Positions 1 through 64,000 of a stretch of 64,000 nucleotides of DNA are shown piece after piece. Position 1 is the stretch's first letter. Each line of letters starts with the position of its first letter. Both the position numbers and the translations under genes were made by a program. Location of the stretch: IMG/VR virus record IMGVR_UViG_3300030202_003282, positions 52,754 to 116,753 of that record, one strand, 5' to 3'. The notes below the pieces were generated by a model. The model was not told the DNA's origin. It worked only from the letters and a program-made list of their open reading frames with translations, and did no database searches. Source of the stretch: a virus.

Positions 1-2868
1 GTTCCAATAAGAACATCAATTTTATTAATTAATAACCCAATGATAAAAAGATTTTATTGGGAAAATTCAAATAAAGAAAATCCAGAAGATGCTGGAATTT
101 TTAAAAGAGTTAAAGATATGTTAACTGGACCTGGCGGATTAGAAGACGTGTATTTAAGTTTATATGGAAAAGATCTTGCTACTGATGCTAAACTAGAAGT
201 AACTGATGCAAAGTTATCAGAAGCAATTAAAGAAATGAATGACTTTAATTCAGATGAAAGAAAGTCAGGTACTATGTTTAGTTCAAAAAACGCTGAATCA
301 AGAAGGTATAGTAAATCAATGTTTCAAAGAGATTATAAAATTTTAAAACAATGGCAAAGTGCTCATAGACTTAAAAAGTTTACAGGTGAGCTTCAAAGTG
401 TAGTTAATCTTGCAAAAACATTAGGTCAAAACTTTCAAAATGTTCAAGATAGAAATAATGCTGTTGAAAATTTAGGATTGTTTTATGAAGGACCGTATTC
501 TTCTTTAACAATGTCAAATATAACTAATGAACCAATTGGTTTACCATTAGAAAATGGATGGCAAAAAATATTTAAAGGTGATGATCAAACATTCCATGGA
601 AACAATCTTAATATGGATAGACAATTGCAAGATCTTTTACCTAAAATCTTTTTATCTAAAACTGAAAAATTCCAAGATATATTAAATGTTACACTTAGTA
701 ATATGAATCAAAGAGTTTTACAAGATAGATATAAGGGTTCAAAATTATATGATAAAATAAGTACAGATCTTATTTCATATGTAACAATTAAAGCTTATAT
801 CCAAGGACTAAGAAAAGCGGGTAAACCTGTAAGTTTATCATCATTGAATAATGGGCTTATCTATAAAGAGAATGGAAGCCCGGTTCAAATAGATGATGTA
901 ATAAATAGACTTAGAAAGGTATATGAAGGTAAAGAAAATTATTTTTTAAATAGATTTATTTTTAATGATTCACAATATAAACCTACAAATACTACTGGTA
1001 TTAATCAGTTAAAATCTACTACCTGGACAAAAGTATCACCAGCACAAGTAGAAAAAATTCAAAATGGATTTGCAGATATATTTAGTAATATAGATACTAG
1101 ATCAGATGCAATACATATAGCTCATTATTTAATGGTTAAAGATGGATTGCAGTTTAAAAGCGGAAGTATTTTATCAGCAATGGCTCCTTTTATTTATGAT
1201 CTTTATTTAGATTATGTTGATATAGCACATGAAGCATTTCAAACAGAAGAAGATAATAAAGCATTTGCAGATATATTTGGTATGAGCCATAAAGAAATGA
1301 TAGGAGACTTTACATTAGGTTATCTTAAAGCTAACCCAATAAACTGGATGTTAAATACTGTTGGTAATAGTGGAAGAAAAAATGGAAGAAATATAGGTGT
1401 ATATGCACCAGGTGAAAACAAATATCAAATTGGATCATTTAAAATTGAAAATGTTGAAGCAGATCAAGATAATGCATATGTATTTTCAGAATCTCAAGGT
1501 TATAAAGGGAATGCAAAAATTAAAGATCTTGATAATGCATTTGGTATTCAGTTTAAAAAAGATGCTGGAATAACTGAAGAAAGTTATTTTACTAATGATG
1601 ATTTAGCAGATTTTCAAGAATTGATTGATGCTCAAATTGATGCTATATTAGATGACGGAAGAAATGTTATTTTTCCTAGAACATTTTTAAGCAAAACTGA
1701 AAAAACAAATATTGCTAAATATGGTCCTGAAATTTTTAATTACATGCAACAAAGAATGCAAGATGTATTTAATTATAATATAAAAACTAATGATATAACA
1801 GCTGAAGGAAAAATAAGTGAAAAAGCTGCTGCTAATAGACCTGCATTAATATTAGAAACTGAAGAAGGAAATGGATTAATAGTAGATGTATATAATGGTG
1901 TAATAGCAAGACCTTCTGAAACAACATCAAAAAATGAAATTAATGAAAGATTTTATAGTAATGTAAGTAAAAAAGCTAATAAACAAGTAAGTATTAATCT
2001 ATCAACTTTAGAAAGAACTCATGGTTTTAAAACAGTTAGAGTAGACACTAAAGATGGATTAAGAACAGAAATAATTTTTCCTGCAGAGCTTAGAGTAAAA
2101 GAAATGATTGCAGAAAAAAATGAAAATGGAAGATTAATTAAAACACCTTTTATTAGAACGTTTGAATTAAAAAAGATTTGGAGTGGGACTAAAACAGGAT
2201 CAACAGAATTATTGACTACAAATCAACCAGTAGCTATTGGCAATAGAGCTGAATATATAGAAACTACTCCGGTTGGTTCAAATCAAGCAACTCCAATTGC
2301 ATTTTCATTTGATGGTGAAGTTCCAACATATGAAAACATTAGAAGAGGAGTGCTTGAAAGAGAAGAAGGAGATAATGATAATGAAGACAGCAATCCATTT
2401 AGTGCTGGTGTTATAGGCAATAAAAAATTTATAACTAAAGAAGATTTAGCTAAAGAACAAGCAGTACAAAATGGAAATATTAAAGCAGATGAAAATGAAA
2501 TACTTGTAAATGGTGAAAATATTGCAGGTATTAATAAACAAGAAGAAATTGAACCTACTATAGAAGATAATGGGTTAAATGAAACTACAGTTGTAGATCC
2601 TACAGATAGTGGACCTAGTATTGATATAGAAGCTTTAGGTTATACATTTCCTGGTTCTGTTGATGAATCTTTTGTATTAATAGATAACTTTATTGAAACT
2701 GAAATAAAATCTAAATCTAAAGCTGAACAAACAGAACTTTGGAAAAAGATGAAAGAAAATAGTGAAGGTATAATTAAAGATGAAGAATCAACTATAGAGG
2801 CATATCAAGACAGTGTGTTTGAAACTGAAGAAGAATTCATTGATTATCTAAAAAAATGTATAATTTAG
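1..2868 (+). CDS. C-terminal part of a giant virion/ejected protein, possibly the crAss-type virion RNA polymerase polypeptide; 5'-truncated by the window
   Basis: Frame is open from base 1 (GTT CCA ATA...) through the ATG at 40. Large size and position next to another giant ORF match crAss-like transcription/cargo genes. No RNAP catalytic motif is visible in this part. Confidence 0.55.
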   Translation, partial: VPIRTSILLINNPMIKRFYWENSNKENPEDAGIFKRVKDMLTGPGGLEDVYLSLYGKDLATDAKLEVTDAKLSEAIKEMNDFNSDERKSGTMFSSKNAESRRYSKSMFQRDYKILKQWQSAHRLKKFTGELQSVVNLAKTLGQNFQNVQDRNNAVENLGLFYEGPYSSLTMSNITNEPIGLPLENGWQKIFKGDDQTFHGNNLNMDRQLQDLLPKIFLSKTEKFQDILNVTLSNMNQRVLQDRYKGSKLYDKISTDLISYVTIKAYIQGLRKAGKPVSLSSLNNGLIYKENGSPVQIDDVINRLRKVYEGKENYFLNRFIFNDSQYKPTNTTGINQLKSTTWTKVSPAQVEKIQNGFADIFSNIDTRSDAIHIAHYLMVKDGLQFKSGSILSAMAPFIYDLYLDYVDIAHEAFQTEEDNKAFADIFGMSHKEMIGDFTLGYLKANPINWMLNTVGNSGRKNGRNIGVYAPGENKYQIGSFKIENVEADQDNAYVFSESQGYKGNAKIKDLDNAFGIQFKKDAGITEESYFTNDDLADFQELIDAQIDAILDDGRNVIFPRTFLSKTEKTNIAKYGPEIFNYMQQRMQDVFNYNIKTNDITAEGKISEKAAANRPALILETEEGNGLIVDVYNGVIARPSETTSKNEINERFYSNVSKKANKQVSINLSTLERTHGFKTVRVDTKDGLRTEIIFPAELRVKEMIAEKNENGRLIKTPFIRTFELKKIWSGTKTGSTELLTTNQPVAIGNRAEYIETTPVGSNQATPIAFSFDGEVPTYENIRRGVLEREEGDNDNEDSNPFSAGVIGNKKFITKEDLAKEQAVQNGNIKADENEILVNGENIAGINKQEEIEPTIEDNGLNETTVVDPTDSGPSIDIEALGYTFPGSVDESFVLIDNFIETEIKSKSKAEQTELWKKMKENSEGIIKDEESTIEAYQDSVFETEEEFIDYLKKCII

Positions 2869-2882
2869 AATAAAAAAAAAAG

Positions 2883-5800
2883 ATGGCTAAATGTATAAAT
2901 AGAAGTGCTCCAGAATATGCTCCTTTATTAAAGAAGTATAAGTCTGTAATTACAGTAGATAGTATTATAAATAAATGGCAAGATTTTAATTTTGGTACAG
3001 ATTTATTTCCTACAGTAGCACAAGCGGAAGAATATCTTAATAATAAAAAAGCAGTATATTCATTAAAACAAAGAGAATTTGATGAAGCGTTAGTTGCTAA
3101 TTTAAGAAAATTAGGTTTAGTGCAAAGAAGAAATGTAAATGGTCAATTAACTATTTATGTGCAGAATACGCCTAAAGAAGGAGCCCCTTATATATTTAGA
3201 GCAGAAAAAGATCAGCTGTTAAATAATGAGCAATCTAAAAAAGTTGCAGATGAAAATTTTAATAAAGTTTTAAAATATCTGCAAGTTCACGGAATGCCTT
3301 TAGATTATTTTATTCCTACGTATACAAAAAGAACTATAAGATTAGATGTTAATCCTTCTGCAGTTAAACCAAAAGATATAATAGAAATAGCTAAAAAAGC
3401 TACTAGAAAAATTTCTCCTAATACTACTGCAATATTAGAGCATTTAGGACAAATGTTTCCTCAATTAAATATTAATGTAGTTAATAAAGAACAAGCACGT
3501 AGATATTGGGAATCATTACCACAAGCAATAAGAGGGTTAAATAAAAATAAATTTGACCAGGTAAACTCATTTTACTATAGAGGAAATGTAATATTAATTG
3601 AAGGAAGAATTAATAGTGAAACAGCAATAGAAGAAGTATTACACCCATTTATGGATGCAGTATATGCACAAAATAAAAGTTTATTTGAAGGTTTATTGTC
3701 AGAAGCTAAAGAAAACTTTCCTGAATTAGTTGTTAAAATTGAAAATGCATATAAAACTAGTGATGATGTATTTTTTGATCAAACTCAAATAGATAAAGAA
3801 ATAGTAACACAAGCTTTATCTAGACATTTTAATAGAGAATATGAAAATAATCCAACAGAAAGTTGGACAACAATGATAAAAGATTTGTTTGATTTTTTTA
3901 TGACAATTTTAAAAGATCTACATAAATATATAAGTGGTAAAAATTTAAAAGGAGTTAGAGTTGAATCTATAGTTGGCTTTGCAAAATTATCTGATATTGC
4001 TAAACTTTTAAATACTTCAAATATTTCATTTGATTTATCATTAGCAAATAAAGATAAAATAAATAAAGTTCAGTATTCTTTATCTCCAGGTAAAATGGCT
4101 ATTATAAATGCTGCAATAGCACAAGGAAATCCGCTTCAACAAAAAATTGTAGCACAATTATTTCATACACCTGGAAATGTACCTATGGATAAAGATAGTG
4201 CTTTTACAGATGAAGATGGTAATTATGATTTTTTAACTGCTACAGGAGTACAGGATGGTGAAACTATAATAGTATTAAATGCAAAAGATCATGTATACTA
4301 TAATGTAAAGACGGGAGAAGCATATACATCAGCTACTACTGTTATAAAAGGTACAATGCCTGAATCAGTGAGAAAAGATAAAAGAATAGCTCTTGAATTA
4401 GGAAATGATTTTGATGCAATTACAGACGGTATAGCTGCAGGATTAACTTTAGATCAAATTAAAGATAATATGACAATATTAGATCCTGAAGTAATTAGAG
4501 ATGCATATAATCAAATATTTGCAACAGTTAATAATATTGAAATGGAACCTACAATGGTGGGTAAACCAGAAAGAAATATTGTTTTACCACAAGTAATTTT
4601 ATATGATGAAAAGACAAAAACTGCTGGTACAGTAGATTTAATGGTTATTACACCAACAGGACAAATAAGAATTATAGATTTAAAAACTAGTAAAAATTCA
4701 ATTAACAAAATTGATAGATTTTCTAAAAGTCCTGCATATAGTACAAATAGTTTTCCTTTAGGAGAAGATTCTAAATTATTATATGAAACTGAAGATGGTC
4801 AATATTTATTAGATTCAAAAGGTAATAAAATTAGAAAAACAGAATTATCTGGAAAAAGAAAAGGTTTGCCTTTACGTATAGAAATGACTACAAAGCAACA
4901 ACATGATATGCAAGTTAATCTTTATAGAAGAATGGCTGAAAACATGGGGTTAGAAATTGAGCATGGTAGGTTAGGTACAATGACTTATCATATTCATGTT
5001 CCTTGGACTACAAAAGATTTTAATAAAGATGGTAAATATACAGGAACATTTAGATTAGAAGGTTTCCAAGTTCAACAAGATCAACAAAATGAACTTTATA
5101 TTGATCAATTAGTACCTGAAGATAGAAATAGTTGGAGTGCTGAAAAAATGCAAAGAACGGTTGAGCAAGATGAAAATTCTCCTTTAAAGGATAATTATTT
5201 AAATGATAACGAAGCATTGCCAGAAGATATTACTGATGCAAATGGGCTTACAGAATACAATACTATTTTTACTGCATTGCAAGATTTTAAACAAGGATTG
5301 TTAGATAGAAAAACTGCATTATTACAATTAAGATCAGCAATTACATTAGACAAAACAAGAGCTGAAGCTGTTGAAATGATTGATGATAAAATAGCTGCTA
5401 TTGAAGTTGCAACTTTAATAGGTGATGGTAAAAAAATGGCAGCTGAATATACTAGACTTATGACATCTTCTATTAAAGAAATGGATAAGTTTATAGAATA
5501 CATGAATAATCCTAAAAATTATAATTCTCAAAAGTATATTAATTATGCTTTAAATTTTGACAAGTTTATTGCAACATATTCTGGATTAAGAAATATAAAA
5601 AAATCTGGAGATTTGAATAATACTCAGATGAAATTATTATTGACTTTAGAAGATAAACTTAAAGAAATTGGTGGTTATCAAAAATCAGGTGGAGAAGTAG
5701 TAGAAGGACTTGTAGATAAAGCTATTTCAAATTATGTTAGAACATATGTTAAAGAAAATAGTAACAGAGAAGATTTAGATGATGCTACATTAGATAGTAT

Positions 5801-8768
5801 AATGAAGTTAGGTGAAGACATAGGCATGTTTGAATTTGGAACTTATGATATATCTACATCAAGAGATACCCTTCTTGCATTGATGGATAAGGTTTTTAAA
5901 GCTAAACAACAAGAAGTATTAGATAAAATTTCTAATAGAGAATATAGAATAAGACAATCTGCTTCAACTTTAGCTAAATTATCTTCAGGAAATGATCAAA
6001 ATGAATTCTATAATTATATGTTAGAATTTGATGAAGAAGGTGTTCCAACAGGAATGGTTGTTCAGAAAATTGGAAAGCAATATTGGAATAAAAAGAAAAC
6101 TTTTTATGATAAACTATCTGATGCTAGTGGTGTGCCATTACAATACAGACATATTGATAGTATAGAAGAAGCTAAAAAAACAAAACAAGGAAGAGAAGAT
6201 ATTGCATATAACATAGCATTACATAAAAGAAAAATGGAGTTTGCTGTTTTTATGAGAGCTGAATATACGCAAGATGGTACTTTAAGAGATGGTAGATATC
6301 ACAGGTATAATGATGAATTTATTAAAGCACGTTTAATACATGAAACTTATGTACAAGTAGGAGATAATCATGGTCATTGGGAACAAAAGAAAGGTATGAC
6401 TGATGCTGCATATCAAAAATATTTAGTTAAGTATTATGATCAAAAAGATAATGTAACTAAATCTGAATACATTGGTGGTGAATTTACCGGTAAAGTATAT
6501 GAAGTACCAACTAGATTTTATGTTAAAAAAGATTATGTAATTATAAATGAAACTGCAAAAAATGATAAGGGTGGATTAGAGTCTATGGTTAGTGAAAAAT
6601 GGGATAAAATAATGAATCCTACTGATGCACTAGGAGAAGCTCAAAAAGATTTTTATAACACTTACATGGAGATTTACAATGACATGTTGGAAAAATTACC
6701 TATGACAACTAGAGATAAGATGTTAGGTAAAATGCCTTTAATTAAAAATACATTTTTTGAAAGCTTAAAAGATAAACCAAATGCAGTGGCTAACTTATGG
6801 ACTAAAATGACCAGAGGTACTAAAGATTTCTTTACAAGTACTGCTCATAGTAAAAGAGTTGTTTTAGATGAACAAGGTAATCTTACAGATCAATTGCCAA
6901 TATTTTATGTTGGTTCTCCAAGAACAGAAGAACAATTGAAAAAAATTCTTGATGATATAGAAGCTTTAGAAATAAGATATAAAGAAGGAGGACCTAATGC
7001 AATAAGTTTTGAAGAGTATAAAAAACAGTTACAAGTTCTTAAAGGAGAAGAAGCTAAAATAAGACAAGTTCCTACAAGATCAGAAATAAGTAAAGATATG
7101 GCTGATAGTTTATTAAGATTTACTGCAATGGCTGAAAATTATGAAGTCATGGGACAAGCAGAAGATACTATAAATGCCATGTTAAAAATAATAGAAAAAA
7201 GAACTTATACAACATCTGAGAATGTTGTTACAGCATATATAAAAGGTAAAAAAGAACAAGTAGGAGAAGTTAAAGGTTCAGATTCAAATGTTTATAAAAG
7301 AGCTAAAAAATGGATGAACATGGTTTATTATAACAATGATTCAATGAGCAAATCTGTGGCAGATAAAATGGTATCTAAAGTAATAAGATATTCTTCTTTA
7401 TCTTATGTTGCTTGGAATCCATTTGGTAATATAAACAACTATGTAATAGCAAGATTAAATAATGGTATAGAAGTAGCAGGACAAAGATTTTTTTCTGCTA
7501 AATCATATGCAAGAGCAACGGCAGAATTTAATAAAAGAGTTATGCCAGACTTAGTAAGAAAAACAGCTTTTGCTGGTGGACAATTTGCATCAGGTCAATA
7601 TGATCAATATGAGGCACAATCAAAATATGAAGCTTTTGTTGAATTATTTAGAATGATGGATAATACTGCTGATATCCGTGAATCTGGTTATAATGGAAAA
7701 AAAGGTTTGTTTTCTAAATTTATGGATTTAGGTTATTTACTACAAGATGGTGCAGAATATAATGTTCAAACTAAAGTAGGAATGGCCATGATTATGGATG
7801 TTCAAGTTAGAAAAAGTAAAGAGGGCAATGGAGGAGAAACATTGAGTTTATGGGATGCTATGGAATTTAACTCAGTTACTCATAAATTAACTTTAAAAGA
7901 AGGTTTTGATGAAGTAGCAGAAAGAAATAGTGCTGATCCTAAAAGTGGAGAAAGAAATTGGACAAAATATGATGATCAGTGGAGATATCAATATAGAAAT
8001 AAAATACGTGAAGTAAACAAACAAATACACGGTAACTATGCTCATGAAGATAGAATGGTAATTCAATCACATTGGGGTGGTGAATTAATAGCTCAATTTC
8101 ACAAGTGGGTTGTCCCTGCTATTAAGGCAAGATATAGAAAAGAATATTTTGATGAAAATGTAGGTTACTTAGAAGGTAGATATAGAAGTTTATTTCAATT
8201 AACAAAATGGGCTTGGAAAAATAAAGCCAATATAAAAAATCTTAAAGAACAATTTAAACAAGATTTTGGTGAAGGAAATAGAGCTAAAATGAAAGTTTTA
8301 AATCTTTATAGAGCAGCTGGTGAAACAGCTATAATGTTTACTACACTTGCAGTAGCAAGTTTATTAAAAGGTTTATTTGAAGATGATGATGATGACTCAC
8401 CAGGAATGAGAAGGCTTAAAAATGCTATGGTGTATCAAGCAGATAGAGCATATAAAGAATTAATACAATTTGCTTGGTTTACACCAGATGGAGTAAAACA
8501 AATATGGCAGATGGTAGGATCTCCTATAGCTTCTACAAGAACATTAGGAGAATTAACAGAAGCTTTTGTTGCAACTGCAGATTATGCATATTATGGATTA
8601 ACTCAACCACCAGAAGAATTTTATAAAAATTCAGATATTTATTATCAAAGAAGGCCACGTAAAGGTCAGCTTAAATTAGCAAAGGAATGGAAAGATGTAG
8701 TTCCAATAATATATGGTATTCAAAGATGGGCTGATTTTGAAAATCAAAAAGATTTTTATATTAAATAA
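2883..8768 (+). CDS. Giant virion cargo protein with a degenerate zincin-like motif and a PD-(D/E)XK nuclease domain
   Basis: 1961 aa; 'IEEVLHPF...KEIVTQAL' zincin-like; 'YTSATTVI...AGTVDLMV...IIDLKTS...QVNLYRRM' PD-(D/E)XK; helical C-terminus. Confidence 0.65.
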   Translation: MAKCINRSAPEYAPLLKKYKSVITVDSIINKWQDFNFGTDLFPTVAQAEEYLNNKKAVYSLKQREFDEALVANLRKLGLVQRRNVNGQLTIYVQNTPKEGAPYIFRAEKDQLLNNEQSKKVADENFNKVLKYLQVHGMPLDYFIPTYTKRTIRLDVNPSAVKPKDIIEIAKKATRKISPNTTAILEHLGQMFPQLNINVVNKEQARRYWESLPQAIRGLNKNKFDQVNSFYYRGNVILIEGRINSETAIEEVLHPFMDAVYAQNKSLFEGLLSEAKENFPELVVKIENAYKTSDDVFFDQTQIDKEIVTQALSRHFNREYENNPTESWTTMIKDLFDFFMTILKDLHKYISGKNLKGVRVESIVGFAKLSDIAKLLNTSNISFDLSLANKDKINKVQYSLSPGKMAIINAAIAQGNPLQQKIVAQLFHTPGNVPMDKDSAFTDEDGNYDFLTATGVQDGETIIVLNAKDHVYYNVKTGEAYTSATTVIKGTMPESVRKDKRIALELGNDFDAITDGIAAGLTLDQIKDNMTILDPEVIRDAYNQIFATVNNIEMEPTMVGKPERNIVLPQVILYDEKTKTAGTVDLMVITPTGQIRIIDLKTSKNSINKIDRFSKSPAYSTNSFPLGEDSKLLYETEDGQYLLDSKGNKIRKTELSGKRKGLPLRIEMTTKQQHDMQVNLYRRMAENMGLEIEHGRLGTMTYHIHVPWTTKDFNKDGKYTGTFRLEGFQVQQDQQNELYIDQLVPEDRNSWSAEKMQRTVEQDENSPLKDNYLNDNEALPEDITDANGLTEYNTIFTALQDFKQGLLDRKTALLQLRSAITLDKTRAEAVEMIDDKIAAIEVATLIGDGKKMAAEYTRLMTSSIKEMDKFIEYMNNPKNYNSQKYINYALNFDKFIATYSGLRNIKKSGDLNNTQMKLLLTLEDKLKEIGGYQKSGGEVVEGLVDKAISNYVRTYVKENSNREDLDDATLDSIMKLGEDIGMFEFGTYDISTSRDTLLALMDKVFKAKQQEVLDKISNREYRIRQSASTLAKLSSGNDQNEFYNYMLEFDEEGVPTGMVVQKIGKQYWNKKKTFYDKLSDASGVPLQYRHIDSIEEAKKTKQGREDIAYNIALHKRKMEFAVFMRAEYTQDGTLRDGRYHRYNDEFIKARLIHETYVQVGDNHGHWEQKKGMTDAAYQKYLVKYYDQKDNVTKSEYIGGEFTGKVYEVPTRFYVKKDYVIINETAKNDKGGLESMVSEKWDKIMNPTDALGEAQKDFYNTYMEIYNDMLEKLPMTTRDKMLGKMPLIKNTFFESLKDKPNAVANLWTKMTRGTKDFFTSTAHSKRVVLDEQGNLTDQLPIFYVGSPRTEEQLKKILDDIEALEIRYKEGGPNAISFEEYKKQLQVLKGEEAKIRQVPTRSEISKDMADSLLRFTAMAENYEVMGQAEDTINAMLKIIEKRTYTTSENVVTAYIKGKKEQVGEVKGSDSNVYKRAKKWMNMVYYNNDSMSKSVADKMVSKVIRYSSLSYVAWNPFGNINNYVIARLNNGIEVAGQRFFSAKSYARATAEFNKRVMPDLVRKTAFAGGQFASGQYDQYEAQSKYEAFVELFRMMDNTADIRESGYNGKKGLFSKFMDLGYLLQDGAEYNVQTKVGMAMIMDVQVRKSKEGNGGETLSLWDAMEFNSVTHKLTLKEGFDEVAERNSADPKSGERNWTKYDDQWRYQYRNKIREVNKQIHGNYAHEDRMVIQSHWGGELIAQFHKWVVPAIKARYRKEYFDENVGYLEGRYRSLFQLTKWAWKNKANIKNLKEQFKQDFGEGNRAKMKVLNLYRAAGETAIMFTTLAVASLLKGLFEDDDDDSPGMRRLKNAMVYQADRAYKELIQFAWFTPDGVKQIWQMVGSPIASTRTLGELTEAFVATADYAYYGLTQPPEEFYKNSDIYYQRRPRKGQLKLAKEWKDVVPIIYGIQRWADFENQKDFYIK

Positions 8769-8821
8769 TATTCTTATAAATTTTTTGCTAGCAATAAGAT
8801 TTTTGTTAGATTATAAGAGTA

Positions 8822-9061
8822 ATGAATTGGACAAACATAATCAACAGAAAAAGAAAGCTAACTCCAACAGAAAGAATAGCTAGTAGAATAGGGTATTTAG
8901 GTGCTGGACTTTTAATAGCTGGACAATGGACGTTAGAACCAATTTTATTTATAATTGGATTTATATTTGTTATTGTACAAGTTGTTGTACGTAAACAATG
9001 GAATTTGGTAGCACTAAATATAAATGGTTTATTAGCTTGGTTAAAGCATTTGCTTTTATAA
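8822..9061 (+). CDS. Small membrane protein (PnuC-like 3-TM fragment)
   Basis: 79 aa with three hydrophobic segments; 'RKQWNLVALN'. Confidence 0.5.
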   Translation: MNWTNIINRKRKLTPTERIASRIGYLGAGLLIAGQWTLEPILFIIGFIFVIVQVVVRKQWNLVALNINGLLAWLKHLLL

Positions 9062-9163
9062 ATAAAGGGCAGTATCTCTACCACCCTCTATTTAACCTTT
9101 ATATAAATATGAACGAAACTTATAAAGGTATTCCATAATATAATTTTTCAATCCAACACATAA

Positions 9164-11023
9164 CTATTGAATTTCACAAGCTCCACCAGCACAAGCCAGT
9201 TCACCTGTTAGATTTGTTTCATCTTTTTCTTCAATTACTTTAGAAAGATCTATTTCTTGTAAATGTATTAACATTTTTTCATATTCTTTTTTAGTAATAT
9301 CTTGAAAAGGTGCTTGTTTGTATGTACCTCCATTATAAGGTAGTACAGATAATCCATTATAATATTTACGATTATCCCACATCCATTCACCTGCAGCTTC
9401 CCACTCATGTTCTTTTAAGCTAATTGTTGCAGAAACATTGTGTGTATTAGATCCAGTTCTATGACCTGGTTTAATCCACTCTTGTGCTATACGCTTAACT
9501 CTATCTAACAATTGAAATGGAGATTCAGTTCTCATTATAGCTCCAGAAGGAGCTTTTTGAGGAATACTGATTACAGCTGTAGTATGAGGACTAAAATACT
9601 CATCTTCAACTAGTTCAGGGATATTCTTAGAGAGATACTCATAAATAGCTTCATTTTTACCTACACGTAAAGTACGTATATAATAATCATTATGCCAAGC
9701 ATGAATACCAGAAGAAGTACCTAAAGTAAGAGATGTAGTTCCAGCAGGTTTTACAGTTGTTGTTCTAGCTGACTTGTTAATATCAATTAACTTTGCAATT
9801 CTAGAGTTTTCTCTCTTTACAAGATCTGCAGCTTTAGTCATGTCATAACCTAATACAGCTCCGGATCCAATTCCTGTCATTGATACACCAATAAGTGCAT
9901 CTTTTTCAGTTGTTTCTCTCCAGATATCTCTTAAATAATGAAAGTCAGTGTAACCAGCTTGCAATGTTCCAATAAAAGCTGCAGCTTTAACTCTTTCATT
10001 AAGATCTTCTTGAGATGTAATATTAGATACATTAACTTCACAAAGATTACAGAATTGATATGGACGCAATGCAATTTCACAACAAGGATTAGTTCCCCAA
10101 TCTTTATCATTATTAAAGTAAATACCAGGTTCACCAGCACCACTCTTTTCTACACGCTCCCAAAGTTTCATAAAAAATTCTTTAGTAATTTTATGTCTCA
10201 TCAGGACAGCAGAATTATTAGCACGGCCACGTTGTGGATTTAATTCCCACCAATCACCAGATTTAGATGCAATCATATCATTATCATCAGCAGAAAATAA
10301 ACTAATAAGTGCAGCTCTACGTATACCACCTGCTAATACAGCATCAGCAATATGACAAACAATATCATGAACTTCTAATGTTGTTAATTGATCACCATCC
10401 TCTTTACTTTCTAAAATACCTGTTAATTTAACAATGCATTCTTTAAGTGGTTGAGGTCCAGGTGCTTTACCACCAGATGTTACAAGTCTTGCACCTTTAG
10501 CACGAATATCTGAATAATCAAATTCAATACGAGATCCTTTACCATTAAGATAAGACTTCATAAGTACTTTAATAGAATCAGCCCAACCTTCAATTGAATC
10601 ACCAATTAAAAATCTTCTGCTTCTTTTTACATAAGGTTTATTTATAGGAGGTAATTTAGCTACATGATGTTTTTGTACAGAATAACCTACACCAGTTCCT
10701 CCCAATAATAAGAACATAATCTCACTAAATGAGTCAATATGATCTAATGGTAAATATGCACAGTTATAAATTCTATTAGGAGATATTTCAATTGGTTTAC
10801 CACCAAATTGCATACTTCTCATAGAAGGAAGAACTTTTTTATCATATACCATTTTATAAACTTCTTTAATTTCAGAAGAAAGTTTAGGATACTTTTTAAT
10901 ATGCATGTTTTTATTTCTAGTAACTAATTCATGCCAGGTTTCCCTGCGGTTTAGTTCTGGAACAAATCTTGCATATTTCATATAGACAGTGATTTCACTT
11001 AGAATTTGATTGCTTAATTCCAT
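9164..11023 (-). CDS. nrdJ: Class II (adenosylcobalamin-dependent) ribonucleotide reductase
   Basis: 'KYAR...RRETW', 'VLPSMRSMQFGG', 'NCAY', 'TNPCCEI...CNL', 'TTVKPAGTTS', C-terminal 'CAGGACEI'; no nrdB nearby. Confidence 0.93.
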   Translation of the reverse strand: MELSNQILSEITVYMKYARFVPELNRRETWHELVTRNKNMHIKKYPKLSSEIKEVYKMVYDKKVLPSMRSMQFGGKPIEISPNRIYNCAYLPLDHIDSFSEIMFLLLGGTGVGYSVQKHHVAKLPPINKPYVKRSRRFLIGDSIEGWADSIKVLMKSYLNGKGSRIEFDYSDIRAKGARLVTSGGKAPGPQPLKECIVKLTGILESKEDGDQLTTLEVHDIVCHIADAVLAGGIRRAALISLFSADDNDMIASKSGDWWELNPQRGRANNSAVLMRHKITKEFFMKLWERVEKSGAGEPGIYFNNDKDWGTNPCCEIALRPYQFCNLCEVNVSNITSQEDLNERVKAAAFIGTLQAGYTDFHYLRDIWRETTEKDALIGVSMTGIGSGAVLGYDMTKAADLVKRENSRIAKLIDINKSARTTTVKPAGTTSLTLGTSSGIHAWHNDYYIRTLRVGKNEAIYEYLSKNIPELVEDEYFSPHTTAVISIPQKAPSGAIMRTESPFQLLDRVKRIAQEWIKPGHRTGSNTHNVSATISLKEHEWEAAGEWMWDNRKYYNGLSVLPYNGGTYKQAPFQDITKKEYEKMLIHLQEIDLSKVIEEKDETNLTGELACAGGACEIQ

Positions 11024-11126
11024 ATTGATTGTTTTAAAATGTTAATAATTAATACATAATTGATTACTTCATCAATTATTTGGTTTTTGTTGTGATGTGT
11101 ATTATAAGATATAAAAATTTAATTTA

Positions 11127-11333
11127 TTAAACAACACGTTCATATCTAAAAGTAATAAAAAAAATACCTAAATGTATTCCAGTACAACTTTTAAAATTTT
11201 CTTTATCATTGCTTACTTCACAATTTTTGATTTTTATTCCTATCAATGCTTCAGAAGGTAAAAAATCAATATTAAAATTATTTTTTTTATTTAAACCCTT
11301 ATAATTTTGGGCATTTGTATGTCTTTCTTCCAT
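11127..11333 (-). CDS. Hypothetical protein
   Basis: 68-aa ORF, codirectional with nrdJ. Confidence 0.55.
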   Translation of the reverse strand: MEERHTNAQNYKGLNKKNNFNIDFLPSEALIGIKIKNCEVSNDKENFKSCTGIHLGIFFITFRYERVV

Positions 11334-11430
11334 ATATATTTAGTTTAAATTAAGGAAATTAGATAATTTCTTTGTATATTATATTATATGCATTAAATAT
11401 TAATGCTAAGTAAAATGTTTATATTTTGTA

Positions 11431-11811
11431 ATGTTAAATAAATTAGGTCATATATTAAAATATTATGACTCAGAACCTACTGAGATTATGCAAGGTTTAA
11501 TATGGTTTTTATTATTCCCTATTATTTACATATTAGAAGTAGGTTTAAACTTATGGATTCTTATCCCAAGTATTTTAATTGGTTATGGCACATTGAGAGC
11601 AGTGTGCTTTTTCTCTTTACGTAAAAGAAAAACTTTTGCTTATGCATGTTTTATATTATCCTTAGTAGTCTGTGCGTTATTTTTATGTGATGGCTGTCTT
11701 TTAAAAGATGCAACACATCTGGGTTGGATATTTGTAGCTTTTAGTGCTTTAACAAGTTTAAAAAGAGTTACAGCAAGATATTATGCTAAAGAATCATGTG
11801 TAAAAAAATAA
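11431..11811 (+). CDS. Multi-pass membrane protein (holin-like candidate)
   Basis: About four hydrophobic helices; first gene of the + strand block. Confidence 0.55.
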   Translation: MLNKLGHILKYYDSEPTEIMQGLIWFLLFPIIYILEVGLNLWILIPSILIGYGTLRAVCFFSLRKRKTFAYACFILSLVVCALFLCDGCLLKDATHLGWIFVAFSALTSLKRVTARYYAKESCVKK

Positions 11812-11815
11812 TATA

Positions 11816-12130
11816 ATGGAAAATTTAGATAGTTTAACTACAGTACTTGTATCCCTGATGACAGTTTTATTTTCAGCGGGTGCTTGGAAATTTTATGAAA
11901 AAAGAATGGCACTAAAACATGAAGAGACTTCAGATGAAAAATCAGAAAAGAATATGTACAGAGATGATTTACGAGAAAGAGTAAGAAAACTAGAGTCTTT
12001 ATTAGAAGAAAGTTCTAAAGAAAAAGATGAAATGAGAGAGCAAATTCTTTCTTTAACAAGTGAGGTATCAGCCCTTCAAGTTAAAGTTGATCACCTTGAA
12101 AAAGAGAATCAACGTTTGAAAAATATATAA
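11816..12130 (+). CDS. N-terminal TM plus coiled-coil protein (lysis accessory candidate)
   Basis: Hydrophobic N-terminus followed by a heptad-rich coil. Confidence 0.55.
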   Translation: MENLDSLTTVLVSLMTVLFSAGAWKFYEKRMALKHEETSDEKSEKNMYRDDLRERVRKLESLLEESSKEKDEMREQILSLTSEVSALQVKVDHLEKENQRLKNI

Positions 12131-12164
12131 ATTTTTTGTATATTGATAATATAAACTAATAATC

Positions 12165-12437
12165 ATGATTAAAACAATTTTAAACGGTATATGGACATTC
12201 AGTCTTAAAAAAGGTTGGAACTGGGTTTGGGATCAAACTACTATAGACGAAAAAGCTATAGAGGTAGCAAAAGAAACTAAACGAAGAGTAAAAGCAGTTG
12301 GTGAAGAACTCAAAGATGTGGGTGAAGCAATTGCTGAAGTTGCCGATCAAGCTGGTGATGTAGCAAAAGCAGCAGCTGGTAAAAAACGTCCAGGAAGAAA
12401 AAAAGGTTCAACTAATAAAAAGAAAAAAGATGCCTAA
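12165..12437 (+). CDS. Small protein with basic C-terminal tail
   Basis: Amphipathic helix and 'GKKRPGRKKG' tail. Confidence 0.6.
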   Translation: MIKTILNGIWTFSLKKGWNWVWDQTTIDEKAIEVAKETKRRVKAVGEELKDVGEAIAEVADQAGDVAKAAAGKKRPGRKKGSTNKKKKDA

Positions 12438-12588
12438 TTTAAACGGAAAAAAATACTCTTATGATGCAGCTGGAATGGCTCAGTATAAGGAGGATCTTAA
12501 AGCTATGAAAATGGCAAGATCAGGAAAAGAAGTAAAAATGCCTAAGTATAGAAAAGGTGGTTGTACACCAATGAAACTTAAAAAATAA
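12430..12588 (+). CDS. Small basic protein, 52 aa (missing from ORF track)
   Basis: Manual translation MPNLNGKKYSYDAAGMAQYKEDLKAMKMARSGKEVKMPKYRKGGCTPMKLKK; start overlaps the end of the upstream ORF. Confidence 0.6.
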   Translation: MPNLNGKKYSYDAAGMAQYKEDLKAMKMARSGKEVKMPKYRKGGCTPMKLKK

Positions 12589-12592
12589 CATT

Positions 12593-12739
12593 ATGGGCTG
12601 CGGCTGTAGTAATAAAAGAAGAACTGTTAAATCAACAAAAAAAATAAAAAATACTACTTTATTACAAAGTGGTAGAGTAACTTCTGTGTATGATCAAAAA
12701 AATGCACAAGGAAGAAAATCACATAAATACGGTACATAA
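12593..12739 (+). CDS. Small basic 'MGCGC' protein, 48 aa (missing from ORF track)
   Basis: [19 protein letters not shown]...HKYGT; stop overlaps the next start (TAATG). Confidence 0.55.
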
Positions 12740-15213
12740 TGGGCACAAAAAAAGTAGCAGGTAAAGCATTAGGCGTTGTAAGATTTAAAGATCTGCATGC
12801 TCAAGTAAAAAATATTGATACTAGTATTCAAGGCAATTTAGCTCTTGGTACTCCAGGTCCACAGGGTCCACAAGGCCCTACAGGTCCGCAAGGCTCTACC
12901 GGCCCAGCAGGTACAGCATCAATTGTTCCTGGACCTCAAGGGCCAACAGGTTCTGCAGGTGCTACAGGAGCAATTGGCCCTCAAGGTCCTCAAGGAGATC
13001 CTGGTACAAATGGTACAAATGGATCTACAGGTGCAACTGGTTCTCAAGGCCCAGCAGGTCCAGCAGGTCCAATAGGTCCAATAGGCCCGGCAGGAACTAA
13101 TGGTACAGATGGTACAGATGGAGTAACAGGTCCTATAGGCCCAACTGGATTGCAAGGTCCAACTGGTACAACGGGTGCAACTGGTGCAATAGGTCCACAA
13201 GGATCAACGGGTCCAACCGGCCCACAAGGAGCACAAGGTGGTGTTGGCCCTGGAATTACATTTAAAGGTAGTGTAGCTGATCAAGCAGCATTGAATGCTT
13301 TAAGTAGCCCATCTGTTGGAGATGCTTATATAAGACAAGATGATGATTCTTTTCATGTTTATGATGGATCAGCATTTGTTAACGGTGGTTCAATACAAGG
13401 TGATGAAGGACCAATTGGTTCAACTGGTCCAACTGGACCTCAAGGTGCTACGGGAGCAGCAGGAAGTAATGGTTCTGATGGATCAACCGGTCCACAAGGT
13501 CCTTCTGGAGCAGCCGGTGCCATAGGACCACAGGGGCCAGCCGGACTTCAAGGACCTACAGGTTCTACTGGATCTAATGGTGCTACAGGTGCTACAGGTG
13601 CAGCATGTGAAATAGAAACTCAAAACTATAATGCAAGTACTGGTATTTTAACTTTAGAATTTTCTGATGCAACTGAAGTTATAACAGGAGATTTAAGAGG
13701 AGCAACAGGAAATGACGGTGTTTTAGGTGGGATGTTTGAATTAGACTATGAATATTATGTAAGTAGTGGAAATGGTAATACAGGTGGAGGTGGACCTCCT
13801 GGCACTCCTCCAGGACCTCAAGCATCAAGTGGTGCTACAAAGTTTAGAACTGCAAATGCAAATGGAGACGCTTTTTCAAATATTACACAGATCTTGTTAA
13901 ATGGGGCATTTGCTCATTTAGATTTATTAAATCTTATAAAAAGAAGTTTTAATGGTATAAATCAGTTTCATACAGATTGTGAGATTTTATTAAAAATGAC
14001 AAAGAAGGATGATCCTTTAACATATAAATTATTTAAAGTTGAAGGTATTTATCATGTATTTACTTTGGGTTTTACCGTATCAGAATTAGAATCTGAAATA
14101 AATTCAAATGATAGTGATCCAGCTAATTGGACAAATGATACTTTTGTATTTACATTCCATGCTATACCAACTCCTACTAAAGTAATTGCAAGAGTATTAG
14201 ATAGTGCTGCTACAATGACTTTACCTTCAGATACATTAGGTCAACAACTAGCATCGGAAGTATTAGCAAGTCATGCATGGATATTAAGAAAAGGAAGTAC
14301 ATCAGGGACTATAATTGCTTCTAATGTTAATCCTGATGATGGATCTCCTTATGGATCTGTACTTTTTAATGATGATGATTGGGAACAATCAACGTCTTTT
14401 ACTTTAACAGCTGCTGATTTTGCAAGTGGTTCACCAACTTTATATTTAACTACTGATAATCCAGGAATTGATGCAAATGAGGCATGGGTTTGTATAAGTA
14501 AAGGTGCAGCATTAAATGATGGTAATACTACTATTAATTCATTATCTGGTTATAGTTCTACTGCAGGAGCTGACGGTTCTGTAGCATGGGCACAAGGTCA
14601 TGGTAATCTTCCATTAGGATCTGATAGTGTTGGAGCTGGTAAAGGAGCTATAACAAATGTAGCTATAAATATTCCTGTAGCTAATGCAGGATGGGGTCCT
14701 GGAACATATTATGTAAACTGTTATGATGAATATGAAGATGGTTGGGGTTCTACTGGATTAGGAATTACACAATCAGCTCAATTTCAACCAGGTACTACAC
14801 CTGATTTTGAAATATTAAACTTAAATTCTGATGGTACAAATAGAACACTAGGTACAGCATTTAATGCTTTAACTACAACATATAGAATATATTATAGATT
14901 TCAATTAGAAAATACTGAATCATCAGCAGTTACTGTAGCGTTTCAACCAGTTGATGGTACAACAGGTATTACAGCAGTAACAGGTACTGAAGGTATTAAT
15001 CATAGAATTGTATCACTTCCAGCATCAAGTACAACAATATTAGAAGGTTATTTAGATGTAGAAGGATTAACACTAGGTAATGGAGCAGCACCAGCTGATT
15101 CAAGAGTTAATATGCAAGCTAAGTGTACAACTTCTGAAAAAACAGTTAAATTAACTGCCGGATTTCCACATGAGTTATGGTGGGAACCATTACAAGTAGT
15201 ATTAAATCCTTAA
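12739..15213 (+). CDS. Collagen-like (Gly-X-Y) fibre/structural protein
   Basis: Two long GPQ/GPT/GAT triplet runs interrupted by a 'FKGSVA...VGDAY...VYDG' spacer, followed by a globular C-terminal region. Confidence 0.85.
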
Positions 15214-15221
15214 TTTTTATC

Positions 15222-15422
15222 ATGGCAAGTAAAAAAAAATGGATTAAAGGAGCTATAAAAAATCCTGGCTCATTAAATGCGGCAGCAAAACGTGCTGGTA
15301 AAAGTAAATCAGAGTTTTGTAAAACTGCAAAAGGTAAAAATAAAAAACGTTGTACATTATGGAAAACTTTAAATAGAGTTAGACCATCTAAAAAAGCAGC
15401 GTATGGTTTTGAAATTCAATAA
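15222..15422 (+). CDS. Small basic phage protein (KKWI..AIK.PG.L type)
   Basis: Likely start at ATG 15222 (MASKKKWIKGAIKNPGSL), not at 15177 as in the ORF track. Confidence 0.6.
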   Translation: MASKKKWIKGAIKNPGSLNAAAKRAGKSKSEFCKTAKGKNKKRCTLWKTLNRVRPSKKAAYGFEIQ

Positions 15423-15433
15423 AAAAAGAAATT

Positions 15434-15838
15434 ATGGCAGTCCCAGCTTTTGTAACTAAAATATTTGGTGGCTTATTTGGTAAAGCAGATAAGATCATAG
15501 ATGAGATTGTAACTTCTAAAGAGGAAAAAATGACTCTTAAGAATGCATTACAACAAATGCTTATTGACAGTGAGGCAGAGCTTCAAAAAAATGTAACAGA
15601 AAGATGGAAAGCTGATATGTCTTCTGATTCTTGGTTAAGTAAAAATGTTAGACCTATGGTTTTAATATTTTTAGTTCTTTCTACAGTAATAATGATTTTT
15701 ATTGATGCTGGTTGGATTGAATTTGATGTTGAGCAAAAATGGACAAGCTTATTAGAATTAGTCCTTATTACAGTTATTGGTGCCTATTTTGGTGGCAGAT
15801 CTGTTGAAAAAGTAAAAAATACTAATAGAAAAAAATAA
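15434..15838 (+). CDS. Holin (3TM, GTA-holin-like family)
   Basis: 'ERWKADMSSDSWLSKNVRP...YFGGRSVEK' family signature. Confidence 0.85.
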   Translation: MAVPAFVTKIFGGLFGKADKIIDEIVTSKEEKMTLKNALQQMLIDSEAELQKNVTERWKADMSSDSWLSKNVRPMVLIFLVLSTVIMIFIDAGWIEFDVEQKWTSLLELVLITVIGAYFGGRSVEKVKNTNRKK

Positions 15839-16002
15839 TGAGTTCAGAAACTTCAGGTTGGGATGCTTCATTAGTATTACATTGGCCTCATGATAGATTT
15901 GCTTTAGGTTGGGAATATATTGGACCAACAAGACAGTTTCCTGCTACAACAATTAGTATTTTTTTGTTTGTAGCAACAATCAATATAAATATTTATAAGT
16001 AA
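15838..16002 (+). CDS. Hypothetical protein, 54 aa (missing from ORF track)
   Basis: MSSETSGWDASLVLHWPHDRFALGWEYI...; TAATG coupling to the holin. Confidence 0.55.
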   Translation: MSSETSGWDASLVLHWPHDRFALGWEYIGPTRQFPATTISIFLFVATININIYK

Positions 16003-16174
16003 CTTACAATCATGAATGAAAAAGAACAATGGGTTTTCATCTATTGGGATGATTGGCGTCCAAAAGATAATGACACTGAGGAAAAACCTCAAGAACATAA
16101 ATAAAAGAAGTATGTGGTCCTGGCTTTAACAGTCTTGGCTTTTCACTCCCACACACTTTCTTTCACTCAACCAT

Positions 16175-16432
16175 CTATAGTTTACCCAACCTTTTCAGTT
16201 TACGATAAATTGAGATTGGTTGATATATTATACCAATTAAGAAACCATATATTGCTATATAAGCTCCTATTAAAGGCCATATGGGCATATATCCATAATA
16301 CCATTCATCCCATACAATTGGGGTGGCATAAATAACTTGTATTATTCCGTAGATAGTTGCTGGGATTTTCATCATTTGTGACCATCCTTGCTTTACGTGT
16401 TTAGTAAAAAACCATGTTAAGTATTCTTTCAT
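16175..16432 (-). CDS. Membrane protein
   Basis: Two hydrophobic segments. Confidence 0.6.
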   Translation of the reverse strand: MKEYLTWFFTKHVKQGWSQMMKIPATIYGIIQVIYATPIVWDEWYYGYMPIWPLIGAYIAIYGFLIGIIYQPISIYRKLKRLGKL

Positions 16433-16448
16433 GTTTGTTGATTTTGAT

Positions 16449-16997
16449 TTATAATCTTTTCAGTCTTATTTTAATATCATGAGGAGCTGTCTCATCTCCA
16501 CCAAAATAAGGCCATAAAATATATTTATTATAATTAGTTCTAATTCCACAATTACGAGGAACCATCTCACATGTATTGTTTACGCATAATACATAATACT
16601 CTGATTGTATATCAATACTACATATATAATTAACATTTGGTTTTATATATGTTATAAACCCATATGTAAAAGCTTCATTTTCATGTTTAAACCATAAAAG
16701 TTGTAAACGATCATTATAATATCTCCATCCAAACCTTATAGAGTTATCCATATGGTGTGATTTGCAATCACTAACTCCAAAAAGTTTATTTATATCAGCT
16801 TGATTTTCTTCAATTGTTGTTTTATAAATTGCAGAACTGTCAAACTTGACTTTAAATTCTAAATAGGTTGAGTTTGTTGATCTATATTTAAAAGTAGATC
16901 TGTGGGTGCCTTGATAAATGGTAAATATTTCCATACCTTCTTGGTCAATTTTTTTACAACCAAAAAAAAGTAATAGAAATATAAACAGTTTTCTCAT
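16449..16997 (-). CDS. Predicted lipoprotein with a beta-sandwich/lyase-like domain
   Basis: Lipobox-type N-terminus 'MRKLFIFLLLFFGC'; C-terminal 'LWPYFGG..TAP'. Confidence 0.6.
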   Translation of the reverse strand: MRKLFIFLLLFFGCKKIDQEGMEIFTIYQGTHRSTFKYRSTNSTYLEFKVKFDSSAIYKTTIEENQADINKLFGVSDCKSHHMDNSIRFGWRYYNDRLQLLWFKHENEAFTYGFITYIKPNVNYICSIDIQSEYYVLCVNNTCEMVPRNCGIRTNYNKYILWPYFGGDETAPHDIKIRLKRL

Positions 16998-17188
16998 TTA
17001 TTAATATCAATTGCTTTAATTTCACCTAATCTATACCATTCTCCTAATTCTAAATCATCATGTGTTATAATTATTTCAATACCGTGTTTAGGGCTTTGTA
17101 GGTGATACATATTTACACGGACTTCTTGTATTACTTGATATTTCTTACATCCAAAGAAAAAAAATGGTATTAAAAGTAAAAGCCTCAT
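16994..17188 (-). CDS. Small predicted lipoprotein
   Basis: 'MRLLLLIPFFFFGCKK' lipobox-type signal. Confidence 0.55.
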   Translation of the reverse strand: MRLLLLIPFFFFGCKKYQVIQEVRVNMYHLQSPKHGIEIIITHDDLELGEWYRLGEIKAIDINK

Positions 17189-17359
17189 ATTATAAAGATA
17201 ATAAAAAAATTGACATTTAACAGAGGAAGGCAGGCCAGAAATGCAAAACTAGCCTGATTGGTTCCTTCCGTTAAGATCAATTTTTGTCAAATGGATCTTT
17301 TCTGTTTATAATTAAATATAATACAGTAGATAAAATAAGTATCTTTAATATTATAATTA

Positions 17360-17647
17360 TCATCTATGATAGAATATATTTTCTTTAAAATATACTCTTG
17401 GATAAAAATGCCTATCATCATCCCATTCTCTTTCTCCATCTTCAATTTCTTTTAAAGTAAGATAAACTGTTGCATGTTTTTGTTCATAAACAACAGCAGG
17501 AAAAAAAGAATTAATTTTATCATAATCTTCTGAATCTAAATACTGAGTATTTAATTGAAATGAAGTCTCATTAATTTGAGAAACTGAAAGATCATGACAT
17601 TCTAATAAACTTTCTAAATTAGACAATTTAGTTTTAGCATTCATCAT
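17360..17647 (-). CDS. Hypothetical protein
   Basis: ORF coupled to the upstream gene. Confidence 0.6.
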   Translation of the reverse strand: MMNAKTKLSNLESLLECHDLSVSQINETSFQLNTQYLDSEDYDKINSFFPAVVYEQKHATVYLTLKEIEDGEREWDDDRHFYPRVYFKENIFYHR

Positions 17648-18498
17648 ATTTTATAATTACCCATTGTAAAAAAATCTTGTGCTTCAATATCTGCTGCTGC
17701 ATTTGTTGCTTCTTCAGGTATACTGCTAGGACTATCTGTGGGGTTAATTCCCATACTTGATAATACATTAGATGTATAAAATTCATGAAACTTTTGCAAA
17801 TCACTTAACCAACTAGTAGGATGAGATTTTTTTAAAGCATGTGTTACATGGTTATAAAATACCCATGCATTTTCTTGATCACATTGATAATCATAAGAAG
17901 GATCAGTCATTTCTTTTTTAACTGTAGAAAGATGACTTGTTTCAAGAATATTTTCCTCAGCATACAAACGTCCTAATAATTCAGATTGTGTTTGCTTATC
18001 TAAAGTAATATTTTTCATATTTCTTTTATCATCCACAAGCCTCTTATAGAATTTTTCAGCACTTTTGATTTGATTACTTATTTGCATTTTAGCATCAAAA
18101 TTTGCACTTCCTGTATGTTTTCTTGCATATGACATCATATCTCCTGCACACATGCCATTATTACATACTAAAACATATCCTCCAATTGCACATTGAAATC
18201 TTATTCTTTTATTGTAACTGTTTAGCCAAGCAAACATCATTCCCAATTCAGTTTCTGAATTTAAATTAGGATCTAAATAATTATTCTTTGGTTTTATATA
18301 ATAGATGCCTTGAGCAATTTGTGCTTCATCAGTACATCTATATTGCTCATCTGTAATTACAAACCCAGAAGCATTTAATAAATTTACGGTGTTATCTATA
18401 ACTTCTCTATGAGGAATTACAGTATAACTTTTTTTATGATTTGGTGTTGCAGCATTAATAATATCATATTTATCTGCAAATTGAATTTTTTTTGGCAT
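17644..18498 (-). CDS. DUF932/DUF945-like protein
   Basis: 'Y.VIPH..V', 'NSYN...G..VLVC.NG', 'RKHTG', 'W..YN.VT..LK' motifs. Confidence 0.75.
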   Translation of the reverse strand: MPKKIQFADKYDIINAATPNHKKSYTVIPHREVIDNTVNLLNASGFVITDEQYRCTDEAQIAQGIYYIKPKNNYLDPNLNSETELGMMFAWLNSYNKRIRFQCAIGGYVLVCNNGMCAGDMMSYARKHTGSANFDAKMQISNQIKSAEKFYKRLVDDKRNMKNITLDKQTQSELLGRLYAEENILETSHLSTVKKEMTDPSYDYQCDQENAWVFYNHVTHALKKSHPTSWLSDLQKFHEFYTSNVLSSMGINPTDSPSSIPEEATNAAADIEAQDFFTMGNYKI

Positions 18499-18500
18499 AA

Positions 18501-18725
18501 TTAATCAATTAATTTATTAGTTAAAGGAATATCAGCTTTTCTTCTTTTAAGTTTAGCTTCTCTTGTTTTTTGTATAATGTATTCCCTAAAAGTTCTTTCA
18601 TTAAACTTAGGGTTAACCTTTTTTAGCATTTTAGATAAGTTTGCTAATAACTCATTTCTACATCCATCATTAACGACAGATATAGAAATGGCATCAGCAA
18701 TTAAAATGAAATCTTTTTTAGTCAT
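18501..18725 (-). CDS. Small phage protein (MTKKDF..IA / NP.F...F family)
   Basis: 'MTKKDFILIADAI...NPKFNERTF'. Confidence 0.6.
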   Translation of the reverse strand: MTKKDFILIADAISISVVNDGCRNELLANLSKMLKKVNPKFNERTFREYIIQKTREAKLKRRKADIPLTNKLID

Positions 18726-19087
18726 TTTTTGTTAAGAATTTGTTTTTCTTCTTTAGAAATTTCATCCCAATTATATTTAGGAAGACTTTCTTCTTTAACA
18801 AATTGACCGTTGATCATTTTTCCTTTTCTTTTTGCTATTACTTTATATGCTGATTCAAGACATTCTTCAAGAGATACTTTTTGCATTTTAGCTTGAATAA
18901 TAAGAGTGACCATAATGTCACCCATAGCATCTATAATCTCTGCACGGTCATCACTATTGATAGCCGTGCAAAGCTCTGTTGTTTCTTCCAATGTTTTTAA
19001 TGCTTGGGCCATTGGTGTAGCTTTTTCAAAGATACCTTTATCTTCTGCCCATTTTTCTACGGCACATTCTAATTCAAAATAATCCAT
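18722..19087 (-). CDS. MazG-like nucleotide pyrophosphohydrolase
   Basis: 'KTLEETTEL...DAMGDIMVTL...AYKVIAKRKG.MING.FVKE'. Confidence 0.88.
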   Translation of the reverse strand: MDYFELECAVEKWAEDKGIFEKATPMAQALKTLEETTELCTAINSDDRAEIIDAMGDIMVTLIIQAKMQKVSLEECLESAYKVIAKRKGKMINGQFVKEESLPKYNWDEISKEEKQILNKK

Positions 19088-19096
19088 TTTTTTAAT

Positions 19097-21088
19097 TTAA
19101 AATAATTGTAATTGATTTGCTGAAACTTGCAATATATTATTGATTTCTTTTTCTATAGCTTGTAAATAATAGCCATTATCAATATTATAATTTTCCCACT
19201 TGGGTTCAAGTTTCATATCATTATAGATATGTTGTAACCATTTTCCAGCTTCTAATTGTATTTCTCTTTTATCTTCTTTATTTACTTTAATAATTTTTAC
19301 GCCAGATTTGGTGATATAATATCTATTGATTTTTTGCAATTCTTCTTCATTAAATTCACCATTTTTAATATACCTGGATACTTGTTTCCAATTACCTTTT
19401 GATTTACCTCCTATACAATAGTCAAGAATATTTTTATTTTTATTTAAATATTCTTCTGGAAGTATATCATGAATAAAGTAATTGTAAATAGCTTTAGGTA
19501 TAATTAATTTTGATTTATTTTTATGAAGAGCTAAATCATGAAAATCAAATCTACCTTTCATTTTAGCAGGTGCATAAAGAAATTTATTATTTACTATTTT
19601 AAATAAATAATGCGGGTTAGATTGTTTGATTTTTCTCCAAGTTGTAATGTCCACCTCTTTAAAATTATTTAGACCAATGTAATTATTTACATCACCTAAA
19701 ACTAATTTTTGGTATTCATCATGTTCTAAGTTCAAATCAGTTATATCTTCCCATTCTTTACATATTTCCATATACTGATCATAATATTCTCTAGGTATTC
19801 TAGTTTCAATACCATCAGTATTTTGTAATAACGCCACAGCTCCAGGTATTCTTTCCATTATCATTTCATATAACATCATCAAACTAAGTTGACCATTTAC
19901 AGTTATACGCATACATAATTCAGGATCATAAAAAAAGCTGTTTTCATCATTACTTAAACCAAAAGTTGAATTAAGTATAATTTTATAAACATAATTCATA
20001 GGATTGCTCTTAGGAATTTTCTTTCTTTCTTTAAAGAACCATTCATACTGATCACAAAATTCTTCTTTTGGAAAATGTGCTGGGGACCATTTATTTTTAA
20101 TAGCTAGGTTTGGATAAAAACTAGTAACATCTGAAGACATAATCATATGTTCATCATCAGATACATAAACCCCTTTTTTTCTAGCTCCATGAACACCACC
20201 TAAACCAAAATGTGTAGAAACATTTTTATAATCAATGTGATATTTAAATTGACCTTTTAGTCTCATAGCATCTAATTCAACAGCTTTAAACCGGCTTAAT
20301 AGATTCTGAAACTCCAAAGACTCAAACTTTATATAAGGAAGTATAATATCATTTAACTTAATAGTATCACGATAAGTTCTCATCTTTTTAATTTCACCTT
20401 TATAAATATTAAGTTTTTTACTTAAATAATAAGCAAATAACTCTTTACTAATTCTAGGTTCAGATGCTGAGAATAAATTAATATTATACTGCTGCGTAAG
20501 ATCTTTACGTAGTCCTATTTGTGATTTTGATCTATTATAGATTTCTTTAGTTGATTTTACGTCATTAATGCAATATCTAATTATAAGATCAATCTCCTCT
20601 TTAGAAGAAATATTAGTAGTATGCTCAATGGGCATGTCAATAATATTTTCCCAATCCATACTATATTGGATCCATTTAAGACTAGATCTTTTAGCGGGAT
20701 TATCCCAATGATGCATTTTAAAAATATCAATTTGACCAATAGTTAAATGCCATTGTGGATATACCTGCCATTGTTTACTTTTAGATCTATTGATACAATC
20801 TTGAGCCATTTGATAAATCCAGGCAGCTATTTCTTCTGGAGTTTGAGTTAATAAAAAATCTTTATTATTTAATATATGCTGAGTGATCTGTGCATCAAAT
20901 GCTAATCCATTATAAGATATATGCCACTCTCTATTTTCAACGTTATTTTCTAAAAAACTTATGAATTCTTCTAAATCATTCTGTAAAGCATGTATAACAA
21001 AGATTTTTACCTCTTCTTTTTTATAATGTTCAAACACGCCTACAAAACAATTAGATAAAGTTTCATAGTCCATTACATAGTGATTCAT
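19097..21088 (-). CDS. Family B DNA polymerase (crAss-type)
   Basis: Exonuclease motifs 'DYE', 'YNGLAFD', 'YCINDV'; polymerase motifs 'DVTSFYP', 'KIILNSTFG', 'NTDG'. Confidence 0.92.
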   Translation of the reverse strand: MNHYVMDYETLSNCFVGVFEHYKKEEVKIFVIHALQNDLEEFISFLENNVENREWHISYNGLAFDAQITQHILNNKDFLLTQTPEEIAAWIYQMAQDCINRSKSKQWQVYPQWHLTIGQIDIFKMHHWDNPAKRSSLKWIQYSMDWENIIDMPIEHTTNISSKEEIDLIIRYCINDVKSTKEIYNRSKSQIGLRKDLTQQYNINLFSASEPRISKELFAYYLSKKLNIYKGEIKKMRTYRDTIKLNDIILPYIKFESLEFQNLLSRFKAVELDAMRLKGQFKYHIDYKNVSTHFGLGGVHGARKKGVYVSDDEHMIMSSDVTSFYPNLAIKNKWSPAHFPKEEFCDQYEWFFKERKKIPKSNPMNYVYKIILNSTFGLSNDENSFFYDPELCMRITVNGQLSLMMLYEMIMERIPGAVALLQNTDGIETRIPREYYDQYMEICKEWEDITDLNLEHDEYQKLVLGDVNNYIGLNNFKEVDITTWRKIKQSNPHYLFKIVNNKFLYAPAKMKGRFDFHDLALHKNKSKLIIPKAIYNYFIHDILPEEYLNKNKNILDYCIGGKSKGNWKQVSRYIKNGEFNEEELQKINRYYITKSGVKIIKVNKEDKREIQLEAGKWLQHIYNDMKLEPKWENYNIDNGYYLQAIEKEINNILQVSANQLQLF

Positions 21089-21429
21089 ATATTTTTAGAG
21101 TTTTTAATATCTGTTATTCTTTTTCTTAGTGCATGTTTAAACTGTGCATTTAATTGCGGCAATTTAACATACCATTCTAAATAAGGTAGGTCCTTACATT
21201 CTTGTATAAGCTGATTTTTATATTTACCAAAAGTAAACTTTTTTACTTCAAATGTTCTAGTTTCAGTAATAGTAGAATATTTAAATTGAAATTTTCTTTT
21301 TCCTTTCATTACTAGTCTACTCTCATCAGCACTTTCTTTAATTTTTGTTACGGGAATTCCCAACATTTCACCGGCCAACTTCATTGATTCAAAATTTTGA
21401 CGTGTGAAAATATCCATTACTGGTTTCAT
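21085..21429 (-). CDS. NUMOD1-like HTH fused to a DUF3820-like 'FGKY' domain
   Basis: 'FESMKLAGEMLG' and 'FTFGKYKN...YLEW'. Confidence 0.55.
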   Translation of the reverse strand: MKPVMDIFTRQNFESMKLAGEMLGIPVTKIKESADESRLVMKGKRKFQFKYSTITETRTFEVKKFTFGKYKNQLIQECKDLPYLEWYVKLPQLNAQFKHALRKRITDIKNSKNI

Positions 21430-21440
21430 AATTTAAAAAT

Positions 21441-21472
21441 AAAAAAAGGGATACAAATTAATGCATCCCTTT
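21441..21472 (-). terminator. Rho-independent terminator
   Basis: Minus strand AAAGGGATGC-loop-GTATCCC followed by a T7 run. Confidence 0.7.
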
Positions 21473-21501
21473 AATGATAAACATAAAAAGAACTTAACAA
21501 T

Positions 21502-21933
21502 TTAAGCGTTAGGTCCTAGAATAAGATTTGAAGGCTTTACATCTTTTGTTTCTACAAAATATTCATCAGTATCAAATTCTTTATAGTTAATAGCAAATAA
21601 TGCTAAAAATGTTTGAATATCCTCTTTTTCAGTTAAATAAAATTCAGAAAAAGTATCTACAGATACTCTTTGCTCTTTAACTGTTTTTCCGGCTTCTTTG
21701 TTAGGTACTTTAAGCCTTTGAGGTTGTCCTTCTTCATTTAGTCTTGGGACCATATGAAAAGACTGTTTCATATTTTTTGTTATTACAGCAAGGATTGTTG
21801 TTGTAGGATCAAACATTGCTTCAACATATGGGCAGTCTAAAGTGACTGGTACTAGATTAAAAGTTTTGACATTTCTAAATGTCCCTGTAGTAAGGAGCAT
21901 GTTAGCTCCAACGGTTGGTTTTGTATTTGCCAT
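21502..21933 (-). CDS. Hypothetical protein of the crAss-like replication block
   Basis: 143 aa; coupled start/stop. Confidence 0.65.
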   Translation of the reverse strand: MANTKPTVGANMLLTTGTFRNVKTFNLVPVTLDCPYVEAMFDPTTTILAVITKNMKQSFHMVPRLNEEGQPQRLKVPNKEAGKTVKEQRVSVDTFSEFYLTEKEDIQTFLALFAINYKEFDTDEYFVETKDVKPSNLILGPNA

Positions 21934-22520
21934 TATTTATTTTTTTCCAAAGATACAGATTTATTTTTGATTTGCAAGTTTTCAGGTTCAGGATCTACTA
22001 AAGTTTCTTTATCTAAATCCGGTTTACTACACAGTTCATAAACATCTTGAATAGCTTCAATTTTTACACCTAAGTAATCAGCATATGTTCCGTGATATTC
22101 TTCTGGATTAATATAACTTTGTATATAATTAGATACTGTTCCAACTTCACCAAAAAAATTAGATATGATATCTTTAGTTTTTACACTAAATTTTGAATAT
22201 TTACCTTTTCTAAATACTTCAAGATCTCTTTTAAAAGGACTAAAATCAAAAACATAAAGATGTGTTTCTTCATCTAATTGATAATAAGCTTCAAATAACT
22301 TATGAGATTTTAAGAATTTAAATTCAAAGTTTTTAAACTTTTCTATTTCCTCTGGATCTACAGAGTATAAACAAAGAAATTTGTTTTCTAAAGCATCATA
22401 TACATTATTCCAAGCAATAAAAGTTTCAGAAGGGACATGTGTAATGCCTTTTCTAAGACTCAAAAGTGGATATAAAAACACTTTGCTTTTTTGAAAATAA
22501 TCTGTATATATACTCTTCAT
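21933..22520 (-). CDS. Hypothetical protein
   Basis: 195 aa; 'FLYPLL...GKYSKFS...ELCSKPD'. Confidence 0.65.
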   Translation of the reverse strand: MKSIYTDYFQKSKVFLYPLLSLRKGITHVPSETFIAWNNVYDALENKFLCLYSVDPEEIEKFKNFEFKFLKSHKLFEAYYQLDEETHLYVFDFSPFKRDLEVFRKGKYSKFSVKTKDIISNFFGEVGTVSNYIQSYINPEEYHGTYADYLGVKIEAIQDVYELCSKPDLDKETLVDPEPENLQIKNKSVSLEKNK

Positions 22521-23504
22521 TTATAAAATAATTTTATTATTTAAAAACTCATACGGTAATTCATATTTTTTTTCCGTGTAATGATAATTAACTTTTTCAA
22601 GACAATGTTCCATTTTACTAGCCCATCTTCTTAATGTTTCACCAGACACATCAAAAACATATACCTGGTTATATTTATCAATCACTACAAATTTAAATAA
22701 TATTTTATAATCTGAGGCAGCCTCATCTAAATTATCTATCACTAGTTTAGTATAAACCGCTGCTTGTAAATCATAATTCCAATAATCTATTGCATCTGTA
22801 AAATCAGTAATAGTTTTACCAGTAGTTTTTAAATCAACTATGGTTATTGTTTTTTGATCATGATTGATTTGATAATAATCAATTATGCCTTTTAAACCAA
22901 ACTTATATGATTGTAATTCACTGGTTAATTTATTTTCTGCATATGCTTCAATAGGATCTAATTCAAAATCAGTTTGTGCTAAGTTAAATAAAGACATTAC
23001 TTCTTCATTTGATTTAATAATCTCTACTCTTTCTTGACATCTAACCAATGTATCTTGATCTATAACATCTTTTCCAGTAGTGCACATAAACTTATAATAA
23101 TCCTCAGCATCAGTAGTTTTTACTTTAGCAACTCTTGATTGATCTGTTTTTAATGACTGATAAAGATTTGCTTCTTTTAATGAATCTAAAATCACAAAAT
23201 CTTCTACGTCAGCTAAAACAGGAACATCTGTATGTAAAGTAACACTTTTAAGAACTTTTTTTATATTATCAGAAGGAACTTTACCTGGAACCATTGAAAA
23301 TATATTATTTAAATTATTTGGTTCAAATAAAAGACAGTGAATTACACGGCCTTCAATTAGATGTTTATCTGTTCTCTCCTCTCTATCTAAAAGAACATAC
23401 TCCTTATAGAATAATTTAGGAGAAAATAACATTTTATTTATAGAAGAATAACTAAAGCTAAACTTCTTGTTGTAAAAACTATTTTCTTTTTCTTTATTTA
23501 TCAT
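22521..23504 (-). CDS. PD-(D/E)XK (RecB/Cas4-like) exonuclease
   Basis: 'FSYSSI', 'GRVIHC', 'KGIID...IVDLKTT...QAAVY'. Confidence 0.85.
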   Translation of the reverse strand: MINKEKENSFYNKKFSFSYSSINKMLFSPKLFYKEYVLLDREERTDKHLIEGRVIHCLLFEPNNLNNIFSMVPGKVPSDNIKKVLKSVTLHTDVPVLADVEDFVILDSLKEANLYQSLKTDQSRVAKVKTTDAEDYYKFMCTTGKDVIDQDTLVRCQERVEIIKSNEEVMSLFNLAQTDFELDPIEAYAENKLTSELQSYKFGLKGIIDYYQINHDQKTITIVDLKTTGKTITDFTDAIDYWNYDLQAAVYTKLVIDNLDEAASDYKILFKFVVIDKYNQVYVFDVSGETLRRWASKMEHCLEKVNYHYTEKKYELPYEFLNNKIIL

Positions 23505-23670
23505 TTTTCTTTTTTTCAGGTTTATAATTATATACTGCAGCTAATCTAGCAGGAATTACTTTTGTTGTATTACAATTTGTACAACATTTTCCGTCTGCAA
23601 CTGGTGCTGCATTATGAGGATAAAGATCTTTTATCTCTTTCTCACATATAATACAAATTTCTTTACTCAT
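23494..23670 (-). CDS. Small Zn-finger protein, 58 aa (missing from ORF track)
   Basis: MSKEICIICEK...HNAAPVADGKCCTNCNTTKVIPARL. Confidence 0.7.
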   Translation of the reverse strand: MSKEICIICEKEIKDLYPHNAAPVADGKCCTNCNTTKVIPARLAAVYNYKPEKKKNDK

Positions 23671-24004
23671 CTTTTTTATTTTTTAATGAATCAAAAGCAG
23701 CATCATCAATTTCCCATCTAGTTAATTTAAAACTATACCCTACATTGGACAAAGCTTTATTAACCCAATAGCATATATGACCAGGTGGTTCACTATCAAG
23801 GATTTCTCCATACTTTTTATTTAATGAAGCTTTCATAACTTTTTTACCTATATAATTATAAAGTTCTTTTTCAGATATTCTTTTTTTAGAATATACTTTT
23901 TTTACTGATGCTTTAATAATACTTCTTACTTTATTATCTCCTTCAACAGTAAACATTTCAAACCCTTTTTTATCTAATCTTTCTAATAAATTTTCTTTAC
24001 TCAT
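23663..24004 (-). CDS. Hypothetical protein
   Basis: Likely start MSKENLL at 24004; the extra upstream sequence is a hairpin. Confidence 0.6.
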   Translation of the reverse strand: MSKENLLERLDKKGFEMFTVEGDNKVRSIIKASVKKVYSKKRISEKELYNYIGKKVMKASLNKKYGEILDSEPPGHICYWVNKALSNVGYSFKLTRWEIDDAAFDSLKNKKDE

Positions 24005-24084
24005 ATTTTTTATATTAAAGAGGTGAGGGCTGTGCACTAAAAAGTACACAACCCACAATCAATTATGGCAATTGAACCTCTAAA

Positions 24085-25338
24085 TTAAAATGGTAAATCA
24101 TCAGCAGTATCAAATATTAAATTATCTTCTACATCTGTATACACGCTTACATTTTTTAATGACCATTTTCCATTTTGTGCTTCTAATTTTTCTTTCCATT
24201 CTGGTTTTAATTTAAAAGCACTTGTATCTAGATCAAAAATAGAATTTTTACCAAAACCTGCATTTCCACTTATAACATTAGAAAACATTCTAGTTACTGT
24301 TTCTTTAAATGCAAATTCAGTTAATGCTTCTTCTTGATCTAATTTCTTTATAAATGATTCAAAACCATGAGCATTTTGACCACCATAAAGACCATCTGCA
24401 AAAGATTTCATTCTTGTTCTTAATGATTTTACATTAACGGTATTCCAATTTTTAGCATATCTTAAATTATCATTATTATAATAAAATAATAACGCTAAAT
24501 ATGGAATTGATTTTTCAATGTTACAATTAGACATTAATTCTAAAGCTAATGTGCAGTTTTCTGCATCATCTGCTTCTATCATTTTTAAACATTGATAATA
24601 ATCATCTTCTGTAAGAACATGTGAATCTTCTGTTGTAAATTTATTTAAATGACTATCTAGCACTAATGTAGTGGAATTTAATAATGGTTCTAATGTAGAC
24701 CATTCTTCAGCTTTAACATACCAAGGAGTCTTTCTATTGATGTTTTTCCATTTTAAAGAATTAGTGTCTTTATAAGGACTTAATGAATTTTCTAATATAT
24801 CTTTATTTGAACTAGATTGATTATAAGAATATCCACATGTAATAGCAATTCTAGAATCATTTTCTAAAATATTAAACCATTCAACAATATTTTGCCATGT
24901 TGCTTCCATAAACCTATTACTTTTTTTAAAATCTTGAAATACACTTTTAAGTTCTTCTTTTGATAAAAGAGTGCCTTGGTATTGTTGATCTAATGTAGAG
25001 TCTAAATACTTATAAGATATTACTGAATAATCAGCTTTATCTTGATTTCTAGTAACAGATAAATTATATTTTTCTTTTAAAACATCTACCTTTTGTCTAG
25101 GTAAATCTAATTTAGGAAATCTATAAATAGTTGCATCCTGTAAATCATTTGAATCAATATCTTGTATTGAAAAATTATTTACTAATTGTTTTTTTTGTGA
25201 TTCTCTGATGCTATATCCTTCAGATGCAAATACTATCATACCAAGATATTCTGTTGTAATAGCTTCTGGATTTAATCTATTATTTACATTAAATTTAGGA
25301 TAAAAGTTAAAATTTAAATTATATAGTTTATGTCTCAT
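24085..25338 (-). CDS. Hypothetical protein with a BRCT-like segment; MoxR-module partner
   Basis: 'IYRFPKLDLPRQKV...SVTRNQDKADYSVI'; similar to the neighbouring ORF. Confidence 0.6.
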   Translation of the reverse strand: MRHKLYNLNFNFYPKFNVNNRLNPEAITTEYLGMIVFASEGYSIRESQKKQLVNNFSIQDIDSNDLQDATIYRFPKLDLPRQKVDVLKEKYNLSVTRNQDKADYSVISYKYLDSTLDQQYQGTLLSKEELKSVFQDFKKSNRFMEATWQNIVEWFNILENDSRIAITCGYSYNQSSSNKDILENSLSPYKDTNSLKWKNINRKTPWYVKAEEWSTLEPLLNSTTLVLDSHLNKFTTEDSHVLTEDDYYQCLKMIEADDAENCTLALELMSNCNIEKSIPYLALLFYYNNDNLRYAKNWNTVNVKSLRTRMKSFADGLYGGQNAHGFESFIKKLDQEEALTEFAFKETVTRMFSNVISGNAGFGKNSIFDLDTSAFKLKPEWKEKLEAQNGKWSLKNVSVYTDVEDNLIFDTADDLPF

Positions 25339-26404
25339 TTTTAATTGTTTTTTTTAAATATTTACGATACTCTGGTTTAACACTCACTTTAAATACATAA
25401 AGTTCTCTATTACAAATAGATATTTCTTTTCTTACTAAAGGTTCAAGATGGCAAAAACTTTCATGAGTTAATTGTTCTTTTTCTTCTAAGTACACAATCA
25501 TGTCTTCTGCACTTTTATATCTAAGATTATCCCAATCAACATTTTCTAACCAATATTGCACATCTTTATTTCTATTAAATTTGTGCATATAGTTATCCAT
25601 TTTAGAAATAAATTCCCAAAATAAATGAGGAACTCCTGTTGGATCAATGGTTGGAATTAATTTACCAGCTAATTCAATGTCTTCATTATTATAATTATTA
25701 CATTGACTATAAATTAAATCTCCAAGCTCTTCAGTAAATGGAGTTCTAGTAGCAGAAGATAATAGTAAATCATCCATTGCTATTGGAGTAATTAAACCTG
25801 TGTCAATTTTGTATGCAAGATTTATTGCCATTCCAGTAAGACACCAAACATCATAACAACTCTCTCCTGCTGTATGATCATGACGTCTACCAAATTCTTC
25901 TAGTTTTTCATCCCAAATTACAGAACCATTATCTAAAATCCATTTATTAGCTTGATTTATAAAACTATAATTATTAGAATTATCAAATTCATTAACAGAT
26001 TCATAATTCCATAATTTAAAACTCATATGGCTATTTAATATTCTTTCACCATTATTTAAAGTATGACTAGTATTATCATCATGAACAATAACCATATCAG
26101 CTAAAGTATAGTCATTTGTTATAGTTATTTTATGCTCTTTACATGCAGCTTTTACTCTATCTAAAGAGACAGGAGACTTGCTGTAAACAAAAGCTTTTTT
26201 ACATGAACTAAAGTTTTTTGTTGGAGCTGCAGTTAATATATTATTTATTTTATCATATGTTGTTTCAGATTCTGATACTAACACTTTACCAAACTCATAT
26301 CCTCCGGATAAAGGAACTCCCATAAAAGAGAGCTCCTCATCTGTTCCAAAGAAATGGTCCAGTGCATCTTGATCAAAATCTTGATATACTGTTTTTTTTG
26401 CCAT
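25328..26404 (-). CDS. Hypothetical protein with a BRCT-like segment; likely paralog of 24085-25338
   Basis: 'AFVYSKSPVSLDRV...TITNDYTLADMVIV'. Confidence 0.6.
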   Translation of the reverse strand: MAKKTVYQDFDQDALDHFFGTDEELSFMGVPLSGGYEFGKVLVSESETTYDKINNILTAAPTKNFSSCKKAFVYSKSPVSLDRVKAACKEHKITITNDYTLADMVIVHDDNTSHTLNNGERILNSHMSFKLWNYESVNEFDNSNNYSFINQANKWILDNGSVIWDEKLEEFGRRHDHTAGESCYDVWCLTGMAINLAYKIDTGLITPIAMDDLLLSSATRTPFTEELGDLIYSQCNNYNNEDIELAGKLIPTIDPTGVPHLFWEFISKMDNYMHKFNRNKDVQYWLENVDWDNLRYKSAEDMIVYLEEKEQLTHESFCHLEPLVRKEISICNRELYVFKVSVKPEYRKYLKKTIKNET

Positions 26405-26405
26405 T

Positions 26406-27671
26406 TTATTTCATTGTCATTTTAATAATCTCAGGCTTCATCATAAGTTTATTAAACTTTTGTTTGTTACCATTGAATATTGTTCTTACTACTAAATACT
26501 TAAGATCATCAGTAAAATAATCTTTAGTACATAAGGTTTCAAGTCTATCTGTTATCTTCTGACTAATAGTATTTTCTTTAGAATATACCACTGAGAAGTT
26601 AGCAAGTCTTGTTGCCAATGTTGATGCAATATCTGCACGATAAGCATCATCTTTTCCAATACAACCAGTTAACTCACCAAGAATATATTGCTCATTATCA
26701 TGAGTTAATAAATCTTTAGGTGTTACTAGTTTATCTAGTTTATTGTTAATAAAAGTTGTAAACATAGATGCAAATTCATCACCTACAGAACCTTCACCAA
26801 TCATTTGAATTAGTGGTAACTCATCTTCAAATTTTTCAATAGAACTTATAGAGTTAAAAAAGCTTGTAATAGATCTTGCATTTGTTTCTTGAGTTACAAG
26901 TTCAGGGTGTAATAACAAAAAGTTAATACATCTTGAATCAATACCTGATTCTTCTGCCCAACGAGCCCATACTTCAACATCAAATTTAAGATTTGCAGAA
27001 ATAAATCTAGTTTTTTGTGCAGAATCTATTGAGTTAACCATATAATCTCCATTGTCTGGATTTGCAGTTAAAACAATATGCCAATCTTGAGGTAAAGACC
27101 AAGAAATATAAGTTTGTCTGTCCACTAATTCCATAACGGCTTGAACAAATCTCATATCTGCACGGTTCCAATCATCTAAGATTAACATGCCACCTTTTTT
27201 TACATCAGCAATCCAGTTAGGAGCACAATAAGACATTCTATTCTTACCTGTTACTTTCCAACCTTGTTTTAAATATTCTTCAACAGCAAGTTCATCAACC
27301 CACTGACCAACTTTTTTAGTTATAGTTGCAGTTGCAACTTGAGCAGAAGCTGCTGCTTTTTGTGCTGCAGTATAATTAAGATCATCTATCTTTTTAGATG
27401 GAACTTTCTTTTCTTTATACATTTGAAATTGTCTAACAGGAAATCCTACAAGATCTCCTAACTCTTCAATTTGAGCTAAATTTAATTTTACACAATCTAG
27501 ATTGTTTTCTTTTGCAATTTCCATTACAGTAGATGTTTTACCAATTCCTGATTCACCTACTACTTCAATAGCTACAGGAAGTTTATTTTCTTCTTGTAAA
27601 AATCTATTATTAGTTATTATGTGGTTAATAAACCCTTTTAATTCATCAATGTTTAAATTTACTTGTGCCAT
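26406..27671 (-). CDS. MoxR-like AAA+ ATPase
   Basis: Walker A GESGIGKT, 'DLVGFP', Walker B 'LILDDWNRA', sensor 'LTANP', 'AQKTRF'. Confidence 0.88.
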   Translation of the reverse strand: MAQVNLNIDELKGFINHIITNNRFLQEENKLPVAIEVVGESGIGKTSTVMEIAKENNLDCVKLNLAQIEELGDLVGFPVRQFQMYKEKKVPSKKIDDLNYTAAQKAAASAQVATATITKKVGQWVDELAVEEYLKQGWKVTGKNRMSYCAPNWIADVKKGGMLILDDWNRADMRFVQAVMELVDRQTYISWSLPQDWHIVLTANPDNGDYMVNSIDSAQKTRFISANLKFDVEVWARWAEESGIDSRCINFLLLHPELVTQETNARSITSFFNSISSIEKFEDELPLIQMIGEGSVGDEFASMFTTFINNKLDKLVTPKDLLTHDNEQYILGELTGCIGKDDAYRADIASTLATRLANFSVVYSKENTISQKITDRLETLCTKDYFTDDLKYLVVRTIFNGNKQKFNKLMMKPEIIKMTMK

Positions 27672-27679
27672 AATTTTTA

Positions 27680-28846
27680 TTAGTTTAATTGTATTTTAAA
27701 TCCGGGTAATTCTTCATTTATTCCACAGTCAGAACTATGAACCCATAACGTATTATTTGGACAGTTGTTAGGACTTGGAGCCTCTCCATCTGTAAAATAT
27801 ATAAGTGCAGTATATGCACGTTTATTATCATTATAATGATCTATAACAGGTTGAAATGATGTACCACCTCTACCGTGTATTTCCCAATCTTGTTTTGGAT
27901 TAAATTCTTTTATTCCTCTAAAAGTAGAATCACATTGTGCAACAGTAATCTTATGACCTGTTTTATGCATATGTGTTAATTCACTCCAAAATTCTTCTAG
28001 TTCTTTAGAACTAACTGATCCAGATGTATCTACACCTACAAGAATATGATTTTTAAATTTAACTTTAAGACCAGGATTTTCACTGTATCTTTTATTAAAT
28101 TTTCTACGCATTTTTCTTGTATAGCTTACTGTAGAATTTCCAACAAATCTTCTAAGATATCCTCTCCAATCAAATTTTGGAGGTTCAACATGTCTTAGTC
28201 TTTGAATTAAATCTGCAAGTTCACCTGGAATGTTACCACATCTTTTTTCAGTTGTTTCAGCAGTCTCTTTAATTTGATGTTCAATTTGTTTTTCAACTAA
28301 CTTTTTATCTGCTTCATTTAATTCATCAAATTCAGCCCAAGTTTTATGATCATATTGACTATCACCATCCATTTGTCCTAACAAAGATTCTAATGAAGGA
28401 CAATTTCCACTTTGTTTAGCTTGTTCCAGCAATTCATAATACTTTTTAGTACCAGCTTTAACAGGAAGATTTAATTCAGGAAATGTATCTAAAGTTAATC
28501 CACCATCAGGTAAATCATTTTTATTTATATATTGATTTATTTCTAAATCAGCAGCTATATTAAATAATTTATGATCAGAATATAAATCTCTTAACGTTAA
28601 ATGACCAAATGAAACATGAAGTAATTCATGCTTTAAAAGACCAACTTGTTGTCTTATATTTAATTCTTGAAAAAAATCTGGATTAATAGCTAATTGAATA
28701 CCTATTCCTTTTTTACTCACACCTGCAGTAGGTATGTCTTTTCTATAACTTTTATTTAATCCAATAAGAAAAAGTCCGTAAAAGGGCTCTTCTAAGATTA
28801 AAGTTTTAACGGTTTTTGCAACCTTTTCACTTATTATTATACTCAT
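27680..28846 (-). CDS. DUF2201-type metallopeptidase-vWA fusion protein
   Basis: HExxH 'KHELLH', 'NIAADLEIN', MIDAS 'DTSGS', 'GRGGTSF', 'FTDG'. Confidence 0.88.
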   Translation of the reverse strand: MSIIISEKVAKTVKTLILEEPFYGLFLIGLNKSYRKDIPTAGVSKKGIGIQLAINPDFFQELNIRQQVGLLKHELLHVSFGHLTLRDLYSDHKLFNIAADLEINQYINKNDLPDGGLTLDTFPELNLPVKAGTKKYYELLEQAKQSGNCPSLESLLGQMDGDSQYDHKTWAEFDELNEADKKLVEKQIEHQIKETAETTEKRCGNIPGELADLIQRLRHVEPPKFDWRGYLRRFVGNSTVSYTRKMRRKFNKRYSENPGLKVKFKNHILVGVDTSGSVSSKELEEFWSELTHMHKTGHKITVAQCDSTFRGIKEFNPKQDWEIHGRGGTSFQPVIDHYNDNKRAYTALIYFTDGEAPSPNNCPNNTLWVHSSDCGINEELPGFKIQLN

Positions 28847-29279
28847 GATTATAAATTGATTTAAATTTTGAAAAATAACGTTCTATTGCTTGTTTTTCAG
28901 GAGTAATTTTATTCATTTGATATACAATAATATCCATAATAGAAGATTTAAACTCTTCATTTTTTCTTTTAAATAAAAATTTTGTAATGGATAATATATC
29001 TTCCCAAGTATAACTACCATGACGGTAATTCCAAGGCCTTGGGATATTATGACCTGTATCATGGAGTAAACTAAACTCTTTCATAAGTTTATTATACTCA
29101 GGAAATTTTTTCATATATACAGCTCTACGCTTATAAAATAATGTTTTAATAAATAACATATGATACGTAACATCTAATTTAAAATTTTTAATATTAGAAA
29201 AAGCTACTTCCATATCTTCATCAGTTCCATTTAACATTTTTTCTAATACTATAAACTCTTCTAAACTTAATATTTTCAT
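28827..29279 (-). CDS. Hypothetical protein (MoxR-module helical motif)
   Basis: 'LSLEEFIVLEKMLNGTDEDMEVAFSNI'. Confidence 0.6.
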   Translation of the reverse strand: MKILSLEEFIVLEKMLNGTDEDMEVAFSNIKNFKLDVTYHMLFIKTLFYKRRAVYMKKFPEYNKLMKEFSLLHDTGHNIPRPWNYRHGSYTWEDILSITKFLFKRKNEEFKSSIMDIIVYQMNKITPEKQAIERYFSKFKSIYNHEYNNK

Positions 29280-29280
29280 A

Positions 29281-29748
29281 TTAATCCCAGTTTATGTTTG
29301 ATTTTACATTAAGAAACGGAAACATATTATTAATATCACCTATAAGATTTTTTTGGACAACATAATTAAAAAATTCTATTAAAAGAGGATCTTTATTTTC
29401 TTTAATCCATTCATATAATTGATCATATTCATATCCTGCTCTATTATCCCAAGTACTTATTTTTAAACGGTTTACAAAACTTTGATAAGCAGCCGGATTA
29501 CAATTTGATATTAATTGCATTGTTAATATAGTATAGGGAGTTAAATAAGTTTCTGTTCCCCAATCATAAAAATGTAAAGATGTGTCTTCTATTATTTTAT
29601 AAGCTATTTCTTTATCATCTCTATTTGGAGAATTAATTAATTTTATTAATCCTTTTATATCAGACAAAGTTTTAATAGACTCTACAAAAGATTCTTCATT
29701 TATTGATTTTAAAACTTTCATTCCGTTATTAGTTAATATTTGATTCAT
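29281..29748 (-). CDS. Hypothetical protein (MoxR-module helical motif)
   Basis: 'LIKLINSPNRDDKEIAYKII'. Confidence 0.6.
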   Translation of the reverse strand: MNQILTNNGMKVLKSINEESFVESIKTLSDIKGLIKLINSPNRDDKEIAYKIIEDTSLHFYDWGTETYLTPYTILTMQLISNCNPAAYQSFVNRLKISTWDNRAGYEYDQLYEWIKENKDPLLIEFFNYVVQKNLIGDINNMFPFLNVKSNINWD

Positions 29749-30095
29749 TAGTCTTCAATTTTTAAAGTTCTAAGCATCCACGTTGGATGTTTTTTTTCAG
29801 TCATATTAATAATCCATTCTTTTGCAGAAGGTATATAATTATTACAATCTTCTTTTACATGTTGTTCACCAACATACCGTGTATACACAGTTTTACCATC
29901 AGAATTAGTAAAATGTTCTCCAAATGTTTTTTCACATTCAAAAATTCCTTCACTATGATGTCTATACATTCTATGATAAGAATTACCAATCCAAGATTTA
30001 GTTTCATCAAACCAATTATGAATATGAATATAATCTGTTTCCAAACCACCCCATTTTCTTACAGATGATTTAGCATGTTTTAAAGGATGAGCCAT
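29748..30095 (-). CDS. His-rich DUF6915-like protein
   Basis: 'HPLKHAKSSVRKWGG...IHNWFD...HRMYRHHSEG...EQHVKED'. Confidence 0.75.
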   Translation of the reverse strand: MAHPLKHAKSSVRKWGGLETDYIHIHNWFDETKSWIGNSYHRMYRHHSEGIFECEKTFGEHFTNSDGKTVYTRYVGEQHVKEDCNNYIPSAKEWIINMTEKKHPTWMLRTLKIED

Positions 30096-30472
30096 TAAAT
30101 ATTATTTAATAAAGTTCCGGCATCATCATATTCTTCATATGTTCTTTGATTATAATTAATTATATAAGATAAATTACTTAATTGTATATCAATTGATCCC
30201 CAACCACCTTCATTGTTAACCCAATCACCTATTCTATTTACATAGTTTTCAAAAAAATGATATGCTAATTCTTCAATGTCATCAGTTCTAATAAAAGGTT
30301 CACAACCTTTATAGTCAGATATATAATTACCGTTAGGATCTAAATATTCTATTTCATGAATAGAACCGTCATCCCCTCCTCCATCAAAATGAGCTCTAAT
30401 TGTATGTACTCCTTTATTTAATAGGGCTAGTTTTGTTTTTAATATTAATTGTTTTCTTTTTCCTTTTTGCAT
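30095..30472 (-). CDS. DUF6878-like protein
   Basis: 'FDGGGDDGSI...WVNNEGGWG'. Confidence 0.7.
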   Translation of the reverse strand: MQKGKRKQLILKTKLALLNKGVHTIRAHFDGGGDDGSIHEIEYLDPNGNYISDYKGCEPFIRTDDIEELAYHFFENYVNRIGDWVNNEGGWGSIDIQLSNLSYIINYNQRTYEEYDDAGTLLNNI

Positions 30473-30842
30473 TTTTTTTAGTTATAATTTCAATAATTAC
30501 ACCAGGCTTTTCTTTATCATATAAATATGCTTCAAATTTTGGAATTATAAATTCACAATTATCATCTTCTATCCAACCGTGTGTAACCATATCATCTTGT
30601 ACAGTTTGTGCTGGATTTATATAATCAAATTTATGCCGTGTGCCTCTAATAAAAGTAAATGAAATTACAGCAGGTAGTTTATGCTTCTTTAGTTCTTTTT
30701 GAAACTGAGGAGCATATTTTTGATAGAAAGATTTAGTATCTTTTCTATATTTCATAACTGTTTTACTAGCTATAAAGTACTTGCCTGTCCAACGTCTTCC
30801 ATTTTTGCTTGAGGGTACATTACCCGGTATAAACCATTTCAT
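30414..30842 (-). CDS. RusA-like Holliday junction resolvase
   Basis: 'PGNVPSSKN', 'FDYIN..QTVQDDMV..GWIEDDN'. Confidence 0.75.
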   Translation of the reverse strand: MKWFIPGNVPSSKNGRRWTGKYFIASKTVMKYRKDTKSFYQKYAPQFQKELKKHKLPAVISFTFIRGTRHKFDYINPAQTVQDDMVTHGWIEDDNCEFIIPKFEAYLYDKEKPGVIIEIITKKNAKRKKKTINIKNKTSPIK

Positions 30843-31819
30843 AAGCTTAGTGTTTGTTTTAACAATGGCTTTAATTTTTTATGCAATAGATCTAATCCGT
30901 GTAAATGCAAAGCATCTGCAGGATCATTTTCTAATGGACAAACAAAACCATTTATATTATATACTTCTTTATATCTATCTACAGCTTTTTTACCAGCAGT
31001 ATCATTATCAAAAAGAGTTATAATTTTTTTATACTTGTTTTTTAAATTCTCAATAAGAATTGGTTTTAACATTGTGTTTTCACTATCAGGAGCTATTAAT
31101 TCAACATTGTAACCTATTCCAGCTAAAGACATTACATCTTTTAAACCTGAAGTAATTACTAAATAAGGTTGGGTATATGTTAATTGATCTAATCCTTGAG
31201 TATGCATGCATACCTTTATGAATTTATGCTTTTTTTGTGCAGGTTGATATATTTTATAAATAGAACCATCCTGTTTAAAATAACCATAAAGTTTAGATCC
31301 TTTAATTTTAATAAGATCAGTAGATCCGTCCTCTCCTTTTTTAACCATATTATAATATTCCAGTGGCTTAACATTATATGTATTAAGTATTGTAGCACCA
31401 ATCCTAAACCTTAACCAAAAGTTTTTATCTTCTTCTGTCCACTCTCTTGGTTTAACATAATCCACTTTATATTTTTCTTGAGCTTTAAAATTGCTATTTA
31501 AAAACTCATTATTTTTTATAAATGAATTAAAGTCTTCAATAATTTTTTCTACAGCACCGGGATAACCAACATGAAATAGTTCTTTTACTAAATCAATTTT
31601 ACTACCAAATTTTCCACTTGAAAAATCTTTGTATTTATATTGTGCATTAATTTGATCTACAAAAATACACATACTAGGTGTTCTTTCATTTGGGTTAAAT
31701 ATTGATTTTATTTTAACATCCTGACCAGTTAATTTTTCTGGTAGATCTAAATAGTATTCAAATACCCAATTACTTGGAACATCTTTTTCAGTAAAAACTA
31801 ATTGTTTTGTATTAAACAT
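30839..31819 (-). CDS. DNA primase (TOPRIM domain)
   Basis: 'ERTPSM', 'ITSGLKDVM', 'APDSE', 'FDND.AG', 'NDPAD'. True start is probably MFNTK at 31819. Confidence 0.85.
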   Translation of the reverse strand: MFNTKQLVFTEKDVPSNWVFEYYLDLPEKLTGQDVKIKSIFNPNERTPSMCIFVDQINAQYKYKDFSSGKFGSKIDLVKELFHVGYPGAVEKIIEDFNSFIKNNEFLNSNFKAQEKYKVDYVKPREWTEEDKNFWLRFRIGATILNTYNVKPLEYYNMVKKGEDGSTDLIKIKGSKLYGYFKQDGSIYKIYQPAQKKHKFIKVCMHTQGLDQLTYTQPYLVITSGLKDVMSLAGIGYNVELIAPDSENTMLKPILIENLKNKYKKIITLFDNDTAGKKAVDRYKEVYNINGFVCPLENDPADALHLHGLDLLHKKLKPLLKQTLSL

Positions 31820-31845
31820 TTTCCAAATATAATAAATTAAAAAAA

Positions 31846-31929
31846 AAGATGCGGCAGGGGATGAGTCCTGAGCCACCCTGCCTTAAGAAATAGTATCATC
31901 ATTTAAAGGACTGCCTTATCTTACATCTT
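31846..31929 (-). ncRNA. Predicted three-way-junction RNA with a kissing-loop pseudoknot in the primase leader
   Basis: Stems AAGATGT/GCATCTT and GGCAGGG/CCCTGCC; loop sequences AGTCCT and AGGACT are complementary. Confidence 0.45.
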
Positions 31930-32014
31930 ATTAAAGAAAAAGTAAAAGTTTTTCTGTTTGCCACATTTCATAGCTCCGAATTTCACGGTATACAATTACT
32001 TTTCCTATGTTTTT

Positions 32015-32692
32015 TTATAAATCAAAGTCAGATGCACTACCATTTTGACTTACTGGTTCAAAATTAGTAGCTGCAGGTGCTGAAGCTTTCTTTTTTAAAG
32101 GAATAATGTGATTATCTTTATCAAAAGTTAAAAGTCTAGAGTTTTCAATATCTAATGCTTCCATTGGAATACCATCTTTAGACATTCTAGGTAAAAATAA
32201 ATCTTGGTTAGTATAACCTTCTTTATTTTCCCATTCTTTTCCACCAACACACATATTAAACCATCCACTAGCAGAAAAAAGATCATTACAAGATGTCATA
32301 AACTCTTCAATAGTATTTGCTTGTACTTTATCAAGTTCATCTCTTTTACCTAAAACTTCAGAAAGATATACCATACCTTTCATCACTTCATTATCTCTAC
32401 TAATTTCTCTTCCAGATGGAAGTGTAGCATCTTTATATGGATAAGGAGAAAATCTCACTCTTCCTACTTGACCTTGGTATCTTGGACCATTTGGCTCATT
32501 TACATTCAATAAAAATCCTTCAAACTCTCCACCTACAGGCTTTGTTTCAACATTTAATAAAATATTATAAGCTTCTGCATCATATGGTGTTTGATCAAAA
32601 CTAACTGAATTGATTCTTACAACGTGATTTCCAGCACTAATTACTGGTTTAGTTTTTCCGCTTCCAACGGACATGTCTTTAGTGTTTAACAT
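32015..32692 (-). CDS. Probable single-stranded DNA-binding protein
   Basis: Position between AAA_24 and primase; low-complexity linker and acidic 'SDFDL' tail. Confidence 0.6.
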   Translation of the reverse strand: MLNTKDMSVGSGKTKPVISAGNHVVRINSVSFDQTPYDAEAYNILLNVETKPVGGEFEGFLLNVNEPNGPRYQGQVGRVRFSPYPYKDATLPSGREISRDNEVMKGMVYLSEVLGKRDELDKVQANTIEEFMTSCNDLFSASGWFNMCVGGKEWENKEGYTNQDLFLPRMSKDGIPMEALDIENSRLLTFDKDNHIIPLKKKASAPAATNFEPVSQNGSASDFDL

Positions 32693-32715
32693 AGTTACTT
32701 TTTTTGATTAATTAT

Positions 32716-33399
32716 TTATTTATTGTATTCTTCTATATGTTCTTTTACATATTGAAGGTCATTTGGAATGAATTGATCCTCAAACATCCCCATTGGTGAT
32801 TTACATGTATTCTCTCCATTAGTTTGTGTTTCAAAACCATAGTCAAGAGTACCATCATCATTTTTACGTACTTTGCCAAAAAGTACCATTGAAAAAAGGC
32901 CTTCTAAAGTTAAAGCATTATCTATCATTTTACCAACAGTTTTAGCTTTAACTCTTCTGTGACCATTAACATCCGTTGATTCTTCTGAATGAGTTAAAAA
33001 AAATATACATAAATCATCTCTCAAATCTTTTGGATATTTTGCAACCTGTGCCAGGTTAGTAGCTATTTGAGTAAATTTATCATATCCTTTTTCATTGGCT
33101 CTATCAAAATATTCAAAGCTGGACATATATTGCCAATCATCTACAACTAAAGTTTTAATATGTGTCATTTTTTCATTTACATGACGCATTGCTTTTATAA
33201 TGCCTTGTGCAGTAGATGCTGCTGTCATATTACCTTCAGGATTTTCTTTAGAAATTAATGTATAATTCTTTTTCCATCCTTTAAAAGGTAGAGGCTTGTT
33301 TGCAATATTTATAATAAATGTTTCTTCAGGATTTAAATTCCTGATAGAAGTAGATTTTCCACTTCCTGATTCTGCAATTACTAATGTACTTTCTGCCAT
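32716..33399 (-). CDS. AAA_24 (Sak4-like) ATPase
   Basis: 'AESGSGKSTSIRNL', 'LVVDDWQY', 'KTVGKM', 'KSPMGMF'. Confidence 0.85.
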   Translation of the reverse strand: MAESTLVIAESGSGKSTSIRNLNPEETFIINIANKPLPFKGWKKNYTLISKENPEGNMTAASTAQGIIKAMRHVNEKMTHIKTLVVDDWQYMSSFEYFDRANEKGYDKFTQIATNLAQVAKYPKDLRDDLCIFFLTHSEESTDVNGHRRVKAKTVGKMIDNALTLEGLFSMVLFGKVRKNDDGTLDYGFETQTNGENTCKSPMGMFEDQFIPNDLQYVKEHIEEYNK

Positions 33400-33956
33400 T
33401 ATTTTAAATTATTTATTGTTAATATATCAGCTATTCTATCTAATGAATTTGTAATGTTATCTAATCTTTCAATTAATTCACCACCTGCTTTTGGAGCATC
33501 TGGATTTGGAAGTTTAGCAAATTCTTTATCTATTATGTTTTTGATAATTTTACTTGCTGTTTTTTGCTTTCTAGAATTAACATCATTAATTATGTTTAAT
33601 TCAGATACTGGAACAATGTGTCTTTCAAATCCTGAATTGCTTACAATTGCTTCATATTCTTCTTTCCAGTGTAAATTTTTATGTAAAAGATAAAGAGTTC
33701 TTTTAGGATCTTCAGTATCATAATTAATACTTACAAATTCTGTATAAATATCTTCTTCTTTTTGAAATTCACTTGGAAAAAAACTTACATGTAATTCATC
33801 TTTTCCTGGCGGCCTATAAGCCATCTTAGGTATATATAGAGCATCTGAAATATTATTTTTATCAAAATAATCTTGATGTTCTTTTCTTAAGTTTTTAACT
33901 TTCTCTTTACGTTCTGTTGGAGTCATGTTTTTAGTTTTTGTACTTATCATAATCAT
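33399..33956 (-). CDS. Hypothetical protein
   Basis: ORF in the replication operon. Confidence 0.65.
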   Translation of the reverse strand: MIMISTKTKNMTPTERKEKVKNLRKEHQDYFDKNNISDALYIPKMAYRPPGKDELHVSFFPSEFQKEEDIYTEFVSINYDTEDPKRTLYLLHKNLHWKEEYEAIVSNSGFERHIVPVSELNIINDVNSRKQKTASKIIKNIIDKEFAKLPNPDAPKAGGELIERLDNITNSLDRIADILTINNLK

Positions 33957-34909
33957 CTTCTTTGCTGTTGTCCTGGTGTAATCATCTCTGCAATTTCCAT
34001 TTGTTCAAAATGTGCTTTGAAAAAACTCATTCTAGTGTCTCCATTTCTAGCTTTTAAAAAATGAAGAACTAATGTTCTATCATCTTCTATAATATATCTA
34101 TCAGGACCATAAAATCTAATTTTTTGTTTAGCAGGACGATTAATACCAATTAATGTATCTGCATGTTGTAACATTGCATCTGAACCAAATATATCTGATT
34201 CAAGAATATAATTTCCATACTTACCATCTATTGCTCTTTCTGGGTTATCAATATTCCTATTGAGCTGAGATAAAGCAATAAATAAACAAGGATAATCACG
34301 CTTACATTGTGTAAAGAATTCACCTAATTCAAATAACATATCTAATCTATTATTTTGATAAGGTGCTCTTTTTACAAGAATAGTATGATCTAATGTTATT
34401 ATAGTTTTTTGACCTTGATGTTCATTCATATACATGTCAATTTGATCACGCATTTGATTCACTGTCATAGGAGTTCCTATAATATCAACTGGATATTTTA
34501 CTCTTTCTTTTGCATATTGATGACAAACATTCAAAACATCTGTTGTTAATGTGCTTCCTGCACTACATAATTCTTTATAGGTTTTACCAGTTATAGAACT
34601 AAATTCTCTAATGGCTGAAGTTCTTCCAACCATTTCAAACTGAAATTCTAAAACTCTAAAATTATCATCTGGATTTAATGTAAATGATTCTCTTATAATT
34701 TGATCTTTAATTAATGTTTTACCTGATCCAGGTCTTCCACCAATTACAGTAAGAGTATTCCATTCTAATCCATCTGTAGTAGCATCATTAAATTTAGGCC
34801 AAGGAGTATATATTGATTTTTCTTCTCCACTTTGCCTATTAAGCATATACTTTAATGCTTCATTAAATGCACTAAATTGACCAACCCACGCTTCTTTTTT
34901 TTTACTCAT
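33953..34909 (-). CDS. DnaB-like replicative helicase
   Basis: 'GGRPGSGKT', 'FEM', 'TLDH', 'LSQLNR', 'KARNG'. Confidence 0.9.
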   Translation of the reverse strand: MSKKKEAWVGQFSAFNEALKYMLNRQSGEEKSIYTPWPKFNDATTDGLEWNTLTVIGGRPGSGKTLIKDQIIRESFTLNPDDNFRVLEFQFEMVGRTSAIREFSSITGKTYKELCSAGSTLTTDVLNVCHQYAKERVKYPVDIIGTPMTVNQMRDQIDMYMNEHQGQKTIITLDHTILVKRAPYQNNRLDMLFELGEFFTQCKRDYPCLFIALSQLNRNIDNPERAIDGKYGNYILESDIFGSDAMLQHADTLIGINRPAKQKIRFYGPDRYIIEDDRTLVLHFLKARNGDTRMSFFKAHFEQMEIAEMITPGQQQRR

Positions 34910-35499
34910 ACTACTTTTTCTTTAAAATGATCTTCTATTGTATCAACACCTTCTTTAATCAAATCACAATAATCAGCAAGTAATGAAACTTTTACTCTAT
35001 GCTTATCTTGTTTTGAGACAAAATATTGACTTGTTACCATATAAAGATATTCAGCATCTCTATATTCATTAACATACATTTTTGTTGCTTTAATAACATC
35101 ATCCCATGTATAGTCATAGTTTTCAAAAAACCATCTAAATGAATCAGTTAACGCTTTTACATTTTGCCTTGCAGGTTTACCACTAGGTAATTTTTTAGCA
35201 GGAAAGATTTCTCTATACTGTTTAATTTTCTCATTAAAATCTTTTCCCATTAGCTGCAAATTTGTTTTCTTTTTTGCTTTTAAAAAATAATTATCTAAAT
35301 GAGCCATTAAAATTTTTCCTTCAACAGTAATATTATAACCTCCTTCTAATAAAGGTTCTATATAATTATTGTTTTTAAGATCTTCTATATCTTGATTGGT
35401 TATTATAGGCATTGAAACTTTATTCTTCAGGGAAAAAAGCGTGAATGCTTGGTTTGGTGTTATCTTGTGTTTTAATATTATTTTCAGAAATTCCCACAT
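34906..35499 (-). CDS. Hypothetical replication-associated protein (winged-helix-like N-terminus)
   Basis: Immediately upstream of DnaB; 'YNITVEGK'. Confidence 0.55.
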   Translation of the reverse strand: MWEFLKIILKHKITPNQAFTLFSLKNKVSMPIITNQDIEDLKNNNYIEPLLEGGYNITVEGKILMAHLDNYFLKAKKKTNLQLMGKDFNEKIKQYREIFPAKKLPSGKPARQNVKALTDSFRWFFENYDYTWDDVIKATKMYVNEYRDAEYLYMVTSQYFVSKQDKHRVKVSLLADYCDLIKEGVDTIEDHFKEKVV

Positions 35500-35926
35500 A
35501 ATTTTTTATTTCTTTTAAGATTTTAGTATGTACTTTTAAAAAAGTGCTTGATTTACAAAAAATATAATTTTCTGCAGACCTAATAGCATTTATAACACTG
35601 GCATGATTTCTATGTATATGTCTGGCCACCATACTTTTATTATGTCCATAAATATATGATATTAAACAAAATGCTTGTAAATGCATTTGATAATTGATTT
35701 CTCTAGTTCTATATGAAAGGAATTTAACCTGATCATATTGAGGATAATCCTCTTTTAAGATATTTAATGTAATTTTTTCAATTACTGATAATGATATTTT
35801 TGCGTCTCCAGAAATATCTGTTTCTCCAATAATTACAGTAACTTTTTCACTAAAATTATTTTCAAATGAAACTTTAAATTCTTCAATAGCATTATGCATG
35901 CTATGAAGCTCTTCTTTTATAGACAT
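35420..35926 (-). CDS. Protein with a DnaA C-terminal-like HTH
   Basis: 'VARHIHRNHASVINAIR' resembles DnaA domain IV 'RDHTTVIHA'. Confidence 0.6.
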   Translation of the reverse strand: MSIKEELHSMHNAIEEFKVSFENNFSEKVTVIIGETDISGDAKISLSVIEKITLNILKEDYPQYDQVKFLSYRTREINYQMHLQAFCLISYIYGHNKSMVARHIHRNHASVINAIRSAENYIFCKSSTFLKVHTKILKEIKNYVGISENNIKTQDNTKPSIHAFFPEE

Positions 35927-35945
35927 ATGTTAGTTTATTTAAGAA

Positions 35946-36029
35946 CAAATATACGGATTTTTAATGATATTTTAGTGCAAAATAAGATATAATACACTTT
36001 TTTAGTTTAAAATATTTTTATTATATTTG
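35946..36029. promoter_or_regulatory. Divergent Bacteroidota-type -7 promoter elements (TAnnTTTG)
   Basis: TATATTTG on minus (35946-35953) and on plus (36022-36029), between divergent genes. Confidence 0.6.
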
Positions 36030-36134
36030 TCCAATGTTATACAATTTAAAATTACTGCGTGATCTTGAATTATTAAATAATTTACCTAGCCACAAACAAT
36101 TTGTGGTCTATAACAACTCATTAAATACAAAGAA

Positions 36135-36605
36135 ATGTCAGAAAATAAAACCTCAGAAGCAAATGCTCCTAAAAGAGAAAAAAGAAAAATAATTGATAGA
36201 ACTAAAGTAATAACAGGACTTACATTAAATGCGTCTATTGTTCCAGTATTTCAAAATATTTTAATGACTCTTATTGCTCAAATGAAAAACCCAGAAGATA
36301 TTTCTGGTATTTATAAAAAAATTAATGAAATTGAAAAACATATTCAAGAAGAAACAAAAATTCCTATGGAACTTGTTTTAAATCAATTTGAGCAAATGAT
36401 TTATACCTGCACTTATTTGGTTCAATATTGCCAAGTAGAAGCAGAAAAACAGGGGTGTATGGTTGAAGTAGAATCAAATCCTCTTGATCCTGAACAGACC
36501 AAGAAGATGTTTGATTTGATTCTTAATGATAAAAATAAAACTGATAATGAACAATCAGAAATTATGAAAGATTTAATAAAATCTTTAGATGTTAAAAAAG
36601 TCTAA
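36135..36605 (+). CDS. Hypothetical protein; lone plus-strand gene in the minus block
   Basis: 156-aa ORF with its own promoter-like element. Confidence 0.65.
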   Translation: MSENKTSEANAPKREKRKIIDRTKVITGLTLNASIVPVFQNILMTLIAQMKNPEDISGIYKKINEIEKHIQEETKIPMELVLNQFEQMIYTCTYLVQYCQVEAEKQGCMVEVESNPLDPEQTKKMFDLILNDKNKTDNEQSEIMKDLIKSLDVKKV

Positions 36606-36991
36606 GTTCTTAATTGACTTCCATTAAAATCACCTATTCTTATCAATTCTTGAATTACTAAATTTAATTCAGATTTATCACAATCTGCAAATGATTTACA
36701 ATACTCTTGATTATCTTTATTAAAACAAAGACCTGTATGTCTTTTAGACATCATTTTAACTTCTTCAAAAGTATAGCCAATATCATTAGCTAATTGTCTT
36801 ATCATAGCATGTACTCTTGCCAGTTGGGCATTAGACCCTTTACTGGTTGTAGATATGCTAATAAATATTTCTATATTGGCCCCATCAGGGATATCTTCTA
36901 TAAACTTTTTATATCTTGTACCTTGAGCCTTAATTGGATACTTGACTTCACCATCTTGTTTAATGGCTTTTACAAATAGATTATTTTTCAT
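36602..36991 (-). CDS. NinB/YbcN-like protein
   Basis: 'SNAQLARVHAMIRQLANDIGYT.EEVK...SFAD'. Confidence 0.55.
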   Translation of the reverse strand: MKNNLFVKAIKQDGEVKYPIKAQGTRYKKFIEDIPDGANIEIFISISTTSKGSNAQLARVHAMIRQLANDIGYTFEEVKMMSKRHTGLCFNKDNQEYCKSFADCDKSELNLVIQELIRIGDFNGSQLRT

Positions 36992-37244
36992 GTGATATAT
37001 AATACATCTCTTTTCCTTTTTTATGACCTTTAGTCCATTTTTGGATTCTGTATTTATCTCTGCATTGACCTAATAAATTTTCAGCTTCAGCTTTAGAAGA
37101 AATATTTTTAAAAGATAAAGTATTATATGTAATAAGAATTTCTTGAGTTATTTTTTCTACTTCATTTGTCTTAGAATTTAATAATTTTCTTTTTCTTTCT
37201 TCTCTTTTTTGTTCTGCGTTTTCTATATGTATTGTAAGTCTCAT
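36981..37244 (-). CDS. Hypothetical protein
   Basis: 87-aa basic ORF. Confidence 0.55.
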   Translation of the reverse strand: MRLTIHIENAEQKREERKRKLLNSKTNEVEKITQEILITYNTLSFKNISSKAEAENLLGQCRDKYRIQKWTKGHKKGKEMYYISHEK

Positions 37245-37293
37245 ATTTTATTGATTTTTTGTAATTGAGCAACCCTCTTGTTCATCTCCAGGA

Positions 37294-37770
37294 TCACTGA
37301 TGTAAATTGTTGTCATTATATTCTTTAATAGTTTTAAATTTAGTTAGCAGTAATAAGTGAAATAAACTTATTCCTGTAATACATATTATTTCTCCAATTA
37401 GTAAACTAAAAGACATAGATATACCTCCAAGTATATATAAATAAAAGATGTAAACGTATCTTTTAGTTTTCCATAATGGAACTAAACATGTTAGAAAAAA
37501 TGCAATTGCAAATACGTTATGTAATTCTCCATATAAATCAACTGAAAAAACAGTTAACAAAATTAATAATAAACCAGGAATTTCCCAATTTTTCATTTGT
37601 AAGAAATAATAAGCTGTTGCAATATTTGCTAATATAAATACAGGTTGTAATGGTGTTTGCCAATAAGATGACAAAGATGGTTCATAACCATGTATTAATA
37701 AACAAAGGTATGGATACGTGGATGCCATTAAGATTGTTAGTAACCTCCAAGCATATCCATATGACTTCAT
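37294..37770 (-). CDS. Multi-pass membrane protein
   Basis: Five to six TM segments; 'SLSSYW', 'LHNVFAIAFF'. Confidence 0.65.
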   Translation of the reverse strand: MKSYGYAWRLLTILMASTYPYLCLLIHGYEPSLSSYWQTPLQPVFILANIATAYYFLQMKNWEIPGLLLILLTVFSVDLYGELHNVFAIAFFLTCLVPLWKTKRYVYIFYLYILGGISMSFSLLIGEIICITGISLFHLLLLTKFKTIKEYNDNNLHQ

Positions 37771-37837
37771 TTTAATTTAAAATATAATTGTTAGAAAATA
37801 GTTGATACATAATAATATACGAATTTTATTTCAATAA

Positions 37838-38068
37838 TCACTTGAATCTTACTGTATTCCTATCAATTAAAATAAAATCATACCCGCATGTGGCACAATT
37901 CATTTCATTGTTTTCTTTTTGTACCAATTTATCAGTTAGACAATTTGGACAAAGAATGTTTATAGGCTTAATTAAAGCCTCTTCTTTTTGTAAATTAATG
38001 AATTCTTCTAATGGACCGTTGAATTCAGCTTCACGCATTTGCATGAAGATTTCTTTCATTTTACCCAT
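37838..38068 (-). CDS. Small Zn-ribbon protein
   Basis: CPNC...CATC. Confidence 0.65.
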   Translation of the reverse strand: MGKMKEIFMQMREAEFNGPLEEFINLQKEEALIKPINILCPNCLTDKLVQKENNEMNCATCGYDFILIDRNTVRFK

Positions 38069-38490
38069 TAGAAATTTCCTGGTGCTACTTGTAAAACTCT
38101 AAGCCCTAAAGATCTCCACATATCAACTACTTGATCACGGTCATCAATAACATACATAACATTATACTTAGGTCTAATATGATCCATATAGATCTCAGAC
38201 TTAATAATATTATCTTTTCTAAAGTCACCGGTTTTTCTAATATAAAAATCATCAAATCCTACTTTATATTTACGTAACCATGTTACAGTATCTTGTTCAC
38301 AAATACCATCTCTACCTGTAGTAATAATAATTTTATATTTATTAAGACTTGCTAAATCTTTAATAAGTTCAATAACATCCTGATGAGGTTTATCTTGTAA
38401 AACTTTATCCCATTCAAAAGGACTTCTTACACCTCTCATGTCTGCTAATGTACCATCTACATCAACAATAATTGCTTTTTCTTTTGCCAT
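38068..38490 (-). CDS. HAD-family 3'-phosphatase (T4 PNK phosphatase-domain-like)
   Basis: 'DVDGTLA', 'TTGR', 'IKSE', 'DDRDQVVDMWR'. Confidence 0.85.
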   Translation of the reverse strand: MAKEKAIIVDVDGTLADMRGVRSPFEWDKVLQDKPHQDVIELIKDLASLNKYKIIITTGRDGICEQDTVTWLRKYKVGFDDFYIRKTGDFRKDNIIKSEIYMDHIRPKYNVMYVIDDRDQVVDMWRSLGLRVLQVAPGNF

Positions 38491-38500
38491 ATAATTATTT

Positions 38501-39334
38501 TTAAAAAATATATCTAATTGTATTTAAGTTAAAATATTGACTGTAAATCTGTCTAAATTGATTTAACAATGTAGTTTTATATTTTAATGGATATCTCATT
38601 ACTCCACCACCATTTTTAATTTCACTAGATAATCTCATTATTTCTCTAGCTTCTGGTGATGCACGTTGCATTTGTCTTTGATGATTAGTTAATGCAATTA
38701 CTTCACATTTATTTTCACCTGCTATATCATTTACTAAATTAAATAAACGATCATATTCAGTTTTCCATTGTCTATAGAATATTAAAGGACTATAATTTAA
38801 ATGAACTTCCCATCCTAATTTTTTTAATCTATTAATATCATGAACTCTTGATTCAATTTTTTGCATCTTAGGTTCTAAAACATTTGAATAACGTTGAGGC
38901 ATAAGACTTACACGTACCCTTGGAGCTTTGTTAAAGTGATTTACATCTAACTTTAATAATCCTGGATACTTAGTGGCCATAGTGCTATTAAGTTGCTCAT
39001 GATCATCATATCTTTTAAGATAATCAATCAATGGTTCTGGCATATGTTTTTGCATTAATACTAAATCTGAATTGCAAGCAATATCTACCATAGTATATAC
39101 TGGATCTTGTTGATTGGGAATTTTTTTATAAGTTTTTTCCCAATCAACTACAGATCCAAATATTTCATTTACATTTTCATTTACAAAAACTCTTTCACCA
39201 TTAAATCTGGCCATATAACAATATGTTTTAAGGCATCTACCTAAACATCCATAAATAATGTTTGGTGCAATGCAATCAGAACTATTGTTATTAGGTTTTG
39301 TAATTAAAGTTTTAGTTTTTTGTTTTTTTATCAT
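38501..39334 (-). CDS. Spore photoproduct lyase-like radical SAM protein
   Basis: 'GCLGRCLKTYCYM', 'DIACNSD', 'ATK', 'RVSLMP', 'HLNYSP', 'RY'. Confidence 0.75.
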   Translation of the reverse strand: MIKKQKTKTLITKPNNNSSDCIAPNIIYGCLGRCLKTYCYMARFNGERVFVNENVNEIFGSVVDWEKTYKKIPNQQDPVYTMVDIACNSDLVLMQKHMPEPLIDYLKRYDDHEQLNSTMATKYPGLLKLDVNHFNKAPRVRVSLMPQRYSNVLEPKMQKIESRVHDINRLKKLGWEVHLNYSPLIFYRQWKTEYDRLFNLVNDIAGENKCEVIALTNHQRQMQRASPEAREIMRLSSEIKNGGGVMRYPLKYKTTLLNQFRQIYSQYFNLNTIRYIF

Positions 39335-40443
39335 GTTAAAGGATTAAAATAAGTAATCTTATTACGATCAAAATTTTCCAAAGCTTTTTCTAACCATACT
39401 TCATCTACAGTGTTTTTATAACATAGTATATGACATATAGCTGTTTCATCTGGATTCAATCTTAACAATCTACCAATCCTTTGAGATGTTTTTCTTTCAT
39501 TACCATATGAATGCATAATAACACCTTGTTTTAAGTTAGGTATTGTAACACCTTCTGACAATTGTAACACACATGATAATTTATCAATTCTATTATCTTT
39601 AAAATATTCTAAATTGTCTTCTGATTGTTTATTTTTTGAATGATAACTATTTTTACACACTCTATCAGCCTGGGCTTGAGTATTTGCAAAGATTATACAC
39701 TTTTCATTTATATTTTTAAGAAGTCCCTTTAAATAGTCTTCTTTAGATGTGTAATCCATAATACCTCTCATTCTCAATATAGAGGAGAATTGTCTTTGCT
39801 TTGGAGTAACTGATTGTGCCAATCTTTCACATAAATAAGCATAATCTTTTTTTTCAGATGTATACCATTTACCACCATTTTTAGCTTTTTTCATTAATGT
39901 AGGTAGTCCTGATAATTCAAGATGATGAATAATAATCTTATAATCATTTAAAATATTACTATCAGCTGCTTGATCAACAGTAAAAGTGTAAACAATGGGA
40001 CAATATTTTTGCACCATTCTCCACTTTTCAGAACCCTTTCTTTTAGGAGGAGTTCCCGTTAACCCAAGAATTCTACCTTTAAATTGAGACAAAAATGGTT
40101 CATGACTTTCTAATAAACTATGACATTCATCTAAATAAACATAATCAAAATCATTAGGGTTATGTTTATTTATAGACAAATATGTAGTAAATGTTATATG
40201 AGGTATTAATTCTTCTGCATTAATTTCAGCAATTTCATCAATCCAAGATTTAAATATAGAGTGTTTTGGACCTACAATTAGATATCTTACAAAAGGATCA
40301 TAAAAATGTTGCATATGATTTAAACCTATTCTGGTTTTACCTATACCCATTGACATTCCTAATCCACATCTTTGATGTTTATATGCTTCTGTTAAAGCTT
40401 CTTTATTAACAACATCTCTATTCAAAGGTATTGTCTTCTCCAT
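39331..40443 (-). CDS. SF2 DExH helicase
   Basis: 'MGIGKT', 'LDECH', 'GLTGT', 'QRIGRLLR'. Confidence 0.88.
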   Translation of the reverse strand: MEKTIPLNRDVVNKEALTEAYKHQRCGLGMSMGIGKTRIGLNHMQHFYDPFVRYLIVGPKHSIFKSWIDEIAEINAEELIPHITFTTYLSINKHNPNDFDYVYLDECHSLLESHEPFLSQFKGRILGLTGTPPKRKGSEKWRMVQKYCPIVYTFTVDQAADSNILNDYKIIIHHLELSGLPTLMKKAKNGGKWYTSEKKDYAYLCERLAQSVTPKQRQFSSILRMRGIMDYTSKEDYLKGLLKNINEKCIIFANTQAQADRVCKNSYHSKNKQSEDNLEYFKDNRIDKLSCVLQLSEGVTIPNLKQGVIMHSYGNERKTSQRIGRLLRLNPDETAICHILCYKNTVDEVWLEKALENFDRNKITYFNPLT

Positions 40444-40756
40444 ATTTCATTTTTATAACATCTCTAATAAATGCAGCTTTTTTATAATCTTCTTTATTTA
40501 CTGCCATTTCTAAACTAAAAATTAAAAGCTCTTTTTGATCAAAATCACCAATTAAGCCTTCATAATTTTTTTCAACAGAATTATCTGTTTGTGCATTTCT
40601 AACTTCTTTTAATAAAGTAATAATGTTTTCTTCTAGATTACTTATAGTTTTTTGCAATGCATTATATAATTGAACTCTTTTATGTAAAGATCCAATATAA
40701 AATCCTAATAATCCTGCACATAAGCCTATGCTTATATTTAATATTATTTGTTCCAT
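40418..40756 (-). CDS. Membrane-anchored protein with a C-terminal UVR (UvrB/C) motif
   Basis: N-terminal TM; 'LEMAVNKEDYKKAAFIRDVI'. Confidence 0.65.
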   Translation of the reverse strand: MEQIILNISIGLCAGLLGFYIGSLHKRVQLYNALQKTISNLEENIITLLKEVRNAQTDNSVEKNYEGLIGDFDQKELLIFSLEMAVNKEDYKKAAFIRDVIKMKYGEDNTFE

Positions 40757-40757
40757 A

Positions 40758-41033
40758 TTAATCAGTTTTTTTTAAATTTTTATATAAATCATTAAAAGCT
40801 TCTTCTGGATTTTTTCCTTTACCTATTTTATAAGTATTTCCATTAAAGTATTCTCTTTTATGATCAGAAGGAAAACAAAACCATTGTCCCCTATGATGAT
40901 TATAATGAAATAATACTCCGTAAAGTTTATTTCCAAATTTTTGAGTAAATGATGAATAAGTATTTCCTAAAGGTTGTACGTAACCAAATGTTTTTTCTTG
41001 CCTTATTTCATTTAATGTTCTTTTTTTTGTCAT
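40758..41033 (-). CDS. Hypothetical protein
   Basis: Likely start MTKKRTL at 41033. Confidence 0.55.
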   Translation of the reverse strand: MTKKRTLNEIRQEKTFGYVQPLGNTYSSFTQKFGNKLYGVLFHYNHHRGQWFCFPSDHKREYFNGNTYKIGKGKNPEEAFNDLYKNLKKTD

Positions 41034-41038
41034 AATAT

Positions 41039-41299
41039 TTATTTTGACTGAGAAAATCCTAACTCTTTTGCATCTTTTGGATTTTCTTCTATCCACATGT
41101 GACAATTTCTACATACTGCTAGCCAGGTAGTTGTATCTAAATGATACTTTCCCCGGCCTTTCATATGATGCACATCTGTAGCTTTAAGCATACAATTGTG
41201 TATAACTGCTTCACAAAGTGGTTTATTTTTAAAAAATTCTTTTCTTAATTTAGAATAAGAATTATTTTGCTTTGCTAACTTCTTTGAGACTTTTCTCAT
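41039..41299 (-). CDS. Small HNH endonuclease
   Basis: 'LCE...C...ATDVHHMKGR...VCRNCHMWI'. Confidence 0.8.
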   Translation of the reverse strand: MRKVSKKLAKQNNSYSKLRKEFFKNKPLCEAVIHNCMLKATDVHHMKGRGKYHLDTTTWLAVCRNCHMWIEENPKDAKELGFSQSK

Positions 41300-41831
41300 T
41301 TTTAATTGGTTTTAATGATAAAAAATCCTTTGGTAAAAGCCCTTTTGATATATAAAATAATATTAAATCATCATAGGTTAAACCTAAATCTTTTAAACTT
41401 ATTTTATTTTTATATGTAAGGTCTACATCATTAATAGATGCATTTACAAAGCCTTCAGCTAAAGAACTATTAGTAAATATACGGAATATTTCATTTGATC
41501 TTTTATTGCAAATGACTTGTTTCCACATATTTAACTCATTTTGACCTCTTTGCCAAACTTTTTTAATTCTTCTTTTTTTGTCCCAATGCATTTTCTGAAC
41601 TTCTTCAGGTTTATATACATTTAGACCGTGTAACACTCTTTTAAATAAAAAATGTTGATGCGGATTTAATTTAGTATAACATATAGTTTGTACTAAATTT
41701 TTTGGTTGAGTTTGATATTCAGATAATAAACCTAAATATGCATATCTCTCTTCTCTTTTTTTTAATTCCTCAATTGCTTGAGCTTTATTTACTTCTTTTT
41801 TAATTTTTTGTAATTGTTCTGGTTTAAACAT
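41262..41831 (-). CDS. Hypothetical protein
   Basis: 189-aa ORF. Confidence 0.65.
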   Translation of the reverse strand: MFKPEQLQKIKKEVNKAQAIEELKKREERYAYLGLLSEYQTQPKNLVQTICYTKLNPHQHFLFKRVLHGLNVYKPEEVQKMHWDKKRRIKKVWQRGQNELNMWKQVICNKRSNEIFRIFTNSSLAEGFVNASINDVDLTYKNKISLKDLGLTYDDLILFYISKGLLPKDFLSLKPIKNEKSLKEVSKAK

Positions 41832-41866
41832 AAGATTTATTTTAAGTGATTATTAAGATTGATATG

Positions 41867-41903
41867 AAAAAAAAAGAGAGACAGTGCTAATACTGCCTCT
41901 CTT
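41867..41903 (-). terminator. Rho-independent terminator
   Basis: Minus strand AAGAGAGGCAGT-loop-ACTGTCTCTC followed by a T run. Confidence 0.7.
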
Positions 41904-41950
41904 ATGAATTACTAGTTTCCCCGGCTTAACCCGTTGGCAATCTATTAATT

Positions 41951-42556
41951 TTATAGATCAAAGTCTTGAGAAGAATCTTCATCTTCTAATACTAAATCAT
42001 CACCTGCATCTTCCATTACTTCTTCAGTAACTTCAGCTGTTGGTTCTTGTTTAGCTTTCTTTGAGGATTTTTTTCCTTTTTCTACAGCTTTATCAAATTC
42101 ATCAGCTGCTATATCATTAGCACCTGAAGTACTTGAGTTAGCTTCTCTGATTGCTTGTCCATTTGCATGTGCAACTAATGTATCTTCTATAGATCCAGTT
42201 CCATCATACATAGTTTTTCTGTATATTGGTTCACCATCAGCATTACAGCAAATAATACCTGTTTCACCAGCTATTTTAAGATCTCTATCTGGATCTGATT
42301 CACTGAAAGGTGCAATTTGTTCTTGAATTACTATATTTCCGGATAATTCTTTTTCATTTTGAATACCCATAGCTTCTAAATCTTCTACTTTACCATGAAG
42401 TAATGTACTAAGATTTGTTTTTTTTACCCAGCCAGTAGCTGTAAATGTTACTTTTGTTTGTGTCAATCTAACATGTCCGAATTCTGGATTGTTTTTTGAC
42501 ACTCTGATTACTGCACCTAAATCATTAGGCACGATTTGAACTTTAGCTTTTTGCAT
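41951..42556 (-). CDS. Hypothetical protein with an acidic tail (second SSB-like candidate)
   Basis: Beta-rich N-terminus; C-terminus 'EDEDSSQDFDL'. Confidence 0.55.
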   Translation of the reverse strand: MQKAKVQIVPNDLGAVIRVSKNNPEFGHVRLTQTKVTFTATGWVKKTNLSTLLHGKVEDLEAMGIQNEKELSGNIVIQEQIAPFSESDPDRDLKIAGETGIICCNADGEPIYRKTMYDGTGSIEDTLVAHANGQAIREANSSTSGANDIAADEFDKAVEKGKKSSKKAKQEPTAEVTEEVMEDAGDDLVLEDEDSSQDFDL

Positions 42557-42599
42557 TTTTTAAAGTTTAATAAAGGTTAATAAAATAATTGATTGATTG

Positions 42600-42872
42600 C
42601 TAATCTTGATCATAAAAATCAGCATCATTTAACTTGTCAGCTTCATCTAGTTCATCCAATCTAGGCTCATATTCATGTTTTTCTTCTTGAGCTTCAATTG
42701 TATCAGACTTAGTTGACGATCTTTTAGCAAAACTAAAAGCATTAGGATTGTGACAATCACTAGTATAAGCAGATCCCAAACCATTTAATTCATTTATCTC
42801 CTCTTCACTCATAGAGAGAAATTGTTCAAGAGATAATTCAATAATTCTTCCGTTTGGTAATTGATAAATCAT
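42600..42872 (-). CDS. Acidic hypothetical protein
   Basis: 'MIYQLPNGRIIELSLEQFL' followed by an acidic tail. Confidence 0.6.
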   Translation of the reverse strand: MIYQLPNGRIIELSLEQFLSMSEEEINELNGLGSAYTSDCHNPNAFSFAKRSSTKSDTIEAQEEKHEYEPRLDELDEADKLNDADFYDQD

Positions 42873-42977
42873 TTGTTAAAAAATAATTTTAAAAATAATT
42901 AAATCTTTACACTTTATACGGATAAAAAATTTTAAATGTTTAGGATTTGTAAAAATAAATAGCATAACTATAGCTAT

Positions 42978-43226
42978 CTACACTAAAAAGATTTTTCCAT
43001 TTGATCTTTTAATGTATTTATGGTCTTTTAATTCAGCTATTTTTCTTGAAACAGTGCGTTGACTAACATCTGCTAAATCAGCAATAGTGCTGATAGATGG
43101 ATAACAACTCCTGTTTTTGTCTGCAAATAAACAAAGTATAGCATATATACCTTTTGCTTGCAATGTTATACTTGGATCAGACATGACTTTATAAGAAATT
43201 ATACCAAATCTAACTTTCTTCCCCAT
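42978..43226 (-). CDS. Helix-turn-helix (HTH_36-like) DNA-binding protein
   Basis: 'AKGIYAIL...CYPSISTIA..ADVSQRTVSRKIAEL'. Confidence 0.8.
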   Translation of the reverse strand: MGKKVRFGIISYKVMSDPSITLQAKGIYAILCLFADKNRSCYPSISTIADLADVSQRTVSRKIAELKDHKYIKRSNGKIFLV

Positions 43227-43716
43227 TAGTGAGAAATTTAAAAGGCACCTTATGTGTCTTTATTAGATCTTTTGTATAAACTGTTGTTGTATATACATGG
43301 AATTTTTTTTCTTTTACTCCATATAATTCAACTTTCATCTTCCAATAATAAGGATCAAACATCTCTATATCAGAGTTATAACTATCATCTCCTAGAATTT
43401 TACCATAGATAAAAGGTGTTGCATAGCCACCAAAATCAAATACTTTTAAAAGACTTAAATCTTCTAACTCATCAGTTGAATTACATATTTCTGTATAAGT
43501 ACTTAATGGTGTTCTAAACACATCTCCTATTTTAAATGGTTTATATTCTTTTGAAGTATGCATTAAAGTCATTATTAATTCTAATGAATTAGAATTTAAA
43601 GATCTTAATATAATGTCATTTATAACAGAACTATTTACATGATTACTTTGAAAAATAGGATCTATTATTTTACTGACGGTTTTTTTGTCAAGATTATATG
43701 ATTCAGTTTTTTTCAT
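43210..43716 (-). CDS. Hypothetical protein
   Basis: 168-aa ORF. Confidence 0.6.
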   Translation of the reverse strand: MKKTESYNLDKKTVSKIIDPIFQSNHVNSSVINDIILRSLNSNSLELIMTLMHTSKEYKPFKIGDVFRTPLSTYTEICNSTDELEDLSLLKVFDFGGYATPFIYGKILGDDSYNSDIEMFDPYYWKMKVELYGVKEKKFHVYTTTVYTKDLIKTHKVPFKFLTNGEES

Positions 43717-43862
43717 AATTATAGTTTTAAAAAAGATAAAGGGAAGGTGTAATTAAATACAAAGCCTTCCCTTTCCCACTTACTCAACCAAAACAAGTAA
43801 GATAAAATTCCTCTTCTTTTAATGTAGGTTTTAATACTGGTACTGTTAGTATGACACTGGTG

Positions 43863-44594
43863 TCACTCAAAAAACCTATCATCTAATTCAAGATTTAAAT
43901 TCTTAAATTGATTGTGGTAAATTTCATGTTGATCAGGTGCATACCGATACATGTTTATAGAATCTTCTACTTTTCCAGCATTAATTCTATTTTCTAACAG
44001 TTTTTTACTTAATTCTTCAATAGATAATTTTTCAAGATTATGTTTAAATACTTTATATCTATGATTTAAACGATTTAACATTTCAATACTAGCAAAATGG
44101 TTATGCAAATGTAAACCAGATTTTATTTCTTTGTATTCTATATTAATTTGTAAATCATTTAATGCTGCATGTTTTATTTCAAAATTCATTGATGTATGAA
44201 TATCATTTTTATCATCAGCATGTTTATATTTAAATCTTATTCCAGGAATATTACCTATACCTATAATTTCTTCATGCATATGTTCACTTAAAGATTCAAG
44301 TTTATTTTGAAGTTTATTGGTTAACTTAATTTGTTTAACATAACAACTGTATGTTTTATTTTTATTAATCCAATATTTTTGGCTTGTATATCCACCAAAA
44401 TATGTATTAGAAAAATCTAATATTTGATCATCATCATGGTTAAGCATACTAATTCTTCCTTGATGACCTTTAAATAGTTTATTACGATCAAATTTATATA
44501 TAGCAATACTATCCATAAAATTTGATTGTCTTGGTTGATTAGATTGTTTTTGTGATTTAAAGAGTTTATTAAAGTAATATTTTAAGTTTTTCAT
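43863..44594 (-). CDS. Hypothetical protein
   Basis: 243-aa ORF. Confidence 0.6.
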   Translation of the reverse strand: MKNLKYYFNKLFKSQKQSNQPRQSNFMDSIAIYKFDRNKLFKGHQGRISMLNHDDDQILDFSNTYFGGYTSQKYWINKNKTYSCYVKQIKLTNKLQNKLESLSEHMHEEIIGIGNIPGIRFKYKHADDKNDIHTSMNFEIKHAALNDLQINIEYKEIKSGLHLHNHFASIEMLNRLNHRYKVFKHNLEKLSIEELSKKLLENRINAGKVEDSINMYRYAPDQHEIYHNQFKNLNLELDDRFFE

Positions 44595-44614
44595 TGTTTT
44601 GGTTTTAAATAAAT

Positions 44615-44647
44615 AAAAAAAAGGATTACCAGTTTCCCAGTAATCCT
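44615..44647 (-). terminator. Rho-independent terminator
   Basis: Minus strand AGGATTACTG-loop-GGTAATCC followed by a T run. Confidence 0.7.
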
Positions 44648-44662
44648 AGCTATTGTATCACA

Positions 44663-44887
44663 TTATGCGTTAATGTGCTGACGTCTTTCTTTAGTGAAAG
44701 ATTTTCTTCTTTTGGCTATACGTTCATCTTCCTTTATAACTTCAAGGATTGCTGCGCCATAGCAAAGTGAAAATAAACATGTTGTTAATATAAGCATCTT
44801 AGCAATTATATTAGCTATAAAAACTAATGTTAATATTGCTACACAAATACTTAATGCAACAATAATGAAGTGAATATTTTTTTTCAT
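44663..44887 (-). CDS. Small membrane protein
   Basis: Two TM helices and a basic tail. Confidence 0.6.
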   Translation of the reverse strand: MKKNIHFIIVALSICVAILTLVFIANIIAKMLILTTCLFSLCYGAAILEVIKEDERIAKRRKSFTKERRQHINA

Positions 44888-45234
44888 GATTTAAATTTTA
44901 GGGTTATAGTAAAATATACAAATGGTAATAATAGAATATAACTAGGTATACGATGACCTTCTTTTCCAAAGCCAAAAGCTATTCCTTTAAAACTATTAGT
45001 TTCAAATTTAATTCCAGGCAATTCTGGTAATATTCTTACATGACTTAGTTGAACTAACATAATAATTGCTACAGATATAGTAGCTATATTCATTGCAGAT
45101 ACAATGGTTATAATTAACCAATCCCATGATATGTTATTACTTAATCCTAATAATACATCAGTTATTATTACTATAACTGGTAATAATACAGTGTAAATTA
45201 ATTTAAAAATTCTCTGAGTTGTTTTCTTTTTCAT
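44884..45234 (-). CDS. Membrane protein
   Basis: Two to three TM helices. Confidence 0.6.
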   Translation of the reverse strand: MKKKTTQRIFKLIYTVLLPVIVIITDVLLGLSNNISWDWLIITIVSAMNIATISVAIIMLVQLSHVRILPELPGIKFETNSFKGIAFGFGKEGHRIPSYILLLPFVYFTITLKFKS

Positions 45235-45353
45235 CTTTTTTTATGTTTGGTTTTACGTGAATATTTCTTTTTATTTTTTTGAATTGAAGGTTTCATTGCA
45301 TTATATATTTCCTGCATAGTAACCACAATTACTTTTAATGGTTTTTTATTCAT
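45231..45353 (-). CDS. 40-aa basic peptide with an ArfA-like tail (missing from ORF track)
   Basis: MNKKPLKVIVVTMQEIYNAMKPSIQKNKKKYSRKTKHKKR; ATGA overlap with the next gene. Confidence 0.55.
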   Translation of the reverse strand: MNKKPLKVIVVTMQEIYNAMKPSIQKNKKKYSRKTKHKKR

Positions 45354-45358
45354 GACAA

Positions 45359-45502
45359 TTATTTAAATGGACATACAGCTGGACATGCTTTTGTTTGATA
45401 ACAAGATTTACTTGTAGAACATGATGTCATAACTATACATGTGAGTATTATATAAGCTATTACTGTAAAATAACAAGCATTCATAAACTTTTCTTTTTTC
45501 AT
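45359..45502 (-). CDS. Small Cys-rich lipoprotein-like peptide, 47 aa (missing from ORF track)
   Basis: Hydrophobic stretch, 'MTSC' lipobox, then 'CYQTKACPAVCPFK'. Confidence 0.55.
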   Translation of the reverse strand: MKKEKFMNACYFTVIAYIILTCIVMTSCSTSKSCYQTKACPAVCPFK

Positions 45503-45540
45503 GGTTGAAGTTTTAAGTGATTAATAAAAATTAAAGTGAG

Positions 45541-45612
45541 TGGCAGTAATAGGATTTGAACCTATCTGTACCAGATCCATCATAAGAGCTATCATTCTTA
45601 TGTGGTACTGCC
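45541..45612 (-). ncRNA. tRNA-like element (acceptor stem and T-arm, non-canonical D/anticodon region)
   Basis: GGCAGTA/TACTGCC-A acceptor stem; T-arm ATAGG-TTCAAAT-CCTAT; 72 nt. Confidence 0.6.
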
Positions 45613-45619
45613 ATATAAA

Positions 45620-46380
45620 TAAAAGGCTGAGAATGTGACCTTTTTGTTCTAAGTTTATACTTGCCATTTCTGACTCAATTCACACGATGCATTACTGCAT
45701 GTACTTAGAATACACACGGATTAAGATGTCCGCCATCACTGCTATTGTAGATATAACTTCACTTTCAAACTAACTTCCCTGGAAGGATTAGGAGAGAACC
45801 ACCTCTCTTAGATAAATTTTACTAGATTCATTTACATTAGGCCTTGCGAGCTTTATCTGCACCTGTATATTACAACAGGATAAGTGTATTGTTGGGGTGT
45901 TTCCCACATACAATAGCCTTTACGTTAATTATGCTTTTAGTTATTGAACATTTTGGCGTTCTTTAAAAGGATTCAGGTTATTAGTAGAAGACACGTAAAG
46001 TTTATATAATCATGCCAGCTTTTGACCGGTTTAGACTATAACTTCTACTTACTTTCATGGGCCTCCCCATTAATCATTGTTTTAAATCTATTGTCACAGT
46101 ATTTCTACTAGCAACTAGATAAAATTCTAATAACAGCTTTTGATCCGGTGAGATCATACTACCATTACCTATCATAACGCTTATTGATGTTTCCATCTCA
46201 ACAACCAGCCTGTCTGATTGTCTATGCTACTGTATCACCTCAAGAGGATTTGATACACCATAACATAGATGTTACGATACCTTTCCGTGAAATGCATTGC
46301 TGCATCAGAGAGTTTATTCCATATTCAACTCTCTTTTATCCCATTGCTGGTTTATCCTTATGGCCACGAAGGCTGACCAA
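45620..46380 (-). ncRNA. Large, highly structured non-coding RNA candidate
   Basis: No credible ORF; many nested and long-range stems; GNRA tetraloops on the minus strand. Confidence 0.65.
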
Positions 46381-46488
46381 TACTTTTTAATAACAATTTC
46401 TAGGCACAAATAATGCTATACTAAATGTCATAACGACTTATATCTTACTTGGCTATAGGCTCTTTTATTTAACTGCCTAGAATTATTA

Positions 46489-46683
46489 TTATATTCCTTG
46501 TTCAAAATCATTAAGTTCATTGAACATATGATCCATTGCTGCTTCTTCAAAGCAAGTTTCTATATTACCCATCTTGGGTTTTGTTTCTATATCATCTTTG
46601 CATAGTTGTGTTAATGCTCTTTCAGGTGTGACATAACCTTCACTTACATCTTTCAGTAAGTTGTATGTTTGTTTTACAGTCAT
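46489..46683 (-). CDS. Hypothetical protein
   Basis: Likely start MTVKQ at 46683. Confidence 0.5.
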   Translation of the reverse strand: MTVKQTYNLLKDVSEGYVTPERALTQLCKDDIETKPKMGNIETCFEEAAMDHMFNELNDFEQGI

Positions 46684-46693
46684 ATAATTGTTT

Positions 46694-46972
46694 TTAAATA
46701 TTAGTAAGTACGTATCTTTTACGCTTAGACACGCAATCAAATATGCATAGTATTTTTTTTACTATAACATTAGTTGCTGTTTTATTAGGTTCTGTGATTA
46801 ATAATATGATGTCTTCATTATTACTTTCATCTACATATCCAATCTTATGTTTATCTAACATATCTTTTACGATATCATAAACTGTTTCTGCATAGTTATA
46901 AGCAACGAAGTGATCATTATTTCCTCTTGTCATTAAACTGTGAGGATAAATTTTTAATTCAAATGTTTCCAT
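46694..46972 (-). CDS. Hypothetical protein
   Basis: Likely start METFELK at 46972, after an A/C-rich leader. Confidence 0.55.
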   Translation of the reverse strand: METFELKIYPHSLMTRGNNDHFVAYNYAETVYDIVKDMLDKHKIGYVDESNNEDIILLITEPNKTATNVIVKKILCIFDCVSKRKRYVLTNI

Positions 46973-47010
46973 TGTTTTAGTTTTTGGTTGAGTTAATAAA
47001 ATAATAAATC

Positions 47011-47480
47011 TAGCCAGGTTGTATAGGTTCTGCACTACAATTTAAGTGACTCACTGCTGAACTCATAACGTGTCGGTCCCACCACTATAGCAACCTGACT
47101 AATTAATAATGACAAGGCAAAATACGTTAAAATCCTTGTCTGTGCAATTTTATCCATTACCCTCAACATATCTCTATGTATCCTGGTCTGCAATTTGTGA
47201 GTCCGTTTATTAAACCAGTTATTATCTCACATTTGCTTATTAAACACTCTTAGGTGATAATAAGAAGCCGGCTCTGTAATATTTTGCAGGTCACATGGAG
47301 CTCAAGAATTAAGAGGAGCTACCTCAACTTGAATACAATCAGAATCCTGTCTTTATAATTTCTGGTGGACCCCATGTGATTAATATCTTAAGCAGTTTTG
47401 ATTCATGCTTAGGAACCCACTCAACCACAAGATTCCGGATACCAATATGCTTATCCTGTATATAGAGAACATACATAGGA
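47011..47480. ncRNA. Second structured non-coding region (at least two elements)
   Basis: Multiple inverted repeats; no ORF. Confidence 0.5.
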
Positions 47481-47668
47481 AGAACAAAAGGTATTAAGTC
47501 TGTTTGTTTTAATTATAGTATCAGTGATAGCTATATTAATTATTACTGTGGTTGTAGTAAATATGGTGGTGATTAGTGGAAGAATGTGGTGTATGTGACC
47601 TCACTCTTAAAGATACACGCACAAATAAATAAAAATGTGCGTGCAATTAAAGAAGTTGGTGGTAAATA

Positions 47669-47866
47669 CTATGGTTTACCCTGACGTAACACTATTTTGT
47701 TAAGTCTTCTTGTCTCTTTAGTGTTGAGAAGTCTTTGAGACACTAGGTTTTGACCTATATAGTAGTTATAGTCAGTGTCCATGTCTTGTGCTATTTCTTT
47801 TACATATGCACTAATATCTCTTAATGCTATGTATTGTGCTGATCTGTATGTTTTCTTTTGTGCCAT
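47669..47866 (-). CDS. Hypothetical early protein
   Basis: Likely start MAQKKTY at 47866. Confidence 0.55.
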   Translation of the reverse strand: MAQKKTYRSAQYIALRDISAYVKEIAQDMDTDYNYYIGQNLVSQRLLNTKETRRLNKIVLRQGKP

Positions 47867-47951
47867 TGTTGTGGTTTTAGAGTGGTTAATAAGAAGTGCA
47901 CTGCCACAATTAAGTAGCAATGCACAGTAAGAATCAGAAACCCATTGAAGC

Positions 47952-48323
47952 TTATGCTTCAACAGGTAGGGCTGGATATAATCCAGTCTCCTTGAGAGTC
48001 TCTCTATCTAAGATAGGGTTAGACTTGTCAAGGTAGAATCCTTGCACAGGCGTGCCTTGTGCTAAAGGTTTCTTTTGCATTTTGGCAAACTCCGTGCTTC
48101 TGCTAAGGATTTTCTTGCCGTTAATCTTTAGATTAAGGGTGCCATATACAAGCTCACGCTTGTTGTCCGTTTCAAAAGATATTCCTTGAAACTTTGTTTC
48201 TTGGACTTTTGCAGGACTTTCTGTAAGCATAATGGTTACAGGTACACCATCCGGATAGTTCTTTCTATCAGCATGGTTCTTCTTATCATAAGCATAAGAA
48301 TAAAAATAGAGTGTTTCAGTCAT
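47952..48323 (-). CDS. Hypothetical protein; first gene of the leftward transcription unit
   Basis: 123 aa; visibly more GC-rich than the bulk of the window. Confidence 0.65.
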   Translation of the reverse strand: MTETLYFYSYAYDKKNHADRKNYPDGVPVTIMLTESPAKVQETKFQGISFETDNKRELVYGTLNLKINGKKILSRSTEFAKMQKKPLAQGTPVQGFYLDKSNPILDRETLKETGLYPALPVEA

Positions 48324-48532
48324 TTTTTTTCATTTAAAGGTTAAACATTGGGGGCCAACAGTGGCCGGGTTTTAGCTGGGGAGCAGAACATTAGAACCTT
48401 ATTACAATGCCAAACACACAATTTTTTACTAGGGGGGATAAATTTTTTTAAATAATTGGTGGGGGAATAAGTTGAATGTGTGAGACAAATTCAGTATATT
48501 ATTGTATAGAGATATTCATTTAACATACACAC

Positions 48533-48838
48533 ATGGAAGAACCTAATGAAGAAAATAGTGAGCTATCAAAGCTAACTGAAATGGAAATCTTATTGTTAGA
48601 ACAAGAGTTATTAGCCATGGCGTATGAGAACTCTTATCTCCTTATAACTGATAAGACTACCTTTGAGGATTTATTGGTTACTAAGCATAAGTCTGGTAAC
48701 TCAGCTATTCTAGCTCATGACCCTCATTTAGATCTTAACAAAGGTGAAGTGGAAAATATTATTGATCATTTTATTGATTTAGAAGAATATGAGAAATGCC
48801 AGGAATTAAAAGATGTAATAGATGTTGAGTGTAAATGA
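48533..48838 (+). CDS. Hypothetical protein with a C-terminal UVR-like motif
   Basis: 'IIDHFIDLEEYEKCQELKD'. Confidence 0.65.
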   Translation: MEEPNEENSELSKLTEMEILLLEQELLAMAYENSYLLITDKTTFEDLLVTKHKSGNSAILAHDPHLDLNKGEVENIIDHFIDLEEYEKCQELKDVIDVECK

Positions 48839-49361
48839 AATCTGGTCAACAAAAGTTGAAGAAAAAATCTGGACTTCAGGAAAAAACTCTAATTCATTAT
48901 ATGGTGAAATCACCGAAATGGGAGCTATAGATATAATAGATTTTCTTAAACCCACAAAAGATGATGTAATATTAGATATTGGTTCTGGGACTGGTAGACT
49001 CTGTGCTCATCTTGCCGTAGAAACGGATGCAACCGTAATAGGCGTTGAGATGATAGAAGTAAGATATAAAGAAGCCATAAGAATGTTCGGTGAATATGGT
49101 TTAGATAATTTAAAATATAAGCTTGGATCTTACCCAATAAAATTAGAAAAGAATCCAACTATAGTAATTATACATGGTTGTGGCTTTGATAAAGAAAGCA
49201 TAAATAAAATTTGGAACGCATTGCCTTATGGCGTAAGAGTATTACACAATACTGCTAAAAGTAAAATCTTTGACAGGCTTGCAGAAAAGAAAAAAGTAGA
49301 AATAGACGTAAGTTATCTATCAAAATTTGGAGCTACGTTTATTTATGGTGTAAAAAAATAA
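48822..49361 (+). CDS. DOT1-like class I SAM-dependent methyltransferase
   Basis: 'LYGEIT...DVILDIGSGTGRL...GVEMIEVRY'. Confidence 0.75.
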   Translation: MLSVNEIWSTKVEEKIWTSGKNSNSLYGEITEMGAIDIIDFLKPTKDDVILDIGSGTGRLCAHLAVETDATVIGVEMIEVRYKEAIRMFGEYGLDNLKYKLGSYPIKLEKNPTIVIIHGCGFDKESINKIWNALPYGVRVLHNTAKSKIFDRLAEKKKVEIDVSYLSKFGATFIYGVKK

Positions 49362-49539
49362 TTTTATGGAACATATACCAGACATAACAATAACATCTTG
49401 GGCATTAAGTATAATCGTAATGTTTTATATAGTTTACAAAAAAGGTAAACAAAATTAAATCCAATAAACTTTTAGTATTTAAACTTATTTTATATATATT
49501 TGTGATAATAACAATTATATTAATTTAAAAACCAATATT

Positions 49540-49854
49540 ATGGAAAACGTTGTTGACAATGTAGAGAACACTACAAAAGAAGCTCCTGAACTAACACCAC
49601 AACAGTTAGAAGAAAAAAGAGCAGAGATTTCAAAATTTTACAAAGACAATATCAAACATTTAAAAGTGCAATTAGAGTATGAAACTCTATTATGTGATAT
49701 TGAAAAAAGAAGAGCAGAAAGAACGCAAGCTCAAATGTTTATGGTGCAGGCACAAGCTGCAGCTAATGGGCAACAAAACCCAAATGCAGAACAAATGTCT
49801 GAAGAATTTGAGCAAGCCATGAAAGAAGGAAGGACTCTCAAACGCACTAAGTAA
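49540..49854 (+). CDS. Hypothetical coiled-coil protein
   Basis: TATATTTG element just upstream (~49495-49502). Confidence 0.65.
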   Translation: MENVVDNVENTTKEAPELTPQQLEEKRAEISKFYKDNIKHLKVQLEYETLLCDIEKRRAERTQAQMFMVQAQAAANGQQNPNAEQMSEEFEQAMKEGRTLKRTK

Positions 49855-50678
49855 TGAAAACTATAAGGCGTGGAGATCACGGAAGTGACGTGATAAAACT
49901 CCAAAGATTTCTGGGGATTGATAAAGACGGTGTCTTTGGTCCTAAAACTGAAAAGAAAGTCAAAGAGTTTCAATCTAAATATAAATTAACTGCTGATGGA
50001 ATAGTGGGTATAAAAACTTGGAGTATATTAGAAGCTACTGCTGTTAGATTAGGTCATGATTATTGTGATAGTGGTTACTGCCAGTATACCCGTCAACAAA
50101 TTGAAGATGCACTTAAAGCAAAAGGTTATACCTATTTTAAACAAGATTGGCTATTAAATATAGTAGGAATTAGAAACTCTGAAACAAAAAACAGGCTTAC
50201 TAATCAATATGATGATCTTATGACTGTCTCTTATCAAGATGGCAATCATATGAAGTATCATTGTTGGCCTATCACAACAGATCCTGGTGAATACTGGATT
50301 AATCATCCTATGAATACAGATGGGTGTGCAATTCTAGTACCAGGTCAATATATTAAAACATATAAAATTACTAAACACCTTGGAAAGTATGATGCTTTAT
50401 GCCAAAGAGGTGGGAGGGTAAGTGTGTATCGTGATGGGAACCGGGATGATATTTATGATCATGATCCTGAAAGTGTTGACGTAGGATACTTTGGTATAAA
50501 TATTCACCGTAGTTCAGCGTATAGAAAAGGAAGCTATATTAATAAATATTCAGCGGGATGTCAGGTATTTTCTGATCCGGATGACTTTGATGATTTTATG
50601 ACATTGGCCTATAAATCAAAAGAAGCTGGTTATCCGTGGTTTACTTACACCCTTATTGAATCTAAAGATATAATATAA
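49854..50678 (+). CDS. Endolysin: PG-binding domain plus L,D-transpeptidase-like (His/Cys) catalytic domain
   Basis: 'DGVFGPKT...FQ...L.ADGIVG..TW'; 'GINIH...SAGCQV'. Confidence 0.85.
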   Translation: MKTIRRGDHGSDVIKLQRFLGIDKDGVFGPKTEKKVKEFQSKYKLTADGIVGIKTWSILEATAVRLGHDYCDSGYCQYTRQQIEDALKAKGYTYFKQDWLLNIVGIRNSETKNRLTNQYDDLMTVSYQDGNHMKYHCWPITTDPGEYWINHPMNTDGCAILVPGQYIKTYKITKHLGKYDALCQRGGRVSVYRDGNRDDIYDHDPESVDVGYFGINIHRSSAYRKGSYINKYSAGCQVFSDPDDFDDFMTLAYKSKEAGYPWFTYTLIESKDII

Positions 50679-51049
50679 TGGCACTTGTAAATAAAGTAGA
50701 TAAAAGAGTAAGAGTATCTGTTGATGAAGCAATCAAATATCAGATACTTACTCACTGCTTTTTTAACAATATTCAAATAAGTAATTCTGATCTCAAATGC
50801 TTGACCCAATTGGCAAAAGATGGTGAGACAGAATTAACTTTATTTTGCAAAAAAATATCAATTGTTGACATATTTAAAAGTCCACAATCTGCTAGAAATG
50901 CTATAACTAAAGCAGCAAAAAAGAATCTTATTGTTAAAAGAGGTAAAAATAAAAAAACTATATCCATTAGTAAAGAGCTTAATGTGCAAACAGATGGCAC
51001 AATATTATTGGATTTTAAAATATTAGGGTATGAACCCCAAGAAGCATAA
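50678..51049 (+). CDS. Winged-helix-like protein of the crAss-like late module
   Basis: 'FKSPQSARNAITKAAKKNLIVK'. Confidence 0.55.
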   Translation: MALVNKVDKRVRVSVDEAIKYQILTHCFFNNIQISNSDLKCLTQLAKDGETELTLFCKKISIVDIFKSPQSARNAITKAAKKNLIVKRGKNKKTISISKELNVQTDGTILLDFKILGYEPQEA

Positions 51050-51395
51050 TACCTTTAAAAAGGATATTGCAAAAGAAGTGGGAGTTCATCCTGATGTAGT
51101 AGATGCTTTTATTACTTTTTATTATGGAAAAGTAAGAAAAAATTTATCTGATCTAAATTGTTGCAATTTGCATTTAGATGGATTAGGCACTTTTTCTTTA
51201 AGAAAAAAAAGATTAAAAGACAAGATTAAAAGATATAAAAGCATATTAGGTAATTTAACAAAAATGACTTTTGGTGGATATGATAAACATGTTGCAGTAA
51301 AAGAAAAGTTAAATAATTTAGAAGATGCTTTAAAGTTGATTGAAGAAAATGAACAAAGAAAAAAAGATTGGTTAAAAGAAAATACTAAAAAATGA
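51030..51395 (+). CDS. IHF/HU-like DNA-binding protein
   Basis: 'IAKEVGV...V...I...LHLDGLGTFSLR'. Confidence 0.65.
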   Translation: MNPKKHNTFKKDIAKEVGVHPDVVDAFITFYYGKVRKNLSDLNCCNLHLDGLGTFSLRKKRLKDKIKRYKSILGNLTKMTFGGYDKHVAVKEKLNNLEDALKLIEENEQRKKDWLKENTKK

Positions 51396-51730
51396 AACTA
51401 GGAAAACTAATTAATGCTTTTAAAAATGTTGACCAAATTATGGAAGGTATTAAAAACAACATTTTTAAAAAAGAACATGTAGAAGCTGTAGCTCATTTAA
51501 GATGGCAACAATGCAAAACATGTGAAAAATTAGATAAAGAAGGCACTGAGTGTGCAGCTCCTGGTACTCAACCATGTTGTGGAGATTGTGGATGCAGCTT
51601 AAGTTTAAAATTAAGAGCCCTTTCTTCTGATTGTCCATTAGATAAATGGAGTGCATTAATGGAAGAAGATGTAGAAGATAAAGTAATAGAACAAATTAAA
51701 GGTAAAGAAAATGGCAACAAAGAAGAATGA
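51392..51730 (+). CDS. Cys-rich Zn-binding protein
   Basis: 'RWQQCKTC...CGDCGCSL..K......CP..KW'. Confidence 0.7.
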   Translation: MKLGKLINAFKNVDQIMEGIKNNIFKKEHVEAVAHLRWQQCKTCEKLDKEGTECAAPGTQPCCGDCGCSLSLKLRALSSDCPLDKWSALMEEDVEDKVIEQIKGKENGNKEE

Positions 51731-51893
51731 TATTAAAATTATATTAACTAAAAAAGACTTTGAAGATTTTCCCAATGATCAAGAATTAGGTAGAATGGCA
51801 AGACAAAAATACATAAGCATATTAAAAGTAATAACTCCACCACAAGAGTATAAAAATTATAACTGGGTTTATCCAGGCCCTACAAAACTATGA
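51711..51893 (+). CDS. Hypothetical protein
   Basis: 'PNDQELG...R' small phage protein pattern. Confidence 0.55.
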   Translation: MATKKNDIKIILTKKDFEDFPNDQELGRMARQKYISILKVITPPQEYKNYNWVYPGPTKL

Positions 51894-51896
51894 GTT

Positions 51897-52724
51897 ATGG
51901 CAGTAATATTTAAAGAAGATGGTCATGTGTATGAAAGCTTAGATCCTAATCTAGATAAGGAGGATATTAAGTGGACTAGTGTAACATCATTTATTGGTAT
52001 GTTTAAACCAAAGTTTGATGCTAAAGCACAAGCAAAAAAATCATCTAAAAATAAAAGATCTAAATGGTATAAAATGTCTGAAAAAGATATTTTGGCTGCA
52101 TGGGATGGTGAATCACAAAGAGCTATTAAATTAGGAAATTGGTATCACCTTCAAAGAGAAAAAGATCTTTTAGAATTTGAAACTATTGAAAGAGAAGGTA
52201 CAGAAGTACCTATCATTCATCCTATAGAAGATGGGAATGGTATTAAAATAGCCCCAGAACAAAAGTTATCTGATGGTGTTTATCCAGAACATTTAGTTTA
52301 TTTAAAATCTGCAGGTTTATGTGGTCAAGCAGATTTGGTAGAAATAGTAAATGGAACCATTAACATTAATGACTATAAGACAAATAAAGAAATTAAAGAA
52401 AAAGGGTTTACTAATTGGGAAGGAATTACTAATAAAATGTTTAATCCAGTAAATCACTTAGATGATTGCAATCTTAATCATTATAGTTTGCAATTAAGTT
52501 TATATGCGTATATTATTAAAAAGCATAACCCTAAATTAAAAATAGGTAAACTTACTATTCAACATGTTAAATTTAAAGAATTAGGAAAAGATTCTAATGG
52601 CTATCCTATTAATGAGCATGTAGATGGAGAGCCTGTTATGGAAACAATAAAAATGTATGATTTACCATATTTAAAAAGTGAAATAAATTCTTTAATAAGA
52701 TGGTTAAAAACAAATAAAAAATAA
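51897..52724 (+). CDS. PD-(D/E)XK nuclease
   Basis: 'SVTSFI', 'G.WYH', 'E..V......CGQAD...I.DYKTN', 'YSLQLSLY'. Confidence 0.85.
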   Translation: MAVIFKEDGHVYESLDPNLDKEDIKWTSVTSFIGMFKPKFDAKAQAKKSSKNKRSKWYKMSEKDILAAWDGESQRAIKLGNWYHLQREKDLLEFETIEREGTEVPIIHPIEDGNGIKIAPEQKLSDGVYPEHLVYLKSAGLCGQADLVEIVNGTININDYKTNKEIKEKGFTNWEGITNKMFNPVNHLDDCNLNHYSLQLSLYAYIIKKHNPKLKIGKLTIQHVKFKELGKDSNGYPINEHVDGEPVMETIKMYDLPYLKSEINSLIRWLKTNKK

Positions 52725-52729
52725 ATATT

Positions 52730-52996
52730 ATGCCAACACCAACAAATTTTATAGAAGTAGATATAGTTCAAGCAGTACTTGTATCTAATACAAATGTTAG
52801 TCCACCTGTTTTAACTACGGCATTTAAAGCCGGTAAAATAACTTTTAATCCAAATGAAATAATTTCTTATGGAGAGTATTGGGATCTAAATGCAACACAA
52901 TTTATAAGTGGAAAAACTCAAGTAACTCTTGGACTGACTGGATTTATTTATAATGGAACTCTATTAGATTTTGAAAAAGAATTACCTGCAATATAA
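52730..52996 (+). CDS. Hypothetical protein
   Basis: 88-aa ORF coupled to the next gene. Confidence 0.55.
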   Translation: MPTPTNFIEVDIVQAVLVSNTNVSPPVLTTAFKAGKITFNPNEIISYGEYWDLNATQFISGKTQVTLGLTGFIYNGTLLDFEKELPAI

Positions 52997-53517
52997 TGGA
53001 ATATACTAAACAAAGAAAGGATATTAATTACTATAAGATATGTAATGAACTTATAGAAAGAATAGCTATGGATAATCAATCTAAATCTATAATTGATGTA
53101 GGTGGTTGGAATGGATTTTTTGTAAAAAATACACCTGTTGAAAAAAAAGTTTGTTTAGATAAAAGAATTAGAAAAGATAAAAAACCAGTAAAAGGAGTGG
53201 ATTTTATAAATGAAGATTTTATAAAATGGAATGCAAAAGAAAAGTATGACATTGTATTATGCATGCAAGTACTAGAACACTTAGAAAATAATCAAATTCC
53301 CCTCTTTATAGAGAAATTATTTAGTTTAACTGATCATGTTATTATTTCTGTTCCTTATAAATGGAGAAAAGATTGGTGTAAATTTCATAAACAAGATCCA
53401 ATTGATCATGCTAAATTAAAATTATGGACTAATAAAAGACCTTTTGAATCCTTTTTAGTAAAGGATAATAAAACTGAAAGATTAATTTGTTATTACAAGA
53501 AAAGTTATGATAGTTAA
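52996..53517 (+). CDS. Class I SAM-dependent methyltransferase
   Basis: 'IIDVGG', 'YDIVLCMQVLEHL', 'IISVP'. Confidence 0.82.
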   Translation: MEYTKQRKDINYYKICNELIERIAMDNQSKSIIDVGGWNGFFVKNTPVEKKVCLDKRIRKDKKPVKGVDFINEDFIKWNAKEKYDIVLCMQVLEHLENNQIPLFIEKLFSLTDHVIISVPYKWRKDWCKFHKQDPIDHAKLKLWTNKRPFESFLVKDNKTERLICYYKKSYDS

Positions 53518-54022
53518 ATTATTTGATATTCAAAATGAAAAAGTTGTATTAACAGAACATTGTTATACATTGGATTTTTTAAAAACAATCATGGATACGT
53601 ATCCTGATACACATATGTCAATATATCAATATTTGTTTTATATGACATGTCCAGATCCAGAAGCAAATCCTTTTTTTAATTTACCAGAAATAGAAAAAGA
53701 AGATATTGTAATAGAAGAAGTAAATTTAGAAGAATCTACAGAAGATCCTGCAATAAGACATGCGTTAGATAGATGCAGTGCAATGTATGAAACTCCTACA
53801 TTTAGAGCATATATGGGAATTAAAAGAGCTTTAGATAATATGGCAACATATATGGCTAATACTCCTATTACTGATGGTAGAGATGGTAATATATCTCAAA
53901 TACGTGCAGTTGCAAAAGATTTTGATGCTATTAGACAATCATTTAAAGGAGCATATAAAGATTTAAAAGATGAACAATCTACTTCTGTAAGGGGAGGGCA
54001 AGGATTAGCTTATGACCAGTAA
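53507..54022 (+). CDS. Packaging-module protein (possible terminase small subunit)
   Basis: Helical protein ending 'VRGGQGLAYD', upstream of TerL. Confidence 0.5.
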   Translation: MIVKLFDIQNEKVVLTEHCYTLDFLKTIMDTYPDTHMSIYQYLFYMTCPDPEANPFFNLPEIEKEDIVIEEVNLEESTEDPAIRHALDRCSAMYETPTFRAYMGIKRALDNMATYMANTPITDGRDGNISQIRAVAKDFDAIRQSFKGAYKDLKDEQSTSVRGGQGLAYDQ

Positions 54023-54039
54023 AAATTAAAATAAAAAAA

Positions 54040-54270
54040 ATGAAAGGACAATTTAAAAAATCAAGAGTAATGAATGCTTTATATGCTAAAGCTGTAGCAG
54101 ATAAAGAAAAAGCTTTAATGGCATTAGACTTATTAGAAAACCAGGCAGTTGGTATTGGTGATCATACAGCTAATGATTTTTTTGAAGATGCTGAAAAATC
54201 ATTACAGTTATTAATTGATGCAGAAGATAAAATAGAATGCTTAAAAAGACATTTTAGTATAGAAGTATGA
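54040..54270 (+). CDS. Small helical phage protein
   Basis: 'NQAVGIGDH' motif. Confidence 0.65.
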   Translation: MKGQFKKSRVMNALYAKAVADKEKALMALDLLENQAVGIGDHTANDFFEDAEKSLQLLIDAEDKIECLKRHFSIEV

Positions 54271-55724
54271 ATAAGAATTTAGTATATACATCAGCAGGAG
54301 ATAATACCTTATTTTATAAATATTGGTGTGATGATATTAAAGATTATGATCTTTGGGTTACTTATTACGGAAATAATGAAAAAAACTTTAAAACATATTC
54401 TAAGCATGCTGATTACATTACCAAAAGAAAAGGGTTTAAGTTTCAAAATTTTTATGATTTATACAGCAAGAAAGATTTATCTCAATATGATAGAATTTTT
54501 ATTTTGGATGATGATATTATAATTAATACATCAGATATTAATAAAATGTTTAACATATCTGAAAAATATGATCTTAATATTTGCGGGCCAACTTTTACTC
54601 CAACATGTAAAATATCTCACAGAAAAACTATAAACAATCCTAAATGGTTTATGCGGTATACAAACTATGTTGAAGTTAATGTTCCATTATTTAAAAAAGA
54701 AGCTTTAAAAAAATTAATGGATGTTTTTGATCCTAAATTAGTTGGTTGGGGAATAGATAGATTAGCGTCATGGGCCAATGATTATAATAAAATTGCATTG
54801 GTAGATGCTGTTGTATGTATAAACCCACATGATAGAACTAAAGGAGGTGTAAGAGAATTAACAAAAGGAGATGAAAGTTGGGCTATTAGAGAAAAAATTT
54901 GGCATAATGTTGCAGACAAATATAAAATACCCTATAAAGTAAGAATTGCAAATAAATCATTTGTTAGTATAAAAGAAGGATTAAACAAATCAGATCCTGG
55001 ACATAATAGAACAATAAATTTTAAAAAAAATAATAAAGATAAAATTGCAATATTAATGTTAGCATATGAATCATTTGATTACCCAAATGTTTGGTTAGAT
55101 TTTTTTGAAGAAGGTTGTGATAAATCTAATTTTTACACGCATGTTAAAAATAAATGTAAAAGCAAGCTTTTAGAAAAAAATCATATTAAAAAACATATAT
55201 CTACAAAATGGGGAGATATTAGTTTAGTTAAAGCAACAAACAATATGTTAGAAGAAGCATATAAAGATGAAACAAATAAAATATTTATTTTAACATCAGC
55301 AGATACAGTTCCATTATATGGCTTTGATAAAATTTATAATGATATTATAAACAGTAAAAAAAGTTGGTTTAACATTTTAGAGCAAAAAGAAGCTCATACT
55401 GCATGTTCACAATTCTTTTTATTAACTAGAAAGCATGTTAAATTAATATTAGATAATAGAGATAAAGAAGACACCCATGACATTCCAAAAACAGTTCCTG
55501 ATGAAAGTTATTATTATAAAATATTATCAGAATTAGATAAAGATAATATTAAAAATAAAAAAATTATGAATTGTATAATTGATAATAAAACTCATAGGTG
55601 TATTTCTAGTCCTTTAAGTATAACTAGTTTAAGAGTTAAAAGAAGAAATGGTGGATATTTTTTTAGAAAGACAGAGCCATATTTAAAACATATAACATAT
55701 AATTATTTAAAACATACAAAATGA
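54267..55724 (+). CDS. Two-domain glycosyltransferase (DUF707-like GT-A fused to a core-2/I-branching GT14-like domain)
   Basis: 'FILDDDI', 'TNYVEVNVPLF', 'GWGID'; then 'IAILMLA', 'WGDISLVKA', 'SQFFLL.RKH', 'PDESY'. Confidence 0.78.
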   Translation: MNKNLVYTSAGDNTLFYKYWCDDIKDYDLWVTYYGNNEKNFKTYSKHADYITKRKGFKFQNFYDLYSKKDLSQYDRIFILDDDIIINTSDINKMFNISEKYDLNICGPTFTPTCKISHRKTINNPKWFMRYTNYVEVNVPLFKKEALKKLMDVFDPKLVGWGIDRLASWANDYNKIALVDAVVCINPHDRTKGGVRELTKGDESWAIREKIWHNVADKYKIPYKVRIANKSFVSIKEGLNKSDPGHNRTINFKKNNKDKIAILMLAYESFDYPNVWLDFFEEGCDKSNFYTHVKNKCKSKLLEKNHIKKHISTKWGDISLVKATNNMLEEAYKDETNKIFILTSADTVPLYGFDKIYNDIINSKKSWFNILEQKEAHTACSQFFLLTRKHVKLILDNRDKEDTHDIPKTVPDESYYYKILSELDKDNIKNKKIMNCIIDNKTHRCISSPLSITSLRVKRRNGGYFFRKTEPYLKHITYNYLKHTK

Positions 55725-55999
55725 ACAATACAAAAATTATTCCTGTAGGAAACAAAGTATTAATTAAGCAAGATGAAGTTCCAGAATATTATGGAAATAC
55801 TAAAATTTTAATTTCTGGTACACAAGAAAAAGAAAATAAAGGGACTATTATTGCAGTAGGAGATTTAGTGCAAACAATGAAGGCGGGAGATCATATTCAA
55901 TTTGCTGATCATGCAGTTCCTGTAGTAATGACTCATGAAGGTGAAGAGCATTTATTAATAAATATTCAAGATATATTAGCTATTATTGTAAATGTATAA
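55721..55999 (+). CDS. GroES-like co-chaperonin
   Basis: 'IIPVGNKVLI', 'GTIIAVG', 'KAGD.I.F', 'DILAI'. Confidence 0.85.
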   Translation: MNNTKIIPVGNKVLIKQDEVPEYYGNTKILISGTQEKENKGTIIAVGDLVQTMKAGDHIQFADHAVPVVMTHEGEEHLLINIQDILAIIVNV

Positions 56000-58181
56000 A
56001 CAAGTACCTACATATGAAAATGGTAATTGGACTACTACAGATTTTTTTGATGAAGAAGAATTTATAAATTATTTATTATCAATATTTAAAGAACCTGGTG
56101 AATATGGTTTTGATAAAACAAGTTTTATATTTAATAAAGAAGCTAGAACATTTAATAAACAAGGATTTTATTGCAATGCACCTTTTAGATCTAAAGATTT
56201 TATTAAGTATTGGAATGCTGAAAAAGATAAATGCAGAAAAGGTGTAATATATAATAGTAATGGTAAATCATGGTATTTAACTAGAGATTACTATATGTGG
56301 TTAAACTTTCTTCCTATTTATGATAAAGAAGAAAAAGCTTATGGATTTGCTAAAGTAAGAGATGCTCAATATCATATGGCATTATATGAATTGCTTGCCG
56401 AATTACATAATAAACATTCTGCTATATTTAAAAAACGTCAAATAGCATCTTCTTATTTTCATATGGGTAAGATTATAAATACCTACTGGTTTGAAGAAGG
56501 TAGTGTTTGCAAGATTGGAGCAAGCCTTAAAGATTATATAAATGATAAAGGTTCTTGGAAATTTTTAGAAGAGTACAAAGACTTTCTTAATGAGCATACT
56601 GCTTGGTATAGACCCAGCAATCCAGAAAAAGTTTTGCTTTGGCAGCAGCAAATAGAAGTTAGAGTTGGTAATAGAAAAACAAGTAAGGGTTTAAAATCTA
56701 AAATACAAGGGGCATCATTTGAAAAAAATGCAACAACTGGAGTAGGTGGACCAACAACTTATTTCTTTCATGAAGAAGCTGGTATAGCACCTAAGATGAT
56801 GGATACATATGAATATCTTAGACCTGCAATGTCTTCAGGAATGATGACTACAGGTATGTTTATAGCTGCCGGATCTGTAGGTGACTTAGATCAATGCAAT
56901 CCTTTAAAAGAAATGATATTAAAACCAGTCAATAATGATATATATCCCGTTGAAACTAATCTTTTAGATAAAAATGGTACTATTGGATTATCCGGTTTAT
57001 TTATTCCAGAACAATGGTCTATGCCGCCATATATAGATGATTATGGAAATTCTAAAGTAGAAGAGGCTTTAGAAGCAATTATGATAGAAAGAGAAGACTG
57101 GAAAAATAAACTTAATCCTGAACAATATCAATTACGTATATCTCAAAAACCAACTAACATTGCAGAAGGATTTGCATATAGAAAAGAATCTGTATTTCCA
57201 CAAGGTATTACATCTAAACAATTAAAAAGAATTGAAGATAAAGAATACGGCTATGAATTTCTTGAATTAGAAAGAGATGAAACAGGAATTATAGCTAAAA
57301 AAAGTAATAAATTACCAATATCACAATTTCCAGTAGATAAAAAAATGCAAGATAAAAGCGGTTGTTTAATTGTTTGGGAAAGACCAATTGAAAATCCTGG
57401 TTTTGGAACTTATTATGGATCTATTGATCCCGTTTCTGAAGGTAAAACAACTACATCAGATTCTTTATGTTCAATATTTATTTATAAAAACCCTATAGAA
57501 ATTACAAGAGAAACACCTAATGGTTTAGAAACATTTGTAGAAAAAGATAAAATAGTTGCTTCATGGTGTGGGAGATTTGATGATATTAATAAAACCCATG
57601 AAAGATTAGAATTAATAATTGAATGGTATAATGCATGGACTATAGTAGAAAATAACATTTCTCTTTTTATACAATATATGATTTCTAGAAAAAGACAGAA
57701 ATATTTAGTTCCTAAAAATCAAATACTATTTTTAAAAGATCTTGGATCAAATAAATCAGTGTATCAAGAATATGGTTGGAAAAACACAGGAACTCTTTTT
57801 AAATCTCATTTAATATCATATGCAATTGAATACTTAAGAGAAGTTATTCATGAAGAAACAAATGAAAATGGAAATGTAATAGAACAAACTTTTGGGGTTG
57901 AAAGAATACCAGATCCAATGTTAATAAAAGAAATGATGGCATACTATCCAGGTTTAAACGTAGATAGGTTAGTAACTTTTTCTGCATTAGTTGCTTTTGC
58001 AAAAGTACAGCAATCTAATAGAGGCTATGTTAAACGTAAAGAAATTGATAAGGCTAATTCCTTGCATAATTCAGAAAATTTATATAAATTAAAGTATAGT
58101 CCGTTCAGTAATTTAGGACGTAAAAAGAATAAAGGATCTTATAGTAAAAAGGTAAGATCTGGATTTAAAAATTTTAAATAA
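55992..58181 (+). CDS. terL: Terminase large subunit
   Basis: 'KKRQIASS' Walker A, 'FFHEEAG' Walker B, RNase H-like 'SIDP...ENN...DRL'; adjacent to the portal. Confidence 0.9.
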   Translation: MYKQVPTYENGNWTTTDFFDEEEFINYLLSIFKEPGEYGFDKTSFIFNKEARTFNKQGFYCNAPFRSKDFIKYWNAEKDKCRKGVIYNSNGKSWYLTRDYYMWLNFLPIYDKEEKAYGFAKVRDAQYHMALYELLAELHNKHSAIFKKRQIASSYFHMGKIINTYWFEEGSVCKIGASLKDYINDKGSWKFLEEYKDFLNEHTAWYRPSNPEKVLLWQQQIEVRVGNRKTSKGLKSKIQGASFEKNATTGVGGPTTYFFHEEAGIAPKMMDTYEYLRPAMSSGMMTTGMFIAAGSVGDLDQCNPLKEMILKPVNNDIYPVETNLLDKNGTIGLSGLFIPEQWSMPPYIDDYGNSKVEEALEAIMIEREDWKNKLNPEQYQLRISQKPTNIAEGFAYRKESVFPQGITSKQLKRIEDKEYGYEFLELERDETGIIAKKSNKLPISQFPVDKKMQDKSGCLIVWERPIENPGFGTYYGSIDPVSEGKTTTSDSLCSIFIYKNPIEITRETPNGLETFVEKDKIVASWCGRFDDINKTHERLELIIEWYNAWTIVENNISLFIQYMISRKRQKYLVPKNQILFLKDLGSNKSVYQEYGWKNTGTLFKSHLISYAIEYLREVIHEETNENGNVIEQTFGVERIPDPMLIKEMMAYYPGLNVDRLVTFSALVAFAKVQQSNRGYVKRKEIDKANSLHNSENLYKLKYSPFSNLGRKKNKGSYSKKVRSGFKNFK

Positions 58182-58277
58182 TGGATTATTACATATCTTG
58201 TACACATAATTACACTCATATTACGTATATTATAGTAGATAGTATTATAACAACACCAACTAAATTTATCATATAAA

Positions 58278-61064
58278 ATGAAGGTATTAAATGCAATGCA
58301 ATTAAAAGCTGGAGCAAAAGCTGAAGATGGGCCAACTACAGCTAGCTTAACTCAACCTATTCAATTCTTATCAAAGAAAAAAAAGGATGATGATTGGGCA
58401 GCCTGGAATTTAGATTGGTTAGAATTACAAGGTTTAGAGTTCTTAAGAGAAAATGCTAGAGGTTTATTAAAAAACTATAAACTTGCAAAAGGTATTATTA
58501 CTAAAAGTGATTATATAGTTGAAGAAGCCAATGAGATGGGTGATTTAATGGATATTTTAACTAAAGAAGATGAAACAGCTCTTGAATTAAAATTTTATCC
58601 AATAATTCCAAATGTAATTAATGTATTGGTAGGAGAATTTTGTAAAAGATTTAATAAAGTGCAGTTTAGAGCAGTTGATGATTTATCATACAATGAAATG
58701 CTTGAACAAAAAAGAATACTAGTTGAAGAAAATTTATTAGCTGATGCAGAACAAAAGCTTTTAGCACAAATGATAGAGCAAGGTTTAGACCCATCATCAG
58801 AAGAAGCTCAAGCACAACTTAATCCAGATGCTTTAAAATCATTACCAGAAATAGAAGATTTCTTTTCTAAAGACTATAGAAGTTTAGTTGAGGAATGGGC
58901 CTCTCATCAATTAAATGTAGATGAGGAAAGATTTAAAATGAAAGAATTAGAAGAAAGAGCTTTTCGTGATATGTTAATTGCAGACCGTGAGTTTTGGCAT
59001 TTCCGTATGTTAGAAGATGATTATGATGTAGAATTATGGAATCCTGTTTTAACTTTTTATCAAAAATCACCAGATGTAAGATATATATCTAATTCTAATT
59101 TTGCCGGTAAAATAGATTTAATGACTGTAGCTGATGTAATAGATAGATACGGTTATCTTATGAATGAAAAACAATTGCATTCATTACAAAATATTTATCC
59201 TGCAAAATCTGCAATGTATCAAGTTAATGGAATGCAAAATGATGGTTCATATTATGATCCTACTAAATCTCATGAATGGAATACAAATAGTCCAAGTTTA
59301 AATTATAGACAATTTGTAAGCAACTATGGTCCTGGAGGTGCAGGAAATGATGGAGATATTGTAAGTTGGATTTTAAATGAAGGTGATGATTTAATGCATT
59401 GGGGTGAAGGAGAGTTAATGCGTGTAACAACAGTTTATTGGAAAACTCAACGTAAAGTAGGTCATTTAACACATATTAAACCAGATGGAGAAATAATACA
59501 AGATGTTATTGATGAATCTTATAAAGTAACTGAAAAACCGGTTTATGACACAACATTATTTAAAAATAAAAATAAAGATAATTTATTAGAAGGTGAGCAC
59601 ATAGAGTGGATATGGATTAATGAAGTATGGGGTGGTGTAAAACTAGGACCAAATCTTCCAGCATTTTGGAAATCAAATATGTCTGACAATATTAATCCTA
59701 TTTATTTAGGTATTAATAGATCCAAACCTGGAAGAATACCATTCCAATTTAAAGGAGATACTACACTTTATGGATGTAAACTTCCAGTAGAAGGAAGAGT
59801 ATTTTCTGATAGAAATACAAAATCAACATCTTTAGTTGATTTAATGAAAGCTTATCAAATAGGCTTTAATATGGTTAATAATCAAATTGCAGATATTCTT
59901 GTAGATGAATTAGGAACTGTAATTATGTTTGATCAAAACGCATTACCAAGACATTCAATGGGTGAAGATTGGGGTAAAGCAAATTATGCAAAAGCTTATA
60001 CAGCAATGAAAGATTTTAGCATGCTTCCTTTAGATACATCTATTACTAATACAGAAAATGCAACAAATTTTAATCATTATCAAACACTTAATCTAGAACA
60101 AACAAATAGATTAATGTCTAGAATTCAATTAGCTAATTACTTTAAACAGCAAGCATTTGATGCTATTGGAGTTAATCCTCAAAGAATGGGGCAACCAATA
60201 GCACAAGAAACAGCAACAGGAGTAATTAATGCAATGAATCAATCATATGCACAAACAGAATCATATTTTGTACAGCATTCAGACCACTTAATGCCAAGAG
60301 TTCATCAAATGAGAACAGATCTTGCACAATTTTATTATAGTACAAATCCAAGTGTTAGATTAAGTTATATAAATTCAGAAGCAGAAAAAGTTAATTTCCA
60401 AATAAACGGCACTGATTTATTGCTTAGGGATTTTAATATTTTTTGTACAACACGTACTAATCATAGAGCTATTCTAGATGAATTAAAACAATTAGCTCTT
60501 ACTAATAATACAAGTGGAGCAAGTATTTATGAACTAGGTAATATTGTAAAAGCAGATTCTATAGCTGAAGTATCTGATATTCTTAAAGATTCAGAAATGA
60601 GAATGCAGAAACAAAGACAAGAAGAAATGCAACAGCAAGAAAAAATGCAACAAGATCAGATTGCTGCTAAACAGCAAGAAGAAAAAATGAAACTTGAATT
60701 TGAGCAACAAGAAAGTGAAAAAGAAAGACAAAAAGATATAACTGTTGCAGAAATTAGAGCTGCTGGATATGGTGCACAAGTAGATGTAAATCAAAATCAA
60801 GTAAGTGATTTTCAAGATGCAATGAAAGATATTAGAGAAACATCTCAGTATAGAGAGCAAATGAATTTTAAAAGAGAAGAAAATGTTATGAAAAACTCTT
60901 TGGCAAAACAAAAGCTAGATGTAGAAAGAGATAGAACAAATGCTCAAAGAGAAATAGCTGATAAAAATTTAGAAATAGCTAGAGAAAACAAAAATAAATA
61001 TGATATTGCTGCTGAAAAAGCTGAAAAAGCTAAATCCAAAAAAGATAAAAAAGATAAAAAATAG
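58278..61064 (+). CDS. Portal protein (crAss-like)
   Basis: 928 aa after TerL; 'YPIIPNVINVLVGE', 'GVNPQRMG'; coiled-coil C-terminus. Confidence 0.88.
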   Translation: MKVLNAMQLKAGAKAEDGPTTASLTQPIQFLSKKKKDDDWAAWNLDWLELQGLEFLRENARGLLKNYKLAKGIITKSDYIVEEANEMGDLMDILTKEDETALELKFYPIIPNVINVLVGEFCKRFNKVQFRAVDDLSYNEMLEQKRILVEENLLADAEQKLLAQMIEQGLDPSSEEAQAQLNPDALKSLPEIEDFFSKDYRSLVEEWASHQLNVDEERFKMKELEERAFRDMLIADREFWHFRMLEDDYDVELWNPVLTFYQKSPDVRYISNSNFAGKIDLMTVADVIDRYGYLMNEKQLHSLQNIYPAKSAMYQVNGMQNDGSYYDPTKSHEWNTNSPSLNYRQFVSNYGPGGAGNDGDIVSWILNEGDDLMHWGEGELMRVTTVYWKTQRKVGHLTHIKPDGEIIQDVIDESYKVTEKPVYDTTLFKNKNKDNLLEGEHIEWIWINEVWGGVKLGPNLPAFWKSNMSDNINPIYLGINRSKPGRIPFQFKGDTTLYGCKLPVEGRVFSDRNTKSTSLVDLMKAYQIGFNMVNNQIADILVDELGTVIMFDQNALPRHSMGEDWGKANYAKAYTAMKDFSMLPLDTSITNTENATNFNHYQTLNLEQTNRLMSRIQLANYFKQQAFDAIGVNPQRMGQPIAQETATGVINAMNQSYAQTESYFVQHSDHLMPRVHQMRTDLAQFYYSTNPSVRLSYINSEAEKVNFQINGTDLLLRDFNIFCTTRTNHRAILDELKQLALTNNTSGASIYELGNIVKADSIAEVSDILKDSEMRMQKQRQEEMQQQEKMQQDQIAAKQQEEKMKLEFEQQESEKERQKDITVAEIRAAGYGAQVDVNQNQVSDFQDAMKDIRETSQYREQMNFKREENVMKNSLAKQKLDVERDRTNAQREIADKNLEIARENKNKYDIAAEKAEKAKSKKDKKDKK

Positions 61065-61206
61065 ATCTTTATAAATAAAGATTTTTAATGATAGCTATAT
61101 ACTACAAAAAATCACAATAATTTTTAAAATTTTTGAGGTTTATAAAACAAAAGTTTGTTATATTGTATATAGAGATAGTTTATAAATTATTTTAAAACCA
61201 ACAATT

Positions 61207-62532
61207 ATGAGTAATGAAACAAAAACTGTGGAAACAAAAGTAACACAAGAAAATATTAATTTAGATGAAATCTTTGCTACAGAAGTAGGTGCAAATGCAG
61301 ATTCTGTAATATCAACGCCAGAAGATACAGCTAAGAAAAATTTCTTTAAAGTTAAAGAAAAAGTAGATATGGATTCTTTTACTGAACCAATTACTGAGTC
61401 AACCACTGAACCAGTTGCTGATACTACAACAGAAACAACTGAAGAAACAACAGAAACAATCACTAAACCAGTTGCTGAAACAAGTGAGGCAGAAAAAGCT
61501 GGTGATTCTCTTATTAATGAATTAGATGCAGAAACTTTTCAAACAGAAGACGCAGAACCTGCAATAGAAAAAAAAGAAACTAGAGGTAGAAAAGCTATAA
61601 CAGGAATGGCTGATGTATTTACTAAACTTATTAAAGATGATAAAATAGTACCATTTGATGATGATAAATCATTAGAAGACTATAGTGCAAAAGATTGGGA
61701 AGAATTAATTCAAGCTAATCTAGATGAAAAAGCCAATCAAGTTAGACGTGAAACCCCTCAGCAATTTTTTAATTCATTACCGCAAGAACTTCAAATAGCT
61801 GCACGTTATGTTGCAGATGGTGGAACAGATTTAAAAGGATTATTTGGAACATTAGCTCAAGTAGAAGAGCATAGATCTTTAGATACTAAAAAAGAAAAAG
61901 ATCAAGAATACATTATTAGAGAGTATTTAGGTGCTACCGGTTATGGTTCATCTGAAGAAATACAAGAAGAAATTGAGATATGGAAAGATCTTGGTAAGCT
62001 TGAACAACAAGCTTCTAAGTTTAAGCCCAAGCTTGATAAGATGCAAGAAGCAGTTGTTGCTAAAAAAATTCAAGAACAGGATTTAAAAAAGAAACAACAA
62101 GAACAAGCATCAAAACAATACATGTCAAATGTATATAATACACTTAAAGAAGGAACATTAGGGGATATGAAAGTAGATAAAAAAACTCAATCATTATTAT
62201 ATAATGGTTTGGTTGCACCTAATTATCCATCTGTAAGTGGAAAGAACACAAACTTATTAGGGCATTTGCTTGAAAAGTATCAATTTGTTGAGCCTAACTA
62301 TACATTAGTAACTGAAGCATTATGGTTACTTGCTGATCCTACAGGATATAAAAGTAAGATAATGGAAAAAGGTGCTCAAAAATCTGTTGAAAAAACAGTA
62401 AGAAAATTGAAAACTGAACAAGCAGGTAGTGGTGGAAATTCTTTAGGAACTGATAGAAGAGAAAAAGCAGTAGCTAAAAAATCTACTAAAAGAACTATAC
62501 CAAGATCTAATAATATTTTTAAAAGGATTTAA
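61207..62532 (+). CDS. Acidic structural/scaffold-like protein between portal and MCP
   Basis: E/T-rich N-terminus; position matches the conserved crAss-like gene order. Confidence 0.7.
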   Translation: MSNETKTVETKVTQENINLDEIFATEVGANADSVISTPEDTAKKNFFKVKEKVDMDSFTEPITESTTEPVADTTTETTEETTETITKPVAETSEAEKAGDSLINELDAETFQTEDAEPAIEKKETRGRKAITGMADVFTKLIKDDKIVPFDDDKSLEDYSAKDWEELIQANLDEKANQVRRETPQQFFNSLPQELQIAARYVADGGTDLKGLFGTLAQVEEHRSLDTKKEKDQEYIIREYLGATGYGSSEEIQEEIEIWKDLGKLEQQASKFKPKLDKMQEAVVAKKIQEQDLKKKQQEQASKQYMSNVYNTLKEGTLGDMKVDKKTQSLLYNGLVAPNYPSVSGKNTNLLGHLLEKYQFVEPNYTLVTEALWLLADPTGYKSKIMEKGAQKSVEKTVRKLKTEQAGSGGNSLGTDRREKAVAKKSTKRTIPRSNNIFKRI

Positions 62533-62591
62533 TCAATCAATATATATAGTAACAATTAATAATTAATAACAAAAACAAAAAACAATCAATT

Positions 62592-64000
62592 ATGGCAACT
62601 CCAATGTTAAACAACGGAATTTTCCTAAGAGATACTCAGTATAATGCTAGTTCTCATGTTGATTCTTATCACCTAACTGCAATGTTAGGATCTTCAGAAC
62701 CTATGGATATGGGTCCTGTTGATTTGTGGGCTATGACACAAAAGGTAGAAATGCCTTTGTATCAAATGGCTTCTTTTGGTGGAAAGAATACAATCATGGT
62801 GGATAATGCAAGAGGTGAGTACAAATGGCAAACTCCAATCGCGCAAGATTTACCTTACATCACTGTAGATGTAGATCAAGGTAATTCAAAAAAAGGTATA
62901 GATGGAACTACCTTTAAAATTAAACTAAACAAAAGAACGTTTGGTCATGGTGACATTATCACTTATGATAAGTATAATGGTGCTGAACTTTATATTACTG
63001 CTGATGATATTTTACCAGCTGGTGACGGGTTCATTTACACTGTTCAACTTGTAAATAATGATAATACAGCATTTCTTGATGATGCTTATTTAGCTGCAGG
63101 AACTAAGTACTTTAGAAAAGGTTCTGCAAGAGGTGAGTATGGTGAAAGATTTTCTGATATTGAAACAGGATCTGGTTTCCGTGAATTCTACAACTTTGTA
63201 GGTGGAGCTGAAGCACATGTACATTATTCAATTTCTTCTAGAGCAGATTTAATGCTTAAAGGTGGATTGAATGCTGATGGTACTGTTCCAGTTACAGAAA
63301 TCTGGAGAAATTTTGATCAAGATGCTAATCCATCTGTTTCTTCTATTGAAGAATTAGTTGGTAATATGGGTAAAGCAGGTGCAAGAGATGCATTTGAAAG
63401 TGGTAAACTTTCTAGAACTTTTGTTACTAACCTAGAAGCAGCTCATCTTTCTAAAATTGCTAATGACATTGAGACTTACCTTATGTGGGGTCACGGTGGT
63501 AGAGTTAAGCAAGATGGTCCAGATGATATCAGAATGTCTGTTGGTCTTTGGAAGCAGTTGGATAACTCATTTAAAAGAGTATACAACAAATCTTCTTTTT
63601 CTTTGGATATGTTCAAAACTGAACTTTACAACTTCTACCAAGGTAAAGTTGAATTCAAAGGGCCAGACCCACAAAGAAAACTTGTTGTACAAACAGGTAT
63701 TGGTGGTATGCAAATGATCAATGCAGCTATTGCTAATGAAGTATTTGGTTCTGGATTAGTTCAGAATGCTTCTGATATAGGTGCAGTTACTGGATCAGGA
63801 ATGGATTTAGATTATGGTTTTGCTTATACAAGCTTTACTATTCCTTTCCTTGCTAATGTTAAGTTTGTACTTAACCCAGCATTTGATAACTTACACACTA
63901 ATGATATTGAGAATCCTCTAATTGATGGAAGACCGTTAAGCTCTTATAGCTTTATCATTTTTGATGTTACAGATGAAGGAAATGACAACATTTTCTTATT
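62592..64000 (+). CDS. Major capsid protein (3'-truncated by the window; missing from ORF track)
   Basis: ATG at 62592, frame open to the window end: MATPMLNNGIFLRDTQYNASSHVDSYHL...; TerL-portal-X-MCP order. Confidence 0.88.
   Translation, partial: MATPMLNNGIFLRDTQYNASSHVDSYHLTAMLGSSEPMDMGPVDLWAMTQKVEMPLYQMASFGGKNTIMVDNARGEYKWQTPIAQDLPYITVDVDQGNSKKGIDGTTFKIKLNKRTFGHGDIITYDKYNGAELYITADDILPAGDGFIYTVQLVNNDNTAFLDDAYLAAGTKYFRKGSARGEYGERFSDIETGSGFREFYNFVGGAEAHVHYSISSRADLMLKGGLNADGTVPVTEIWRNFDQDANPSVSSIEELVGNMGKAGARDAFESGKLSRTFVTNLEAAHLSKIANDIETYLMWGHGGRVKQDGPDDIRMSVGLWKQLDNSFKRVYNKSSFSLDMFKTELYNFYQGKVEFKGPDPQRKLVVQTGIGGMQMINAAIANEVFGSGLVQNASDIGAVTGSGMDLDYGFAYTSFTIPFLANVKFVLNPAFDNLHTNDIENPLIDGRPLSSYSFIIFDVTDEGNDNIFL

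Follow-up and report, generated by a model that had tools for sequence, protein, structure and literature searches.

Large structured RNAs of phages

Among the largest non-coding RNAs of bacteria and phages are those of the GOLLD family, which form RNA-only cages and have no function assigned in the literature consulted (PMC12286853; PMC12990946). These RNAs are located in phages and prophages, in the neighbourhood of tRNAs, and combine a variable 5' domain with a conserved 3' domain (PMC12286853; PMC12990946). The marine env-38 GOLLD is 833 nt long and lies downstream of a Met-tRNA (Kretsch et al., Nature 2025, PMC12286853; PMC12990946), and tRNAs embedded in GOLLD linkers have also been described (PMC12990946). 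The Sag and env-38 GOLLDs self-assemble into 10- to 14-mer RNA cages (PMC12286853; PMC12990946). Variants missing some helices adopt other stoichiometries (PMC12990946), and changed central hairpins have been linked to a different oligomer number in the published structures (PMC12286853; PMC12990946). ROOL (RF03087), another large ornate phage RNA, is found near tRNA islands and forms cages as well (PMC12286853; PMC12990946).

The RNA which is the focus of this study lies at 45622-46381 on the minus strand of the window, by which we mean the whole 64,000-nt stretch of DNA that was analysed. It is very probably a highly divergent GOLLD of ~760 nt, found where the leftward replication block of a 117-kb marine crAss-like phage begins, within a mosaic accessory region. 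Its length and phage setting fit those of GOLLD RNAs (~700-850 nt, in phages or prophages, close to tRNA genes); the window holds a tRNA-like element and no canonical tRNA (ARAGORN, 0 found).

All genes of the studied stretch are on the minus strand, and the RNA region is close to the start of a leftward gene block with DNA polymerase and ribonucleotide reductase. The large terminase finds its best matches, when compared with isolated and reference phages, in crAss-like ones, at ~25% identity, which fits the phage group guessed in the first-pass annotation of this DNA. Two parts of the minus-strand gene stretch are free of ORFs, ~45521-46490 and 47036-47668. The folds of the region beat shuffled sequences in stability, more so on the minus strand than on the plus strand, with z-scores of -4.2 (minus) versus -3.1 (plus) for 45520-46500 and of -2.9 versus -1.2 for 47000-47670 (20 shuffles per test). 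As initially proposed, real structured RNAs lie side by side on the leftward strand near the start of the gene block; the count of five or more separate elements given with this proposal was too high.

A probable divergent GOLLD below the Rfam cut-off

The RNA and its parts are as follows.

45622-46381, minus strand: probable GOLLD-family RNA, ~760 nt (Rfam RF02032, models R1 and R3, homology, covariation)
~46381-45976, minus strand: 5' region of this RNA
~45975-45916, minus strand: variable linker of this RNA
~45915-45622, minus strand: 3' domain of this RNA
45976-46049, minus strand: long hairpin immediately before the linker on the 5' side; conserved loop UCAAAAG at 46025-46019 (GOLLD model positions 1-62)
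45622-45650, minus strand: terminal GOLLD hairpin (loop ...UUCUCA...) with a U-rich tail, the last hairpin of the GOLLD model

Routine Rfam scans missed 45622-46381, and a scan in gathering mode gave no match to it. Positions 1-416 of the full GOLLD model (RF02032) match 45624-46049 on the minus strand with 50.7 bits and an E-value of 2e-12, a value which applies to 501 bases searched alone, on both strands, against 4227 Rfam families. The score is one third of the GOLLD gathering score of 150 bits and lies below the cut-off. On this match, the main element of what had been proposed as a co-expressed RNA-based system, with a putative role in host takeover or anti-defence and possibly in translation, is better regarded as a divergent member of a known family than as a new system; the borders proposed for it, 45620-46380, proved correct within a few bases and enclose a single RNA. 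The alignment is poor at model positions ~215-280, the central hairpins of the 3' domain, with low posterior probabilities and deletions, and several GOLLD consensus pairs are non-standard in the window RNA. Two hairpins are present at places matching the GOLLD central hairpins, with loops that differ.

Two further models were derived from group M, the sub-threshold GOLLD RNAs found in this analysis (L022-L034 and L036), all carried by large phage contigs with lengths of 40-162 kb. R1, a covariance model made from 11 group M RNAs (their 3'-terminal 148 nt) with window-type sequences excluded, ranks 45624-45769 (minus) first in the 64 kb, searched on both strands with filters off (22.1 bits, rough E 0.029; next-best match 14.3 bits), and scores 22.4 bits on the canonical GOLLD of the related locus L002. 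In its alignment of the window, 17 of the 27 model pairs are aligned as pairs. The closing helix, the first hairpin (five of six pairs) and the terminal UCUCA-loop hairpin of the 3'-terminal module align in this way, and the two inner hairpins of the module, which are present with a different length, are taken as insertions. R3, a model of the first ~125 nt of the group M 5' domain, matches exactly at the 5' start of the RNA in six of six window-type sequences, scoring 32.6 bits (E 7.4e-5) at 46273-46381 of the window, 26.2-34.8 bits on the other five and 25.9 bits on L002; the best other match reaches 10.8. Beyond the start matched by R3, the 5' region has no detectable similarity to other GOLLDs.

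A score so far under the gathering cut-off, the poorly aligning centre of the 3' domain and the absence of primary-sequence similarity between the window RNA and the L002 GOLLD would also suit an ornate phage RNA of a new class, without relation to GOLLD, whose sub-threshold match arose by convergence or chance. We consider this very improbable, since Rfam, R1 and R3 independently place the 3' domain, the 3' end and the 5' start in the right order and spacing within one ~760-nt RNA, and the signature loops UCAAAAG, UGUAAUAU, CGCAAG and UCUCA are shared. Intermediates also exist: across related loci the GOLLD score falls stepwise from L002 (171.1 bits) through the group M member L025 (99.4 bits, E 1.1e-26) to the window. 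The identification as a GOLLD is founded on sequence-plus-structure homology of the 3' domain and the 5' start, on covariation across the whole RNA and on the RNA being more conserved than the neighbouring genes.

Like the described GOLLDs, the window RNA is phage-borne, measures ~0.76 kb and consists of a variable 5' region, a linker and a conserved 3' domain, with a UCAAAAG hairpin before the linker, a long-range helix around the centre of the 3' domain, a CGCAAG hairpin and a terminal UCUCA-loop hairpin. Its 5' start is homologous, and in the relative L050 the window-type RNA lies directly downstream of a tRNA-Met. Apart from its score (50.7 bits against 150), it differs from them in an extra small hairpin after the 5' strand of the long-range helix and in the GNRA-type loops (GUAA, GAAA), rather than consensus loops, of its two inner hairpins. 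Its flanks differ as well, as genuine tRNAs flank other loci whereas here a ~100-nt hairpin lies upstream and the tRNA-like RNA downstream. A further difference is its carrier, a marine crAss-like phage; no paper in the literature library searched names both 'GOLLD' and 'crAss' as whole words. Group M RNAs have the same architecture and signature loops and are likewise below the Rfam cut-off, but they are 45-52% identical to the window in the 3' domain, carry the central loops CUGCAA and CGCAAG where the poorly aligning central hairpins of the window RNA have GUGGUU and UUCCAG, have genuine tRNAs on both sides and possess a 3' hairpin without a U-rich tail. ROOL resembles the window RNA in being a large ornate phage RNA, and in the group M locus L034 it adjoins the GOLLD-like RNA. 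It was absent from lax Rfam scans of 45610-46110 and 47000-47680, and a search of the genome at E <= 10, whose first pass also missed the sub-threshold GOLLDs, did not find it.

By analogy with the cages described for other members, the window RNA would probably self-assemble into an RNA-only multimeric cage during infection, and its altered central hairpins may give this cage a new stoichiometry. The GOLLD family extends well past the Rfam cut-off and speed filters. Routine scans detected neither the window RNA (50.7 bits) nor L025 (99 bits), so that phage genomes probably contain more GOLLDs than have been counted.

Covariation, strand and recurring motifs

The covariation analysis used nine window-type sequences, three of them only 68-72% identical and six near-identical. 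RNAalifold predicted 175 pairs, 64 of which carry compensatory changes on both sides, and 98.4% of the cells are paired, versus 36-48% with the partners slid; the slid controls yielded 4-10 both-side-changed pairs, and none of 500 shuffles reached the observed values. Because the structure stems from the same nine sequences, six of them near-identical, this covariation is in effect that of the three divergent relatives. The long-range helix, denoted by '[[ ]]' brackets in Rfam, was found as helix 19, in which GCUAUUGUA pairs with UACAAUAGC; its nine pairs are 100% paired in the nine sequences and four are changed on both sides. In the Rfam alignment itself, the placement of this helix is imperfect. 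The stem segments of the hairpin at 45976-46049, with 8, 7 and 5 pairs, show 2, 1 and 3 both-side changes (helices 15-17), and helices 26-28 of the 3'-terminal module covary within the window-type clade. The terminal hairpin at 45622-45650 has one compensatory change, A-U to G-C, between the window and L008 and L010. It possibly also acts as an intrinsic terminator; it is not among the sites listed by a consensus scan. All nine sequences have G-U at the same 10 or more pairs, which on the plus strand would be A-C mismatches, and this identifies minus as the RNA strand.

Homology breaks off sharply at ~47383, 46684, 45615 and 45356 in this mosaic region, and the contig L007 ends at one of these points, as might be expected if the structures belonged to the DNA only, as part of a replication origin, a terminal repeat or a recombination hotspot. 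Mosaic structure, however, tells how cassettes move and not what they are. The compensatory changes preserve RNA pairs, the invariant G-U pairs are unable to form on the other strand and the stretch matches an RNA family model, all of which makes this explanation extremely improbable.

The motifs said to recur in the region are indeed present: CAGCTTTTGA(N)CCGGT is found at 46016 and at 46134 (two matches with 0.00 expected; 0 of 100 shuffles reach two), TATAACTTC...CTTTCA at 45752 and 46037 (two matches, 0.00 expected), and CAGTTTTGATT near 47393. The first of these motifs, at 46016-46030, is the conserved UCAAAAG loop of the GOLLD hairpin 45976-46049, which precedes the variable linker; its second copy is unconserved in relatives. 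In the outer stem of the same hairpin, the 5' strand overlaps with the TATAACTTC...CTTTCA copy at 46037-46057.

A mosaic slot in marine crAss-like phages

In L008 and L010 the GOLLD RNA is 96% identical to that of the window, compared with 74-91% for its flanks, and in L047, L050 and L060 the homology to the window spans 46387 to 45615. Two segments are missing from L008 and L010, namely ~700 nt at 46684-47383 and 260 nt with the tRNA-like element and a 47-aa ORF. In L046 a tRNA lies inside the linker of the window-type RNA, and L002 carries its canonical GOLLD (171.1 bits) in the same slot, behind a homologue of the 92-aa gene described below. GOLLD is present in marine crAss-like phages, in a mosaic slot which is occupied by a canonical GOLLD in one relative and is empty in others.

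A tRNA-shaped neighbour without an anticodon arm

45540-45612, minus strand: tRNA-like RNA (fold, Rfam tRNA 18.1 bits, conserved in L047)

The core of the RNA island is a very divergent GOLLD followed by a small conserved tRNA-shaped RNA which lacks an anticodon arm and starts 9 nt beyond the GOLLD end at 45622. This RNA folds into a 7-bp acceptor stem, a T arm (GGUUCAAAUCC), one long arm of 10 bp whose loop has 8 nt, and a mini-hairpin of 3 bp (fold z -3.65). The acceptor stem (GGCAGUA/UACUGCC), the UUCRANY-type T loop (T arm AUAGG-UUCAAAU-CCUAU) and the discriminator A are those of the tRNA family (RF00005); the D arm and the 7-nt anticodon loop are absent, and the 10-bp arm stands in their place. 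Scores against RF00005 stay below 29 bits (18.1 for the window, 20.0 for the L047 copy), and ARAGORN finds no tRNA in either the window or L047.

The copy at L047:4136-4209 is 88% identical, compared with 72% for the L047 GOLLD and ~70% for the genes. All differences but one fall in the long arm, where the stem AUAAGA/UCUUAU becomes AUAGAG/CUCUAU, which amounts to three compensatory pairs between these two distinct phages, and the 8-nt loop differs in sequence. Among 69 sources, model R2 finds the element only in the window, L083 and L047. The tRNA mimic of the first-pass annotation is real, and the tRNA-like RNA is itself under RNA-level selection. It is dispensable for GOLLD, as the closest relatives, L008 and L010, are without it.

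Phages often carry tRNA fragments at attachment sites, and a sub-threshold element which lacks D and anticodon arms and is missing from L008 and L010 could be a decaying tRNA pseudogene or a tRNA-derived part of an attachment site rather than a functional RNA. The 88% identity in L047 against ~70% for the surrounding genome, the compensatory nature of the long-arm changes and two intact acceptor strands make this improbable. In addition, a search of 185,579 species genomes gave no exact match to the 22 nt of the T arm and 3' acceptor strand, and one of IMG/VR gave none to a near-identical 22-mer, so that no source tRNA was found.

A tRNA-shaped element directly downstream of a long structured non-coding RNA recalls the linker tRNAs of GOLLD and mascRNA of MALAT1, which is a tRNA-like 3'-end processing element. 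As in mascRNA, the acceptor and T-arm minihelix is intact and the anticodon region degenerate. The window element differs from linker tRNAs in lying outside the GOLLD, and from both in the one long arm that replaces the D and anticodon arms. Host RNase P, RNase Z and CCA-adding enzyme may recognise the minihelix and discriminator A. Judging from this anatomy, recognition by host tRNA-processing enzymes might trim the GOLLD 3' end and free a small tRNA-shaped RNA, a tentative reading to which we give slightly less than even weight. More doubtful is the idea that genuine flanking tRNAs were replaced in this lineage by an anticodon-less, tRNA-shaped RNA, selected in two ~70%-identical phages. If this were true, GOLLD would need from its neighbours no decoding tRNAs but a tRNA-shaped handle, which could serve as the site of processing for release of the cage-forming RNA, or else as a cargo or partner of the cage, and the long-standing association of GOLLD with tRNAs would become testable with a minimal two-part construct. 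A conserved anticodon-less tRNA-like neighbour could help explain the place of GOLLD among tRNAs, although none of these findings reveals the function of GOLLD.

Upstream hairpins and intergenic stretch

46389-46490, minus strand: ~100-nt hairpin element closed by UUCUAGGCA/UGCCUAGAA (fold z -3.74, tested on 46385-46492)
47011-47101, minus strand: ~90-nt hairpin element closed by AGUCAGGUUG/CAACCUGGCU (fold z -2.03, tested on 47008-47104)
47385-47510, minus strand: conserved non-coding stretch with three hairpins, the last with the loop ...AAUCAAAAC... (conservation; fold z -1.71 for 47383-47510)
47601-47656, minus strand: strong hairpin just after the upstream gene (fold z -4.78 for 47590-47668)

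The element at 46389-46490, which stops ~8 nt short of the GOLLD 5' end and overlaps a 64-aa ORF at its stop codon, is a separate hairpin, as proposed at first. The window, L008 and L010 show no difference within it, and L070, L052 and L075 are identical to them at its 3' end. More distant relatives are without it: L047, L050 and L060 lack the hairpin, L050 having its tRNA-Met and L060 a different hairpin at this place. For 47011-47101 there is no Rfam match better than E 6.7 and no relative among the loci compared.

We regard 47036-47668 as a structured leader and intergenic stretch to which no role is assigned. The earlier proposal of one unit at 47111-47480 is unsupported, as only ~47385-47668 is common to relatives; 47036-47383 has no relative among the 92 other loci searched, out of 94 collected, and L083, which is identical to the window, starts only at 47004. 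The hairpin at 47601-47656 is probably the terminator of the upstream gene; in L007 and L008 its stem GCACGCACA/UGUGCGUGU becomes CCACACACA/UGUGUGUGU, which is one compensatory pair. A sigma-70-like site at 47539-47512 lies just upstream of 47385-47510, although such sites are as numerous as expected by chance.

Further functional small RNAs of the same system might be encoded in 47036-47668, for instance by 47385-47510 as an sRNA. This part is nearly invariant at 47500-47390 in the window, L007, L008 and L010, whereas the ~110 nt before it are variable; folding is better on minus than on plus (z -2.9 versus -1.2); and there is no ORF of at least 60 aa in table 11, while reading TAG as Q or using table 4 yields marginal ORFs of 60-102 aa and a 171-aa frame running into the upstream gene. 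We nevertheless think this rather unlikely, as a lax scan of 47000-47680 gave no Rfam match better than E 3.7, the conserved stretch reaches a fold z of just -1.71, 47036-47383 is without relatives among the loci searched, and a terminator, a promoter and a 5' leader explain the stretch equally well. The near-identity of the sequences leaves 47385-47510 without covariation.

Small ORFs of the region

45231-45353, minus strand: 40-aa basic protein ORF (homologues in L008 and L047)
45359-45502, minus strand: 47-aa ORF, lipobox-like ...VMTSC (motif; no Pfam match above the cut-off)
46489-46683, minus strand: 64-aa ORF (no Pfam match)
46694-46972, minus strand: 92-aa ORF of a small orphan family, within the 46684-47383 segment absent from L008 and L010

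The 40-aa ORF is a real conserved gene, whose L047 homologue has 44 aa (2347-2481) and lies upstream of the L047 GOLLD. It had been labelled ArfA-like, a label which is not upheld: against Pfam profiles at E <= 1 there was no match to the ArfA family, and the only hit was DUF7230, whose score of 18.2 bits is under its cut-off of 27. The 47-aa ORF is a putative lipoprotein by virtue of its lipobox-like motif. For the 92-aa ORF, 11 protein clusters were found, none with a function. A homologue 87% identical to it lies directly upstream of the canonical GOLLD in L002, and homologues in L003-L006 have no adjoining GOLLD. The 64-aa ORF is whole in L008, with six synonymous and six non-synonymous codon differences, and in L010 it carries a 78-nt in-frame deletion and an early stop.

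A divergent GOLLD RNA with a tRNA-like companion

The main element of the region at 45231-47660 is a strongly divergent, new variant of the known GOLLD family, and the tRNA-like RNA that accompanies it is previously undescribed. GOLLD RNAs are carried by phages and prophages, frequently close to tRNA islands, and combine a conserved 3' domain with a variable 5' domain; some hold tRNAs within the linker, and expression increases during lysis (Kretsch et al., PMC12286853; 2026 review, PMC12990946). They form RNA-only cages of 10, 12 or 14 subunits, the number being set by the helices present, and are described in this literature as of unknown function (PMC12286853; PMC12990946). None of the papers searched has both "GOLLD" and "crAss" as whole words; the Rfam seed and the supplementary alignments of Kretsch et al. 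may already include RNAs of the present type.

The region contains the following features:
45231-45353, 40-aa ORF
45359-45502, 47-aa ORF
45540-45612, minus strand, tRNA-like element
45622-46381, minus strand, GOLLD-family RNA of about 760 nt
46389-46490, hairpin element of about 100 nt
46489-46683, 64-aa ORF
46694-46972, 92-aa ORF
47036-47668, upstream ORF-free stretch

A first-pass annotation had described the region as rich in structured RNA, and this observation holds: two parts lack ORFs (about 45521-46490 and 47036-47668), with two small ORFs between them and two tiny ORFs after, both repeated motifs are present beyond chance expectation, and minus-strand folding is better than that of shuffled sequence and of the plus strand (20 shuffles each for the large stretches). 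Routine annotation with ARAGORN found no tRNA in the window, and Rfam at its gathering score found no family in the region.

Relatives of the 92-aa ORF were found in five IMG/VR loci; in the closest of them, L002, whose protein is 87% identical, a canonical GOLLD lies directly downstream (171.1 bits, E 1e-46), which shows no DNA similarity to the window. Because this RNA occupies the equivalent slot and the 3' ends are visibly alike, an Rfam scan was confined to 45610-46110, where the Rfam filters are laxer; it gave a whole-model GOLLD match at 45624-46049 on the minus strand (50.7 bits, E 2e-12 for a scan of this stretch alone). Rfam in gathering mode, its wider E-value mode and a genome search with RF02032 had all missed the RNA, and these misses are therefore filter losses. 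The RF02032 search also missed the 99-bit RNA of L025, a related IMG/VR locus. Negatives obtained through these search routes are therefore weak; the ROOL model, run by a route known to miss sub-threshold GOLLDs, had no match in the genome. The idea that the 92-aa protein is linked to GOLLD was dropped, as the two are adjacent only in the window and L002 and the protein family is an orphan.

Conservation and structure of the RNA

In two close relatives (L008 and L010) the RNA is 96% identical to that of the window, with flanks at 74-91%; these two were all that a paired-motif scan of IMG/VR recovered. A metagenome scan returned 58 stretches, among them one identical to the window (L083), three at about 96% identity (L070, L052 and L075) and three more distant ones (L047, L050 and L060) at 68-72% identity across 46387-45615, and it is because of the homology of the last three that the 5' boundary of the RNA is placed near 46381.

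RNAalifold, run on nine sequences, predicted 175 pairs, and compensatory changes occur in 64. In the alignment 98.4% of cells assigned to pairs are paired, against 36-48% when the partners are slid, and 64 pairs are changed on both sides, against 4-10 in the slid controls, values reached by none of 500 shuffles, with the structure derived from the same nine sequences and six of these nearly identical. At least 10 pairs are invariably G-U across the nine sequences, which places the RNA on the minus strand. RNAalifold also pairs UGGUC at the RNA start with GGUCA in the 5' arm of the terminal hairpin (alignment A7 44 / 808-812; window about 46378-46374 with 45641-45637); this helix of five pairs is paired in all nine sequences with one-sided changes only, and would, as predicted, compete with the terminal hairpin that the Rfam structure contains.

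The first-pass annotation had also pointed to sequence motifs that recur across elements. Both motifs are real. ACCGGUCAAAAGCUGG (46030-46016), a copy of the first, makes up the inner hairpin, loop included, of the long GOLLD hairpin ahead of the linker (model positions 1-62). The copy at 46149-46134 is no second module, as it reads AUAGGAAG in L047, L050 and L060, within a distinct covarying hairpin, UGAUCU/GGAUCA (helix 12). As for TATAACTTC...CTTTCA, the copy at 46037-46057 overlaps the outer-stem 5' strand of the long GOLLD hairpin, and the one at 45752-45767 stands immediately before the 3' strand of a long-range helix.

Independent models of the two ends

A pattern of three loop motifs common to the window and the GOLLD consensus matched 15 stretches in IMG/VR, 14 of which (11 distinct) form a coherent group, here termed group M; the remaining stretch (L035), at 39% identity, matches by chance and was left out of the alignments. 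The same pattern had one match in a species-genome collection, in a Clostridiaceae MAG, which is uninformative about the host. None of the group M RNAs reaches the GOLLD cut-off in gathering mode; that of L025, flanked by two tRNAs, scores 99.4 bits (E 1e-26) in lax mode. In the 3'-terminal module of the group, 98.6% of cells are paired (23-52% in slid controls) and 18 of 27 pairs are changed on both sides.

Two covariance models were built from group M. R1, the 3'-terminal module, contains no window-type sequence, and its best match in the whole window is 45624-45769 on the minus strand (22.1 bits, rough E 0.029; runner-up 14.3 bits), a score like that of the canonical L002 GOLLD (22.4 bits). 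In L003-L007 no GOLLD-like RNA was found, the best R1 match being 11.8 bits (E 0.88). R3, covering the first ~125 nt of the 5' domain, matches 46273-46381 on the minus strand (32.6 bits, E 7.4e-5), the equivalent place in all five other window-type sequences supplied, and L002; the best unrelated match has 10.8 bits. Both GOLLD ends are thus present on one RNA and in the correct order. An earlier placement of the 5' domain start near 46215, based on a non-significant nhmmer match (E 4.7), was disproved by R3.

Many of the large phage contigs among the IMG/VR (L022-L036) and metagenome (L037-L094) loci contain GOLLD-like RNAs below the Rfam gathering score, most of them between two genuine tRNAs, which a gathering-mode scan did not list; GOLLD looks under-annotated. 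One contig combines a ROOL RNA (L034:1017-1606, minus strand, 261.5 bits) with a GOLLD-like RNA a few hundred bases away (L034:226-626), the pair lying within a tRNA array that has more than 25 members. In L029 the GOLLD-like RNA is followed after about 100 nt by an abiF RNA (L029:4704-4740, 38.3 bits in Rfam), and Rfam further reports an RT-18 RNA at L035:6788-6894 (68.5 bits).

The tRNA-like element

Lying nine nucleotides past 45622, the tRNA-like element is 73 nt long, receives no tRNA call from ARAGORN or Rfam, and has these parts:
acceptor stem, 7 bp, perfect
T arm, canonical, with discriminator A
single arm of 10 bp with an 8-nt loop
mini-hairpin of 3 bp

It recurs at 88% identity in L047, whose genes are about 70% identical, some 180 nt downstream of GOLLD. 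All differences but one are confined to the long arm, where three stem pairs have both partners changed and the loop has another sequence; the exception turns a G-C of the mini-hairpin into G-U. With this conservation and its three compensatory pairs, the "tRNA mimic" proposed from the sequence is real, and the pattern, as judged from only two distinct sequences, is that of a functional RNA and not of a decaying gene. Across 69 sources (532 kb) a covariance model of the element found it in the window, the identical L083 and L047 only, the next match (26.6 bits) being probably an ordinary tRNA; L008 and L010 are without it. A T-arm plus acceptor pattern had no matches in IMG/VR or the species-genome collection, and no source tRNA was found there.

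In other GOLLDs tRNAs lie alongside the RNA or within it, from which we infer that here the element takes the place of a tRNA. Most likely, tRNA-processing enzymes would act on it and thereby trim the GOLLD transcript, a suggestion that draws partly on the example of mascRNA. The broader first-pass reading, an RNA-based system possibly acting on translation, is not supported by the tests made here.

In L047 an encoded CCA follows the discriminator A (L047:4206-4212), at a place where the window has CUC. The ~1 kb beyond the element in that locus (L047:4210-5280) contains ORFs of at most 56 aa, gave no match to Rfam at E <= 1, and may hold further non-coding elements.

Remaining elements and small proteins

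The hairpin element at 46389-46490 is invariant among close relatives, and its place is taken by tRNA-Met in L050 and by a different hairpin in L060. The segment 46684-47383, which consists of the 92-aa gene and 347 nt of non-coding sequence including a 90-nt hairpin, is absent from L008 and L010, and its non-coding part has no relative among the fetched loci. Within the upstream stretch 47036-47668, which has no Rfam match and in which reading TAG as Q or using table 4 opened no convincing ORF, relatives share only about 47385-47668. This part contains a hairpin in which one pair has changed compensatorily, which probably terminates the upstream gene, and about 115 nt of nearly invariant sequence folding into three hairpins. 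Homology breaks at an identical base in the window (47383-47386), L008:7006, L010:716 and the end of L007, one contig ending there, just 3' of a hairpin with a AAUCAAAAC loop; the site has the look of a junction at which accessory cassettes recombine.

Pfam assigns none of the 40-, 47- and 64-aa proteins to a known family. The 40-aa basic protein, conserved in L008 and L047, had been likened to ArfA, a likeness that Pfam does not bear out, as no ArfA match was returned. The 64-aa ORF is truncated in L010, and the 47-aa ORF, only lipobox-like, arrived with the tRNA-like segment.

Genome setting and occurrence in samples

The virus record (116,753 bp) is complete according to CheckV, and the window is its final 64 kb. 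Its large terminase most resembles crAss-like phage terminases (about 25% identity), and genes for a portal protein, a DNA polymerase and a ribonucleotide reductase also lie in the window. Between 9164 and 48323 nearly all genes are on the minus strand, the exceptions being a pair of ORFs near 11431-15838 and a single ORF at 36135-36605, and plus-strand genes follow from 48533 onward; the region therefore lies near the start of the leftward, replication-gene block.

With the region as query, blastn found no match in 50,697 phage records. Six RNA-labelled runs from five studies contain 0.22-0.26 of the sampled words of 45300-47700, which we do not count as evidence of expression. At least 0.52 of these words occur in each of 14 DNA runs with marine, seawater or aquatic labels, one of which may be the source sample.

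Follow-up and report, generated by a model that had tools for sequence, protein, structure and literature searches.

A probable far-diverged GOLLD RNA gene in a marine phage distantly related to crAssphage

The window, a 64,000-nt stretch of a 116,753-bp virus genome, contains between positions 45620 and 46380 a segment for which the longest overlapping open reading frame (ORF) encodes 68 aa (46184 to 46390, plus strand, TTG start; translation table 11), which bears out its first description as an ORF-free stretch. Reading TAG as Q yields no frame beyond 68 aa inside the segment, and table 4 yields frames of 64 to 77 aa and a single 94-aa frame that lies mostly outside it. A protein-coding reading was dropped on the basis of these short frames and is also disfavored by the differences among relatives, which are paired and compensatory. 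GC content is 0.360 (45616 to 46390) versus 0.290 for the whole window; the reported excess over the surroundings is clear relative to the left flank (0.245; 44000 to 45500) but not relative to the right flank (0.332; 46500 to 48000), so the contrast is one sided. The comparison with shuffled sequences that the first-pass annotation had proposed gave a minus-strand fold of -190.4 kcal/mol that is better than its controls (z = -2.73, from 20 shuffles only), versus z = -2.05 for the plus strand, but, taken by itself, a folding energy gives only a weak indication of a structured RNA. Features of the locus are listed in Table 1.

Table 1. Coordinates of features at the GOLLD-like RNA locus (positions in the window)
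Feature	Positions	Strand	Remarks
Aberrant tRNA-like element	45541..45612	minus	Rfam tRNA model, 18.1 bits, E 1.4; starts 12 nt after RNA
GOLLD-like RNA core, both domains, ~775 nt	45616..46390	minus	Alignable across the whole clade (alignment A2, ten copies)
3' domain, ~430 nt	45616..46049	minus	Homologous, by alignment, to conserved GOLLD 3' region (RF02032, model 1-416/416)
Terminal hairpin with conserved CUCA-containing loop, then U-rich tract	45621..45644	minus	Rfam model positions 401-416
Helix enclosing two hairpins	45647..45710	minus	45710-45704/45653-45647, six to seven bp
Two adjacent small hairpins, A and B	45777..45807	minus	Model R2 alignment, 33 distinct sequences
Pseudoknot helix, 46000-45993 with 45925-45918	45918..46000	minus	Helix 17; closes variable linker
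P1-type long hairpin	45983..46049	minus	Rfam model positions 1-65; helices 14-16
5' domain core, ~341 nt	46050..46390	minus	Covarying helices 1-13; GNRA/UNCG-capped hairpins
Possible 5' extension/leader	46391..46480	minus	7-bp closing stem CUAGGCA...UGCCUAG; conserved only in two near-identical copies

The record has PHROG matches to terminase, portal, and DNA polymerase. Its terminase matched 136 phage records by tblastn, and the 15 listed are crAss-like or unnamed fecal phages (cr55_1, cr1_1, cr10_1, Carjivirus communis, CrAssphage spp., and one Bacteriophage sp.) with 24 to 25% identity and 89 to 91% coverage. The phage is crAss-like, as had been proposed, but at this level of terminase identity the relationship is distant.

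An E-value search of positions 45300 to 46700 against Rfam matched the GOLLD family (RF02032) from 46049 to 45624 with 50.7 bits and an E value of 5.6e-12, on the minus strand, which had been called correctly in the first-pass annotation. This score lies far under the curated gathering score of 150 bits (an operational cutoff, not a biological trait), so standard annotation misses the RNA. Nothing was listed for the whole window in an Rfam run at the gathering threshold, and an RF02032 search of the phage's own record gave no match at E ≤ 1. A strong Rfam hit, it had been argued, would remove the novelty; the hit obtained is significant but reaches one-third of the gathering score. No match to a ribozyme, ROOL (at E up to 10), RNase P, tmRNA, or an intron was found in positions 45300 to 46700, and the remaining matches besides GOLLD and tRNA (FdoG thermometer, cHP, mir-458, and CLRN1-AS1; E 0.14 to 8) are at chance level and were rejected. 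The suggestion of a GOLLD- or ROOL-like large phage RNA is supported for GOLLD, the sole large-RNA family matched. Like GOLLD, ROOL (RF03087) is a cage-forming RNA of phages and prophages, large and ornate and located near tRNAs, as described in PMC12286853, but it is unrelated in sequence and fold. A true ROOL (261.5 bits) adjoins the GOLLD-like RNA of locus L113, so ROOL and the GOLLD-like RNA are separate genes.

The alignment shows the 3' half to be a homologue of the conserved 3' domain of GOLLD, with the order of P1, linker, CGCAAG hairpin, two small hairpins, UAA-loop hairpin, enclosing helix, and terminal hairpin kept, and the aligned helices also covary within the clade of the window. 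The window RNA resembles GOLLD in being phage encoded, in its size of about 0.8 kb and its two domains, and perhaps also in the tRNA-type element immediately 3' of it. It retains the GOLLD layout: the 5' domain is variable, P1 carries the loop motif UCAAAAG and is followed by a linker that also varies, and then come a CGCAAG hairpin, a pair of small hairpins in an enclosed multiloop, and a terminal hairpin with the loop motif CUCA. It differs in its lower score, in its marine crAss-like host phage, in having one aberrant tRNA-like element instead of a tRNA island, in a linker closed by a covarying pseudoknot helix, and in an enlarged loop A, with complementarity between loops A and B in place of self-complementarity. 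By alignment reading, several conserved GOLLD loops are replaced, and 7 of the 10 positions of the pseudoknot marked in Rfam (137 to 146 with 289 to 298) are pairable in the window; a local covarying hairpin (helix 19) covers part of the 5' strand of this pseudoknot.

The structure was derived from an alignment of ten copies (A2; the window and nine relatives), which represent about five independent lineages. Identity to the window is 96 to 97% for two near-identical copies (L043 and L047), 61 to 64% for six loci, and 46% for L124; the more distant copies (46 to 64% identical) occur in related crAss-like phages, with a terminase 63 to 85% identical found in five of six records. In A2, 93.8% of cells are paired, versus 78.1% in shuffles (0 of 500 reach the observed value) and 39 to 44% with partners slid. 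Change on both sides with the pair kept occurs in 93 of 151 pairs, in both domains, versus 51 in shuffles and 18 to 26 in the slid controls, over which a structure taken from A2 has an advantage for that reason alone. Model R1, made for this clade, matches 90 of 100 loci and scores 102 bits on the window, and 17 of 20 pairs are changed on both sides among 60 distinct sequences. These substitution patterns show both halves to be under selection for base pairing.

Occurrence of the RNA was also surveyed more widely. Profile searches with nhmmer found the 3' domain in 118 of 248 loci and the 5' domain in 28 of 248, and a blastn search of the stretch against the phages collection gave no match. 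The endolysin-like neighbor gene matched 32 loci, 7 of them real relatives, with the RNA present only in L001; loci L004 to L007 had no Rfam match at E ≤ 1, and a DNA search of five endolysin-neighbor records found the RNA only in G001. Pattern 1 retrieved 93 stretches, with about 13 clusters GOLLD-like by alignment reading; the others, including a 36-member cluster, are unrelated sequence, as is the only addition from pattern 2 (L134, GC rich).

Across the ten copies, the 5' core measures 340 to 381 nt and the 3' domain 403 to 443 nt. Covariation in the 5' domain is exemplified by one helix (columns 148 to 157 with 187 to 196) in which 9 of 10 pairs are changed on both sides. The P1-type hairpin consists of an outer stem (46049-46042/45990-45983), a middle stem (46039-46034/46011-46006), and an inner stem that carries the UCAAAAG loop; its helices are 95 to 100% paired, with both sides changed in 10 of 19 pairs. 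Helix 17 (6 of 8 pairs changed on both sides) crosses P1 and is therefore a pseudoknot, as the crossing stems noted earlier had implied, and the linker that it closes (45982 to 45926) is 57 nt long in the window and 46 to 79 nt long in relatives. The helix at 45647 to 45710 encloses a GUAA-capped hairpin (45700 to 45687) and a GAAA-capped hairpin and is changed on both sides in 6 of 6 pairs in A2 and 6 of 7 pairs among the 60 distinct sequences; for the terminal hairpin, the corresponding values are 5 of 6 and 4 of 4. RNAalifold omitted P1 because P1 crosses the linker-closing helix; four proposed pairs (columns 311 to 314 with 410 to 413) and three terminal pairs were also dropped before counting. 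Helix 26 of RNAalifold (columns 718 to 723 with 748 to 753) is disfavored, with only one pair changed on both sides, and a pairing that competes with it (columns 671 to 675 with 719 to 723) has more pair types and is supported in the 33-sequence R2 alignment. Positions 45740 to 45750 were also compared by eye with the loop near 45900 for a kissing pairing, and no consistent register was found.

Much of the structure first drawn for the single sequence survives this comparison. The three GNRA-capped hairpins (45687 to 45700, 46292 to 46305, and 46186 to 46197) and the GCAA loop near 45845 are present. Compensatory change in relatives supports four of the seven long-range stems, namely, 45647/45703 (the enclosing helix), 45918/45993 (the pseudoknot helix), 45983/46042 (GOLLD P1), and TGTATCA/TGATACA (both sides changed in 4 of 4 pairs). 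It does not support 45977/46127, 45622/45915, or 46203/46346; for the last two, the covarying alternatives are local, i.e., the terminal hairpin (45644-45639 with 45626-45621) and a hairpin pairing 46222-46216 with 46207-46200, respectively.

The 3' limit given for the original element of about 760 nt was right, but on the 5' side the block shared with the two near-identical copies reaches about 46480 to 46490, with conservation beginning at about 46491, which would bring the RNA to a possible length of about 865 nt. The leader is different in six relatives (L194, L213, L182, L142, L244, and L210), where it spans about 100 nt and forms two hairpins whose pairing is kept via compensatory changes. 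Both halves abut without a variable spacer in all ten aligned copies, and this fixed adjacency speaks against several tandem RNAs. It is also one reason why we consider it highly improbable that the locus does not encode one free-standing RNA, the halves being separate RNAs or the whole stretch a structured part of a longer leftward mRNA that acts in cis on neighboring small ORFs. Such an arrangement would fit the small ORFs that flank the stretch on the same strand, the lack of a covariation-supported helix joining the 5' and 3' halves, and scans in which no promoter-like site was found just upstream on the minus strand and the 3' hairpin was not flagged as a terminator. However, domains of solved GOLLDs are also structurally separate within one chain, as described in PMC12286853, and the RNA persists in near-identical copies that have other genes downstream of it, which disfavors a cis role on a particular gene.

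RF02032 scores grade from classical GOLLD RNAs down to the window. All 10 classical loci score 174 to 296 bits, and L113 (108.5 bits), L071 (92.2 bits), and L124 (90.4 bits; E 3.4e-22) lie between; L124 aligns full length with the window, and the terminase of its host phage is 63% identical. A search of 61 kb at E ≤ 0.001 did not match GOLLD in the closest distinct relatives of the window (L244, L142, and L231). In the reverse direction, the clade sequence profile matched 0 of 16 classical loci, and R1 matched 2 of 16 at E < 0.1, weakly, with both matches at the correct 3' end. The three intermediates belong to a wider GOLLD-like subgroup, which a pattern search of IMG/VR places at a minimum of 117 stretches in 34 clusters at 90% identity. 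Shared with this subgroup are the core CUUAUC...UGNAAYAUR...CYCGCAAGG, the 3'-terminal helices (R1, 90 of 100 loci), the small hairpin pair (R2, 60 of 100), and a score under the Rfam cutoff. Most members of the subgroup lie in tRNA islands of larger phage contigs and have GC-centered loops A and B, whereas the clade of the window lacks nearby tRNAs and carries a 5' domain of restricted occurrence.

A distinct class of large RNA, sharing only an ancestral 3' module with GOLLD and having its own 5' domain, changed contacts, and a different assembly or function, could also account for a score so far below the Rfam cutoff, which none of the 17 subgroup representatives searched reaches. Its attraction increases with a 5' domain profile that finds no classical GOLLD locus, with loops A and B that depart from the classical consensus and covary mutually, and with the absence of a tRNA island. 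We nevertheless consider it quite improbable: the alignment covers the GOLLD model from one end to the other and keeps its order of helices, and scores are graded continuously via L124, L071, and L113 to classical members. Furthermore, variability of the 5' domain is among the stated traits of GOLLD (as described in PMC12286853 and PMC12990946), and the GOLLDs presented in PMC12990946 already vary in the helices present and in subunit number. The earlier proposal of a new RNA class fails because the 3' half spans the full GOLLD model and intermediates connect the two; the RNA is a new branch of the known GOLLD family, not a new kind of RNA. We conclude, with a probability of roughly 0.8, that positions 46390 (possibly about 46480) to 45616 on the minus strand encode a structured RNA, about 775 to 865 nt long and with two domains, that belongs to a far-diverged GOLLD lineage of marine phages distantly related to crAssphage.

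The tRNA-like element downstream has an intact 7-bp acceptor stem and T arm, which are the only parts that align to the tRNA model. It is without a D arm or an encoded CCA, has a long anticodon-type stem with an 8-nt loop, and fails the RF00005 cutoff of 29 bits; ARAGORN detected nothing by default and, at a relaxed threshold, called a tRNA whose type is unknown and whose anticodon has 4 bases. Its fold (-25.1 kcal/mol; z = -3.56) was equaled by 0 of 200 shuffles. Neither the window nor the whole 116.7-kb record yielded a true tRNA, so the usual tRNA-island context of GOLLD is missing. In 5 of 10 classical GOLLD loci and in L071, a tRNA begins 4 to 14 nt past the GOLLD 3' end. None of the nine aligned relatives, which include the two near-identical copies, has the element.

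Acceptor stem and T arm are features recognized by RNase P and RNase Z. A tentative model, to which we give somewhat less than an even chance, is that RNase P cleaves at the tRNA-like element and thereby sets the 3' end of the RNA, and that relatives without the element would end the transcript at the U tract after the terminal hairpin. Alternatively, and at about even odds, the element has no role and is a decayed tRNA or a recombination scar at the position where the sequences of this phage and its closest relatives diverge. The two near-identical copies are homologous exactly up to the 3' end of the RNA, with different genes beyond, and no aligned relative (0 of 9) has a tRNA within 360 nt downstream. 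An element below the tRNA cutoff that lacks a D arm, and whose 21-nt T-arm/acceptor string has no exact copy in viral or genome contig collections, also fits decay or recombination; its intact acceptor stem and T arm, its fold relative to all 200 shuffles, and a slot and spacing that match those of real tRNAs after classical GOLLDs do not.

GOLLD RNAs are cage formers with a conserved 3' and a variable 5' domain, and the solved examples, as described in PMC12286853 and PMC12990946, are env-38 (833 nt, a 14-mer cage) and that of Streptococcus agalactiae (700 nt, a 12-mer). The two small hairpins of the window RNA have stems 45807-45803/45796-45792 with loop 45802-45797 (hairpin A) and 45786-45784/45779-45777 with loop 45783-45780 (hairpin B), and the loop centers are mutually complementary (GG at 45800-45799 in A, CC at 45782-45781 in B). 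Among the 33 sequences of the R2 alignment, loops A and B covary with each other: columns 31 and 49 are GC in 23, AU in 8, CG in 1, and other in 1, with no one-sided change, and columns 32 and 48 are CG in 31 and other in 2. Because loop A has 6 nt in the window, its two loops pair only at a one-column offset. Covariation between the loops bears only indirectly on self-assembly of a cage.

By analogy, loops A and B may correspond to the self-pairing loops that join cage halves in the solved GOLLD structure. We lean slightly toward a model in which the RNA would multimerize during infection into a symmetric, RNA-only cage, as solved GOLLDs do, with the two small hairpin loops of this lineage pairing with each other instead of each with its own copy. 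It is rather unlikely, in our view, that the GOLLD scaffold has been rewired in the crAss-like lineage, with mutual pairing of loops A and B, a different interface between cage halves, perhaps another subunit number, and, in this phage, a degenerate tRNA-like tail kept as a handle for the RNase P of the host or to decoy host factors that bind tRNAs; if so, the cage would be tied to tRNA biology even in a phage without tRNAs. The stretch is contained in 20 of 24 listed sequencing runs, 6 of which are on record as RNA (marine, five studies) and contain 70 to 82% of its sampled words; RNA runs can carry DNA, and these shares only hint at expression.

Large protein-free cages are built, to our knowledge, by very few natural RNAs, GOLLD among them. 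The locus described here would extend the GOLLD family to marine crAss-like phages; no paper joining GOLLD with crAssphage, crAss-like phages, or Crassvirales was found in the literature searched, and the supplements of PMC12286853 may already include sequences of the subgroup. With no searched representative of the wider subgroup passing and at least 117 IMG/VR stretches matching its pattern, the Rfam cutoff appears to hide a large part of the family. Natural variants in which putative intersubunit loops have changed together would be directly useful in experiments on the sequence basis of cage geometry, and a tRNA-like tail in the slot of a real tRNA provides an easy way to ask whether GOLLD maturation includes processing of the 3' end by RNase P.

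Homology places the RNA in the GOLLD lineage, of which it is a conserved two-domain member. At Rfam gathering thresholds the whole window gave no match; with E-value thresholds, the segment 45300-46700 matched GOLLD (RF02032) across all 416 model positions (50.7 bits; E = 5.6e-12; cut-off, 150). A search of the phage's whole record with RF02032, however, returned nothing at E ≤ 1, contrary to the window match. The alignment comprises, in order, the P1 hairpin with a UCAAAAG loop, an A/U-rich linker, a CGCAAG hairpin, a UAA-loop hairpin, a helix enclosing a GNRA hairpin, and a terminal UCUCA-loop hairpin. Among the 14 control genomes of the whole-record search, Bacteroides thetaiotaomicron carried a sub-threshold GOLLD match.

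A three-motif pattern retrieved 93 stretches from IMG/VR, about 13 clusters being GOLLD-like by alignment and the remainder unrelated, and all ten representatives of the classical-looking clusters exceeded the Rfam cut-off (174-296 bits). Three intermediate loci scored 108.5 (L113), 92.2 (L071), and 90.4 bits (L124). A second, 21-base-equivalent pattern, built from features common to these intermediates and the window, found at least 117 stretches in 34 clusters at 90% identity (loci L135-L248). All 17 of the cluster representatives that were searched fell short of the GOLLD cut-off, and the Rfam threshold therefore misses this subgroup as sampled. Subgroup members lie mostly in tRNA or tmRNA islands on contigs of 80-410 kb. 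On the minus strand of L113 (225-1606), in a dense tRNA island, a true ROOL RNA (RF03087; 261.5 bits; 1606 to 1017) lies ~366 nt upstream of the GOLLD-like 3' domain (651 to 225), a tandem arrangement of two cage-forming RNA families.

Tests in the reverse direction, from clade models to classical loci, are weak. Clade sequence profiles matched 0 of 16 classical loci, and three of the window's close relatives (L244, L142, and L231) had no GOLLD match at E ≤ 0.001. A model of the 3' end (R1; 118 positions), searched against 46 loci, found L113 (E = 0.0012), L105 (E = 0.008), and L110 (E = 0.053), all three hits lying at the correct 3' end, and none of the 28 unrelated loci among the 46. The homology case therefore rests on the window's full-length Rfam alignment, the graded series L124/L071/L113, and the common helix order.

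Near-identical copies (96-97% identity) occur on two contigs (L001 = L047; L033 = L043). The nearest distinct copies (L244, L194, L213, L182, L142, and L231) are 61-64% identical to the window across ~750 nt, and L124 is 46% identical. Terminases of the relatives' records share 81% (L142), 80-85% (L182, gene split across record ends), 85% (L194, partial), 66% (L244), 63% (L124), and 65% (L224, a second-tier copy) identity with that of the window; none was seen in the L231 record (45% complete). These related phages, of ~100-116 kb, thus form a clade in which the RNA gene is conserved. By its profile scores (252 and 326 bits), the RNA of locus L210 stands near that clade, but the terminase match of its record is 32% (partial, 250 aa), and the RNA gene may have been transferred between phage lineages.

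Secondary structure was assessed on an alignment of ten copies including the window (A2; 877 columns; mean column identity, 69%). RNAalifold gave 150 pairs, 93 of which were kept in at least one sequence after both sides had changed. In the final 151-pair structure, seven of these pairs were dropped, P1 was added, and the linker-closing helix was entered as a pseudoknot. With the structure derived from A2 itself and the ten rows amounting to about five independent lineages, 93.8% of cells were paired (shuffled, 78.1%, with 0 of 500 reaching the observed value; slid partners, 39-44%), 93 of 151 pairs had changed on both sides (shuffled, 51; slid partners, 18-26), and the covariation score was 0.521 (shuffled, 0.237; slid partners, ~0.1). 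The signal is present in both the 5' and 3' domains. R1 scored the window at 102 bits and recovered 90 of 100 subgroup loci (threshold, E ≤ 0.01); both sides had changed in 17 of its 20 pairs across 60 distinct sequences. The long-range stems listed in the first-pass annotation fared unevenly (see table), and the pseudoknot it suspected was confirmed in the linker-closing helix, which crosses P1. Linker length is 57 nt in the window and 46-79 nt in relatives.

Features of the RNA and its surroundings in the window
Feature	Position	Strand	Remark
RNA	46390 (possibly ~46480)-45616	minus	
RF02032 match	46049-45624	minus	
5' core	46050-46390		340-381 nt among copies
3' domain	45616-46049		403-443 nt among copies
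P1 hairpin	46049-45983		
Linker	45982-45926		
Loop A	45802-45797		
Loop B	45783-45780		
GNRA-capped hairpin	45687-45700	minus	GTAA
GNRA-capped hairpin	46186-46197	minus	GAAA
GNRA-capped hairpin	46292-46305	minus	GCAA
GCAA loop	~45845	minus	
Stem	45647/45703		covariation
Stem	45918/45993		covariation; crosses P1
Stem	45983/46042		covariation; GOLLD P1
Stem TGTATCA/TGATACA			covariation
Stem	45622/45915		no covariation support; bases taken by covarying local hairpins
Stem	46203/46346		no covariation support; bases taken by covarying local hairpins
Stem	45977/46127		no covariation support
tRNA-like element	45612-45541	minus	72 nt; begins twelve bases past GOLLD model end
47-aa ORF	45359-45502		
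Switch from leftward to rightward genes	48323-48822		

Two small adjacent hairpins, which by their position would correspond to P21a and P21b in the published helix nomenclature, carry a further signal. In an alignment of 60 matches (33 distinct) to a model of this pair (R2), the central loop A base and its loop B partner were GC in 23, AU in 8, and CG in 1, with a single sequence unpaired and no one-sided change, and the neighboring pair was CG in 31 of 33. The AU version is shared by two distinct tiers, one being the L244 group and the other L201/L224; the CG version is that of L231. In the window, GG (45800-45799) and CC (45782-45781) are complementary only with a one-column offset, because loop A has 6 nt, and the R2 count scores one of its two loop-loop cells as unpaired. 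These changes suggest a loop A-loop B contact, either within one chain or between chains, which sequence cannot distinguish.

Among 248 loci, the clade sequence profile detected the 5' domain in 28 and the 3' domain in 118. The less shared 5' domain fits the GOLLD family as described in published accounts, with a conserved 3' region and a variable 5' region (PMC12286853, PMC12990946). Beyond 46390, a block kept in the near-identical copies reaches ~46480-46490 and forms a stem-closed element, and the leader found in relatives is a different one, ~100 nt long, in which compensatory changes preserve the pairing of two hairpins; the 5' end therefore probably lies near 46480. No promoter-like site was found on the minus strand around the upstream end. 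Homology with L001 and L033 breaks off precisely at the 3' end of the RNA, past which the window has a tRNA-like element and a 47-aa ORF and the two copies have a different ORF.

The tRNA-like element has a perfect 7-bp acceptor stem, a canonical T arm, and an anticodon-type stem with an 8-nt loop; the D arm is absent and CCA is unencoded. It scored 18.1 bits against the Rfam tRNA model (cut-off, 29). ARAGORN found no tRNA in the window by default and, at a relaxed threshold, called the element a tRNA, its type unknown and its anticodon of 4 bases. Its fold (-25.1 kcal/mol; z = -3.56) was equaled by 0 of 200 shuffles. Real tRNAs follow the GOLLD 3' end by 4-14 nt at 5 of 10 classical loci (L082, L091, L069, L097, and L089) and at L071, and the element thus occupies a recurrent slot, where RNase P might use it as a processing handle. 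Neither the two near-identical copies nor the remaining relatives have it, a tRNA search of the entire record found none at E ≤ 0.01, and exact copies of its 21-nt T-arm/acceptor string were absent from both viral_contigs and genome_contigs. A decayed tRNA or recombination scar is about equally likely as the preferred processing handle.

The locus is noncoding, as first described: the longest ORF in 45620-46380 is 68 aa (table 11), reading TAG as Q yields none longer, and table 4 gives short frames only. The reported GNRA hairpins and GCAA loop are present. GC content (0.360) does exceed that of the surroundings, to a degree that varies (window, 0.290; left flank, 0.245; right flank, 0.332), and folding energy by itself is only mildly unusual (minus strand, -190.4 kcal/mol, z = -2.73, 20 shuffles; plus strand, z = -2.05). 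The RNA lies ~2 kb inside the leftward gene block; the four small ORFs that precede it lack PHROG matches. The source virus record (116,753 bp, rated complete), of which the window covers bases 52754-116753, has PHROG matches to terminase, portal protein, DNA polymerase, and ribonucleotide reductase. Its terminase has matches in 136 phage records, of which those listed (15) belong to crAss-like phages or fecal phage records (24-25% identity over ~90% of the length); the crAss-like label is therefore correct, but the kinship is distant. No joint mention of GOLLD with crAssphage, crAss-like phages, or Crassvirales was found in the literature searched.

Public sequencing runs containing the stretch are labeled marine, seawater, or sponge metagenomes. 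Six runs recorded as RNA (five studies) contain 70-82% of its sampled words, and expression is only hinted at. The role of GOLLD cages is unknown in the literature. By analogy with solved GOLLD structures, the RNA would self-assemble during infection into a symmetric RNA-only cage, and its variable linker would face the cage interior.
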